From NCBI RefSeq assembly GCF_006345805.1, contig NW_021836166.1:1-64000 (forward strand): a DNA stretch of 64,000 nt, in the 5' to 3' direction. This document shows positions 1 through 64,000 of this stretch, in pieces. The translations under genes were made by a program, and so were the position numbers. The notes under the pieces are model-generated. The model was not told the origin of the DNA, searched no databases, and saw only the letters and a list, made by a program, of their open reading frames with translations. The stretch is from Octopus sinensis (lineage: Eukaryota). The first letter of the stretch is position 1, and the number at the start of each line of letters is the position of its first letter.

Positions 1-1670
1 CAATCTTGGTAGACCTTGCTGACACAATCTTTCAGGGGGAAGGGACTCTTCTTTAACAGAGCTTTCAAGACGTTCCACTTCCGAAGACTTTTAGCTAGGG
101 CCTCCTCTACGTGACTTGAGAACGTCATTAAGGAGTCGAAAACCACGCCAAGGATCTTCTGGGTGCGCGAAGAGGGAATATGTTTGTCTCCAATAAATAG
201 TTCCAGTCCATTCTTGAATCTTCTATCAGTAGTAAAGAGAGTGAATTGGGATTTAGATGCAGACACACACAACATGTTTGCAGATAGCCAATCACATACA
301 CGGTTGAGGTGTGACTGGACCATTACGACAGCCACAGAAGGAGATTTATCTCTTGCAGCGATAATCAGGTCGTCCGCATAGGATAAGAACATAATGTCTG
401 GGTCATTAGTAATGGGTAGGTCATGTAGAAATAGGTTAAAAAGGAGAGGAGATAAAGGGGAGCCTTGTGGGACACCATTGGGCAGTAGTCTTGATCTTGA
501 AGTAGTATTGTCAATACGGACCCTTCCGCGTCGGCCAGTTAAGAAATTTTCCAAACCACAGTTTGATGTTCGGATGTAAGTTCGAATCAAATATCTTCCG
601 CGTTAGGAGTTTCCTCGGGACAGAATCAAAAGCCTTTTGTATATCGATGGATACTAAGGCCGTCCGTAGGTGTGTTCCCATGTTGAAACCGTCAGTAATA
701 AACTGGGAGACAGAACACAAGTGCGTCGTTGTAGAACGGTCTGGTCTAAAACCGTGCTGGAATTCTGGCAGTTGTAGAACAGGAGAGATTCGCGTTAATA
801 CAAGCTTTTCCAGTACTTTCGATAAGATACAAGTTATTGAGATCGGGTGGTATGAAGAGAGGGCATCCTTTGGTTTCCCAGGCTTTAGAATTGGCGTAAT
901 TAGGGAGTTTTTCCATATATTAGGTATCGTGCGTAAGTTGATGGAGTCGTTGATGGAACCATGGCAGTTAGCCTTCGAGTAATTTTTGAACTTCGTAGGA
1001 CGGCGCGTTGGACAGAAAGGCCTTCTAAGTCTCAGTACAATGGGGTTATGTTCGCTCGAGAAGCCATAACGAACATTCCACGAAATATATCCAGCCAAGG
1101 ATGGAGTGCAGAGAGACAGGTCCGGGGAGGTTGGGCTGTCTCTTCAGCGGGTTGGTGTCCTTGTATGAGCGTATGGGTCGTTTAGGATAGTCAACTTATT
1201 GAGTACGGAAAGGATGTACTCGCCGCGAATGTCGGCCGGTTGAAACCGGAGCCAGAGCGGATGCTTGGCATTTAGGTCGCCGCATAGCAGCAAGTCCGTC
1301 AGTCCGCAAAGTTTCAATAAGTTGGGTGTATACTTTGGGATAAAGGAAGTCGTCGAACTCTGCGGTAAGACATATACATTGCACAATGTAAAATGTCTTG
1401 AGGGTGAAAAAGGAACTTCTATAGAGATTTGCTCAAGAATAGGGTCGCCTTCACACAGGAAGGAAACGAATGTAGTAACGTCGGTAAACACAAGCCATCC
1501 TTGACAATTGTCAATAGTCCTCCACCAAGACTTCTCGTCCGGTCCTTTCGCAGTACAGTGTAGCCAGGGAACCGTGGTGTTGAGGATGACACAGAGAGTT
1601 TAGACTCCTGGATGAGAGCAATGTTCACTTTTAGCCGGGATAGAAGGGAGCGTAACTCCAAGACCAACAA
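1..1670 (-). mobile_element. Non-LTR retrotransposon (APE endonuclease + RT, Jockey/I-like), degraded and internally deleted
   Basis: ORFs give APE motifs (IALIQESKL, GGGLLTIV, GDLNAKH) and RT motifs (WKNSLITPILKPGK, QHGFRPDRST, DIQKAFDSV); GVPQGSPLSP and SYADD read on the minus strand at about 370-480. Confidence 0.93.
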
Positions 1671-1841
1671 CTCGACAGAAAGTCGAAAACTAAAAAATGA
1701 CAGCTCCGCAAAGAAAACGATTACGTCGAAAATTGTTAAAAAAATTTTTTAATTAAATAATAAATGAATCAAACCAAAAACCTAATCCGACACAAAAATT
1801 TCTAGCAATAAGTATGGAGTTGAATGCAGTATTGTATTATA

Positions 1842-1930
1842 CAGTCCTGTCCAAATGTTAGAGGCACCCTATTTTTTCCCTAAAAAGGCACTTATTTATT
1901 ATTTTTCGAAAGATTTTAAAGAATAAATTA
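1842..1930 (+). mobile_element. Tc1/mariner-like terminal fragment
   Basis: TA|CAGTCCTGTCCAAATGTTAGAGGCAC resembles a Tc1 TIR; it lies where Las1 homology ends. Confidence 0.5.
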
Positions 1931-1935
1931 AGTTC

Positions 1936-2475
1936 TTAAAGGAAATTAAACATTTCCAAAGTTTTTATAACTACTCTGAGCCATCCAAGACTCTCGTCCA
2001 CTCCAATGAGGATGACGTCGAAGGATGGAAGCATCCCGTGAGTCACGTCGTGTCTGATTTGGACGACCCAATCGGGAATGTGCAGTTTTCTACAGCGTTC
2101 CACGAGTGACGAGCTGAGTTTTCCTTTGAGTCGTTCACTCATTAAATTGACGAATCGGACTATGGCCGTTCCGTAGGCGAGTTGGTGCATTAGGTTTGCT
2201 TGCTGTGGACGATTTTGCACGACGGTGAGGAGATTTATTGTCGAGTCGATGGCTACGGGCAGTTTGTCGTTCATTCTGCATTTTATGAAGTTGCGAACCT
2301 TGTTTTCCACACAAGCAGTCGATCCAGGCCATGTTTCACGAGTTGTGCATCTTTAGACCAGAGCTCGTTGGAAATATTGACGAATTCTGATCTTAAAACT
2401 CACAGTTAATGCAAACTCGTCAATCCACGCCACGTTGTTTTTATTTAAGCCAAACAAAATCACCGTCTTAACCAT
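1936..2475 (-). CDS. LAS1L: Las1-like ribosome biogenesis nuclease, N-terminal part (3'-truncated)
   Basis: Removing introns 2392-2416 (25 nt) and 2276-2298 (23 nt) gives VAWIDESEF...VWKTRMNDKLPVAIDST...AIVRFVN...IPDWVVQIRHDVTHGMLPS, the Las1 HEPN motif RHxxTH. Confidence 0.88.
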
Positions 2476-2507
2476 TAACTAACACGTTCAGGTGATTCCG
2501 ACACTTC

Positions 2508-3440
2508 TCAACAGTCGAGCCATCTTTTCACGATGTTCCGACCGTGACCCCACACACTTTCTGTATGTACGGTGAATGGTTTGTGGTCCATTTCCACGAT
2601 CCCCCCATTTGCCTCTACGAGAGACTCCAGTGTTCTATGGACAATTTTCCTATCGGTATGGTCCTTCAGTAGGTTGATAGATCTTTCTTGAATTTTTTCG
2701 ATTTTTAGCCGGTTCGTTGCCGCCAGGTTACAGCCCCAATCAGCACATGCATAGCCTATTGTTGGCTCGATATACTGCTTGTAAAGGGTCTCTACCCCTG
2801 GCGGATAAGTTCTCCCACAGTTCCAAAGGAAGGCTTTTACAAAATTGATCTTCTTTATACAGGTTGATACGATCGATCCTACGTGAGGTGAAAAACAGAG
2901 GAAAGTATCAAACGTTACTCCCAATATCTTCTGTGTTTTCTTTTGTGGTATTGGAATTCCGTTCAACGTGACATCAATAGTTTTCGTCCCCATCTTCCTA
3001 TTTTTCGTGAATAGAGTGACTGCTGACTTTTCGGAACATGCATGTAGTCTGTTTTCATATAGCCATCCATATAAGTCGTCCAGTATTCTTTGTAGTCTTT
3101 CCTTCGCGTATTCGACATTTACATCCCTAGATGCGACAACTATGTCATCGGCATAAGAGAGTAGTATGTCATTATTATCCATAGGAACCGAAAGATAATT
3201 CAGAAACAAGTTGAAGAGGGTCGGGGATAAAGGAGAACCCTGGGGTACACCATTGGGCAATAAGCGTGATCTTGAACTCTCGTTCCCGACGCACACTTTC
3301 CCACGACGTCCGCTCAAAAAATTTGCTATCCATAGCTTCATAGGTGTAGAAATTTTTTTACTAAATATCTTTTGAATTAGGATCTTCCTTGGGACGGAGT
3401 CAAACGCTTTTTCAATGTCGATAGTGCATACAATCGATTT
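2508..3440 (-). mobile_element. Non-LTR retrotransposon RT, 3' part (Jockey/I-like)
   Basis: 277-aa ORF with GVPQGSPLSPTLFN, SYADD and KILGVTFD; DIEKAFDSV just upstream. Confidence 0.92.
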
Positions 3441-4419
3441 CTACTTTCATTTACTAAACAATCATTATTTATCAACAAAATTACTTAATTTAAAATATTT
3501 AGGGAAATGAATCCTGCCTTGGAGTAAGCCACTGCGTGTGTTCAGTCTTACTTTGAGACATTCAATTCTACTGACGGGATGGATCCTAAGTGATTTCCCG
3601 TATTTGAACCCTATTGGAGTGGGAAGTCATCGCATAGACTCCAAGAATGTCCTCTAACTAGGGAAAATTGCTGAATGTGTCGGAGACAAGGTCAACTGCT
3701 ATTGTCAGCTGTTCTATTACGTTGGAGTTTGAAGTATTTGTGTGTTGATATTGTAGATATTTTCTATTCTTACATCATTTGAGCACGTCGACGATCAGTT
3801 AGTTAAATTTAGAATTGTGTAAAATATTCATCGGGGACCAACTTATTATTCAACCATTACGGCGGACCGATTGTCGACCTGGCCATTTTCAGAATGATTG
3901 TTATCAATGGCAGTTTTATGAATGATTCATTTTTCTACCACGCATTTTCTCGATTTCTACACACACCTTCTTCCTTTCTTCATTCTCTTCTTTAAACCTC
4001 CGAGAAAATGCCTCTCGCTGTTTGAATGTCCAAATTCTAAAATAAATTAGTATCATATTTGGTTGATTCGATACTACGACATTTTCCGACTTTTGCCATT
4101 TCTACTTATAAACAAGTTAAGAATAAACTCCACGTATGAGACTAATAAGAGAATGTCAAACAGAAAGGTATGATTAAAACCAGGTCTGTAAGTCCACAAA
4201 TTGGAATAAACCAAGAATGCCTGGAATGTAACACACCTTCATTAATAGCTCGATTCGTGAAAATATAATTTGGAGATTTAATTGCAATAAAACGTCAGGT
4301 GGTGTTGTGGGACACGAATGGCCAGTAGCAAGGACGTGATTTGCCTATACGCGTTCATTCCCATTAAATTCTCTATCTAAACAAATTCATTTCTCAAAGT
4401 AGTATTCCAATAAGTAAAC

Positions 4420-4930
4420 ATGGAGAATGCATTCGGACTCGTGGTCGACCTCACCACCAACATAAGCGTCACTCACGTGGTCGAAAACAGTCCTGCCTCC
4501 GAAAACGGAGTCAATAAGGGAACTCCTCAGTCAGACAACCCAGGCGCCCGCGTAGACGAAGTATATGGTCATCGAGTCAGCCCTCTCAACATTGCACAAA
4601 CAATCAGCTCGATTCCTCTCCCCATCGTGGTTTGATTCACTCGTCTCCATTTCGAGGTGTCTGTGACGTTGACTAACCAGCCATGTCAGTTTTACTGTGA
4701 TGACTTGGCAATGGCAGCGGGGAGTGTGTATTGTTTTGTGATATTCTTCCTAAATGTTATATTAGTCACTCATTTAGTGCAGGGGGAGCCACAGTGCTAC
4801 TCGGGTGGGATTCCGTCGGCTTATTGGCTGCGGATGACACTCCAGTCAATGATTGACTTATTCAGAGAGATTGGTGGGCAGAGGCCTTCTCAGTAAGCAA
4901 TTGTCCTCACTCCCGCAGTTCGCGAATAGT
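4420..4930 (+). CDS. PDZ-domain protein (possibly tandem PDZ, syntenin-like); intron-containing with an internal stop
   Basis: FGLVV...VTHVVENSPASENGVNKG...VDEVYGHRV fits the PDZ pattern; short candidate introns follow; in-frame TGA at 4633. Confidence 0.55.
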
Positions 4931-5889
4931 GGTGGGGGACACCCCCGTCCTGGTGTCCTTCCAACACGAGGAGGAGTATTCCACGATGCTGGCTATCGCG
5001 ACTGAAATGTGTAGCCGTCTGCTCAGTCTGTAGATTGTCTGATTCCACCCAGTTAGTAAAACTACACAAACTCACCTCGGAGTTGCAGAGACTGGTGTGT
5101 CTCCCTAAGTCGAGTCGAGTGAATTCGCGGAGGGGGAGTCTGTTTGGTGCCATTCTGTCCAATGTGGTGGCCGCGAAGTCTGGAATTGACAGTTTGTGAA
5201 TTTGGTTTTGTTTTAATTGTTATTTTATAGCACCAGTAAGTAGAAGACATTCTCATAACAAGACAAAAGCTCGATTTTGTTACCACCCGACATAACCAGT
5301 CGTGTCTAATATGTAATTTCGCAGAGGAAATGGATTTCGACGAAATAAAGGTTTCTTATCTATATTCCCCGTTTGTGACAGCGTGCCTTCTATAACGATT
5401 TTAATTCATTTAATTAACGCCATTTTTTCTTCGGTCCCGAAAATGGCGAGCACCAGAGGTTTTACTGTATGTAACAAAAATTATTTGTGTTTTTATTGTT
5501 TAGTTAAGTTAAATTTTCAAGTTAATTTTTTTAGTTTGTAGGTTAATAAAGTTATTTTTTGGTTAAATTTTTTATTTTTAGCTTAAATAATTGATTTGAT
5601 GTTTGAAAAATGAACTTCCATGCAAATTGAATTTTTTGGTGTTAAAAAAAGAGGCGTTTCCTTTTTATGCCCCATGCAACCACTGAGGGTTGCATTTACT
5701 AATCCCCCTTATTTGTTTCATTACCTGACTTTCTTAGCCTGTAGCATTTTACAGTAGAATGAAAGCAGGTTTTATAAATTCCTATCCATATGGCCATATG
5801 GCCACAGGTAATTTACTTTAAATTATATGTAAACAAGCTAATCAATGACAGTTTTGTCTGCTCCAATATTTTAATACAGTTTTGTCTGC

Positions 5890-6860
5890 CTTGGCTTGAG
5901 ATCCTATTCCGATCTTGCCCTCCCGGCATTCCTATCCGCTCATGACGCTTCTCGTACTCTCTCAGACATCGTTCTTAGAAACCTCCCCGAACGGAAATTG
6001 TCTGAAGTTTACTCTGCAGCCCGTGGTCGGTGGGAGGCTCGGTTTGGTTCGAAGCTGCCCAACTCTCAATCTGTACAGCGTCAATGGGACGAAATCTTTT
6101 GTCAGGCAATCTTCGAAGGCCTGCTTCCTGTCTCCAATCAACACCGTGTCGCTTTCCTCCGTGCAGGTCGCTGTGAAGGCAGCGGTGTCTGGTTAAAGGC
6201 TCTCCCTCTCCCTCCATCGGGAACCTGTTGGATAAGGAATGCCTAAGAATTGCAATCTCCCTCCGTGTCGGGCTGAAAATCTGCCAGACGCACAAATGCC
6301 GTTGTGGGGGAACTGTTGACGAGTACGGTTTGCATCCCCTCGCTTGCCGGCGGAGTGCCGGTCGTGCCCCCCGTCACAGTGAACTCAACTCAGTCATACA
6401 GAGAGCCCTCGCTTCAGCAGGCATCCCGTCAATCCTTGAACCTGTTGGTTTGGATAGAGGGGATGGCAAACGCCCTGACGGCATGTCCACCTTCCCCTAC
6501 GATCAGGGGAAATCCCTTATTTGGGATTCTACCTGCTCGGACACGTTCTCGCTGGGAAATCTCGCTCTGTCCGCCGCCAATCCTGGGCACGCTTCCAGGC
6601 AGGCCGAGGAGCGAAAGATTCTCAAGTACGGCCACCTCTCCAACTCGCTGTTCTTTACTCCAATTGCCGTGGAGTCCTCCGGGATCTTCGGTCCCAAGAC
6701 ACTCCGCTTCCTTCGCTCGCTCGGTCGACGGATTTCAAGGACTAGTCACAATCCAAGAGAGTTTTCTTGGCTCCTGGAACGTCTGTCGATTGCTGTGATC
6801 CGAGGGAACGGCTTCGCCATTCGCGAGGCTGGTCGGGTGTCTCGTGAGGCCTTTAATTAA
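5890..6860 (+). mobile_element. CRE-like non-LTR retrotransposon 3' part (CCHC + restriction-like endonuclease)
   Basis: CRCG...HPLAC, RHSELN, DGKRPDG, WDSTC and PIAVESSG motifs; A-rich tail at about 6888. Confidence 0.9.
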
Positions 6861-7274
6861 CATAGCTATCTTTAATTTCTTTCTTGCAAAAAAAAAAGTA
6901 ATTACAAGTACAGGTCAAAAAAAAAAAATTTTAATTAATTCGTCAATTATTAGTCAATTCTACCTAATTCTCTTAAAATTTTCCCCATCCTCAGTGACGT
7001 TTAATTCTGCTCAGATATTAGAATTAAGGTTTCTTATCTATATTTCCTGTTTGTGACTGCGTGCCTTCTATACTAAGTCCTTTGATATCGTTTAAAAACA
7101 GTACATTAATGGAATTCTGGTGCGAAATAAGAATTGTATATCCATTACTCAGTTAATTCCATTTCACATAACATATCTGTGAAACGGCAATGTCACATCG
7201 TGTATATTTAAAGTCAAAGTATTGAAATCGTCTTAAAGTAGAAGATGATAAAGCCGAACATTGATACTTTAAAC

Positions 7275-9347
7275 CAGTGATTCTCAAGTGCGGCCCCTGG
7301 GGCCGCATGCGGCCCCTAGGATTTAATTTGCGGCCCCTAGGTTTTATAAATGTTTTATTTTTTAATTTAATATTTTTAAATTTTATGAATAAAAAAATGT
7401 CACGTTTTTATTTGTTGTTGTGATGTCTGATTCTAAACGTTGTCGAAAACTTTCCGAGGAAAATAGGATTTTTCAACACATCTGGGAAGAAAAATATTTC
7501 ATTATTGAGATCAATGGAAAGGCTCTTTGCCTAATATGCCATTCTATTATTGCAACTCTAAAAACGTATACAATCGAACGGCACTACCGTTTCCACTCTA
7601 TTCTTTATGACAAATTCACTGGTGTTTCTCGGACGAAAAAACTAAAACAAATGAAAGAAGATTATTTAAAACGATCATTTACTTTCAAAAGTGGCACATA
7701 TTCGTCTAATATTAACCTGGCATCATACAAAATTAGTTACCTATTGGCTAAAAATATGAAGCCTTATTCTGATGGCGAATTATATAAAACGGCAATCGAA
7801 ATATTTGCATCGGAATGTTGTTCGCCCGCTGTTTTCGATATTGCACACAAGTTACCTCTAAGTAACGATACTGTTACTAGAAGAGTCAGTGATATATCTG
7901 ATAATCTGATTAACGAACTTTTACAGTATGCAAATTGTTTTGTAATTTTTAGAATTTGTAAAGATTTTCAATATTATTCTTTTGCGCTTGATTGTTCCAA
8001 AGATATTTCAGATATCGAACAATTAGTAGTGTTTATAAGGGGAGTAACATCTGACTTTCGAGTATACGAAGAATTTTTTCATTGAATTCACTTCACGGAG
8101 AAACTAAAGGAACACAGATTTTTTCTCCAATTGTGAAATTAATTGAAGATTATCAACTGGATCCAAAAAAATTAGTTTCAATTTCAACTGATGGAGCCCC
8201 TTATATGATTGGCAGTAAAACTGGTTTTCGTGGACGTATGAATAAATGGAGGTGTGATAATAACTGGACTCCAGTATTATGGCATCATTGCATTATTCAT
8301 CAGGAAAACCTAATTTCCAAAAATATTAAAATGGAAAATGTTTCTGAAGTAGTGATAAAAATTGTCAATTGGATTCGGGCGAACGCCTTGAATCACCGAA
8401 AATTTAAAACATTTTTAACTGAAACCGATTCGGATTATGGCGATGTCCTTCTTTTCTCAGTAGTAAGATGGTTAAGCCGTAGCTCTTGTCTCAAAAGGTT
8501 AATTTCTTTTATATTTAGATTTTATCAACTTCTCCCTGAAATTATTTTATTCACTGAAAATAAAGTGGACAATGCATTATTGAAAGACAATAGATGGGTA
8601 GCAGATTTAGCATTTTATGTGGATCTATCGGTGCATCTGTCTGCCCTAAATGTCGAACTACAAGGGGAAAATAAGCTAAATTATCAAATTTATGGATATA
8701 TAAATGCCTTCGTTAAGAAATTAATTTTATGGAAAGCGCAGATATCAAATAATGATTACACACATTTTCCTTATTTGTCAGAAAATTCCGAAAGTGGCTC
8801 AACTGATAAATATTTAAAAATAATTGAAGATTTAAATTTGCAATTGATGCAAGATTTCAGGTTTTTAGTATTTAATTTAAGCTGACAGAGCTTTAAAGAA
8901 GGTGCAAATTCAATGAGATTATTTGCATCTCCATTAATTATGAAAAGTGAGGAGGTTTCCGGGATTTACCAACTGGAATTGATTGATTTGCAAAATGATG
9001 TTGAACTGAAAAGTTTGTTCAACAACATTTCAATAATTGACTTTTATTCGAGAATTCCAGAGAACCGATTTCCGAATTTAGTCAATAATGCAAAGAAAAA
9101 TTTAGCAATGTTTGGATCAACATATGTCTGCGAATCGACATTTAGTAAACTCGTTCGAATTAAAACAAAGTTTCGCAGCAGATTGACTGATACTCATCTG
9201 AGTGATTTGTTACGTACTTCAACAAGTAGAATTAAACCTAATTTTGATTATTTGGTTAATAAATAATTCTTAAAAATTATTTGCGGCCCCTGTAAATTTT
9301 TTTTTTTTAATTTGCGGCCCCTGAGCAAAAAAGCTTGAGAATCACTG
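7275..9347 (+). mobile_element. Full-length hAT (Buster/SPIN/GTF2IRD2-like) DNA transposon with three micro-introns
   Basis: 14-bp TIR CAGTGATTCTCAAG; perfect 8-bp TSD CTTTAAAC (7267-7274, 9348-9355); transposase motifs STDGAPYM, HCIIHQ, RWLSR, FGSTYVCESTFS; introns 7926-7952, 8498-8518, 8861-8888. Confidence 0.97.
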
Positions 9348-9494
9348 CTTTAAACTCTAAATGCAAGTACAATTAGGCAGTTTAATTACATTATAAATTT
9401 TTATTAATAAGATTTGATTTGCCACCCGCACTAAGAAAACTTTCAAGAATTATTTTAATTAATCCCTAATTATTAAGTCCTTGTTTTTTTAAGT

Positions 9495-9712
9495 TTTCTT
9501 TTTAGTTGTTTTGCGGCGGTAACAACGGTAGGACGCACGTGACATCCCATCCAAAAGTTCATTCATGTTTGGAATCCGTATGTGGTGAGATGTCATGACG
9601 GCGTCACTTGTCATAAAATTCACTCAGACCCAATCGGAGCTTCCTGCACAGGCAGCCGCTGGGAATCGAACCCTTGACCAAGGAGATTACTAGCAAATTC
9701 TAGACCACTTGT
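9495..9712 (-). mobile_element. tRNA-derived SINE-like element
   Basis: Minus strand has A-box-like AGTGGTCTAG and B-box GGTTCGATTCC, then a non-tRNA body and an A-rich end. Confidence 0.55.
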
Positions 9713-10019
9713 ACTTATTAAGAACAAGAAAGTTTTTTTAATTTTTAAAAAGTCCAAAATAAATCTCTGACAGCAATAAACTTGATGACGTCCTCAATGT
9801 CCATGCTTCTCCAGATATGCTTGGGCAGTCTCTTGTTATGTCCAGAACTGAAAAACGACCGACAAGACATGACATGGCTGGCAACAATAATTAAGACACT
9901 CAATAGGGGAGCCCTCAGGTTTTCTTCTTTTAGACATTCAGATGAGTAAAGAGGTTGCCTATTTATGTGTTGTTGTGTGTACATGTCGTACATATTACCC
10001 TGGCTGGTGAATAGCTATT

Positions 10020-10181
10020 AGATAGGTGGATCAAGCCATATTGTCAGAGGAGGAGCGTGTGGTGGTACTGCGGTTTGAGCACGACTGGGAAATAATATGC
10101 ATGATGATTGACGAGGTGCTGTATAAAATAGCTGAGAAAGTAAAGAACTTTCCAGTGATATATTTGGTGGACATAACGAAG
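10020..10181 (+). pseudogene. TXNL4A: Dim1/U5-15kD fragment, intronless, fused in frame to an RT fragment
   Basis: VDQAILSEEERVVVLRFEHDW..CMMIDEVLYKIAEKVKNFPVIYLVDIT closely matches the Dim1 N-terminal half. Confidence 0.92.
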
Positions 10182-10189
10182 ATAGGACA

Positions 10190-10960
10190 TGCATTGAGAG
10201 TGCAGATATTCGACTCAGCGTCTGAGGTTCAGCAAGGGGATCCATTAGGATTTCTCCTATTTGCCTTCGCAATGGACCATATTGCCCAATGGCTGTCAAA
10301 CCCGCTCAATTTCTGGTATCTTGACGATATCCATACGTTGATATTATTTCGGACTTTGGCCAAATGGTTCCAAGTCGGGGTTCACTCTGCTTTCTCTATT
10401 TGATCAGGCTTTCGCATTCCTTTCTGAGAAGGTTGCCGGTCTCAGATTGAGAAATCCAAAAGATCTGTTTGTCCTTGGTTCGCCAATCTTTGGTCGAGGG
10501 ATATCCACTGCTATTGCGGATAAGAAACGTGACTTAGTTCTAACCATGGAACAATTCTCCGAACTTGGTGCACATGTGGGGCTATTTCTCACTAAAAACA
10601 ATATTTGTGTCACTTATTTTGTCAATTCTGTTCTGTTGAACATTTCTAACTGACTGAATTTTCTTCTGCTCACGAATTTTGAAGTGCATCTGGTCTAGTC
10701 ATCTACGAGCTGGATCATTTTCAGAGAAGTTGAGATTCTATTCGCAGTAAAGAGATCGTGGAATGTTTGAAAACAAAGGCCGATCAAATCAAACTCGCCT
10801 CCATTAACGCAGCTGCGGAACCACATTCAGAAGACTGGTTAAATTCTGTCCTACTATCCTCAGCCGGTTTAATCTTGGATGATGAGTTAGTTTGACTTGG
10901 TACCTGTCTACGACTCGGAATCTCTTTATGCCACTACCACTTGTAAAAATGGGGAAAGTT
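10190..10960 (+). mobile_element. Degraded CRE-like RT fragments
   Basis: VQQGDPLG, WYLDD and VLGSPI motifs; decayed WL...ILDD..LRLG segment. Confidence 0.8.
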
Positions 10961-11394
10961 GATAGACTCCACAAAAAACACCAATTTGGCAGATTTACTT
11001 ATAAAACTAATTAAGGAAATTTCAGAACTATTTCATACGTTTCACCACATACACCTTGACTCATTTTTTCCTTAGTAGAGTTGATTTGGTAAATAGACCA
11101 GTTGCAGTAGAAACTACACTAAACACCAATATTGCTGGTTGTTCTTGATTAAACCCTAAAAACCGTGTTTTTGATGACCAATGCATAATTATAATAATAT
11201 AAACACGCGATTAAAATTATGTAAAAATAGCAAATTTATTATCATTTTATATGATCTTTATATCAGTTTAGTCTAAAATTTTTTTGTTTATTTGTTCACC
11301 AGTTTTCTCACTAAGATCAAATAATATTACTTAAATAGCTTTTTTTTATAAAAATATTATGAATTTGTAAAAGAAATCATCAAAAAAAACTAGC

Positions 11395-11570
11395 TACTAT
11401 GAACTGGCTCGCAGGATTGAAAGACAACTCCCGCGTAAAATAGCCAGCGAGATCCTCTGAATAAGGAATATAAATTCCCTCGGATCTCTGGAGCGGTGGG
11501 TGCACAAGCGGCCAAGTTTCTTGAGATGAGCAAGCGTCTTGGCCCCCAAAACACAGGAAGTTTCGACTTC
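11395..11570 (-). mobile_element. CRE-like RLE 3' end fragment
   Basis: Minus strand reads VETSCVLG...ISLAILRGS. Confidence 0.6.
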
Positions 11571-12135
11571 TTTTAAAAATAGATTATTAAAAAAAATATT
11601 TTCTTACAATAAAATTAAGTTATCCGTCAATGCCAGTCTTTTTCCTTTGATTTTCATTTAGGATAAGAAAATTGTAGACTTTGTTTGAAATGCCGACTTT
11701 ATTAAGTCAAAACGCCCCAATCCGAGTATAAATACTGCCGATGTTATTTAGACTTTGACGTACACAAATGGCAAGAGTTAACCCCAACTGTAATTGTATG
11801 AGAACTCCATGTAAATGGCAAAAAAACGAATTTATAACGTAATTACAAATTTGAATGGTTTTTTAAAAGTAATTTTACATTTCTATTAGATGGACATTTA
11901 AGAAATGTCAAAAAAAATGTTTTAGTTAATATAAACTTTTATTAGACGATCCTCCAGATTTTAGCATTGATTGGCTTCTCAAAAAATAGTTTTTATTTTT
12001 GATTACTTGCTTTTTTAATAGTTTTATTGATTTCGTCAAATACTTTTTGAACTCACTTTGCGTTTTTGATATTTGTAATTTAAGTTATTTAGCTCTTTAT
12101 GAAATAAATTATCAAATATGAAATAAACGGCAATC

Positions 12136-12350
12136 ATGTCATCTGTCACTTCCCCCGGGTCCGCTGCGGAAAAGGCTGAGACGGCCAAAATTAAAAAATA
12201 CCAAGAACTCGGATGCCGCCTTATATTCGCACCAATCGCTTTGGAGACATCGGGCGTCGCCGGGCTTCTAACCTCGGCCTTCATCAGCGACATCGAGAGG
12301 AAATTGGCCCACAGGATGAAAGAGTCACGCGAAGTTTCGCGGCGTTTCCT
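12136..12350 (+). mobile_element. CRE-like RLE 3' fragment
   Basis: PGSAAEKAETAKIKKY...PIALETSG. Confidence 0.8.
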
Positions 12351-12555
12351 CTCTGCCCATTCCTAACTTAATTTGTTTTCATTTGGGTTAAAAAAAACTT
12401 AAATAAAAAAAAGTCTTTGAAATTATCAATTTATTTGAAAATTGATATGATTTATTTGTATTAAGAATATAAGAATTAAAAAGAAATAAATACGTGTCTA
12501 CAAAATTAGTACAAAATTCTAAAAAGATTAAAACACATAAACATTTTTAAAAGCC

Positions 12556-13120
12556 CTACCATTTGGAAAAAACCACCGCAACCTGGAGGAAGAGGTCGAA
12601 TGCAATGCAGTCTTGAATGGCTGTTAGAATCCACTGCAGTTGTCCGTGCAGTCTTCCGGTCTTTGGGACTGCCGGCCAGTCTATGAGAGTGAAGTCGATG
12701 CAATACTCGAGTGGCAGGAACTCCCCGTGGTACGCGTGCCTGCTCCACATTTGACTAATAATGGGAAGGACAGCAGCACAAATTGAGGGACAGCAGCACT
12801 GGCGATAAAAGACAGCAAGTGAACAAGTCGGCGGGGAGTCCCTCAGCGCGAGGAAGTGACTCGCCGTGTGAGCAAGCAATGAATCCTTATCGGGGAATGT
12901 GTTCTGAATGGGACAGGAGGACTAACCTGGAAAAGACTGACAATGGTGGCTGCAGATGACGTGTCGAATATGAAAATGGACGGGGGCTTGAGGTGTTCCA
13001 CCATCAGCTCGTTGTCCACCTCGACCATCCGCCCCCTATCGACGACCCACATCCTGTCAGAGGGAGGCAGAATAACTCCACAGTAGTGGAAGACTGCCCA
13101 GTTGTCCTAATACGTCTGCA
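12556..13120 (-). pseudogene. RPTOR: Raptor N-terminal (RNC) domain fragment with micro-introns
   Basis: VFHYCG...MWVVD...PSIFIFDTSSAATIVSLF and LHGQLQWILTAIQDCIAFD match Raptor VLFHYNG...PSIFVYDCSNAG and LGELNWIFTAITDTIAW; no HEAT or WD40 part in view. Confidence 0.8.
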
Positions 13121-13454
13121 TTGAAAGTTAGAGTCATAAAAAAGAACTTGTTTTTTGAGCTCGCCAGAAAATTTTAGCTAATATAGTTATAAATTATTAT
13201 GTTTTAAAGCGATTAAATTTGATGGTTGTTAATTGTTTCTAGTGGGTGCACCACGTGCGATGGCATTCAGGGTCAACTTCGGATCTATTTGAGTCCCCTA
13301 TTGTAATATATCAAACCGCAAGTATCTTACTCAATTTGATCAAATACGTCAATAAAATTTATTTTAGTGGCAAGAAAGATAATAAATCACTTTTAAAATA
13401 ATTGCGTTCTTATTTAAATCTAAAAATGCGTTTTTATTTTCACCAAAAATAAAC

Positions 13455-15776
13455 TCGAGATCTCCACATGTGTGCAACCAATCGACCTGATTTTTCCAGG
13501 ACAACTGCCTCCCTTGATCGTTACTATATTAACTTGTTCAACCTCCTCTAAACCTTTTTACTATCTCATACTAAGGAACTATGTACGATCTGACTTAAGA
13601 TGTCAGACTTACAATGTAAATGAGAAAATAAATAAATTAATTAATAATATTGTTATATATCAATTTTGATGTTTTATGAATGTTTTTGCCTGCAAAACTG
13701 GAGTCAGACGTTCCTAGACCTTAGTTTCTTTAAAGGCTACTACAATGTATGCGAATGGCCTATCCATAAGGACCCTTCTAGAAGAGGCCTTCGAATTATG
13801 CAGTTTATTGATAAAATCTCTTGAATACATTAAAAAATTCCCTAAAATATTATAAATCAGTCAATTAACAAATTTGAAAAGCTGAACTGTCTGAACTTTA
13901 GATATTTCTAACTAAAAATGAGTTTTTATTTCCCGACAAAACACCCCCGAGATCTCCACTTGTGTGCAACCAATCGACCTGATTTTTCCAGGACAACTGC
14001 CTCCCTTGATGGTCTACTATATTAACTTGTTCAACCTCCTCTAAACCTTTTTACTATCTCAAACTAAGGAACTATGTACGATCTGACTTAAGATGTCAGA
14101 CTTATAATGGAAATAAGAAAATAAATAAAATAATAAATTAAAAATATTGTTATATATCAATTTTGATGTTTTATTAACGTTTTTGCATGCAAAACTGGAG
14201 TCAGACGTTCCTAAACCTTAGTTTGTTTAAAGGCTACTACAATGTATGCGAATGGCCTATCCATAAAGACCCTTCTAGAAGAGGCCTGGAATTATGCAGT
14301 TTATTGATAAAATCTCTAGAATACATTAACAAATTCCCTAAAATATTATAAATCAGTCAATTAACAAATTTGAAAAGCTGAACTGTCTGAACTTTAGATA
14401 TTTCTAACTAAAAATGAGTTTTTATTTCCAGACAAAACACCCCCGAGATCTCCACTTGTGTGCAACCAATCGACCTGATTTTTCCAGGACAACTGCCTCC
14501 CTTGATGGTCTACTATATTAACTTGTTCAACCTCCTCTAAACCTTTTTACTATCTCAAACTAAGGAACTATGTACGATCTAACTTAAGATGTCAGACTTA
14601 CAATGTAAATAAGAAAATAAATAAATTAATAAATCAAAAATATTGTTATATATCAATTTTGATGTTTTATTAACGTTTTTGCATGCAAAACTGGAGTCAG
14701 ACGTTCCTAGACCTTAGTTTCTTTAGAGCCTACTACAATGTATGCTAATGGCCTATCCATAAGGACCCTTCTACAAGAGGCCTAGAATTATGCAGTTTAT
14801 TGATAAAATCTCTAGAATACATTAACAAATTCCCTAAAATATTATAAATCAGTCAATTAACAAATTTGAAAAGCGGAACTGTCTGAACTTTAGATATTTC
14901 TAACTAAAAATGAGTTTTTATTTCCCGACAAAACACCCCCGAGATCTCCACTTGTGTGCAACCAATCGACCTGATTTTTCCAGGACAACTGCCTCCCTTG
15001 ATGGTCTACTATATTAACTTGTTCAACCTCCTCTAAACCTTTTTACTATCTCAAACTAAGGAACTATGTACGATCTAACTTAAGATGTCAGACTTACAAT
15101 GTAAATAAGAAAATAAATAAATTAATAAATCAAAAATATTGTTATATATCAATTTTGATGTTTTATTAACGTTTTTGCATGCAAAACTGGAGTCAGACGT
15201 TCCTAGACCTTAGTTTCTTTAGAGCCTACTACAATGTATGCTAATGGACTATCCATAAGGACCCTTCTACAAGAGGCCTAGAATTATGCAGTTTATTGAT
15301 AAAATCTCTAGAATACATTAACAATTCCCTAAAATATTATAATCAGTCAATTAACAAATTTGAAAAGCTGAACTGTCTGAACTTTAGATATTTCTAACTA
15401 AAAATGAGTTTTTATTTCCCGACAAAACACCCCCGAGATCTCCACTTGTGTGCAACCAATCGACCTGATTTTTCCAGGACAACTGCCTCCTTGATGGTCT
15501 ACTATATTAACTTGTTCAACCTCCTCTAAACCTTTTTACTATCTCAAACTAAGGAACTATGTACGATCTAACTTAAGATGTCAGACTTACAATGTAAATA
15601 AGAAAATAAATAAATTAATAAATCAAAAATATTGTTATATATCAATTTTGATGTTTTATTAACGTTTTTGCATGCAAAACTGGAGTCAGACGTTCCTAGA
15701 CCTTAGTTTCTTTAGAGCCTACTACAATTTCTTTAGAGCCGACTATAATTTCTTTAGAGCCTACTACAATGTATGC
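13455..15776. repeat. Tandem satellite, about 495-bp unit, about 4.7 copies
   Basis: Anchor GAGATCTCCAC recurs at 13457, 13949, 14445, 14941 and 15435; units are near-identical. Confidence 0.97.
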
Positions 15777-15805
15777 ACTCACAAGCTAGCCGACTCTTTT
15801 TGTTC

Positions 15806-16990
15806 CTAGCTGAATTCAAAAAGAATCACAATATTAAATGTTATTTATTTAATTTTTAAAAGTTTTAAATTTATCGAATTAATTACAATAAATGAAATTA
15901 AAAACAAATAAATTATAACGTGTTAAGCACGCTATTTTCTTTTCTTGTGTGGTGTTTTTCTTTGTTAATTATTATTTCATTCTTTTTTATATTAATGTTT
16001 TATTTTTATGCTATTTTTTTATTTGTTTGAAGATTAATTAAATTTGTCTACTGGTAAAATATCCTGGATAAAGTTTATTTTGCAAGTGAATTTGTATTTA
16101 TTTTATCAATTAATTAATCTTCATCCAATGCATTTTTTAAATTTTTTAAATTATAATTGGTACTTTTGTAGTATTAACTAATTTATCCTCCACTTTGGTC
16201 TGAGTGGCCAGCATATTGATATAGCTTCGACAATTTTCTCAAATTCCTGTTTCTTGTGTTCTTGCCTCCAGATAAATTCTGAGAAGTAGCTATTCATATG
16301 CCTGCGGACGGTCCCTCTCTGTCTCTTATTGCGCCATTTCGCGCTACCCCACATTCTATTAACTAATTATTAATTTCAAACCGTTCAATGTGTTGTGTGT
16401 GTGCTCCCGTAGTAGAGTCGACAAAGTGGTATCTGTGATTCACAGTTAAATGATGATATCCTGCACTTTCAAGGAATTCCGAAGAATATCCTTTCCAACA
16501 GTCCGATATTAAAATAGTTCCTTCTTCAACATTGTTCAATATCGCATTGGAGAGAGTCCCCATTGTACGGTCTGGGATCATCTCAAGGAAACAGCTTTTT
16601 GTCTCTCGACATATCCATCCAAATACCCATTGCTTTGGCAATACTCGGCCTTTGTTAAATTTGCGTTTTGAGAAATGACTCTCATTTATCTCGACCACCA
16701 TTCCTTCACCTCCTAATACTATTTAAATATACACTAACCTATTTTCCTTCTTCGACGAGATGTGAGTGATTGTATGCAAATATCACGAAGGTACATCGAC
16801 CAATCCACAGTCGTATGCCCAGCCCACCCCAAATTGTCTGAACACACTTTGACCGATGATATGTTATTGGCCCACAAGAAAATAAATCTTATGATATCTT
16901 CCAAAGGTACTCTGGCTCCCTCTAGCCAAGTTCCTGTACATTTTTACAACGTATTTTATACCGGCTTTCAATCCAGAACTAGTGCTGCAC
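15806..16990 (-). mobile_element. Merlin (IS1016/ISXO2-like) transposon, 5'-truncated, with AT-rich 3' region
   Basis: VEINES...ISDCWKGY...HLTVNH..FVD..TGAHTQHIER|MW; introns 16356-16381, 16713-16738, 16934-16961; stop at 16178. Confidence 0.92.
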
Positions 16991-17049
16991 TCTCTTTTGT
17001 GTCTTCTTTAATCACAAACTCGTCGCCCTTAATTTAAATTCTTCTCAAT

Positions 17050-18320
17050 TTAAAATCTCCAATTCACAAAGTCCGGCTCTGAAATTCACGTCGCACTTTG
17101 TACTAAAAATAAAAATACAACAAAAAACCAAATATCAACAAAATGCTGCAAAACCTCATCTCCTGACTGAACTACAAGAATTTGTGAAAAATCTTCGTTT
17201 TCTTGGAAATAAAAGAAGAATTCAATATACGAACAAAAGCCAACAAACGGATGACTGCAATTGGCCAGTTCCACCTAAAATGGACTCGAATGATTACCAG
17301 GGTCACTCCAATGGCCCAAATGTCAGCCATTACTGTATAAAAGTTCAAAGCATCGACAGAATTCATACATAAACGTTCTGGCTAGTCACATCAACCAATA
17401 AAAATACCGCCATATATTTAAAAGTGCCCAATCCAGTTGCCGCAGACGAGTTTTCTAAAAATCCCAAAATGCCAAAATCGCATATTTTGACTGAACCCTC
17501 CAAATTGAATAAAATATTTGCAGGTTTTATGTCTACAGCAGATTTCCGTCAACATTCTGATTTCTGTGCATTATATTCTTTGATTTCAGATAAACCAGTC
17601 CGGAGGAGACCTTAAATATTAGCACATATTTGGGTACAGCGTAGGCCACACAGGACAGGACTCTGGTCGGGACTTTCAACTGGTATTTGTGTAGAATACA
17701 ACCAAAACTGGAGTTCATTGGTTCCATAAATATCAGTAAAAAGTCCTAAATTAGTCTTCTAAGAATAAACTTGTGTTTTTGCACTTCCATAATAATTGAC
17801 GATGTGTACGTGAGAGCACGTAATCGTGTCGAGAATGGCTTCTTCTCTGTTTGCAGAATAATTGTCTCCGGATAATAAATATTCCTGAAATGATAAAATT
17901 CGGAACCTTGATGTTTTCCGAACTGATGCGAGGATTTAACCGAATGACTTTGACATGCTTCAAGCTTCAAAGTAATGATGCTTTAGTTTGGAAGTTTTAT
18001 AACATCAATGTTTGGAAAATTGTTCTTTAAAATGTGACCTGGCGCGTTTTAAAGAAGTAAATGAAAATTTTTGTTATATTGCTTCAGTTCATCATCAAGT
18101 AGCAGCATTATACAATTAAACAAATAACTGGTCATTCAATCTTTTGAATTTTCATAATAATGACAGTATTTTACAACATTGAACACTTTGATTTCTTTCT
18201 GTGTCCGATAACAAAAGTTCTCATTTTAATTGATCCAGTTGAATAAAACATAAAGCAACAGTTATTCGAACTTTAGATTGTTTTACGCCTTTTCTTTACT
18301 TAATAAAATCGTTCTTGTAG
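17050..18320 (-). pseudogene. MAP kinase kinase (STE7-like) with many micro-introns, apparently disrupted
   Basis: Minus-strand pieces NIMHR, EGSVKICDFGI, PERL, ADIWAIGVTL, MELANCSHPF. Confidence 0.7.
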
Positions 18321-18705
18321 GAAATGCTTGAAAAAAGTCCTGTTTCATTTATATTTAGTATAACCTCTGGGTCAATTAATCCGAAATTATATTAATTCTA
18401 GCGTTCGAATTGCGAATTATTGAATTTCCGGAGCATTGAATCAAATTTGGCAGGAAAAAGTTAGAACATTTATAATTTCAATTAAAAAAATTCGGATTAG
18501 CGAGGGTTCACTGTATGTTGTTTCAGAAGAATTTAATAATTCAATCATCTTAGCAACGTATCTTTGGACCAGGATATGTCAGATTACAAAAAAATGCTTG
18601 ACGGAAGCGAAATTGCTCACTAAATCCTCCAAAAATACATTAACGTAAAGAAAAAAAAATTGATTTGTCTGGCAAGTAATATGAGGGGGACATCATTGAT
18701 TAAAT

Positions 18706-19197
18706 CAATTCTAACTAAAAAATGAGTCTTTATTTCCCGACAAAACACCCCCGAGATCTCCACTTGTGTGCAACCAATCGACCTGATTTTTTCAGGACAA
18801 CTGCCTCCCTTGATGGTCTACTATATTAACTTGTTCAACCTCCTCTAAACCTTTTTACTATCTCAAACTAAGGAACCATGTACGATGTAACTTAAGATGT
18901 CAGACTTACAATGTAAATAAGAAAATAAATAAATTAATAAATTAAAAATATTGTTATATATCAATTTTGATGTTTTATGAACGTTTTTGCATGCAAAACT
19001 GGAGTCAGAAATTCCTAGACCTTAGTTTCTTTATAGCCTACTACAATGTATGCTAATGGCCTATCCATAAGGGCCCTTCTACAAGAGCCTTGGAATTATG
19101 CAGTTTTTTGATAAAATCTCTAAAATACATTAACAAATTCCTTAAACATATTATAAATTAGTTGGTTAACAAATTTGAAAAGCTGAACTGTCTGAAC
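18706..19197. repeat. Dispersed single copy of the 495-bp satellite unit
   Basis: Near-identical to the units at 13455-15776. Confidence 0.95.
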
Positions 19198-19554
19198 GAA
19201 CCGTCTTGGGGCCGAAGATGCCAAAAGAATCCAAAGCGATTGGAGTAAAAAACAAGTTTGGAAGGTGACCGTACTTGAGAAAATTGTGATTTTGGCCTGC
19301 CTTGACACGTGCCCGAGATCCTTTTTCCTAAGAGCAGTAAAATTGGCAGAAAAGAAAAGTTCGCGTGCAAAATCAGGTAAAGAACCGGAGATAAAATGGT
19401 TTCACAGGTTGGTATTTGACCGTAATAAGCTTCAGCGGTGACAGAACGAAAGCTTTCGAGATTACTCAGGGATTGACAGTGAGAATAAGAGAGCACGGCT
19501 AAGATGTGAAGTCATTGGGCTGATAAGAATGTTTTTCTCTAAGCGAATTCAAAA

Positions 19555-19700
19555 CGGTGGATGTCGACCATTTGGATTTATATGCAATGATAAAAATAAA
19601 CTACCTCAATGTTTAGTCTGCATGGAAGTCTTGGCAAATTATGCTATGGTTCCTAGCAAACTAAAGAGATATTTTACTTCCAAGCATTCGCACTATTCCG
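19555..19700 (+). mobile_element. hAT (ZBED5/SCAND3-like) transposase fragment
   Basis: FGF....LPQCLVCMEVLAN.AMVPSKLKRYF.SKH. Confidence 0.75.
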
Positions 19701-19749
19701 AGTCATAGCAAAAGTTTATACCCGTCAAACCAGAACACTAAGCTTTAGA

Positions 19750-20610
19750 CAAAGGCCTTTCTACAGAGAGTGCAGCACCGAAGATAGGTAAGCCATCAAT
19801 TTTTGGACGTCCTGTCTATGCCATTAATGTCCTTGGATTTGGAAAAAGTTCTCGTCCAAATTTCCTATTTTGCCCAATCCATTCTCGGGTGGATGGACCA
19901 AATGAAGTTACCCAAAGCTATTTTACTCGGACATAGTTTTGGAAAATATTTGGTTTGTCTGCCCCTGAGACTGTAGGCCGCCGTGTTTGCCATGAAATAT
20001 CCCCGGAAGGCGGAATATCTCATTACGGCGGACCCTTGGGGATTCTCCGTGGCACCCAGCGAGGTCTTAATCCGCGAAAACATGTCCATTTTGCGGTTTT
20101 ACACGATCAAAACATTGACCACATATTTCACCCCACTCGCCCTACTCCGTCTTTTTGGTCCTCTCGGTACTTTTCTGTGACTATGCCAGCCAAATACGTC
20201 GTCCGTTATTTTAGAAGTGATATCGTCACTCTGTTTTCCTTCCTGGACAGTGCCAGCTTTGTCAAATACATCTCCGCCTGTAACCGACGGTCTCCAACAT
20301 TGGTGGTGGTGTAAGACTTTAGAGGAGAGGTGGCCTTCAAACGGTTGATGTAGCCCTTTGGTTATGCGACCAACCCAGTGTCTCTACGACTTCGGAAGGA
20401 GGACTGTTGCCCCATTTTGTTTATATATGGGTCCAATTCGTATATGAATAATGCCGACGCATTCGCCTTTATGCAGGGCTGTAGTGATGTGGACGTGCAG
20501 GCTGGTGTTGATCGAGACATACGTGTTGAAGGGGGCACTCATAACGTGTATTTGTCGTCAATGATGCTCTCTGTCGACACTTTGATGCTGATTAATTCTT
20601 GCTTATTCCT
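19750..20610 (+). pseudogene. ABHD4/ABHD5 (CGI-58)-like alpha/beta hydrolase, 5'-truncated, in-frame stop near 20351
   Basis: LGFGKSSRP, LLGHSFG, KYP...LITADPWGF, GEVAFK, PILFIYGSNSYM, GGTHNVY. Confidence 0.85.
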
Positions 20611-20670
20611 ACCATCTGCTCTGACTGTAGTTTTCCCCCTGTTATTATACAATATAATAAATATTTTGTC

Positions 20671-20835
20671 ATGTCGCACAAGTTAATCGTCCCACTTGGA
20701 AAGGTAGGGGAATCTCTGGGAATATATTCGCAGGGATTCTTCATCGGGAGGGAATTCATCCACGTCACTACCACATGTGGTGTATGGTCTATCCTACAAT
20801 GTCACCAATGGACTCAACATTGGAATAGTCAAAGT
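20671..20835 (+). pseudogene. Possible WDR36/Utp21 N-terminal fragment
   Basis: MSHKLIVPLGKVG...IHVTTTCG resembles the Utp21 start; ends abruptly in a patchwork of unrelated pieces. Confidence 0.4.
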
Positions 20836-21259
20836 CTTTCGGGGTAACACTCTCCGTCGGTAGATTTCCCACGTGATGTTAGGGGTGTCCTCTCCGTCGG
20901 GCAACATGTGGGTCCCTTTGAGGACGGGATATTTCACTCCGTTGTGGTCGACAGTCTCCACCGGTGGAAAGTGCCCTGCAATACTCTCACCGCGGTGAAA
21001 TCCTGCGTTTCCGTGGCATAACATTGCTGCCCGCTTCCGAACTCCCTCTATTATGTCGCCGACGTTGTGCGAGTACTGGCCTCCGATTCCAAAGCTTTCG
21101 AAATAACCCCCAAATTCTTACAGAACTCAAAGCGAAGCACCCCATCCAATCAATTCTCTTCCAACCGGTAGCTGTGGCGGCATAGACGGTCATCGACCCG
21201 GACACGTCAAAGACATGCTCTCCCCCAAACCTGTGAAGCTGGTCACCGCCTCCTATCCT

Positions 21260-22650
21260 CTCAAACAGCTCTTACGAACCGTATTTTGAACGGAGAGATC
21301 TCCGAGTATGCTCGTGACTTATTTTTTGCCGCCAATCTCACCGCCCTGAGAAAAAAGGAGTCCGTCCCATCGCCGTGGGTTTTCTCTTTCGCCGATTGGC
21401 GTCAAAAGTAGCCTGCAGACAAACCACTAAGTTGCTGGAATCGGAATTACGCCCAATACAACTCGGCGTAGGTGTTCGGGGAGGCTGCGAAACAGCAGTT
21501 CACGCCATAAGAAAGTTTGTTTTTTCCTTGCAAGATCGGCAAGACAAGCCTTGTCTTTTTATCAAGATAGACTTGGCTAATGCTTTTAACTGTGTGCGTC
21601 GTGAAACTTTCTTCGAATCTGTTACCTGTCGCTACCCAGCAATCTAGCGCCTCGTCGCCTTGGCCTACCGCCAGCCCAGCCTCCTTATCGCCGGGAATCA
21701 GACAATTCTGTCCAACAATGGAGTAAAGCAAGGTAACCCTCTGGGCCCTCTCCTTTTCGCCTTGGCTGTGGATAATGTTGCCATGATGGTTTCATCCCAT
21801 TTAAATATCTAGTATTTAGACGACGCCACCATAGGTGGTTCATCTGAATCGGTCCTAGATGACCTGAGAATCCTAATCCCCTCCCACGCTATCCGTCTCT
21901 AAATAAATCCCCACAAATAATGAATATCAGTTACGATCCACACCATTTTCCCGATATTCTCCACTCGTTTAACTCCTATCAACCTTCGACCGTGATCTCA
22001 TGTCTTGCCTCGAAACAATCTCTACGCCCCTTTGATGACCTCGACTGGAAACAAGCAATCCTCCTGGTTAGTCACAGTTGCATTGGTGTGCGCTCTGCCG
22101 CTGATCATTCCATGCCAGCATTCCTTTCCTCTGTTCACGCCACTAGCTTTCTCGTCCATGAAATTCTCCAATCCGTTTCTGAATCCCACCTGGACTCTGA
22201 TTTCTCTTCGGCTGTCAGATCCTGGTGATGTGGTGATCGTGCCCTGACTTGTGCAGGATTCCTAACGTGTTGAAACCAGTATGGTTGGATCGCGGAAATG
22301 GAAAGCGCCCAGATGGCATGACAACATTTTCCTTCGACAAAAGAAAATGCCTCATCTGGGACGCGAAGTTCTCAGACATATTCTCTCCCAACAACCTGAT
22401 CTCGTCAGTTGCCGAGCCTAGGTCGGCGGCCAAACTCGCGGAGTTGAGAAAATTAAGAAAGTACTCGTCCCTGACCAAAAATCATATTTTTGCGTCAATA
22501 GCGGTCGTGACATCGGGGTAATCGGTCTGGAAACACTTTCTTTGCTTTGTCGACTTGGGACAAAGATCGCCAAAAAAAGCAAAAACCAAAACGAGACTTG
22601 TCATCTTCCCAAAGAGTCTTGTTGGCGATCGCCCGGGGGTAAAGCCATCT
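21260..22650 (+). mobile_element. CRE-like RT-RLE element, degraded with internal deletions
   Basis: VRPIAVG, QLGVGVRGGCE, KIDLANAFN, QGNPLGP, YLDD, GKRPDG. Confidence 0.9.
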
Positions 22651-22960
22651 TATGTGCTGGAAATTCACTATACATAGTATAAATTAGTTGGTTAACAACT
22701 TTTAATTTTAAATTTTTGTTGTCAGAAGAAAATTGAATAGAAACAAAAATTAAATTGATTGAAAATCTTTGTTGTGACATGTTATTAACATTTTAATCGA
22801 CTTTCAAATTGTACCAGGCTTAACACCACAAGACACTAAATCTAAGCAGAATAATTTATTAGATTTAAATAATTAATTATATTTTTTAATATTTATAAAA
22901 TGAATGCCCTCAAACGTAATAAATTTCATTTAATTTTGATTACTCACTGTAAATCAACTA

Positions 22961-23604
22961 ATGTCGTTTTTACTGCCTGCTGTGCTGTTACTTGCCACAA
23001 AAAATCCTGTTGACTCCTCTGACTGGCAGAGCCACATCAAGAAAGACAACATGGACGCCTCCTATTCAGACCAGGACAGGGAACAATACTCAATCAGCCT
23101 AAAAAACTACAACTCGACCTTAATCGACCGAATAATAAACAAGACAGGGGGAAAGACAGTCCCCTGTGATCTCTTTGGGGATACCCCACTAGTAATGTTC
23201 TGCATGAATAACGCCACATGTTATGCTGACATTGTCTTTGAAAAGGCGTCTCCATATTGCATGTAACAGCCTATTTTTTATTTAGATGCACTCCCTTTAA
23301 TGGCAACATCTATATAGGAGATCGATGCCAAACAGAATATCCTAAAAAATATTTTGTATCCCACCAAGCGAGTATTTGTTATTTTTCTAAAGTAGATGAG
23401 AAGAAGATACTGATCTTCATGATAATATTTAATTCTTTACTCACTTTGCTGGCTCTAATTTTGCTGGTCCGTATTATTTTATTCCGCAGAAAGTTTTTTA
23501 TTTGATAAATGTATAGTGCCTGGAATTTTCTCTTCAATCTCCGATACCCTTATCAGTCATTATATTCTTCGGATGTTATTATTCGGCCATTTAATGTTAA
23601 TTAG
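22961..23604 (+). CDS. Single-EGF type I membrane protein (EGFR-ligand-like)
   Basis: Signal peptide, six-Cys EGF motif ending YIGDRC, TM helix, short tail; introns 23263-23285, about 23372-23395 and about 23493-23516. Confidence 0.75.
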
Positions 23605-24574
23605 TTATTTTGTTAATTTTTTTGTAATCGTTATTTCTTTAAACATTTTTATTCTTGATTTAATTGCCTAAACTTATTGATTATAATTTAAAAATCACTA
23701 ATAATTTTCTAATAAAACTAAAATTTTGTTTATCAGTTTGGGGTTTTCTTTTTATAATTATCGAATAAATGGCATTTCAAAAAACAACCCTAAAACATAA
23801 AAATAAATAATAAAACCACTATCTATGTCCGAGTTTGATCTTATAATATAATTATAATAAGTTGATATGAGACATTGTTTTTATAATCCTAACGAGGTTT
23901 TCATCGTCAGAAATACCTTCCATTTAATTCTATTGTTTAATTTATCAATTAGCTTTCCTGTTGTTATACAATTATTACAACGACCCCCACAAGCTCAATC
24001 GGCTCTTCAAGCGTGTCTTAATAGCTGCTATTATGGGGAACAGTTTCTCAATTCTCTCTGCGGGTTGTCCCGATTTCCTTTTGTTTTTTTGTTTAATATT
24101 CGAATTCTAGATTTAAAAAAATTATTACATATGGTATCGATATGGAACCAACGGAGTTTGAGTTTATTTATCAAAATGTACGTGGAAGCCTGGTACATCT
24201 GAACCAGGAAGAAAAGTTATATTTATAATATTTAACAAAATATCAATAAGAAGATTGCTGTCAGTGACAAGAGTGAACAAATACTTTTCTAATTGTGAAA
24301 AGACTTGGAAAAGAAGTTGTCTATTATCTAATAAGAGTGGGTATTCTACTGATTGTTAAGTAAAGAAAACATAGCCACAATCTAGAATATCTTAACCGCA
24401 TTCAAAGATTTTGGAAAATTATTGATGAGTTTGTTAAAACAAGTTTAGCAAAAACATATAATCGAAAAGATTGAAAAAAAGTCCTTCATTCAATACTTTT
24501 TAATTGTCAAACGTGGACAGTAGTAGTTTTGGTCCTAACTTGAAATGGTATTATAAGCAATTTTAACCAACATC

Positions 24575-24860
24575 ATTCAAATATTCTCAAAGTAGACAGC
24601 TTAATCAAGGTGTATATTAAAAGCACTGTAAAAAAGAAGACCCTAGAACGTATCCAAGTTAAGTACAGGGTGGATTGACAAAGATGAATGTCAATAATCG
24701 AGGTCAATGATTTGACGATCAAAGAAAGATGATGATGACCAGCACAATAAAGTGAAGCCAAAATGTGGGCAGGAAGACTCTTAACTTCAATTGAATGACG
24801 TTGCTAGATCTTGGAGTGCATGAAGAGATAATAAAGAGTGGTTTAAAAAGGAATCTTTTA
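24575..24860 (+). mobile_element. R4/Dong-like element 3' remnant
   Basis: LKVDSLIKVYIKSTVKKKTLERI resembles IKAYMQSTVLKRTLES in the 30212-31162 element. Confidence 0.55.
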
Positions 24861-25859
24861 GTAATTTAACTAGTTATTTTCGTTAATATTGATTAATTAT
24901 CAATTAGAAAAATATCAAGGAAATAGCTATATACTTGCTATTCTAAATATTTGTTTAGCAAATTAGCATAATAGCCCAGGATATTTTCCATTTCGTATTT
25001 TGGTATAAATTTTGTGAATTTCTTGGAATTTTGAATAAATTTGTTGATCGCCATACAGGTTATTTTGTCCTGTTCTGGATTGTGTTGACTTTTTTTGTTG
25101 TGTTTCCTTTTCTTTTTCCGTAATAAATTATTATAAATTATACAACTTTATTAGCCATTCAGTCGTGTCCCAAGAACTGTTCGATAATGAAAATATATAA
25201 TATGTATATATTAATTATCATAACCTGGACAATTATATCAGAAATCAATAAACACAAATGAACCGTGTTTAACTAATTTGTGCTAATTTTATAAACTTTT
25301 CACTAATTTTATATCATTCTACAAATAAGCTTTATAGGTACTTTTAAGAGGATTTTAATCTCAAAATGTCTAGTGAGTGGTTGAACAAAGAGAACAATAA
25401 ATGGTTCGGAGAATGAAAATGATAGTACGTTGGTGGATAGTTCTCACAAGAGGGTAAAAATTTCTGAAGACCAGGATCAATGATATACTTAATTTCGCAT
25501 TTTGGGTTTCGTTGCTGTTAAATAATAAAGAGTTTGGTTTTTCTACCCAACCTCAATTTTTAATAAATACCTAAAATGATTATAAAAATTTTCCTTTAAA
25601 TTTGAATTCTTTCTTTTTAATTAGAATTGTCTATTTTGGAAGGTTCCACGAGTGACGCCATCATCAGTGAAGACTTACTGCGGAACTGGATTGTCTATTT
25701 TGAACACATAAAAAAATAAAAAACAAGTAAAAATAATTCCCTGGCCCTACCTACAATTAGCTAAAAATAAACTCTTATTTGTGTATCCTGCCTGTTCGAG
25801 CTATAAAATATTATAGCTTTGCGGAAAAAGCTATTATTATCTTCGATAACGAAAATATA

Positions 25860-26640
25860 TCATCGGCGGTCCTGAAGTGGCACTCGCTAAGATTTGAAAT
25901 TCCGGATCTCCTGCAAAGACAATTTGATTGGGACAAAATTTGCCTCCAATACCGTATTAAGTCGTTCCGTGCATCCGTTGATCGACATCGTTTGACCTGC
26001 TTTGAGACGGCCTGTCGTCCCTACAGCAGTGTCTGGTTAAATCCATTCCACTGCCAGGTATTGAGAACCTTTTGGACAATGAGTCTATTAGGACTGGGAT
26101 TGGTTTACGTTTCGGTCTTCGCCTATGTGAGCCACATGTCTGTCTCTGTAGCGCTAAAATCTGTCGTTTTGTCTGCCTGCCTTATCGTGTAGAGGCAGTG
26201 CTGGCCGTATCCTGCGGAACGCTGCTTTAAATGAGCTTATCAGAAAAGCTTTGGAAGTCGCCGGAATTCCCTCCATACTTGAACTTACTGGGATCGATCA
26301 GGGGATGGAAAGAGACCGGACGGGATCACTGTTTCCCTTCAACAGAGGAAAGTCACTCACCTGGGACCCCACATGTGTGGACTTATTCTCGCTTCAGAAC
26401 CTGCTGATGTCCGCATCCGTCCTGGGTGATCGGAAATACTCTTTGCTTGTTGAGAAGTACCAATTTCTTTCATTCGTAGTTGAAACTTTCGGATTTTTGG
26501 GAGGAAATGCAATCATCTTCGTTTAGAAAATCGGATTTCGGATGTCCACATTCGCAAGCGACGCTCGCGAAATGGTTTTTTGAGCGGATATTTCTTGCGA
26601 TAGTACACTAACTCTTTCTCGATCGCGTCAGCCTCTCGCT
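25860..26640 (+). mobile_element. CRE-like RLE 3' part, degraded
   Basis: QRQFDWD, SSVWLN, AGIPSILE, GKSLTWDPTCVD, VVETFG. Confidence 0.85.
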
Positions 26641-26864
26641 TAACAAACTAGACACGCATGAATAATATTCTTACATTCTCAATTGATTTAATGATTTTAA
26701 ACTTAAAAAAGTGTCTATCTTTAATTAAAATTGCTCATTTTTATTTTCGTAATGTAGAATCATATTCCTCTAAACTCTTTGATTGAATATGCAGTTTATA
26801 AATTTATATTTTTTAAAACAAAATACTCTCGGGCTCAAATAGGAAATTATTTTTAAAAATATAA

Positions 26865-27300
26865 AAAGCCTTCTCGCCTTCTCGGCAACTGAGGCAAGTT
26901 TATGGCCGCCTTCGCCAAACATATTTGATTGAGACAACTCTGCTTTGAAAGCAGCAGCATCTTCGGGCGATCTGAATTTTAGAATGAAGGTGCCGGACTT
27001 CTGTAAAGTTATCCGAGCTTTGGAGGCAGTTGGCGACTTGGATAGGAGGTTAAACCTCTTGATCTTTCCAAGTGTCGGGTTTTCGATACTCAGGGAATAT
27101 GTGAGGGTCTGATGGGATTGGGTCTCACTCTGTTTTTGAGGCCCAGTAGACTTCGGCAGTTCTGTGGGATCTTCAGCTTTGATTGGTTCGCAAAAGGGCT
27201 GTGGCTTTGCCGCTGTTCGTCTTTGAGCTTTGGAGCAAGCTTTGATTGATGAGAGATTTTGATTATTCTTGACCATTTTTTCTTTCTTTTCCTTGACCAT
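26865..27300 (-). mobile_element. Probable non-LTR ORF1 (gag-like) fragment
   Basis: Intronless, basic low-complexity N-terminus followed by RRM-like GTFILKFRSPEDAAAFKAEL; runs out into AT-rich DNA. Confidence 0.4.
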
Positions 27301-27320
27301 GATATTCAATCCGATATTCA

Positions 27321-28778
27321 ATGAATTGTCACAACAAAGGTTGTCTTTTTATGAACGAAGCTCTCGGTAAGGTAGTGGGCTTGGAAACGTCACCTCCTGA
27401 AAGCTTACCCTTTCTTGGAAGGTACTTCTTCTTGGACAAGGTCCCTTTTGAAGTCAATTCGTTCCAAAACCCACTTAGAACCTTACCTAAACTTTGTTTG
27501 GGTCTATCTCATGCTCAATGGCAGCAACGCTTAGCCGGCTATTCCATTACAGATTCCTCCACTCCAATTATAGGGGATTACATAAAGGCTAACTATGACG
27601 GCAAAACTAAGGCTTCCCTTGACACCATGGGGTATATTCTTGTAGGGAAATACGGAGAACTTTTCAGCAATTACAACACTGAAAGATCCGTAGAGGTGAT
27701 GTGCGATGCGCTCAACATTTCCAAGGGTGCTTTGATTATAGCACAGGAAAAGATTTTGCGCAGAAGTCCCGTCAACCTCATTCCTAATGACTTGTCCCCA
27801 AAGTCATTGGAGCCTTGTAAACAGCCTGATACTTTAGACTTTACTGTTGCCGTCCCCTCGTGTTGGTACAATCCACCTGTAGATGATCTCTGTCTTCTTA
27901 AGTGCCTCGAGTATGCTTACGCAATTAATGGTTATGAAAACGTTTCCTTAGGATCCTTTGTCCCTGAGTTAAGTCGGTACTCTTTCCAGACTGTTGATGG
28001 TAATACGTTTAAAGATTTCTTGGATTCAATTTCTAGAATTCTGCGTGTTAACATTAGGGTTATAGTTGAGTCCTTCGACGCTTGTTCCCCTTTTCGTTAT
28101 GATTCTTCGCGTATTAATGGTACCTTTGGAGACACCAACATTTTGTTGTCCTGCTCCAGATGCCATTATTTTTTACACATTCCATCTGTGTCTATTCCTA
28201 AAATAAGTCTTTCTATTCTTCAAAAGAAACCCTCAATTATTGAAAGAATTCTTTTTGAACATTCACTGATTTTCAAACGTCTATGCGTGTTTGACTTTAT
28301 CTTCTATGTTGACATCAAAGATGTCTCATTGATCACTAAGTTAGACAGTGTAAACGTGTTGTATTCCCCTGCTGTTCCGAGATTTAGAGTCCTTTATCCG
28401 AACATCATGTCTTTTGTTGAGATTAGCGATTCTGTGCAACCATCGCTCAGTTCCTTGAGCGAGGAGGCACTTGATGTGAGTCTCTTCATTTTTAAAACAA
28501 ATAACTACTCATTCTTTGAGCAGTTAAAGAACATCTTTCCGAATTTGATTGTATTAAGCGATAACAAACTTATCGTCAGCCGGGGTATTGGCGAGATTGG
28601 CTTCTTCGCTAAATTTAAGAAGTTGCCTCTTTCTCCGCATCAGGCTGACTTGGATAAGCCTTGCAACGTGTCTTTTGATTCTATGAAGGGTCCAATTCGC
28701 CAACATTACTTAACTGTTGTTAAGCAGGCGTTGGATACCTTTTTACGAACGAACAACGAACAGATTTTATTGACTTAG
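27321..28778 (+). CDS. Intronless 485-aa ORF; putative RNA-virus polyprotein fragment with OTU/papain-like protease motif
   Basis: DDLCLLKCLEYA and ILLSCSRCHYF suggest a Cys/His dyad; T-rich and intron-free, unlike the host genes here. Confidence 0.45.
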   Translation: MNCHNKGCLFMNEALGKVVGLETSPPESLPFLGRYFFLDKVPFEVNSFQNPLRTLPKLCLGLSHAQWQQRLAGYSITDSSTPIIGDYIKANYDGKTKASLDTMGYILVGKYGELFSNYNTERSVEVMCDALNISKGALIIAQEKILRRSPVNLIPNDLSPKSLEPCKQPDTLDFTVAVPSCWYNPPVDDLCLLKCLEYAYAINGYENVSLGSFVPELSRYSFQTVDGNTFKDFLDSISRILRVNIRVIVESFDACSPFRYDSSRINGTFGDTNILLSCSRCHYFLHIPSVSIPKISLSILQKKPSIIERILFEHSLIFKRLCVFDFIFYVDIKDVSLITKLDSVNVLYSPAVPRFRVLYPNIMSFVEISDSVQPSLSSLSEEALDVSLFIFKTNNYSFFEQLKNIFPNLIVLSDNKLIVSRGIGEIGFFAKFKKLPLSPHQADLDKPCNVSFDSMKGPIRQHYLTVVKQALDTFLRTNNEQILLT

Positions 28779-28861
28779 CAACCGAAAAAGAAGAGTTATA
28801 TGAAAAGGTTTTATTAAAATCGAGACACCGAAAGCCTCCTCCTTGCTTTCCTTTTGGAGAT

Positions 28862-29610
28862 GTGGAAATAACCTCCTCCGACCCAAGCACAAAGATGTTT
28901 AGACTAGGATCCAAGGCGTTCAAGACCCTTCAACCAAAGGAGCCTATTTCGATAGGTGAACCAAGATCCAGGGACTTGCTCGTTACGCCGACTACTGCGG
29001 AATGGACACAGGCATTTATGAGGGCGCTGTTTCCAATAAGGTACAGCCAAGCGAAGTCCCGTAATCCAGAAGCAGTAACGGCGCTCATGGAACGTTACAA
29101 CGCTGCTATGGCAAGGTTGTCACCCTTATTCAGCCCGGACCAGAACCTGGTGGCAAAATTCTCTATAAAATATGCAGAAGAACAAGGACTGGACAAGCTA
29201 TGCTGTTTATTAGATAAAATGTTAGGTCTAAATCCAGCAGACCCTATAGCAATACTAAGATTCTGCACAGTGGGGTTTTATAACGGCGGGAACGCTGTGC
29301 TGTCGAGGATTATAACCTTAGGAACTGTCTTGAAAACCTCAGAGGAACGGTCTCTCTTGATACAAGGGTTGTTTGTCCCGACTTTCAGGGACGAGGTCAG
29401 AAAGGCACTAGGGCACTTCTGTGAAGTAACCTCTAGTGACCACCTTTGCGTCTACCAGAAAGGTCTTGGACTAGTGAGAGCCTCGGCCTTTAGTTCCACC
29501 TCTCTGCCAGGCCTGTATTTATTCATGAGTACGATTGGCGGCATGTTGACCGTGACCAAATTGTTTTATTCCAGGAGTGTTCTGGAGACCGAAGGACCTA
29601 CGTACCAAAA
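28862..29610 (+). other. Endogenous viral element: Mononegavirales (rhabdovirus-like) nucleoprotein fragment
   Basis: YQKGLGLVRASAFSSTSLPGLYLFMSTIGGML parallels the rhabdovirus N RNA-binding motif (FGLSSKSPYSSVKNPAFHFWGQLTALLL in VSV); intronless; the ORF runs on into AT-rich DNA to 29725. Confidence 0.65.
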
Positions 29611-29789
29611 AAACATTTATATAATAAAAAAGTATCATTCCGAAATTTTGTTGATAATTTATAAAAATAATATAACAATAATTAAATTCGTGTTCAGTTT
29701 AAAAAAGTCTAGAAAAAAAATATAACAATAATGATTAAAATTTGGTAGAAATTGATCATTTTAGATTAGAAACTGACAGGATTGAAAGA

Positions 29790-30110
29790 ATATATAGAAA
29801 TTAAGTTAATTCAAAAAAACACTATTAATGAAGATTAATTAATTGATAAAATGAAAAAAATTCGCTTGCAAAATAAACTTTATCCAAGATATTTTACCAG
29901 TAGTCAATTTAATTAATCTTCACAAAAATAGAAAAGCAAAAATATTATAAAAATAAAACATTGATTTCAATAAATAATCAAATAAGAATTAAAAACAAAA
30001 ATGCACAACAAAACAACAGAATATGACGTAAACACGTGAAAAATTTATCGTAATTAATTCAATAAGTTAAAAACATTTAGAAAATAAAATAAATAAAATT
30101 TAATATCATC
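29790..30110 (+). repeat. Merlin 3' subterminal region copy
   Basis: ATGAAGATTAATTAATTGATAAAAT...GCAAAATAAACTTTAT...TTTTACCAGTAG shared with 50100-50415 and, inverted, with 15806-16125. Confidence 0.8.
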
Positions 30111-30211
30111 AGTCTGTTTGACATCAGCTTTCGTCACTTTAAAAAAACAAACATAATTACACACTTTCGATTATTTCAAGTATAACCACCGAGATAAAAC
30201 AGTTAACTAAA

Positions 30212-31162
30212 CTAATCCGACGACCCGTCCGCATCCGAAGTCTGGAGGCCAGCCTCTTCTGCTTCTGGTCGAAGGAATAGCTCTGTGAGAGCATTTTCCA
30301 GCAGGTCCTTCTGCCCATGTGGCATTAGGGGGCTGGATCTGCGCGCATCAACAGATGCACTCTCTAGAGTTCTCTTCAGGACAGTGGACTGCATATAGGC
30401 CTTAATGTACCTATCGACTCCCAACTGGCTGAGATAACCCTTGTGGTACTTAGATACGATTCCTTCCCATGTCATCACGCAAGGAATGACAAGGACCTTG
30501 CATCTGTGCATCAACCCAAGCTCGTTTGCAAGAAGGTCGTACTTACGCTTCTTTTCCACTTCCACCGTGGTCAAACGATCTAGACATGTGATGCCAACTT
30601 CTATGATAAGTATCTCGCCAGAGACCTTATCTTGTACCACAATGTCCGGCTTATTGTGCTGGACAAGTATCGAGGTGGACAAGTATCGAGGACAAGTATC
30701 GAGGACAAGTATAGCTTGTGCCTTTTCCGTTTGCAAGATTGCGTACATCCTATCTGATACACTAGCACCAGACACCAGGTGGTCATGCATCTTCAGGAGA
30801 ATACGCTCACTTAAATGGGCCACTCCACAAAGCCCCCTTCCGAATTGAGCACGTGGTAGATATAGCCTCTCCTTGTTGGCTGCCAGCACATGGACATGGT
30901 TTTCCCTCAGTACTCTACGGATCATACAATCCATATCATCGTACTCCTGTGGCTCAAACTCCACAATACCTACATAATAGTTAAGCAATGATATTGCATA
31001 TTCATTCAACGCATGGAATAAATTCCTTGCATTTAAATGAGTTTTGCATAACATTGCTGCCCGCTTCCGAACTCCCTCTATTATTTGGATCATGACAAGG
31101 GAATGGGCCACCATCTGGTCGTCCATTGCAGAGATATAGCCATGTGGCAAACTATAAGTCAA
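30212..31162 (-). mobile_element. R4/Dong-like non-LTR retrotransposon 3' part (RLE), internally deleted
   Basis: ERLYLPR..GRGL, HNKPDIVV, EVGIT, EKKRKYDLLANEL. Confidence 0.9.
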
Positions 31163-31365
31163 TGACTACTCCTCACGTCGTTTCTGTTGGTATTGAAGCG
31201 GGTGGTAATGCTGGCCAGATCACAGTCAATGGAGGAACAGACCTGCAGAGATTTGTTGATGGCTTCACTCAGGTGTTGGGGGAATTCAATGTCAGAATTA
31301 TTGTATTCATCCATCACTAAACTAATATTTAAATAATATTTATTAAATAAATAAACAATCTTATA

Positions 31366-34024
31366 ATGGACGACTACATCAATCAAGTTCTTTTTGTGGT
31401 TAACGGAGTGCCAATGCAATTCTGCGTGCGGCCATGTCCAGAGAAGGCACACGTGCGGGCACTAATCGAGACATATGGAGGGGAGTTGGTGCCCAATTCA
31501 CTGCCCGACTCCATCAGACTCGACCTCCCCAACTGCCCCTTCCATGCCAACTCGGAGACCATCTCGACTGATTACATCACCGAATGCATTCGAACAGACC
31601 AAGTGCTTGATTTGGAGGACTTTCGGTGAGAGTAGTGAGTGACTGAGCAGACTGGTGAACTGTCCGGGGAGAGAAAGGGTGGCCAAAGGGTAGTGTGTTG
31701 TCACATGTCAGTCGACTGGCCTACTCCACCAGTCACGACTAATAATCCACATCTACCAGACTGGTTGGGCGGATGAGGGGTCAGAAGGTGTGGAGGGACA
31801 TGGTGAGAGACAAGGTGTGTTGGCTGTGTAATGCAGGTCACCCCCCACTCCGCACAGTCCATGCGACACCGTTTTCTTCACGTGATTTGTCCCCGCATAT
31901 TCTCTTATAATATCCCTATGGAGTGGAAGATGTATTTAAGTTCCTCAATCGTTGTTCTCTTGCTTAATGTTTAGTCCAGTCCATCGGAAATGTACACTGC
32001 CAGGACATCGTTGGACAGCACATTGAAATGTTGGTTATTTGGCTTATTCTAGTCCACTCTCCTATTTCTGATGACGAGTCTATTGAGTTGTGTCGGATAA
32101 GTAGGGCAATTTAAGTTAAAAAGTTAAAATATAAAAATGTGTATTTTGGCTTAAAAGTAAAAATAAAGTATTTTTAAATGAAATAGTTACTTATTAAAGA
32201 AAAAAATAAAGTTAAAAAGTTAAAAAAATTTTTTTATAAAGTTAAAAATTTTAACTTTATTTAAAATAGCGCGTGGGTGTTTAGTATGCCAAGAACTGCA
32301 AAAACAATGTATTTTAAGGCAAAAAAAATTGTTATTGAATATCCGCTGGAGTTTTTATTACGAGAGAATGGCGAGTTGCAATGTCAACTTTGCTTATGCA
32401 CAGTCAGGTGTGAGAAAAAGCATTTTGTGAATTCTCACCGAGAATCGAAGAAGCACTCAAATTTATTAAGTTTTTACAAATTAATATAATTTTAGAGAAT
32501 AATTTCTATCAGCCTTGTTTGGACGAGTTACCCAATGATGACTGGTCAATGCAAGTCACTAAAGCATTTATTCAATGCGATATACCCTTGCATAAATTGA
32601 CTATGCCTCCTCTAAAGAATTTATTCAAGAATACTTCTTTGTCTCTTCCTTCCCAATACAAAGCAAGAATGTGCGTTAAACAATTGAAAACTGAATATAT
32701 TGTATTATTTCAAGAAAAGTTTAGGTTTATGAATATATAATTTTTTAGAAATCAACTTGTATTCGCCATAAGTGACGAGGTCACTATTCGTAGTCAAAAT
32801 TTGTTGCAGTTTTAATGGGGATACTTAAAAATCCCGATAAAACTTATTTGATTTCTTTCGTAAAAATTGATAAAACTTCTACCAAAGAAACAATTATTCA
32901 AATTGTGACGATACGATTAAATGCGTTTTAATTGAAAGACAAAATTTCCTTCTCCTAATAACAGATTCCGCTAAATATATGCTAGCAGGTTTTAATTTAA
33001 CATATAATTATAGCTGGAAAAGTTCTTAAGCTTTTATATCCAAGGTTATTTCACGTAACTTGTGTTGCTCATCTGATGCATAATTGTTCAATGAAAATCA
33101 GGACTATTTATCCTGAAATTGATTCTCTTATTGCATCAATTCAAGCGGCAATAACAAAAAATAACAAGAGGAAAACGACTATTTAATGAAATTGGAATTC
33201 CACCTCATGTAGTTTTAACTAGATGGGGTACTGGCTAACTGCTGCATTTTATTATGCAAAAAATTTAATACATGTGATAAACATTTTCAAAACAATTCCT
33301 GATGATGGAATCATTGTTCAGGCTGCAAAAAATAGCCTAAGAGATGAATCTCTAGTAAAAAGCTTAAGTTCTATTGTTAGAAATTATTCGACAATTCCAG
33401 GTAAAACTAGTTAATAATAGCAGAATTATTGTGCAATTTGAAAGTTCTCATTCCTCAATAGAGTTAGCTTACAATGAGCTAAAGAATTTAAATTTGACGA
33501 CGAATCAGATATAATTGAAAAATATTTGAATGAACGATTACAAAAAAATGATTTGTCAAATTATAAGAATGACAAATTCATCAATTTCTCCTGAAGAATA
33601 TGTATGCTTTTAAAGTGTCAGCCTTCATCCTCTTCCATAGAACGATGCTTCTCTCAAATTAAAAACTTTATGAGGGATAACAGAAATTTTAATATTGAAA
33701 ATATAGAGAATTATGTTATATGTTGTATAATAAATGATCTTAAGTTAAAATTTGTTAGGTTAAAATTTTTGTTTTATAGGTTAAAATTTGGTTATTTTTA
33801 GGTTAAAAAGTTAATATTTTAGTGTTAAAAAATCGAAGTTTTTAGGTTAAAAAAAAATTGCCCTACGGATAAGACAACACATCGACGTTGGTCGGGCTTG
33901 TTTAGTGTAGACTATTGCACACGTTTTGGCCGTCCCTGTTGTCCAGGTCATCGACCGGCTGTATTCCTGTGGTGGAAACTTCCTACAAACTTATCAATAT
34001 TTTTTGTCAAAGGGTTCTTCTTAG
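31366..34024 (+). pseudogene. TERF2IP: Telomere protein Rap1 (BRCT, Myb, C-terminal domain), interrupted by a hAT insertion
   Basis: BRCT PMQFCVRP...LIETYGG...ISTDYITECI..LDLEDF; Myb KVWRDM..HSAQSMRHRFL; C-terminal VIDRLYSCGGNF; micro-introns. Confidence 0.8.
32102..33865 (+). mobile_element. hAT-type (CGGBP1/DUF659-like) DNA transposon, degraded, with micro-introns
   Basis: TIR TAGGGCAATTT; perfect 8-bp TSD CGGATAAG; motifs CQLC, DIPLHKL, TDSAKYM, HVTCVAH, TRWGY(W), SSSIERCFS. Confidence 0.95.
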
Positions 34025-34127
34025 TTTTGTGATTTGTTTGTTTTTTGCCTGCCCTTAGTACTTTTAAAGAGCGCGTTTTTAGCTGAGGGTAACCACCGAA
34101 TACTTTCAACTGATTATTATATACTTC

Positions 34128-36072
34128 AGAAGTGCATTTTCAGTGGCTAACTCTAACATAGAACTAACCGCAGGTCTGTGAGTTACCCCAATTCATCAGG
34201 CGAAAAGGGCAGGTCTGTCCTTCTGTGGACCAACTGTCTCATGGTCTCCCCCATCGGCCAAACTGTATTCCTACCAAGTCGGTCCGTCCACTGACTTTGA
34301 TTTCATGCAATATTTACGACGGATTCAACTATATCTTCTCAAAGGAGGGGGAGTTGCGAGTAATCACGTGCTGACATACTTAGATGAAGGGGGGAATGTT
34401 GTCGGGGGAGTCCGTGCCCCATCGGAGTCCTCTCACAATGTACTTGCTCTCCCTTCTCTTTAAACGGTGACTTATTGCCCTTATTGTAGACATTTGAAGG
34501 AAGCAGGACTGTTGTGTTGTGGAAATGAGTTCTACGACTCCTCTGGGTTGTGTTGATGTGATGACTGTAGGAGTGGAGTGGCCTTGGGCATTCGGGACGG
34601 GGAAGAGGGCTATTATTTGGTGGCATCCCCCAAACAAAGAGGGAGGGGTGAGGGATCTTGGTTGGAATACCTCAACTCATTCCACCGCCGACATCTCCAG
34701 CACGTATTCAGGGAATGGAGTCTGGTAGTAGCCAAGCCGAGTGTAGTGAAGGGCCGACGACTGAGTGTGACTCCGCGGACTGTAAGGAACTGTTGATATG
34801 GCAGTTCTCCTCTGAACGTGCCCCTCTCCATTATGTGTTAATATACCCCGATAGTCATGCCGAGTCAATATTCACCTTCATGGACAAACTCCGTGAATAT
34901 GTGGGGACTCAGTTTGGGTGTGTTCTTGAAAGAGTGTCCTTGTATGTTTGATATGTCCAATTCAGGGTGGACGGAGTGTCCATCGGGGAGTATGTGAGTG
35001 CTCTGCAGGATAGTCCCCCGCGGATATCTTCATGTGTGTATTCCCCAAGTTCGGTGACTGGGGGTACTGTCAAGTCAAATGGGAGACCTGTGTAGCTCTG
35101 GGAGGTACTCATTGGTGGGATTGTCAGTCAACAGCCAAGTGATCAGACTAAGGACTATTCGGAGAGTGGTCAGTGGGGATCTCTCCATGCAGTCACTCGC
35201 CCGACAAGTATTGGCTAAATGTGGTCGTCTCCACACACCCGTCACATTTCCCCCCAGTGTGGCCAGGGGGATGAAGGGGGACTGCATGTTGGTGGGGATG
35301 GACACCTTCCACCACTACGCCGTGTTCTTGACGAGTGTCACTGCTGTTGTCTCCTCACTTGGGTCTGTCTTTGGTCACAAAGTCCCACTCTTTCATAACC
35401 AAGTCGAGTTTGTCGAGACTGGGAAGGAAATAGACGAACATGCATTCAGACATGTGTTGAGTGAGTGTGTCATTCGAGAGGACAGACTGTCTCCGTACCT
35501 GGCAGTCCTTCAATGGTTGTCTCCCTTCCACCGTGGTCATTTTCCGTGACGGAATCGGGGATGAAATTTTGGAGCAAGTTCTGTCGGTGAAAGTGTCGCA
35601 AGTGAGGGAGGCCATGTCCTGTGGTGCCCAACAGGCCGGGACTGTCCCCCCAGACTGTCCTTCATCGTAGTCAACAAGCGAGTGAGTAATTTGGTGTACC
35701 CCGTCAAGTCCCGGTTGGTGGGGACTGTCGTCGACTCGGTGGTGACGCGGTGTAATCAGTCAGTGTTGTGAGTCATGCCAGATTTGACTATTAAATGTCT
35801 TCCTGTGATTTTGGGGAACAGTCTGGTGGGATGTTGACTTACTATAACGTGTTGGTGAATGAGGACGTTTTGTCCCCTGATTTGTGTCAGTATTTGTCGT
35901 TCGGACTTACTCAGACGTATGCTGTCTTTCCAGTTTGTTTTTTTTTGTTTTTTGTCAGCAATCCACTGTCCCCTCCGTCTGCTTGTATGCCCATAAACTG
36001 GCCAGTCTGACTGGGAAGTATTTGCTCGATGACATTTACCTCTCATTTAATCGAGGAATCTTTTATTTATAG
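34128..36072 (+). CDS. piwi: Piwi-clade Argonaute apparently lacking PAZ (N-L1-L2-MID-PIWI); multi-intron
   Basis: MLVGMD, VVIFRDGIG, FIVVNKRV, GTVVDSVVT, VPSVCLYAHKLA and C-terminal IFYL*; introns include 34360-34383, 34467-34489, 34547-34570; start codon not resolved; at least one homopolymer frameshift near 35640. Confidence 0.9.
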
Positions 36073-37523
36073 ATTGCTGTCTAATAAATGTGTACTTGCT
36101 TTCTCCTTTGCAAGTCGACTAATCAGATTGTGGTTCTCTTATCTCCATTTAATAAATTACAAGTCAGTTTTTGAATATTCGACCCCATTTTTTCATCCTG
36201 GACATTTCTTACAGGCATTTTTTTAATTTTAAAAGCCTTGTTGAGGGGCATTTTTGTCAGTCCATTTCTGTTCATATACTTTTACAGTACTCTGAATACA
36301 CGCTCATTCCTTTTATAATTCTGAATTTATTTCACTAGAAAAGAATGGTCACTATTCTTATTTAAATGACTATTGATTTATCCACATAATACGTCTAACC
36401 AACTCACACAACAATTCTCGGGGACGATGAAGCGATCACTGTGCAATAGTAAGCAACCCAATCCCTCAAAGTGACATCTGAGAATACTCCTCCTAATAAC
36501 GATTTATTTCTCACAAATAAGGAGATACTTATGCAACACTGAAGAACGCAGAACGCTTTGTCCAGTAAAGATTAGAAGCCTCCTCAATGGTCGGGTTCTT
36601 TCTGATTTGATTTGCTACAATGGGCTTTTATAGTCTCAACTTTATTAGTCTGTTTTTAATTAAACATACAACTCTCCTATGTCGTTTTTTGTACGATTGA
36701 ATAGAGATTGCTTTAGACTGACGGAGTGACAAGTTTGAGCCATTTTTCCTACTGCCTGGTTTGAATTTCACAGTTTTCTTTTCTTAACACTGATTTATTT
36801 AATTGTCAAATATAAAATTTGTGACAACTTCCAAGAATATTATTCGAATTTAAGTTCTGCATAGAATGACTATATGGGTTTCATGTTATTTTTCACTTGT
36901 TTAATTCTGACTAACTTCCAACTGAACTATAATCAGGGGTGTCCAATTCTGCAATCTTTCAGTTCTCGTTATGAAGATATTGTTTTGAACACCCGACTCA
37001 AATGCAGACCAAGCGACCTACGAGAGCACAGTAAATCAGTCTCCTACAAGAGCACAGTGCACTCAAACATGAGCAAAATATATATTTGGTGGATATAAGG
37101 GAACCTATAGCGAAGAATTGGTTTATTCTACGGGAAGTTGAAGTGAGGAATGAGACGAGGAGTATTCAGGAAGGGAACTCTACGGAGGTGTACAAATCTA
37201 TATTTAGTACGAGTGAGAAGGCAACCAATCAACTCAACCTAATTGGATACCCAGAATTGCTTCGCAAAACTTCAGTGAATACGTTTTTTCATATCCATCA
37301 TTTTTCATGTCGATAAATTCTTCCTGAATTATAACATTTTCAGAAGGAAGATTTTCAACTGAAATTGAAAATGGGTTGTTTAAAAACATAATATTTATTA
37401 AGATCCAAAATATCAAGAAAATATCTAAAAATTGAGACGCGAATTGAGTGCTTTGGCTTTAAAATAGTTTATCGTTTTTATTACTACATTCATGAAAATT
37501 TTCAAAGTATCGTTTTCATCATC

Positions 37524-38754
37524 GGTACATATGTAGTAGTTGGCGGCCACTTTTTAGCGAATTTTAAAAAAACTATATTTTTTTTGGTGAATAATTACCT
37601 TTTTTAAATAATATTACTATAAAAAATTAATTATTTTTATACAAAATTATTAATTATTTTTTTTATTTTAGTTTTGATTCTGGGGGACAATGTAAGGCAA
37701 TGCACTCCATGATTGTTTCAAATTCTTTCTTTTTGGCTGTCTGTCGCCAATGAACTCCGTAAAATAACTATTAAGGTGTTGTCTGACTGTTCCCTTTGTT
37801 TTCTATTACGCCATTTGGCGCTACTCCACATTCTAAGGAATAATTATATAATTGGAAACCTTTCAATATGTGGGTGTGTGCACCCGTAGTTGGATCAACA
37901 AAACAATATCTGTGATTCACTTGCAGGTGCTGATATCCTGCATCCTGAAGATTTTTGTTGAATAACCCTTCCAGCAGTCTGATATGAGAATGGTGCCTTC
38001 TTCTACATTCTCAAGAATAGCCTTCGTAAGGGTCTTCATTGTTCTGTCAGGTATTGCTTCTAAGAAGCATTGGTTCGTTTCTCTGCAGATTCCGCCGAAA
38101 AACCATTGCTCAGGCAACATTCTGCCTCTGTTGTATTTCTTTTTGAAAAATGACTTTCGTCAATTTCCACAATCATTCCTTCACCGCCTATTATATTATA
38201 AATTTACGCACACCTATTTTGGATCTCTGACGAGATGTCAATGATAGCATGCAAATTTCACGCATGTACATTGACCAGTCCACGGTTGTATGTGAAGCCC
38301 AACCAAGATTTTCCATGCATATCTCCATAGAGAGATATTTTTTGCCCACAGGTAGACAAACCGGATTATATCTTCGAATGGTACTTTGGTTCCTGCTAAC
38401 CACGTTCCTGTTGAGTTTTAATGATATAAATACCAGTTTTTAGACTCGATTTACTTCGACAGCCCCTTCTGTAGCAATTCCAAGCCGGAGAGCTGCCAAT
38501 GTTTAAAGTCATTTGGTGTCCGTTGCGACACACTTTTTTTTGGATGATTCCTCTGGATTGCATGAAATTGATAGCTTCTGACATATTTGTGGGTAGATTG
38601 AATAGATTGACCTCACTTCTCATTTAAATTAAAGTAGCGTGGGATTTTATTATTTTTTATTGTATATTTTTAATATATATTTTTTTTAACTAAAAAAAAA
38701 TATAGTTTTTTTTAAAATTCGCTAAAAAGTGGCCGCCACTACTACATATGTACC
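37524..38754 (-). mobile_element. Full-length Merlin DNA transposon with three micro-introns
   Basis: About 60-bp TIR GGTACATATGTAGTAGT..GGCGGCCACTTTTTAGCGAATTTT; flanking duplication CATCATC; transposase from ATG 38623; introns 37833-37859, 38188-38213, 38408-38433. Confidence 0.95.
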
Positions 38755-38962
38755 CATCATCAATGCATGACGGTGGACCATGCAATATAACGAACATTGA
38801 GCAATAATTCTACTTATGAGGCATGTTTTATTCCAGCAATTGTTGATCGTCTTACAAGAAATGTCACTCCAAGAATATGATTTAAAAATTACGCAAAGAA
38901 TGATTTAAAAATTATAACGGGAGAATAAGATTAAATAATGAGTTTGTCCTATTAAATTAACA

Positions 38963-39450
38963 TTAATGCCAGGGAATTAACATAATTTCCCCGGTTAATG
39001 ACTTTGTCCGAACATCTATATCCATCAACCATAAATTGAATTCTTTTGAAGTCATCCACAAAGTTTGGTTGTATAAATATCTACAAAAATCTGAAATTCT
39101 CATATAAATATTGTGACGTTTTTTAAATTTCGACACCCAGCCATTAGTTCCTTTAAATACTTTCGTTTCATTTGAATTAGAACACCTATTTCCATTTCCA
39201 TATAATAACTTTGCTTTTTCCTGGAGGATTGCATCATTATAAGAGCCATCGCCGGCTTTAACCATATTAACCCATTCCTTTAACTCAAATCAATATTTTC
39301 GAATTTTAAATTTCGTGGTGTAGAATTCAAATTTCGATGTTTGATTTCCTTCTTGATTAGAAAGGAAAATATTTCGAAAACTTTACTGTGTTCTACATGT
39401 TAGTTTTTTTGCAGTTTTCAATAATAGCCATTTTTTCTTTTAATTATCAG
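38963..39450 (-). mobile_element. pogo/Tigger transposase fragment (CENP-B HTH)
   Basis: LQEKAK...FKGTNGWVSKFKKRHNI. Confidence 0.75.
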
Positions 39451-40089
39451 CGATATTTTGATTAAGTTACATATAAAGAACATCATGATTTACCAAAACA
39501 CGAGACAAAAACACGTGATTAATTTCTTAATCAGATAATTAAGCATCTAACTAATTTAATTAATAAAAATTAAAATTAATTTAAGAATCGAGATGGTTAT
39601 TTGAGCGGATATCCCTCGCGATAGTACGCTCTAACTCTTTCTCGATCGCGTCGGCTTCCCGCCCATGAAGCTTTTATTAATTATCTTGTAGTTATTTACT
39701 TTGTTTTTTGGATAATTGGATTTGGAAAAAAAGTGGTAAAAAATAGAAAAATAGTAAGATATAGAAAAATATAAGGGAAAAACAGAACTTCATTTTTTTG
39801 GTAAAAAAGGAGAGTGACAAATCATAGAGGTGATAAATTAGAGAAATTTGACTGTATTTATTTTGTTTGTGGAGACTTAAATTACGGCAATTTTTTGCGA
39901 ATCTAGTAAGACGGAGTACAAATTTCTTCCAAAGTGCGAAGAACTTTTTTATTAGCCAACCTTTGCTAGCTTTCCTAGCTTTAAACGCTTGAATAGCTAG
40001 AATAGGTGGTTGAAAAAGCAGTCAAGATCCTAAGCGTCTCACAACGACGCCACGCTGCGTATTAAGGATTCTGTTTTATAAGATAAATT

Positions 40090-40560
40090 CCCTAACTTAT
40101 GATAACGGCGAATTTTCTATAGATACTTGACCATCGCAAATTGACCACAATGTTGAATTTGCTTATTCCATTTGCAACTACATATGAGTGTGAGACGACA
40201 TTTTCAACCTATCTACCATTAAATCAAAATTCCAAAATAGATTAGATGTGTCAAATGAAGAAAATTAATTTTCTTAGTAAAGTAGCCAATTTGAGAATTG
40301 GCCACAATTTTTGAATTAATTTTGTTTATTTAGAAAAATTACTACAACCAATGGATTTTGGAATTATAAAAACCTTCAAGACTCATTTCATGAGAAGAAA
40401 GCTAGAGTACTTAAATGATTTGTTGGAGACTTAAAATATTTCTGTATACAATTCATTCAAAAAATTGACATTAAAAGATGCAATTTTGTTTGTTAATATA
40501 GGTTGGGGTGACATATCTACTGAAACCATTCAAAATTGTTTTAAGATTTTAAATAAATCT
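40090..40560 (+). mobile_element. Adjacent hAT C-terminal and pogo DDE fragments
   Basis: LLIPFATT...CETTFS, then LQPMDFGIIKTFKTHF. Confidence 0.65.
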
Positions 40561-40794
40561 AGTCACGAAAATCCATTAATTTAACATTATGACACTGAAA
40601 TTGAAAGAACTGATATTTTCGATCCTTTAATGAGTGAAGATTTTTTAAATATCGAATGCACATCAATTTTTACAATAAATTAGTACTTATTTAAGACCAT
40701 AATCTGTTTAAAAAATTTAAAAAATAACCTAAAACTTGAATGACCGCAGACCACGATTAATTTGTATAAAATACGTGAATTAAGATATTGGTTT

Positions 40795-41125
40795 AGCTCG
40801 ACAATAATGATGTTGTCCTTTCATATGCAAATGACATCGTATTAGCCTCACAGGACAAGGACATCCAGAAGGCCTCTAAAAGGCTCCAAGCTAACTTGGA
40901 TCGGCTCAACCTATGGCTAACTGACAACCGACTCGTGGTAAACGCGGCGAAGTCCGCCACGTCCCTCTTCACTTCGGACAAAAGATTGGGAAAGACTTCA
41001 GTCGACTTAAAGCTGAATAATATGTCCGTACCCTTCTACAGGAATCAGACGGTCCTAGGGGTAACCCTCGATATGCACCTCTGTTTCTCCCCTTATGCAG
41101 ACAACCTCCTTTACAAATGCAAAAA
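40795..41125 (+). mobile_element. Non-LTR RT fragment (Jockey/I-like)
   Basis: SYANDI, WLTDNRL..NAAKS, VLGVTLD. Confidence 0.85.
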
Positions 41126-41484
41126 AAATAAAAATTACACATTGATAAAACAAAATGAGGGTTGGGACAACTGAGCAGATCCCAAACAAAGGCCGAAATA
41201 ATAAGCATCTGGAATAATCTTCCAGAGGAGTTTGTAAAAAATTACACAAGAAGCTTCCATAACTGTGTACAAAAAGTATATAATGCAAATGGAAGACATA
41301 TTAATTTTCTGTAGTCACTTTTTTTGGTAACTGTTTTTTTAAATCATCGTTATCACCAACAAATAAAAATAAATAGTCGATTTTTAAAATAGTTTTCGTT
41401 GGTTTTTAAAAAATAGATATTGTTATCCGTTGAAATTTATTATAAAAATACGTAAATTATACTTATCTTTGTGTAATACATTCC

Positions 41485-42321
41485 AAGATTTCTATTCACC
41501 CAAAGCTGAAAAAGTGGCTAGCTAACATCCTCAGCGGCCGAAGAGGCAGGATCCAACAAAACAATACAAGATCGATGTCACGATATTTTCCAAACGCAGT
41601 CCCTCAAGGCTCACCCCGTTCACCAGTTCTTTTTAACTCATTCTTATCGGATCTCCCGCTACCAAACGACAAAGACTCAATTGTACTATCATACGCTGAC
41701 AATATTGTGATTGCTACTCGGAGCTGTGAGGTTAACATAGCAAGTTCAAAACTACAGAACTACCTCCACAATCTCGAAAGTTGACTTTCGATAAATCAAA
41801 TATCAACGAGTCCTGAAAAATCAGTCAATACGCTTCTGGACTTCAACAAGGAATCTTGAGACAATGGTGGTGAACTTATATCTAAACAACATGGAAATCC
41901 CCTTTAAAAAATCCCAGAAAATCCTCGGCGCGATAGTCATATGTGTTTCTCCCAACAAGTTGAAAATGCTATAACTAGCTGCATGAAGAAACTGAACATC
42001 TTAAAAGTGTTCCTCCGAAAATGCAAACAATGGATCAGCTTCCCCACACGCCAATCAATCTACCGGCAATATATTAAACCGTCGATTAGTTATGCTTGTG
42101 GGGCGTGGGGAGGGTTTGTCAGTGAAACGAACCGTGAAAAAATCGAAAAAACTCAAGAAAGATTTCGGAAAGCACTACTAGGACCGAATGAACATCTATC
42201 CATCGCCTCATTTAAAGAAATCTTAGGAAGGAACCATGGGCCTACAGTAAATTGTGTCGGGACTATGGAGTTGCACTGGGCAAAGATGAGGACCCTTCTC
42301 AGAGAAGCCGGGATCACCTGA
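41485..42321 (+). mobile_element. Non-LTR RT 3' fragment (same group as 2508-3440)
   Basis: VPQGSPRSP, SYADNI, YRQYIKPSISYACGAWG. Confidence 0.88.
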
Positions 42322-44339
42322 TTAATTAGTTCTATGTTTTGGACGGTTATCTTGGTTCTAATAATAATTCTAAAATTTCTATTGAAACAAACAAATATTA
42401 AAATCGCAGTGTCTACAAACTTCTTCTGAGAGCAAGTTTCGAATGAAATAAATCAATTTGACTATCAAAGATTAACGACGACTTTCTCCTGGAAGCAAAT
42501 TAAGGAAAATAGAGAAGAATTAGTTGAAGATAAAAATTGCTGGAAAGAAGTTCTGGAAGAAATATAACTGAAGTAATATCTGGAGAAAACAAAGATCTAG
42601 TCAAAAGTCGCGAATTTTATAATGGATTTGGCACAGAGGACAAAACAACGATATTAGAAACGTATAAAATGATGAATAGGTTGGAAAATGTAGCGCAAAA
42701 TACATTTTTTGAGACACTCTAAAAATATTGAGTTTAAATTTCAACTTGGAAAAATTTAAGAAATATGAAAAATTTGAAATTGACTGATTATTTCAAAAAT
42801 ATGTTTTAAAAAGAATGATTTATTCATTAATCAAAATCAAATGAAAAAACAGAATAGAAATCTATCAAACTATAGAGCAAAAAAGCACAACTTATTGTAT
42901 TATCCCCATATAAACTTTGGAAGTTGTGAAAGAGTTCTTTCTTCGCAAAATAAACCAAAATTTAAATTAAATGAACCATAATTCAATAGTTTGAATCAGA
43001 CCCCCGCTTTCTGGGACACTTTAGTTCCCCACCTCAGTGTTAGACTGTAATAATTTTGAGCAGAGTAATATGTATGTTAATAATGATTATTTTAGTTCTA
43101 ATTCTGGGGACCCGACTATCATTGCACAGATATTTGAAGGAATTCTCCTTAGTCAAGATTGATATTTTTTATATTATTTCTTAGTTTATTGTAAAGTTGT
43201 AGAAATCCTTCCAACAATTTTTTTAAACTTTTTTTAAACTCAAAAGTTTCCATAAAATAATAATTCATTGATCCAAGTTAATTCTTTGATTGAGAGGACG
43301 AGCGAATAACAAATTAGATCGTTTTTTCGATTTGTATGACCAAATAAAATTCTCGAATAATCTGAATTCTTAGTTAAACTATTGTCAGGAAAAAGAAAAA
43401 TTAAATTTGAAAGCGCTATGGAATGCAAAGTTCGCATTAAAATGATATAAACCTCACTTTTGTTCATATTTTTTACGGAATTTCTTCAATATTTATTCTT
43501 AGCTAAAAAAATTCGTGCTCTTCAAGAGCTTTCATTTCTTTATCACACTCTTTACGGTGTATACTGAGCTTTTCAATATACTGCTGTTTTTGATTAAATC
43601 TTTAAAAATACCCTGTGTGAGGCAATTAAATTGAAATAAAAGTCTGTATGAAAATCAGGCATTCTAATTTGCTTTCTTTTTACCAACATCAACAATGGTG
43701 TCCCATATATATCAATTGAGAGAAGACGGACTCTTTTAAATCCGCTCAATACACCTGCGTTACAATTGACATTAACAAGAATTCGCAAAGAAAATGTTGT
43801 CTGGGCACATGGTGTCTTAGACCTGATGGAGAGATCATGAACCAGAGTGCACGATGCACTCCATCTTCATACAGCATAAATGGCATATATATCAATGACA
43901 AATATGAACTCGTTATTCCAAATCTAGATGACATTGTAGAAGCTTACGATCTAGTAGTCAATCTAACCAAAAATAAAAAGAGTATAGAGGAGGTTGTGAA
44001 CAAGATATTTCATCAACTGAAGAAGAAAAAATGATAGTCAAAGAGAGAGATGGATAACCAAATCTGAACAAACTGGGCTGGATGGAATCATTGAAGCATA
44101 AAATAGTGTTTGTCGTTTACTACCTTGTGGTTACTTGGAAATTGTGGTTACGTGGAGATTTTTCCTATCCTGATAGCATTTATTGGTTATTCAATAAATA
44201 TTGATCACGTAATAGTACTCAGATAAGATAAAAAAAATCAATAATTCAATTCAAAAAATAAAACTACCAAAATGACAAATCCAATATCTATTTTACTGAT
44301 TGGAATGTAAAAACATTTCACAAAACAAAATTAATTTAC

Positions 44340-44630
44340 AGGAAAAGTTGTCTGCAAAAAAACAATAAGCAATTATCTACATGAAAATCATTACAAAGCA
44401 TGTGTGTAAAAGAAAACCTTTTTTATCAAAAAAATAGTAAAAAACGATATGAGCTTTCAATAATCTTTTTTGCAATAAGCAATGAAACGTGGAGAACTGT
44501 TATATTTAGCGACGAGGCTTCCTTTGAAATTTTTTCATCTAAAAAGAAAATTTTGCTTTAGAAAAAAAATACAGCCTTAAATTATGCCCATTTAACTCCA
44601 ACTTTGAAGTTTGGTGGTGGAAAAATTTTT
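44340..44630 (+). mobile_element. Tc1-like transposase fragment
   Basis: RKPFLSK...WRTVIFSDEASFE...TLKFGGG. Confidence 0.75.
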
Positions 44631-44634
44631 TAAA

Positions 44635-45225
44635 ATCGCAAGCTTCGAGATGGTAAGAAGGTTTTAGACGAGGTCTATAAAGCGAATATTGTCGAGAAAT
44701 ATTTCAAAATTATCCCCTTAAAAAACGAGCTCGATTGATATCACACACGTGAAAACTGAGAATGGATCTTTATAATTACTCAAATCTTGATGAAAATTTA
44801 AAAACGCAGGTTTAGCGAGGGTAAGAAGGTTTTAGACGAGCTGTAAAAAGCGAATATTGTCGACAAATATTTCAAACTGATCCCTTGAAAAAACGAGCCC
44901 GATTGATATCACACACGTGAAAACTGAGAATGGATCTTTATAATTACTCAAATCTTGTTGAAAATTTTAAAACGCAAGCTTAGAGAGGGTAAGAAGGTTT
45001 TAGACGTGGTATAACGCTAACGCTAACCCTAACTCTAACCCTAAAAGCGAATATTGTCGAGAAATATTTCAAACTGATCCCCTTAAAAAAAGAGCCCGAT
45101 TGAGATCACACACGTGGACAACTGAGTATGGATCTTTATAATTATGCAAATCTTGTTGAAAATTTTAAAACGCAGGCTTAGAGAAGGTAAGAATGTTTTA
45201 GACGAGGTGTAAAAAGCGAATAATA
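44635..45225. repeat. 168-bp tandem repeat (about 3.4 copies); one unit carries a telomere-like insertion
   Basis: GGTAAGAA anchor at 44652, 44820, 44988 and 45186. Confidence 0.93.
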
Positions 45226-45299
45226 TATTACGGAATTTCTTACAATAATCTCATACAATTGTAACTGAGTGTCAGTATTATGTTTATGATAGATATGTA

Positions 45300-45853
45300 G
45301 CCTGGCGTATTGCCAAACTGTTTCCCCGGATAATGGCGATCGATAACCGTTACATTAGCCAGTCCGCCTCCCGAGGATCATGAGTGCGCATTGAGATTTT
45401 GGCTCCGAGCTTGCGAAGGAACTTTTCAGTTTTTGGACCGAGAGCACCCGACGTCTCCGCCGCGATCGGCACAACGGAAAACTCCTCCGATAGGGCAGAA
45501 TATTTTGATAGCTTTAAATCTTCAGCCTTCTTAGCTGCAGATTTAGCCTCCAGAGCACACGAAGTGAGAAGGAGAAAAGGTGTCCCAGCAGGTTGCATCC
45601 CATACAAGGCCTTTTCCGCCTTCAAAGGGGAAAAGGGTCATCCCGTCAGGACGTTTCCCGTCGCCGCGGTCAAGACCCGGTGGTTCGAGGACCGAAGGAA
45701 ATTCCGCCGAGTCGAGGGCCCTCCGTATGATGTCATTCATAGCAGACTGCCTCGGGAAACGCGCGGCACTCCTCTTGCACGATAAATGGTGCAGACCGAA
45801 AGGGTCAACAGTGCAGCCACAGCAGCACGTGTGCGGGACACATTGCCTTAGTC
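45300..45853 (-). mobile_element. CRE-like RLE 3' part
   Basis: [34 protein letters not shown]. Confidence 0.9.
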
Positions 45854-47245
<1,392 letters not shown>

Positions 47246-47254
47246 CCTTAGGGC

Positions 47255-47570
47255 CTAAGGTATTTCCCAGCACACATTTCAGTTGGATATTTATTCTTTG
47301 GGAATTATATTCTCACAATATTTGTTCAAAGGATGGAACCCTCTTACTCAGGTTTGTAATCATAGTTAGATTTGCAGTACTCAGTGGAAAAACTTATTCT
47401 TCAAGTTAACAAAATAGAGATCCGTGCACCCAATGTTTTTTCGGATGAGGCCAAAGATTTTTTAAGAATGTAATTCCGTCTCTATATTTGGTAGGATGTG
47501 TGACAACGATCCACTTAAAAGGTGGAGTGCCGTCCAGTTCGAAAAAGATTCGTGTATTCAGCTAACTCCG
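47255..47570 (+). pseudogene. Protein kinase C-terminal lobe fragment
   Basis: FSDEAKDFL...DPLKRWSA with short introns. Confidence 0.4.
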
Positions 47571-48555
47571 GAGAACAACAATACAATCATAAAATGTGTT
47601 CACCTCTAAATTAATTTATAGACACGAATGAGATTTCGAAAATTAGACATATTCAAGATTGCTTGTACGGAAATATGGCCCTCAGCACACATATTTTTAT
47701 CAAATGATGTTATTTTAGGCTAAATAAATCCTAAAGGCGAATCCAGGCCAAAACATCTTGAATTTGTTAAATTTTGGACAATGACACACAATAAATTTCA
47801 TCTCGTTGTGTATATGTTTGTCTCTCCTTTGATGGGTCACCAAGGATTATAGATTTTGGATCAGCCGGTGCCATCCACAGCGTAATCTCCAAAGTGCCGA
47901 TGAATACAACATTCCACTACATGAATACAACCAAAGTGCCACAGCAGCCTCAAGGGTTGCAAAGAACCCGCAGGCCAAAAGCCCAGTCCGCTGGGTAAAA
48001 GCCAATCCCACAGAATCAGTCTGGACAAAAGGGTCTCCCTCAAGTCCGTCCAAAGTCGATGCCTATATTCAGACGTCGCCGGTCCCCAACACACTCACAA
48101 GCTCGAAGTCAAACACTAATAAGTGCCATAACTCAGAAGTGGTCCGCTCGGCTGTCCTCCCCAAGAAGGCAGGAACCCACCGTGACAAAGCTTTGCCACA
48201 ACAAAGTCCCCACTCGGATCAGGACGTACACAACAGAGATGCCCTCATGGAATTCTTCCGCTCTACGCCAGGGACTGGCTCGAGCATCTTCTACTGCGAA
48301 AAACTCCAAGTCCGTAACCTCACTATCATCGAGGGGACACTATGTGAATTCCTCTCCCTTGAGGTGAAAACCGAATCTTTCTTGTTTAGGCCATGGAATC
48401 TGCTCGTAACAATACCGGCGTCTAAATAAAACAATTCAGATGGCTGTCGCCTCGCAATAAAAAATATTTGGGGCTGTTTTCTTATAAATTAAATTATTAC
48501 TTTTGAGGAATGAACTACCACAATAAAAAGTACACAAAGAAATTAGAAGCATTGA

Positions 48556-49956
48556 ATGAGTCAAAACACAAATAGACCAGATGAAGCCGCTGGCAGAGCA
48601 GATTTAAGCGATGTTCAATCCTTGCAGTCAACTAGAAGCGCATTCTCAGGATCATCTGTCAGTCAGCTTGTTCGTAGACCAGGCGTTGTTGAGACTGACG
48701 TCATTTTTAGCAAACTGACGAGGATGAGAAATGTAAGAGAGGCAGTGAATAACCTCTCTGATGAGAATCTGAAAGAAAATCCAGAGTTCCACAAAAATAT
48801 GTTAGAACTCACTGACATATCGGTTTTTGTGGACAACGATTTGGACAAACCTGTCACTTTCGACAAGAACTATTTTGACAACTTGCCTAGTGACAAGATC
48901 AAAGAGGTCTTGAATGATTTCACTGACAGAGCTGAGAAGGTGATGTTAGAGAACCAGGAAGAGCAACAAATATGCAGGCAAGATGCCTTGATGAACGATC
49001 CAAGTTTAATCCGAAATGACTTTGTGTCTAGTGCATCCGCAAGCAAGAACACAATGAGAAGCCGGAAGGAATACTTTGAAAATAGGGACAGAATACAAAG
49101 TGTTCTTCCACTAAGGGGGACACTTAAAGAAGAGGACCAGGTCGTATATGATGAGATGATCCTTCAGAAGGAAAAACTAAACAGGCTAACTTCTATCCTT
49201 CCCCTTAGAGTGATGAGTGTCGACCATATGAAAGGCCTTCATGAATTGGTCGAGACACTCAGTGATGAGGGTTTAACAGCTCTGGATAGCTTGATAAAGA
49301 TGAATTTGTGTGACCATGTCGGACATTATAAATCAGAGATCTCAAGATACATCCAGACAAACGAGATCGGGAAATTAACTGAGGTTATCAGTAGACAATA
49401 TGATCCTTCACAAATGGTTGACCTTAGGCGAGACTCTATGAACATCCCACTATTCACCACTGTGCCTGTACACGCATTTACAGACCAGCATGACATTGAC
49501 CCACACAATGGTCGTGGTTCTGACAATGTGGACCCATCACTCTCTTACTTTGATGACAATCAAAGTTACAGGAATTACCATGGTGACATGATGGAGAAAT
49601 CGATAATTGTAAAAGACAGATCAGCGTCGGGCGGGATCCTCCTAAGAACCAATGTGGGCTCTATAGGTAGATTTCACCCAAGGCATCTTCGAGTTATAAC
49701 CAGAAGTGTGGACATCAACATATTCCTGTCATCAGAGAATAGGAAGAATGGCAGATCAGCAGCCGGGTTAATATATGTGGGTTATAGAATGAATTGCTTA
49801 AAAGCACAATTCATACAGGCTCCATTTCTGACAAAAAGCATGCTCAGAACAGGGAAAATACTGTTCTTCTCTTGCGTTATGATGGACAATGTCCAGTGTT
49901 ACGTTTGCACGCCAGATGGTGACAAGCCATCAGATAAATGCGCCAAAAGGCTGTAA
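48556..49956 (+). CDS. Intact intronless 466-aa orphan ORF; retroposed mRNA, probably from a negative-strand RNA virus
   Basis: 13-bp direct repeats AAAAAGTACACAA (48525-48537, 50021-50033) bracket a short 5'UTR, the ORF, a 3'UTR and ATG-A9; purine-rich and CpG-poor. Retroposition is well supported; viral origin is inferred. Confidence 0.7.
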   Translation: MSQNTNRPDEAAGRADLSDVQSLQSTRSAFSGSSVSQLVRRPGVVETDVIFSKLTRMRNVREAVNNLSDENLKENPEFHKNMLELTDISVFVDNDLDKPVTFDKNYFDNLPSDKIKEVLNDFTDRAEKVMLENQEEQQICRQDALMNDPSLIRNDFVSSASASKNTMRSRKEYFENRDRIQSVLPLRGTLKEEDQVVYDEMILQKEKLNRLTSILPLRVMSVDHMKGLHELVETLSDEGLTALDSLIKMNLCDHVGHYKSEISRYIQTNEIGKLTEVISRQYDPSQMVDLRRDSMNIPLFTTVPVHAFTDQHDIDPHNGRGSDNVDPSLSYFDDNQSYRNYHGDMMEKSIIVKDRSASGGILLRTNVGSIGRFHPRHLRVITRSVDINIFLSSENRKNGRSAAGLIYVGYRMNCLKAQFIQAPFLTKSMLRTGKILFFSCVMMDNVQCYVCTPDGDKPSDKCAKRL

Positions 49957-50033
49957 TTAGATGTTAAGTTATTAACACTTTCTTTGTTTGGTCTCTAACA
50001 CCCACTAATCAAAATGAAAAAAAAAGTACACAA

Positions 50034-50415
50034 TAAAATACTAAAAAATCAAAATAAACAATAAAATACTAGACAAAAATAAATTTAATTCAAGAAATCC
50101 TTATGAATGAAGATTAATTAATTGATAAAATGAATACAAATTTACTTGCAAAATAAACTTTATAGAAAATATTTTACCAGTAGTCAATTTAAATAATCTT
50201 CAAACAAATAAAAAAACAAAATATTATAAAAATAAAGTATTAATTGCAAGAAAAAATAAAACCAGAATTAACAACCACAAGCACAACAAAAAAATAACAT
50301 AACAGCAAGCTGTACATAACACGTGATATGTAATTTATCCTAATTAAGTCAATAAATTTAAAATATTTAAAAAAATAAATAAATAAAATTTAATTTCTGT
50401 TTGAATTCAGCTAGT
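50034..50415 (+). repeat. Merlin 3' subterminal region copy
   Basis: Homologous to the reverse of 15806-16125, ending TTGAATTCAGCTAG. Confidence 0.8.
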
Positions 50416-50499
50416 TTACTTTTTAATACTTTTTAAATAGGAATAGAATAGAATGTTTATTGATCAGAAATTGAAAGAAAACAAGGAAAGATCGAAGAG

Positions 50500-50797
50500 A
50501 TTAATCGAGGCACCAAAGTGTCTCTTTCAATGCGTATCCCCAATTATAGTCGATGTTTACAATTTTTCTCAAGACTATCCGGATCGTGGGCACAGCAGAT
50601 TCTTGCGAGCTTTCTAGCCCTCCGTCAAGTTGTACTCCATAAGCCAGTTTCAATGCGAAACGTCTTGTTTTTCCAACTGTTTGACAAAGTAGTCACTCTC
50701 CTCCGACAGTAACAGCCCTCGTAGCCATATGTAAGGACTGGCTGTACACACGTATTGTAGACGTAGATGTACGTTTCCGGATCAAAATGGAACCTGG
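50500..50797 (-). mobile_element. RTE-like non-LTR fragment
   Basis: VYNTCVQPVLTYGYE post-RT motif. Confidence 0.6.
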
Positions 50798-50822
50798 TTA
50801 AGCTTATGAAAATTATAAATAG

Positions 50823-51125
50823 AAAATTAAATATACAAGGAATGAAGGAAAGAGTGGTGCAAAACGATTTCGAAAGATATTAATTGACAATATACAAGGA
50901 ATTACTAAGCCAGCAATAAGAAGACTATGTCGAAAAGGAGGTGTTCAAAGAATTTCTGGAAAAATTTACGAGGAGACACGTTCTGTCCTTAAAATTTTTA
51001 TCGAGCAAACTGTTCGTGATTGTATTTCTTACACTGAACATGCCAAAAGAAAAACTGTTATCGCAATGGATTTTGTTAATGCCTTGAAACGTCAAGGTAG
51101 GACAATTTATGGATTTGGTGGATAA
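50823..51125 (+). CDS. H4: Divergent histone H4 (first exon/start not resolved; not in the ORF track)
   Basis: [92 protein letters not shown]. Confidence 0.95.
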
Positions 51126-51554
51126 ATTATAAATAATTTTTTTAATAAAATACATTGATATTCCTTAAAAATTAACCAGATAAAAATTAGCAATTTCTTA
51201 AATATACTAACTAACAAACGACGGTGAAATACTACAATTGCTTTTTTAATCGGTAAGAAATGTTCTAGAAAAAACAAAAAGTATATTTATAGAGTAAATT
51301 AGAGTTATATCATTTGAAAAAATTTTTTTTTCTAATAGTTTACTTTTTCGAATCGGTTTATAATTATGTTTAGTTAGAGAATCAGTAAAAATCTCGCTTT
51401 TAAAGGAGAAAATGTACATCTATTTTTAAATTTAAATATGATGCGAATATTTTAGAAATTTATAATTTTTGTCGCTTCTGGGGTTAATTTAAGTTAACTA
51501 AAATTCCCCTTTCTAATTTTTGTTCTATTTAGCTTTTCTATTCGCTGAGCATCA

Positions 51555-52180
51555 GTTCATGAGATATTCAAAGAAACTGAAGACTCACTCAGTCCAATCA
51601 ATAGTAACAACTGAGAATGTTGAGATTAGAGTCGATACGACGCTGATGACAGACATCAAAGTACAACATAACAAGCCGGACATATTTGTTTTCGTTAAAA
51701 GGACAAGGGAGATTACTTTAGTAGAGGTCGGAATCACTTCTCAGGAGATGCTGAAGGTGGTTGAGATTGAAAAACTTCATAAATACGACCTCCTCGCTGG
51801 AGAGTTGTCCCAAATATACAAAGCGAAAGTTAAAATTGTGCCTATTGTTATGACTTGGGAAGGAATTGTGAGTAAATTCTACAAATCATATGTGGATTTT
51901 GGGGTGTGGATACTATTCCGAGGGCATATATGCAATCTACTGTACTAAAGAAAACTCTTGAAAGCATGTTAGTGGAGCACCGACATGAAATGAACTTTCA
52001 AGAGAGTGATGTTAGTGAAGTCATTCATTTTCTACAACGAAAATCTCTACGACAATTTGAGGACGACGGAATCGTGCCCATGGAACAACAATCCTGGAGT
52101 GAGGATCAGATTCGTTATGGTCGATAAGAGATTGCAGTTAGAGAGCTAAGGAATGGCTCAAAAAGAAAAAGAATGAATTA
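51555..52180 (+). mobile_element. R4/Dong-like RLE 3' end
   Basis: IRVDT...HNKPDIFV, EVGITS, EKLHKYDLLA, VMTWEGIV. Confidence 0.9.
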
Positions 52181-52228
52181 ATACGTCAAATCAATTTTAA
52201 ATAAATCCGAATTAACATACATTATTAC

Positions 52229-53347
52229 TAGGGCAACCGCAAATATGACCTAAAAAATTTCAAATATGACCGATAAAATATGACTTATATGACCTTAAAA
52301 AAAAATATATGCCCTTAATATGACCTAATAAATTTTTATTTTATGTATTAATATAGTTTTAATAAGGCTTATATTTAGAACTAATCACTCAAATTTATTG
52401 TAATATAACGAAAAGTAATATTTAATGTTATCATTTTTAAAGTTTCTATCGTTCTCCAACATCTTCTGGTGAACAATTATCAATCTTAGCAGTATAAATT
52501 TCTTTTAATCGATTTTTATCTATTCTTTTACGGAAATATTTAGATATTCCACATGGATCATCCCCAAAATTTATTACATTAATAAATTTAACGGCATCCT
52601 CAATGGTAAAAAAAGTTTCTTGGCATTGATGTAATCCATCTAATATGTCACTACAACATGATTTTATCAATGCAAGGTTTCATTCCAAATTAATTGAATC
52701 TAAAGCAGTTTTTACTTTTTCTAAGATTTTCCCTTTTTTGTTAAATTCAGGACCAGAAACTTTTTTTGTTAAACCAATTTAAAACAAAAATCATTTGGAA
52801 TTGCAATCAATTTCGATTGACGCAAGTCGTGTGTTTTACTTCTTTTTTTATGCATTTCCGTCTGTCTGTGTTGTTCCACGTTAAAACTTTTTGAAAAGTT
52901 TACCGGAACACAACAGAACTTGCAATTAAGTCCCCCATTAGTACTTCTCGTAAATTCGTGCGGATATTTATTTAATATTTTAGAGAGTTTGAATTCATTA
53001 GATTTTTTTGATTTAGGCATCTATTAATATACCTTTTTTTATATAAAAACCTTTATCTCACTCAACAAAAAACCGATTATATCTCACATTATAAAAAAAT
53101 AATTCAAATATTATTATTCAAATATTTATATTTAAAAAAATAAATATTAATCTAATTCATTAAAATATACAAAAATTTGAATATGACTTTATTTTTATAA
53201 TATGACTTTATTATTGAATATGACTTATATGACCTATTAATAAGTGTTTAAATAGTTAAAAAATATAATTAAAATATTTAATTAATATAAACAAACACAA
53301 AATGACCTTATTTTGTGATAAGCATTATATGACTTTTGGTTGCCCTA
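52229..53347 (-). mobile_element. hAT-type (CGGBP1-like) non-autonomous deletion derivative
   Basis: TIR TAGGGCAACC; perfect 8-bp TSD ATTATTAC; zinc-finger ORF CKFC..QHRQTEMH; subterminal ATATGAC repeats. Confidence 0.93.
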
Positions 53348-54802
53348 ATTATTACCAATAAACTCATACTTCTGTATCAATCAAATATATCTGGGGAATA
53401 AAAGTTCATCATCCATTAACAGGCAGACACACGAGCCCTTATTCGCCCTGTTTGATGACACTTTGGACATACTGGCAAGTCAATTTCCGCAAAAAGGCGT
53501 GGAATGAGAGGAATTTGATTGGCGGTGACAGGCTTGACAGATATTCCGTGTCAAATGGATCAACGTAGTTACAGTTTATAACAACCAGTCGAATGGAGAC
53601 AATTTTTTGAGTTTTTGTAAATTCGAGCGTCGGTTTTCCAGAGAATGACGTCCGCAGGGTCTTCTGAGTTCTCTGGTACGGGAATTGGAGTCATACAAAC
53701 CCCGGAAAGTGGCAGAAGAAAAAGAAGTTGGCCATTCCTAACAGTTAGGTGGACAGTTACGTAAATCAATTTTTCATATAAAAAATTATTAGTTTAAATA
53801 CATCAAAAATTGTTTTAGATGACTGAAAAACAAGATATCGCCAATATAGTGCTGATACAAAAAAATGCGGAAAAAAAGTCAAGTGGAAAAAAGGTCAAGT
53901 CGTCTTTGTTTACTTTATATCGTATCTTTATAGCAACTTTTTTCAATATTTGCCTTTTTTCTATTTTTGAAAATTTTTTTGTGAACAAACGTTCTTTAAA
54001 AACTCAAGTGCTATTGACAGTATGGAATCTAGAAAACTGAGTCGATATTTTAAAGAACAAGTTGAAAATAAAAAAAACCATCCTTCTGAGCTTTTCGAAG
54101 TCAAATATAACAACATGTTTTTTGAACAATACCTTTGGTTATTTGAAAATATAACCGACACCTACAACCAAGGAGATGAAGGTGATACAAATCTTGGAGC
54201 AAGTGTCTGCTATAACAACTGTCTATTTCATATATGTCTATTTCGTTGAATTTGTTTTTTAAGAATTCTTTAATTAATTAAAGCAAAACTTTTATTTATA
54301 TAATTTGCACATTATTTCAGTTTTTTAAAAAAATATTAATTGTTCTTGTGGTGTACGGATGGTTGGCTTTTCGCAGTCTGAAAAGTCATTCCCATGAACG
54401 GATCCACAGAAATCTTAACAAATGGAACTCAAGAAAGTGTGGACCTGACATTTCATGCTCATCCTGAAGCCTCGGGCAATTGCAATTACAATAACGGACC
54501 CCCACAGACCCCTTCAACTTTGATTCTCATGAAAGCTATTTGTGAGTCGATCGAATCTTCCAACCCTGGAGAATGGATGTCATCTCTATTGATTTGTGTC
54601 AAAGACCGTCTTAAACGAGTCCCCAGAGGAAGTTGGCCGCTCATTGCTACTTATTTTAATTCCAAACTTGGAAAAATGAATTAAATATTTAATTGATATT
54701 GGATTACCAGTCGAACAAAATTAAAACTATTTATATTTTTTAAATAAAAATCAAAAAAAAAAACACAAAAAGTATTATTATATGATAAAAATACATTTTT
54801 AT

Positions 54803-54990
54803 TTTTGTCCCGTGATAAAATCTCAACTTTATCCCAAAAGCTAACCTAACTTCAACCTTATCCATATCCCTAATTTTAACCATATCCCTAACCTTATCCC
54901 TAACCCTAACCTTTTCCCTATCCCTAACCTCAACCTATCCTTAACCCTTATTTTAACACAAGCCCCAACCCTAATCTATCTCCAACTTTA
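54803..54990. repeat. Degenerate (CCCTAA)n-like tract with a 55-bp leader repeated at 56354-56407
   Basis: CCCTAACCCTAACC variants; leader TTTTGTCCCGTGATAAAATCTCAACTTTATCCC. Confidence 0.7.
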
Positions 54991-55059
54991 ATCATAAAAT
55001 AATGATTCTTAGATTAGTACTATTAAAGAATCTTAGTAAGAATTATTTTTTATAAACAA

Positions 55060-55560
55060 AATCATTAATCAATTTTATAAAGTCTCGCAATATTTGTTCC
55101 TTTTACGACAAATCCTTCTTCAACTTGAATATCAAAATTCATATTTTCTCTGGCAATAACTTTATATTTTTTGTATCAATTTGATCATATAATGGATAAT
55201 TTCTATTCTGTGGATTAGCATCAATATCTTGCCGTAATAGAACATTAGCCCCCACCTTAATCCGCATTATAACACGTGATAAACAACCTTCGAATTTCCA
55301 TTTCCGTTTGTTTTTCATTTTTTCTCCTGCTTTCGTTAGATTATCTTATGTTGAAAACAAATTTTTTTGTAATATTTTTATCATCGGTTACTTCATTTTC
55401 AACAAATTGAATTTCAGTATCAGCATTGTTTCCATTAAACGCACTGAGAGCTTCCATTTCTTCATCACTTGGTGCATAAATGCCTCTTACTCCCATAAAG
55501 ATATTGAAAGGAATATGCTTTGTTGTTTCATGTCGTTAACGATTATAGTCGTAAACAATT
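55060..55560 (-). mobile_element. Decayed integrase-like (Ginger/KRBA2-type) C-terminal fragment
   Basis: YN...HETTKHIPFNIFMG and IKVGANVLLRQDID. Confidence 0.45.
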
Positions 55561-55689
55561 CCTTAAGAATGAATAATTAAATTTAAACATTATTAAAAAA
55601 TTTAAACATTATTAAAAAATTAAAAAGGTTAGTTACTCTAGAGGGGCCGCAAAAAAAATCCTGGGGGCCGCATTTGAGAACCGCTGCTA

Positions 55690-56087
55690 TAGACTCTATT
55701 CACGTAAAAACAACTACGTCTTTTACACGGAATACACTGTCCATCAAAAATTAACAATCTATCTCTGTATAAACATTACGATGCTACCCGTTGTCTCAAG
55801 AAATCGTTGAAGGCCGGTGGAAATTATTTGACCATATTTTGCGAATGGACCCCAGAGCTCCGGCCAATCGGGCAATGGACGATTATTTCTCCGAACATGG
55901 AGACAAATTTCGTGAAAGACCTAGATACACTCTTCCAGCAGTTCTGGAAAGGGATCTCAGACTTCATGGCAAAAGTTTCAAAAACTGGGACGACCTAGAA
56001 TCTTTGCGGGATCTCGCCCACAACAGAGGGGCATGGACGAGGATGGTCCGGAAGATTGTTTCGCTTGTGACACGTGTGGGATTATAA
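55690..56087 (+). mobile_element. RTE-like non-LTR 3' end
   Basis: RWKLFDHILRM..APANRAM..YF...RPRYTLP..L..DL...LA.NR.AW. Confidence 0.8.
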
Positions 56088-56407
56088 CTTTGTTTATGTT
56101 TCTACGGAAAACATTATATAGTAATTTGTACAATATTTGTGTAACATGCCGTAATAAATCTCGAACTCTACGAGCTATCGGAATACCCAGCTGCTGTTCA
56201 CGAATGGAGATCGCTCGGATTTGACCTCGCCGAGATTCTTTCCATACAGAAGAGTGGATGTGTTGGCTTATCAAGTGAATCTTGGTCGCTATGCTCCAAA
56301 AAAGAAGCTAATTTCATCGAAGTAGTCTTTACTTCACAAGATCGTTAAGATCGTTTTGTCCCGTGATAAAATCTCAACTTTATCCCACAAGCTAACCTAA
56401 CTTCAAC

Positions 56408-59305
56408 ATGTTGTTAAGTGAAACTATCATTCCGAACATCATTCCAAAAAGAGAGAACACGATATGCTCTTCCTGCGAACTGAGCAACAAACGCCGGTTT
56501 GGCATGAACTGTTCATCTTGCGGTGAATTTTTCCATCTTTCATGTGTTAAAATCACCAACAAAGCAGCAAAGACGCTATACAAATGGGATGTCGTCGATG
56601 CATGAGTTCTTGTACAAACCGAAATTTCAATCCTCCTGAAATAAATATGGCGCCTAACCCGCCTGATCTTCCCTCAAATACAGATCTCATCCTTCTAAAC
56701 CTATCGGAGCTACGGAAGTCCAGGAAGATTCCTCTAAGGATTCCGAAATCCGCTTGTATTTCTGCTGCTTCATGTCTAGCCAGCTAATTGATAATGCTCT
56801 CTCCACTAACAGCTTGGCTTCTTGGGTTCAATTGCTGAGCCTTGCACCTGTTGCTCTTGGAGTACAATTCAAAAACGCTACGCAGAATGAGTCCATATCC
56901 TGTATATCAAGAGAAATATAAAATCAATTGATGACAAAATACACCACACAAAGCTGAATGAAAGACGAAATATAACTCTAAACTAGGATAGCATAAAAGA
57001 CAGAGTGAATAGGAAACTCATTGAGGGTGATATCCGTGCTGCTTTGCGCGTCGTGAGCAACGATGATACGGTTTTAGCCCCGACTCCTTCAGTGATCGAA
57101 CATCTGATACGTAAACACCCTTACCCACCTACGGACTACCAAGAATTCACTATGCCGGAAAATTTGCCCAGCCTTATCATCACCGAACAGGAGGTGATTT
57201 TCGGAATCGTGTCGTTTGCTCCAAGCAGCAGTGGAGGCTTGGAGGGCCTGCGACCGGGACATGTCAAAGATCTTACTGCGAAATCAGTTCATAGTTCAAA
57301 TCTGGTTAAATCCATTACGTCGCTGGTTTCTAAAATTGTCAATGGAAAGATCCCTTCTTATGCAAGGGAACTACTATTCTCCGCGCACCTATTGGCCTTT
57401 AAAAAGAATGACGGGGGAGTAAGACCGATCGCAGTTGGTAATTACTTCAGAAGACTTGCGGCAAAGATTGTCGCTAAAAGAGTTTGTCCGCGGATAAGCG
57501 GAGAACTTTCGCCAGTCCAATTGGGAGTCGGTATTACAAATGGATGTGAGGCCTCTGTGCATGCGACAAGATGCTACTTTGGCTGTAGTGCGAAAACCCC
57601 CCGCATGGGGCTCAAAATAGACATATCTAATGCTTTCAACACACTGCGACGAGATCGACTTATGGAATCGTGCTGGAAGAGAGTTCCGGAGATAATTCAG
57701 ATAGTTAACCTCTCTTATGGGAAAGAATCGTCTCTAGTCTTCGGTAACGAAATTATCAAATCACAAACTGGAGTACAGCAAGGAGATCCACTAGGACCTT
57801 TACTGTTTTCGTTGGCCATCGATGATGTTGCACGTTCAACTGGAACTGAACTCAATCTCTGGTATCTCGACGATGCCACTATCGATGGAACTTGGAAATC
57901 AGTTTACGAAGGAATTTCGCAAATTGCTCCTGCTTTGAAAAACCTCGGTTTGGAAATTAATACAAACAAATCGGAATTGATCAATATTACGTAGTCCAAT
58001 AACGAATTCATGCGAATTACTCAACAGTTCAACCATTTGCTTAAAGGGATTTCTACCACGGCTCGGGACGAGGTATATTTCCTCGGTGGTCCACTTGGTG
58101 ACGCAGAATTGCGTAAGCACCTTCGGAAAGAAGCAGAAAACCTATCACTATTTACACAACGAATATCCCTCCTTGATGCGCATACTGCGTTTTTTCTCAT
58201 GAGAGCGAGTATCTGCATGCCAAGACTTCTTTATGCTCTAAGGAGCTGCCCTTGCTATGCACAACGAGACAGCCTTTTATTACTTGATCAGACACTGAAA
58301 GACACGGCCGAAACTATTTTAAACGTTCGCTTTGATGATCTGGGATGGACTCAGTGTAAACTGCCGACGAAATTGGATGGAGTTGGCCTCAGGTCCGCAT
58401 TGGAAGTAGCAGCACCAGCTTATCTCTCGTCGCTCTCAAGCAGCCGGGATCTGGTCCAGGAAATTCTACGTAACCCTTCTGAATTTTCCTTGGAGCCGGA
58501 GTTCGCTAGAGCTTGTGAACGGTGGAGTGGAACTGGGTTGATGATTCCGGCGGAGACATTCAAACAGACTAACTGGGATTCGATTTTATGCAACGACATT
58601 GTCCAAAAATACAAACAGAGGGCCAATCAGCATCGACTCACATGTCTCTTGTCCGGAGCACGCCATCATAGTGACGCGTGGCTTGATGCTCTCCCGTGTC
58701 CTGCCCTTGGTAATCTATTGGACAATAATTCTATGAGAATCGGTGTAGCACTTCGTCTGGGACTGGATATTTGCCAAGTTCACGGCTGTCGTTGCGGAGG
58801 CCTTGTTGATGCCAAAGGATTGCACCCTCTATCCTGCGGAAGAAGTGCAGGTCGAACCCCTCGACATGCCGCATTGAATGATGTGATACGACGTGCCCTA
58901 GAGGCAGCAGGATTCCCAGCAAGACTGGAACCTGCGGGTCTTAACCGTAATGATGGGAGAAGGCCAGATGGAGTGACTCTTTTCCCCTACTCTGGGGGAA
59001 AACCACTAGTTTGGGACTCGACATGCGTGGACACTTTCACTCGAAAGAACATCAACATTTCCTTGCGTTCATCTGGATCGGCCGCTAACTTTGCTGAAAA
59101 AGCAAAAATTGCCAAATATTCCACAATCGGAAATTCGTACCGCTTTGTTCCTGTGGCAGTCGAGACTTCGGGTGTCACAGGAACTGTAACTGAGTCATTC
59201 CTTAAAGAAATCGGACGTAAAATCGCTCATATAAAAAACGACTGGAGGGAACCAACATGGCTTCGACAAAGAATAGGATTGGCCGTTGTTCGCGGCAATG
59301 CCTTG
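56408..59305 (+). mobile_element. Near full-length CRE-like non-LTR retrotransposon (PHD finger, RT, CCHC, RLE) with stops/frameshifts
   Basis: CSSC...CSSCGEFFHLSC...WGCRRC; GVRPIAVG, DISNAFN, QQGDPLGP, WYLDD; RHAALN, RRPDG, WDSTC; premature TAG at 57992. Confidence 0.95.
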
Positions 59306-60962
59306 AAATTTTTTTATAAATTAATGAGAGGGATTTATTTAGGAATAATAAAAAGCTGATACTCACGGTCAACTCCATATTTTTCTAAGTCACGAGGCAT
59401 CTGAAGAGCAGCCAAGTAAAACCAAATTTACGTACTCGTGTTAGTGAGATTGTCTTCATTGGTGAGCTGAAACGTGATAAAATGACGCCAACTTAGGAAT
59501 TGAGAAATACGTCAAAAAATTAATGGAACATCTTACAGAAAGACAGCACATCTTCTTAACGATGGCAAGATCTACCGGAGGTCCCCTTGAAGAGGAGTAT
59601 CTTGCCTATGAGAAGTGTGTTAGGAAATTTGAACCGAACATCCTCTATAAAACGCCATTTTCAAATTATTCACAGATCATTATCTGAGAAAACTAATGAT
59701 GAACAATGTGAAACAATTGCATCTCGACAAAACAAGAACCCAGTCCATTTGTACGGTAGGAAGTAAAATAATTTGTTTCAATATCAAATACACAGATTAT
59801 ATACGAGGTCGAAATTTCCGAAGAGTAAATATGACCATGTTAAACAATTCGTTTCTGAATAAAAATGGCGGAATATTTCATGGCGAATTTCAAAAAAGGC
59901 AATTCAAATTTAGTCCAACATTTATCTCGTAGTTTAGACAAATCGACAGTCGCATGTAAAAAATGGTTTATTTCTGGAGAAAAACGAGATTCTCTAAACA
60001 CCTTGCTGCACGTGAGCACAATAAAAAGATCCTCTCCGTCCACATCAAAATCCTTAATTTTGCCATTAGACGTCAGCGGTAGTCGAACTGTGCCACATAC
60101 TTCAACATTAATCCACTTTTCCGGAATTTTTAAAGAAAGGGAATCGAAAATATTGGGATATATGTTCTGATAGCGTCCTCCGAAATGATAAATAATGTCG
60201 TTTGTGTCACAAATCTGATGTTCGTGGACCATCACTGTCTTGAAGTGGACTAGAGAGATACATCGTGACAGAGTAATTCAGGGGTCCTTAAAATCTTCGA
60301 AAATCTATTTCTCCGGACACTTAATATGTTATCAATATATTTTTTCCATCGACAACGCGGAATTTTACCAGATTTGAAAAACTGACGTGGTTGAGCACTG
60401 CAACTTGATGAGACCATACAAAATATTCGCACATGAGCACAAAATGAACCCAAAATTCAAATAAATTACAACTGTTTAATCACAAATTTATTTATCAAAA
60501 TAAATAAAATAACATATAAGAAAAGCTATTCAAATACACCAATTAGGATAGTTTAGTTGACTATAGTTAAGCAATTTGAACTAAATAATTTACATTAAAA
60601 AATAAGACTGCTCAAAGCCAAGATTTGAGATGACTGTCCCCTTAGGCAGCAAGTAACGTTCCTTTAACACCATAATCTAGAAAATAATACGTACAGTTCT
60701 TTCAGCAACCCACAAGCATCGCTCACTTCTATAACAAATCACATAATACAACCTTTCGGTGTCTTTTGGATAGAATGCACCAAACACGACATATATATAG
60801 ACGTCGCAGCAATCGAAATATGAGATCTCCAGTGACAATATTTATAAGTTATGTCTTGTTGGCAATACTAAAACCTGTCATTTCAATAGATATTGAGGGA
60901 TAAGCGGAATAAACACTTTTGTTGCAGGTTATAATTATGAAATTATGTTCTTAGAAAATATT

Positions 60963-61570
60963 ATGTCGCGAGCGCAGCGCGCGACCGAGCGCTAGACGCA
61001 CTTTGACAGCTAACAAGCCTATCATCAACAAATATATTTATTAAATTATTTAAAATTTTAACATGATTTAAAATTAAAATTGAAATAACTTAAGTTTTCC
61101 ATTGAATCCCATAAAATAATTTATAAGTAGACCTTAATAGAAAAAGTAAATCAATTAATACTGAACGCTAATTTGGTTTAGGTTGTGAGGGGGGTAATAA
61201 TTTGACAGATCTCATTGCTATTTTTTCGTTTTAATCTCTAAAATTAGGTCTTCTAATCAAAAATGAACTGTGCAGACAGGCTTGCTCCTTCAGAAGATTC
61301 TTGTTTTGACATTTTAATAAACTATGAAGCATTTAGATTTTTTTTCATTATTCTAAAATATCAATTATAAATTTTAAAATATTATTTTTATTTATGAAAT
61401 CGGTTTTAAAGCTCATTCTGCTTTGGCATCGATTTTAATTTTTGTTATCGAATATATTTTATCCCAAATACAAGCCTGGGTATTTGTCAATTTATAGATT
61501 TTTTGATTGATCGGATCTAGAAATTGAGTGGTCGCTCGCTGCGCTCGGTCGCTCGCTGCGCTTGCGACAT
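60963..61570. mobile_element. MITE with GC-rich TIRs of about 30 bp
   Basis: ATGTCGCGAGCGCAGCGCGCGACCGAGCGC ... GCGCTCGGTCGCTCGCTGCGCTTGCGACAT; ATT on both flanks; AT-rich non-coding interior. Confidence 0.8.
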
Positions 61571-62649
61571 ATTAGAAATCATTTTGAAAGTTCCGAGATG
61601 TGTTCAAATTCAGATTCAATTAAAAATTCAAATATTTTAACTTATAATTTCTACTTAGGAAATTCTAATTGTCCATGTCCAAAAAAATCAAATTTCATTT
61701 AAATCTGATTGGTGGAAACTTAGCCTACTATAAAGCAATGAATAGGAAAATGAATGTCCACAATATTAAATACAAATTTACTGTCTGTGATCAAGTTTAG
61801 ATAAAAAAATTATAGATAGGTACGAGTTAAAAAAGATTATGGAACGAACTCTTCGTTACGGCTGGATAAATTCTAAGAGGTCCTTAAAACCTTTCCGTTA
61901 AAAAAATTATTTTATGCATTTTGGTTAAAATAAACAACGTGATTTTCCTCGACACGCATTATCAGGTTCATTATTGTATCTGTTATTATTAACCATACAG
62001 ACAGATATATATGACTGCGAGGTTTTAAACCTGTCATTTTCACTTTAATGGTTTTCCATGTTTTCGAATAAGATTTTCAGCAAAGTTGATTGCAAAGCAT
62101 CAAGCCCTTTTTCAAGTTCTCTGACCTCATTGAGTGACTAGTACTTTGATAAAGAACTCATTCACGGAGATCACGGGGTTTCAAGCCTCTTCTAAACTCA
62201 AAAATCGTCCAAAGTATTCAGATCTTGTAATTAGTGGTTATTGATGAATGATAGATCTCATCAACAGTTTATGAAGAAACACAAAAGAATAAATTTTTTT
62301 CAATTCAAATAATATTTAAAACGGAAGAAAAAAAAGTCACACAGCTACAGCGAATAGAATCGTTTGGCTGTTTCCGCGGATGACCACCATTAAAAAACGC
62401 TGAAACAATCATTGGGTCTCACAACGGTCTTTTATGCGCACAAAATTCAATTAAAAAATTATATATTTCTGGTTACGCTTCACTTTATGCTTCCGATGCA
62501 ACTCTGACTTATCCAAACTAGAATAGATAGTTCGGGTTTGTTACAAAAGTATTTTCGACATGTACTTCGACAATATATCCTAGAAGCAAGCAATTCTCCC
62601 GCTCTATTTTAGGGAAATCTGCCTACAATTACCTAAGGATGTTGTTTTA

Positions 62650-62765
62650 CCTACCTATTTGTCCTTCCGACTATGTTTGTTTAAGAAGTGCGGCCCAGGC
62701 ACAAGCCTGGCTTAATGCTTTTCCACTTCCGTCGGTTGGTAGCAAGCTTGATAACGATAAACATT
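62650..62765 (+). mobile_element. CRE-like short fragment
   Basis: AQAWLNAFPLPSVGSKLDN. Confidence 0.6.
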
Positions 62766-63778
62766 TTGTCGACATTTCTCACACAATATTGTTGAATGAC
62801 GGATGTTCGATTGAACGATGGTAAAAACGCACAAGAAACGAATCAAAAATAAAGATCATACATAATCACAATCTTTTTAGTAGATAGATTTAGAACTGTT
62901 TTATGTAAGATAAAAGCTAGTATCTTTTATTTATAGTTCATTGTTAATGCAAGTTCTTGTGCATTATAACTTTAACAAATTATAAAAATTTGAAGTATTT
63001 TTTTCAACCTGTAGCGATCGGGAATGTCCATCGCCTGTAACACATTATTCCAACTAATAGCCATTAAATATTAAATGAAAATTACAAGTAACACAACTGC
63101 TATTGTAATCCAATACACAAGAGGAGTCATTTTAGCTCCAGATAGTCTACTATCTATAAAGTCTTACATTTCAATTCAATATATCCTGTTTATAAACGTA
63201 ATTTACCCTTCTACACAAAAAAATCGTTCACATTTCAACAATTTCAGTCATCTCGATGTCCGGATCGTTGTTAGAAAAACTCTGCAGATCCAGACATTTC
63301 CTGACATTACTCACCAAAAAGAATTGGACTGCATCTTTTCAAAATTTACACAAACAGGAAAAATGAAAAAAAATAAATTTCACAAAATTAGACATAAACC
63401 TTAATTTTTAATCAAAAATACGCACTTTTGTACTAAAGCAAGAAAATTCAATAATTTATCAAAAATACTAAAAAAATATGAATATAGTGAAGATATTTTA
63501 CAAGTACAAAAAATACATAAACGACAATATTAAAAAAATTAAGTATTTATGAAAAGAACAAAAAGACAAATTATTATATTTATTATACACGATTTTGCAC
63601 AACTAAATTAATCAACTCAAATATATATTTTCTATTCATATCTGATAATGATTACTACACAACAAAGATCAACAAATCGTTGTGACCTCGGTCATATCAG
63701 AACTTATTCCTTTCTCATACAAATCGAGACATTTATAAATAAAAAATTCCATTTTAGATCATTTCAGTTTCAGTAATA

Positions 63779-63920
63779 CAGTCCGACCTCGATTTGGAAC
63801 AGACCTCGGGGCTGGAACACCTTAGTTTTTGGAACAACCTCAGTTTTTGGAACACTTTGTAGGATCTCTGCCTAGAATAAATAATTCCTTTTAAATGAAA
63901 ACCTCGATTTGGAACAAAAT
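63779..63920 (+). mobile_element. pogo/Tigger-like left terminus with subterminal repeats
   Basis: TA|CAGTCCGACCTCG followed by five TGGAACA-containing repeats. Confidence 0.55.
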
Positions 63921-64000
63921 TTATTATTATTATTTATTTCTAGTCATTAAAAAATTAATTAATTTGGATTAAAAAAACTCCACGCTAAATTATTATGGGT

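Follow-up and report, generated by a model that had tools for sequence, protein, structure and literature searches.

A rhabdovirus nucleoprotein-like fragment between retrotransposon pieces in the genome of Octopus sinensis

Features of the locus

The stretch of DNA analyzed here (hereafter the window) comprises the 64,000 nucleotides of contig C12637:1-64000 from the genome of Octopus sinensis, which is assembled in 13,516 contigs totaling 2.72 Gb. The features discussed below are a nucleoprotein (N)-like fragment, a nodavirus-like replicase fragment directly upstream of it, and the repeats that border both (Table 1).

Table 1. Positions of viral and repeat-derived features in the window.
Feature	Position	Strand	Basis or remark
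Retrotransposon gag-like repeat, left border of the nodavirus-like fragment	26876..27301	-	blastn
Fragment of a nodavirus-like replicase (protein A), spanning motif E (FLGRYF) to almost the C-terminus	27322..28726	+	inside ORF 27303-28778
Stop-to-stop frame enclosing the N-like part	28724..29725	+	333 codons
Non-LTR retrotransposon remnant, heavily 5'-truncated: 3' UTR and (ACGA)n-type tail	28727..28855	-	blastn, k-mer depth
N-like endogenous viral fragment	28853..29600	+	tblastn, profile alignment, hhalign, HMMER, Pfam Rhabdo_ncap below cut-off
Multi-copy repeat in two pieces (29602-29673 and 29654-29767), ending the N-like fragment	29602..29767	.	blastn, k-mer depth
Open frame in repeat-flanked DNA	30212..31165	-	317 codons, no Pfam family

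The N-like fragment spans 249 codons (~750 bases) with zero stops. In blastn comparisons with its paralogs the match sets in at 28853, and with a full-length relative as the tblastn query it covers 28853-29581; the original prediction, which placed the element at 28862-29610, was correct to ~10 bases. The enclosing stop-to-stop frame contains the peptide quoted in that prediction (YQKGLGLVRASAFSSTSLPGLYLFMSTIGGMLTVTKLFYSRS); its initial 43 codons are the tail of a long interspersed element (LINE), its final ~40 are repeat DNA, and its earliest ATG is found at 28895. The reference relative (locus L008, contig C6088) has a 617-codon frame, or 582 aa when counted from the first ATG. By tblastn, the fragment corresponds to approximately residues 134-374 of this 582-aa protein, relative to which ~175 N-terminal and ~190 C-terminal codons are missing. 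Because the alignment is collinear, without an intron-sized gap, and free of stops, the fragment can be described as intronless, as had been proposed.

On the 5' side, positions 28745-28855 match the 3' end common to eight fetched retroelement copies at 98-99% identity. To one another, the eight are likewise 98-99% alike, and the sequence they have in common extends 587-2114 nt from the 3' end. These copies carry a reverse-transcriptase ORF on the opposite strand (RVT_1, E 3.4e-22), and the sense strand of the LINE is therefore the minus strand here, antisense to the N-like fragment. Given the near-identical copies and the RVT_1 ORF on the opposite strand, the 5' neighbor is identified as what is left of a young non-LTR retrotransposon with a truncated 5' end, namely its 3' UTR and tail. 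The k-mer depth over this tail is 2,100-3,600, compared with ~100 in the flanks.

On the 3' side, the k-mer depth is 5,200-9,900 over the repeat (~9,600-9,900 at 29581-29702), as opposed to ~93 over the N part. This repeat is present in roughly 100 copies (59 matches in the genome), and ~350 nt are absent between its two pieces in comparison with the copies at L050, L051, L053, and L054. It is also found in regularly spaced arrays (C12441:5262-27901, C10250:36601-55223, C13428, and C2235), and five copies at a spacing of ~3.6 kb on C12441 suggest that it belongs to a longer unit repeated in tandem. The AT-rich DNA after 29600 was also considered as the native 3' flank of N, as seen after the N frame of L005; this was rejected, since the last ~20 codons in L005 are already repeat, with the join at an interior position of that repeat. 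The element had been described as cut off at its 3' side by AT-rich transposon DNA, and repeat DNA does lie there, but the 5' side is truncated as well, by the 110-nt LINE tail. Farther downstream, the 317-codon open frame is flanked by repeats common to other loci and is probably part of a transposon.

The N part has a k-mer depth of 93 and the neighboring nodavirus-like part one of 109, and an 821-nt unitig covers 28799-29619, thereby crossing the LINE/N junction; the sequencing runs come from one sample, probably the assembled one, and are not independent of the assembly. Depth and the junction-crossing unitig exclude a scaffolding artefact only. In this 64-kb contig, virus-derived DNA is continuous with transposon DNA on both sides at host copy depth.

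The ORF directly upstream (27303-28778, 491 codons, plus strand) is distinct from N. Over residues 16-141 it shares 95% identity with an ORF at L017 that bears the sequences TGSPITTDMNT, CYGDDLL, and FLGRYF; the relative at L056 contributes VKLEPAKPTKSPRQI and YDYSAWDS, and at L058 a hydrophobic N-terminal stretch and a Noda_Vmethyltr domain (63.5 bits, cut-off 30; E 2.4e-17) lie ahead of the same polymerase. Family membership was judged by the pairing of Noda_Vmethyltr with a GDD polymerase, which is found at the L058 locus, the piece in the window comprising motif E onward only; the RdRP_1 match in the family is sub-threshold. On the strength of these motifs, the ORF is a nodavirus-like replicase fragment, ending at ~28726 where the LINE tail starts. 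Its relatives resemble protein A of the Nodaviridae in having Noda_Vmethyltr and motifs F, A, B, C, and E in order, whereas the piece here consists of motif E onward together with ~440 C-terminal residues for which Pfam gives no family match. A search of the ESM Atlas with the 491-codon ORF likewise gave no usable match, and an OTU-like protease motif noticed in it by eye found no support from Pfam or the ESM Atlas. The replicase family (with relatives at L017, L018, L056, and L058) yields 27 rows for the 491-codon ORF and 16 for the polymerase core, and its copies share 95% protein identity but ~81% DNA identity, as in the N family. The gag-like repeat at its left border is 83-92% identical to copies at L002, L044, L046, L066, and L080, and the homologous ORF at L044 has a weak zf-CCHC match.

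Similarity to rhabdovirus nucleoproteins

A Pfam scan of the N-like ORF reported Rhabdo_ncap (PF00945) as the sole family, with residues 212-287 matching positions 237-312 of the 410-position profile (E 0.0033, 16.8 bits). The same family was the only one reported for the relatives L024 (E 7.5e-4, 19.0 bits), L008 (E 0.0064, 15.9 bits), and L011 (E 0.039, 13.3 bits), and thus for 4/4 N-like ORFs tested. A search against this profile had been put forward as a check on the original prediction: no other family was reported, but the scores of all four ORFs (13.3-19.0 bits) miss the gathering cut-off of 26 bits.

An exhaustive HMMER scan of 1,835,955,588 representative proteins returned two collinear matches that pass E<=1e-3 (3.3e-4 and 7.6e-4), the single-sequence E-values for the fragment being only ~1e-4. 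Both matches are genuine rhabdovirus N (Rhabdo_ncap E 1.3e-81 and 6.5e-44), and one is annotated as a sigmavirus nucleoprotein (UniRef100_A0AAU7L0L4). A rhabdovirus N profile was built from seven proteins, namely these two matches and five further rhabdovirus N. Against this HMM (hmmsearch), the N-like fragment scores 54.6 bits, compared with 4.1 bits for the best of 2000 shuffles and -3.8 for the reversed sequence; as 2/7 of the profile members were picked for having matched the fragment, tests with the profile are not fully independent of the HMMER scan. When 17 N-like ORFs of the same genome were aligned as a profile to the seven rhabdovirus N (hhalign), the probability was 98.6% (E 5.2e-16) over 278 columns.

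The stretch S..S.[YF]S...P G is a hallmark of the rhabdovirus N family. The profile alignment sets GLGLVRASAFSSTSLPGLYLF opposite the GlvtkSaySatvnPgifff stretch of rhabdovirus N, and LVRASAFSSTSLPGLYLF aligns to the profile's lvtkSaySatvnPgifff, with the motif at the expected position and its columns conserved across all four N-like lineages described below. The quoted peptide and the motif spacing on which the original prediction was based are hence both present and agree with the profile alignment. Taken together, the sole Pfam family, the two HMMER matches, the profile score, and the hhalign result bear out the rhabdovirus-like identity, and at the level of sequence comparison the homology of the fragment to rhabdovirus N is established.

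The similarity is collinear over ~200-280 core residues, including the S-x-S-a-[FY]-S-x-x-x-x-P-G motif and the helix-rich region before it, whereas the fragment is just 18-24% identical to rhabdovirus N. The full-length N-like relative also differs in length, with 582 aa as opposed to 428-463 aa in five full-length rhabdovirus N (~120 aa longer), and carries an additional, conserved region at its C-terminus.

AlphaFold, applied to the 17-row N-like alignment, gave a low-confidence model (mean pLDDT 37.6, pTM 0.22) in which the secondary structure is mostly helical. Among PDB sequences, an antitoxin at E 0.39, a noise-level score, was the sole match to the single fragment, and a profile of the 17-row alignment had zero matches; the full-length N-like protein found no usable match in the ESM Atlas. 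A word-indexed search with the 617-aa relative found none at E<=0.01 among proteins of 339-1080 aa. Pattern scans of viral contigs (with a single protein and with a 5-row alignment) found no exogenous relative, and a scan of metagenome contigs with the 5-row alignment found no relative, these scans reaching only fairly close ones.

The N-like family and accompanying viral fragments

A search of the genome for related copies gave 72 rows, 41 of which cover the N part (by hand count) at ~35 places and 24-96% identity, while the other 31 match only residues 5-74, the LINE tail. Most N-like copies carry zero to one stops. In a quick IQ-TREE analysis of 20 N-like copies and six rhabdovirus N, the two sets are split with an SH-aLRT value of 100, and the N-like copies form four lineages, with 7 rows of the window type, 9 rows of the L008 type, and two distant pairs (L043/L044 and L045/L046).

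The nearest copy to that in the window is L012 (contig C5454), which is 93% identical to 29309-29839 over 570 columns, including a 39-nt gap; it has the identical 3' junction and retains 13 codons that are deleted from the window fragment. By the Nei-Gojobori method, dN and dS are 0.018 and 0.051 for the window copy versus L012, and 0.014 and 0.053 for L003 versus L004; these two pairs look like duplicates that arose after integration. In all 15 other pairs tested, pS is 0.80-1.0, i.e., saturated. The 14 within-lineage pairs nonetheless have pN of only 0.05-0.18 and 71-94% protein identity, as exemplified by the window copy and L024 (94% identity over 141 codons, pN 0.058, pS 0.87), and in the comparison across lineages of the window copy with L008, pS is 0.87 and pN is 0.37. 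Synonymous sites are saturated between fragments that are mostly unable to encode a working protein, and the simplest reading of these values is therefore that the copies diverged as viruses under strong constraint and were then integrated separately, many times.

Strong constraint could also be explained if a captured N had founded a host gene family that is kept as protein by selection (domesticated, like some bornavirus-like elements), and the long open frames (617 codons in L008, 333 here), the scarcity of stops in most copies, and a pN far under pS between copies are all in keeping with this. We nevertheless regard domestication as improbable. The window copy has neither protein end, beginning in the LINE tail and ending in the repeat, and other copies are cut by repeats at differing points; synonymous saturation between fragments without coding capacity fits divergence before integration. 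The sole pairs that diverged after integration are too similar for a test of selection, with an estimated ~4 synonymous and ~4 non-synonymous changes, and at ~2% divergence from the duplicate L012 a frame that is still open is expected by chance. Furthermore, the only homologues outside this genome in the word-indexed and HMMER protein searches are viral N.

The genome contains 33 Mononeg_RNA_pol matches (best E 1.6e-95), several of them on N-bearing contigs, and a Rhabdo_glycop_FD match (E 3.2e-6, 28.2 bits against a cut-off of 22), which make the mononegavirus source named in the original prediction plausible. Contigs with L-polymerase matches include C10696, C4577, C8318, C8694, and C9340, among others (L068-L073). 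One 455-codon open L fragment (L069, on C4577) shares 47% identity with L proteins from flatworm-associated rhabdoviruses. The viruses with these proteins are classified in Betaplatrhavirus, within the Rhabdoviridae (PMC12451637). The glycoprotein (G)-like fragment (L066:2625-3391 on C12699 and L043:6974-7378 on C12418) is situated downstream of a piece of a second ORF and runs into the same 3' repeat that ends N fragments. We infer from these matches that the source was probably a rhabdo-like mononegavirus, fragments of whose L and G share clusters with the N-like pieces. Against this explanation, L fragments of 47% identity should be accompanied by more canonical N, yet the genome has just one canonical Rhabdo_ncap match (C9:72705869-72706150), and the N-like pieces adjoin nodavirus-like pieces about as often as rhabdo-like ones. 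No contiguous N-P-M-G-L set was found, the L and G fragments sharing a genome and contigs with the N-like pieces, and no common rhabdovirus-type gene-end signal was seen after N in L005, L008, L011, L042, and L053.

The second ORF (L008:2956-3729 and L014:1107-1931, both on C6088, and L062:1372-2121 on C10696) is at least 274-290 codons long, hits no Pfam family, and is matched 18 times in the genome. From its position, our guess is that it may be the phosphoprotein gene of the source virus.

The order of the fragments varies from place to place. In the window, the replicase is followed by the LINE tail and then by N; at L024, the replicase tail is followed by a piece of a third N lineage and then by window-type N; and at L020, the N-terminus of N is followed by replicase residues 125-224. 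At L008, N is followed after 127 nt by the second ORF of unknown family, while at L062 the second ORF precedes N, and at L023 it continues in frame into the polymerase. At its start, the 3' repeat abuts N fragments at differing N positions (L050, L051/L054, L053, and window/L012), and it also abuts a nodavirus-like fragment (L023) and the ORFs beside the G-like fragment (L043 and L066).

These joins bear on a further alternative, in which both the N-like gene and its nodavirus-like neighbor derive from one unknown virus with a capping replicase and a helical nucleoprotein, so that their adjacency reflects viral genome order. Direct or near-direct joins of N and replicase do occur at several diverged places (the window, L005/L024 with the replicase tail ahead of N, and L020), and at L049 the two are adjacent on opposite strands. 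In the window, however, the 3' tail of a LINE separates the replicase from N, so this join is not native; the break points between N and replicase differ at every place, and at L024 a piece of N from a third lineage lies between them. In addition, since the replicase has an N-terminus of its own (a transmembrane stretch and Noda_Vmethyltr), the in-frame join at L023 is non-native, which shows that heterologous splicing is common, and the clusters with N also contain rhabdovirus-type G and L fragments. A single virus of this kind is accordingly held to be very improbable.

Fragments of N-like, nodavirus-like, L-like, and second-ORF type are found within a few kb of each other on C8311, C10696, C12598, C12418, C12699, C7755, C7758, C12597, C12603, C8999, C10781, and C11370. 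These recurring contigs look like virus-fragment clusters, some blocks of which are duplicated (C8999 and two places on C12603).

Origin and comparison with known integrations

We consider it highly probable that the element is a piece of DNA homologous to rhabdovirus N that has lost both ends and lies between retrotransposon pieces, that likely arose when a retrotransposon's reverse transcriptase copied viral RNA into germline DNA, and that is predicted to encode no working nucleoprotein. That the similarity to N is spurious, or that the locus is an assembly artefact or contamination by an exogenous virus, has next to no probability: the Pfam scores are sub-threshold and the AlphaFold prediction failed, but the profile score of 54.6 bits compares with <=4.1 in 2000 shuffles, the hhalign probability against rhabdovirus N is 98.6%, the k-mer depth is single-copy and the same as in the unique flanks, the 5' junction is spanned by a unitig, and dozens of diverged N-like copies are embedded in repeats.

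For the germline copy of a viral N, the mechanism we propose, read from the junctions only, is that abundant viral RNA would have been copied into the germline by the reverse transcriptase of a non-LTR retrotransposon, and that template switching or insertion by the same type of enzyme would have produced the mosaic joins, with later insertions and duplications following capture and splicing. In mammals, bornavirus-like N elements are RNA-virus N sequences that were reverse-transcribed by a LINE enzyme, and in LINE-made chimeric retrocopies the enzyme switches templates. Unlike such chimeras, the N locus in the window has neither a target-site duplication nor a poly(A) tail that could be seen, and its LINE piece is antisense; given this orientation, the LINE tail is equally well explained by a later insertion in truncated form.

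The category itself is not new, N genes that negative-strand RNA viruses left in host genomes being a familiar type of genomic fossil. Rhabdovirus-derived N integrations are among the endogenous viral elements of non-retroviral origin (nrEVEs) of mosquitoes, sandflies, and ticks (PMC5497376, PMC10974309, PMC10675110), where, in the passages cited, they are intronless fragments of negative-strand N, many per genome, lying among retrotransposon fragments and concentrated in certain regions, as in the octopus. Those arthropod integrations are, in the same passages, generally clear matches to known rhabdovirus N, whereas the source lineage here is far from every N in the databases, with two weak matches in 1.84 billion proteins. 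The passages cited from two of these reports also document an association of the arthropod integrations with piRNAs or small RNAs (PMC5497376, PMC10675110), and by analogy any present role of the octopus fragment would more plausibly be that of a small-RNA template than of a protein.

The original prediction saw in the element the record of a divergent mononegavirus that had infected this host lineage. As an N fossil it can stand, but it is one of ~35 places rather than a solitary record, and it lies directly beside a nodavirus-like replicase fragment. The four deep lineages and their saturated synonymous sites point to a long-lasting, diversified group of viruses that would have infected this host lineage and entered its germline repeatedly. 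The chances are about even that a deep rhabdo-like clade, so far undescribed and with an N of unusual length, is recorded solely by the ~35 N-like places, the second ORF, and part of the L and G fragments, a reading that we rank as much more likely than a single virus combining N with a nodavirus-type replicase. A profile of the N-like family could be used to seek the living virus in transcriptomes, and the joins to nodavirus-like, L-like, and G-like fragments, together with the exact retrotransposon ends, provide a set of junctions in which the capture of viral RNA may be studied.

Follow-up and report, generated by a model that had tools for sequence, protein, structure and literature searches.

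The locus described here raises the question of where an uninterrupted 466-codon reading frame, flanked on both sides by the same 13-bp sequence, came from and how it reached its present place in an assembly filed under Octopus sinensis. A sequence-only reading of the window, by which we mean the whole 64,000-nt stretch of DNA that was analysed, had proposed a complete orphan mRNA of a negative-strand RNA virus, retro-inserted with an oligo(A) tail, and the elements that it listed (the 13-bp repeat on both sides, an 18-nt leader, a 466-aa ORF and a 3′ untranslated region of about 60 nt) all read as claimed. We consider the insert to be probably the whole mRNA of a novel rhabdovirus-like negative-strand virus that was captured recently by a LINE. 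A viral origin as such is very likely, and a rhabdovirus-like one is a likely, somewhat less secure, assignment within it.

Features of the insert and of its surroundings in the window
Feature	Position	Strand	Basis
Target-site duplication (13 bp), left copy, AAAAAGTACACAA	48525..48537	+	sequence; occurs once at each empty paralogous site fetched
Target-site duplication, right copy, AAAAAGTACACAA	50021..50033	+	sequence; empty paralogous sites
Motif AAAGAAATT resembling a gene start, at the insert's 5′ edge	48536..48544	+	found at 5 of 8 other rhabdovirus-like 5′ ends
18-nt 5′ leader of the inserted RNA	48538..48555	+	sequence; edge set by empty sites
Intact 466-aa orphan ORF	48556..49956	+	translation; uninterrupted, without homologue in outside databases
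3′ untranslated stretch	49957..50013	+	sequence
Gene-end-like ATG followed by A9	50014..50025	+	sequence; short-read contig gapless across it
Multicopy host repeat carrying the insert, left part	48426..48537	+	92–96% identity to four other contigs
Right part of the same multicopy host repeat	50034..50480	+	95–97% identity to the same four contigs
Rhabdovirus-like nucleoprotein fragment, a separate element	28868..29596	+	PF00945 E=0.0034, below curated cut-off; paralogues
MAP2K-like host gene with 23–26-nt intron-like stretches	17275..17770	-	Pkinase E=3e-10

The 1.5-kb stretch between the two copies of the target site (48538 to 50020) is a true insertion, and on this point we are close to certain. 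At all four paralogous sites fetched from the same assembly (C9082, C11710, C8311 and C10781), AAAAAGTACACAA occurs once with the flanks joined, and the flanks in the window are 92–97% identical to these empty sites. Since the 13-mer is single there, the repeat is a true target-site duplication and not a conserved viral gene junction, an alternative that had been entertained from the sequence and is hereby refuted; and since the flanks are joined on other contigs, the target belongs to a multicopy host repeat. The duplication is exactly 13 bp long, with no extension of the repeat on either side. The empty sites, rather than a shuffle count, are the decisive test for it: three matches at no more than one mismatch were found against a mean of 0.35, and 2 of 100 shuffles reach three.

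The same four empty sites bear out the proposed target-primed insertion by a LINE. APE-type LINE endonucleases nick a T-run at a T/AAAA-type consensus, and the nicked T-run then primes on poly(A). In the left target-site copy an A5 is preceded by T, resembling such a cut site, and AT/AAAAAG is the cut site at all empty sites. Besides this T/AAAA-type cut, the LINE features include the duplication with its empty site and a short A-tail that adds 4 A beyond the 5 of the target; LINE debris of both APE and RLE type is present in the contigs. The A-run, 60 nt from the stop codon, is an A9 (50017–50025), of which 5 A lie within the right duplication and 4 are certainly added. In the mechanism that we propose, a viral polymerase would have begun the mRNA at an AAAGA-type start and ended it at an ATG-A(n) stop, a host LINE endonuclease would have nicked the lower strand at 5′-TTTTT/AT, and the T5 end would have primed on the start of the mRNA poly(A), with copying running to the first transcript base.

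The 5′ edge of the insert coincides with a gene-start-like motif, AAAGAAATT, the first two A of which are common to the target-site duplication. We compared it with eight other N or gene-2 starts that have an ATG, C11370 and C10060 being counted as one. The pattern AAAGA[GTA]A[CT][TA] lies no more than 70 nt from the ATG at five of these eight (N of C6088, C10781 and C381, and gene 2 of C6088 and C8311), a count to be read with the facts that the motif was framed after the insert had been seen and that two of the carriers, C381 and C10781, are close relatives; its background is 102 in 484,408 positions. Of the three starts without the motif, C6250 and C2775 carry AAACA and C11370 carries neither. 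In C381 and C8311 the motif begins at most 4 nt from the end of the host-repeat homology, the similarity between C381 and C10781 begins exactly at it, and in C6088 it directly follows TTTTAA between the full N frame and gene 2. An apparent start motif at the exact edge of the insert, common to rhabdovirus-like genes, is good but not blind evidence.

At the other end, the insert reads AATG-A9 and not the (T)ATG-A7 signal that it had been credited with, and the only natural junction, that of C6088, ends in TTTT-A5 and not in ATG-A7. A search with a 13-letter leader pattern stayed at chance level (155 vs 183 in the control). For the salmon louse rhabdovirus LSRV-No127, the accessible part of its description gives starts of TAAGAA or CAAGAA and ends of TATG-A7 (PMC4234470), so that a likeness to the insert may lie in the AAGAA-type start and the ATG-A7 end. 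The negative-strand viral origin claimed by the sequence-only reading finds its support in the start and end signals together with the accompanying rhabdovirus-like pieces, and not in protein homology.

The 466-aa protein is acidic in its first third (pI 4.6) and basic in its last quarter (pI 10.0), and it lacks a membrane-spanning stretch, no hydrophobic segment exceeding 1.2. It had no match in Pfam and no zinc knuckle, and searches of PDB sequences, of the Atlas (with the whole protein and with its C-terminal part) and of IMG/VR were likewise empty; phmmer against 1.84 billion representatives gave 0 matches and hence no cellular homologue, and none of 6328 candidates at 256–816 aa from the 5.8-billion set matched. 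Predicted folds were poor, with a pLDDT of 35 for the whole protein and of 30 for the last 171 aa (from a 5-row alignment). Two low-confidence models have a beta-rich C-terminal part, and BFVD structure searches with both low-pLDDT models gave no match at E 0.001, a result that is meaningless at that quality. The designation as an orphan therefore holds for outside databases and fails within the assembly, where the protein has four relatives.

A genome protein search, in which 9 of 9 candidates were scored, gave nine matches in five places (the window, C12462, C12471, C12418 and C5037), all of them intronless. The copies on C12462, C12471 and C5037 are 97–99% alike and so represent one variant, which makes three variants in all. 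These are 79–87% identical in protein, with pS 0.74–0.91 and dN 0.07–0.12, and conservation along the protein is even, at 78–94% per 50 aa with no hypervariable hinge. All four relatives outside the window are truncated or broken, and neither tail nor duplication was seen at the three whose ends were inspected; nor does any copy of the 466-aa gene stand in natural order beside N, G or L in the assembly. On the strength of the substitution pattern, saturated silent sites combined with strong constraint would fit RNA-virus strains captured separately better than they would fit host paralogues. The constraint belongs to the virus and not to the insert. The open frame would then reflect a young insertion and not host use; of the earlier suggestion that the gene was recently inserted or retained by selection, the first half accounts for the open frame, and no sign of selective retention was seen.

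Many RNA-virus pieces, rhabdovirus-like and other, occur in this set of small contigs. The N-like frame of the window has 72 genome matches, 41 of which, by manual count, fall in its viral part and form about four sequence types, the rest matching a repeat at the start of the frame. Genome-wide, PF00946 (mononegaviral L) gave 33 matches, 4 on the large contig C23 and 29 elsewhere; PF00945 matched once only, on a large contig, without picking up the divergent N copies; and a G piece passes the PF00974 cut-off. An L piece is most similar to rhabdovirus L, with 33–40% identity to the seven longest of 8 matches, and against the PDB its top chain reached E=4e-69 vs 6e-19 for the best below the top two. 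Large contigs also carry rhabdovirus-like L and N fossils of their own (C23:23140149-23141653 and C9:72705869-72706150), which probably belong to the main animal and not to the cobiont, the co-sequenced organism considered below.

Several further observations concern this debris. In C6088 (L054:4187-6872), an N-like frame of full length (581 aa) is followed in natural order by 128 nt of intergenic sequence and a gene-2 start; we take the 5′ end of this locus to resemble a rhabdovirus leader, and its full-length N had no homologue in database searches. In the window, a 491-codon frame (27303-29596, +) runs into the rhabdovirus-like N fragment, forming a chimeric cluster beside a gag-like element; the frame itself has no Pfam match, and its tail motif is presumably that of a nodavirus-like RdRp. 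C11370 (L040:584-1477, -), C9311 and C10060 carry a C/T-rich orphan frame of 298 codons that is linked to an N fragment; it is possibly a partiti-like capsid, and neither the PDB nor Pfam held a match for it. On C12418 (L023:2643-4260), C12814 and C12598 there are partiti-like RdRp copies that are nearly complete but interrupted by internal stops, and a further short orphan frame lies in the same viral cluster of C12418 (L022:9734-10000). A Piwi-domain fragment (35058-35546, +; PF02171 E=4e-5, under cut-off) was also seen in the window.

In many loci the N, G, L, noda-like and partiti-like pieces are spliced head to tail, and because they are shuffled together in this way, adjacency cannot assign the orphan gene to any of them. 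This bears on the alternative that survives best, namely that some other RNA virus supplied the insert as an entire segment or mRNA, for instance a partiti-like capsid or accessory segment, by the same LINE route. Partitivirus segments have lengths compatible with 1.48 kb, and a partiti-like RdRp (PF00680 E=2e-22) is found some 950 bp away from the C12418 copy of the gene, with others about 10 kb from the copies on C12462 and C12471; such nearness is uninformative, however, where all these pieces are mixed. Base and dinucleotide composition places the orphan nearest to the N and L fragments and at a distance from those of partiti- and noda-like type (T 0.30, G 0.18 and CpG 0.93 in the insert vs 0.25, 0.23 and 0.53 in the partiti RdRp), in a test in which one transposon RT frame came 7th nearest. 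Moreover, the start motif is one common to rhabdovirus-like genes. We therefore regard a virus of another kind as unlikely, though it takes the largest share of what the rhabdovirus-like reading leaves. On a partitivirus capsid as such, the lack of any PDB or Pfam match for the 466-aa protein and the poor fold models speak neither for nor against.

A retrocopy of the usual kind, derived from a fast-evolving host gene, would have the same anatomy, with duplication, A-tail and no introns, and its parent could be missing from a partial cobiont assembly, which may indeed be incomplete and in which the genome search scores the best candidates only. An intron-bearing parent was nonetheless absent among the nine matches, all of which are intronless pieces amid viral and transposon debris, so that the parent gene that would have made this an ordinary retrocopy did not appear. 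The synonymously saturated variants would, in addition, call for three old, constrained and unseen parents, and the protein has no cellular homologue among the representatives searched; we hold this explanation to be quite improbable. Slightly less probable still is the ORF of a novel transposable element, as an ORF1- or env-like passenger. The insert sits amid LINE, CRE-like and gag-like debris and its relatives abut such elements, whereas the gene is found in five places only, with no constant element around the copies, and lacks any Pfam match or zinc knuckle. No homology to a retrotransposon ORF1 emerged either, as comparison with the gag-like and RT frames of the fetched loci gave nothing at E up to 10 except one match at E 8.8.

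Short reads allow the rhabdovirus-like insertion to be checked against assembly error, and against that only, as run X1 is from the same sample and not independent. One X1 contig (48508-50072) spans the whole insert without a gap and differs from it by one letter, at 48900, a third codon position. It overlaps the sequence past the junctions by 52 letters on the right and by 30 on the left, one below the bridging threshold. The idea that the two repeats mark junctions between viral genes, or that free viral sequence was misassembled here, is left with a negligible chance despite this short left overlap, as the 13-mer lies within a host repeat, the right junction is bridged and 30 letters is presumably what a contig built from 31-letter words would give at a branch point. 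Depth in X1, which does not equal copy number, is 53 on the insert vs 86–116 on several nearby low-copy contigs and up to 187 on others, a weak hint that the insertion site may not be fixed. Elsewhere in the window (2433-3477 and 5863-6928), short-read contigs skip transposon copies, which may be presence/absence variation or empty paralogous sites.

Which gene of such a virus was captured is less clear. In pairwise tests the 466-aa protein matches no N, G or L piece, and rhabdovirus M proteins are normally about 200–230 aa, so by size an identity as M is unlikely. Our first choice, held tentatively and at somewhat less than even confidence, is that it may be the product of the P position, the cofactor linking L to the N-coated template, with an accessory protein next. 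Vesiculovirus P runs from acidic to basic, and rhabdovirus P is commonly unalignable between genera and typically has a hypervariable hinge; accessory genes, too, often show no homology. The insert protein resembles P in its acidic N-terminus, basic C-terminus and lack of a membrane segment, and differs from it in being longer than most P, evenly conserved and, in the low-confidence models, beta-rich in its C-terminal part.

By eye, residues 148–291 look similar to one sub-family of the gene that follows N. Against the best sub-family profile, with the family chosen after looking, 13 of 2000 shuffles score higher; pairwise p values are 0.07–0.08, the combined profile is at chance level, and hhalign gives a probability under 1%. 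Homology of the 466-aa protein to the gene after N may be followed as a weak lead. The gene after N itself forms an orphan family (L070, L082 and 17 more matches) with two sub-families about 30% alike, and seems more conserved than N, which is odd for a P-position gene. An HPRH motif common to another fragment was dropped from consideration, as it belongs to N.

The organism in whose genome the insert lies can be approached through its introns. In the MAP2K-like gene, GT..AG stretches of 25, 26 and 23 nt interrupt the kinase motifs (by eye, from DNA only), and about six intron-like stretches, most of 22–30 nt, occur in a symplekin gene on C10696 (again by eye); as putative introns, those of the MAP2K-like gene support the earlier statement that the genome is dense with introns. 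Outside animals, ciliates and microsporidia are exceptions in having introns of this size. Among 51 animal genomes, introns below 30 nt are given only for myxobolid myxozoans and a dicyemid in the accessible part of one survey (PMC13644364). Run X3, from the same sample and similar in size to X1, yielded only 22–41-letter matches over both regions compared; missing cover is no evidence on its own and serves here as a hint beside the intron sizes. From the tiny introns and the absence of the region from X3 together, we infer a co-sequenced parasite, and the small contigs probably belong to such a tiny-intron dicyemid or myxozoan. No RNA dataset was listed as holding the insert. In run X2, a single contig of 268 nt covers part of the ORF at a depth of 4.5; as the run is not recorded as RNA, we take nothing from this about expression. 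A divergent histone H4-like copy in a high-copy repeat (50823-51122, +) has an X2 depth of 633 vs about 10 beside it.

The mechanism is a known one. Endogenous bornavirus-like elements, in the accessible part of a report on them, have a viral end signal, a short poly(A), a duplication, an intact ORF and a LINE route (PMC4865735), and the insert shares these with EBLN and eEBLL-1, its own end signal being a putative one. As far as that text goes, eEBLL-1 is old and has no start signal, whereas the insert looks recent and appears to keep both signals; the insert differs from EBLN in that its protein is unrecognisable, and it is not bornaviral by any test run. With the rhabdovirus EVEs of insects and ticks it has in common the presence of N, G and L fragments in an invertebrate genome. 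Insect EVEs are described by Katzourakis and Gifford, in the portion available, as having no apparent duplications or tails (PMC2987831), in contrast to the insert, which has both; its own four relatives are truncated. Flatworm rhabdoviruses vary in gene content, according to the accessible sections of one study (PMC9241645). From the rhabdoviruses of parasites the present sequences differ in that N and the 466-aa ORF have no detectable homologue, while the identity of the L piece to its full-length matches does not exceed 40%.

A literature search at the level of listings and abstract openings gave no description of the element or of a dicyemid or myxozoan virus, though supplements might list such sequences; the accessible parts of bioRxiv 10.1101/2023.11.03.565523 and PMC12548735 likewise describe neither the element nor such viruses. 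Against this known mechanism stand a gene and a viral lineage unmatched in the databases searched, and the host group is perhaps new too. A fuller picture, which we consider speculative and rather doubtful, is that the 466-aa protein would be a large, tightly conserved, folded new rhabdovirus protein, with N and gene 2 likewise without sequenced relatives, and that its virus would infect a parasite akin to dicyemids or myxozoans. This host would still be storing entire viral mRNAs in clusters rich in repeats, along with chimeric pieces from no fewer than five lineages (three or more rhabdo-like, one partiti-like and one noda-like), and the clusters would supply an antiviral memory based on Piwi.

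The element is invisible to homology searches, and its anatomy alone reveals it as an insert. A clean insertion of this kind can carry over an entire gene, transcription signals included, from a virus that has never been sequenced, the insert sequence offers a bait for finding the source virus, and its protein is a target for structure determination. If the contigs are parasitic, as they probably are, the wrong animal would be given credit for the genes and viral fossils on them, and the parasite group may have rhabdovirus-like viruses of its own.
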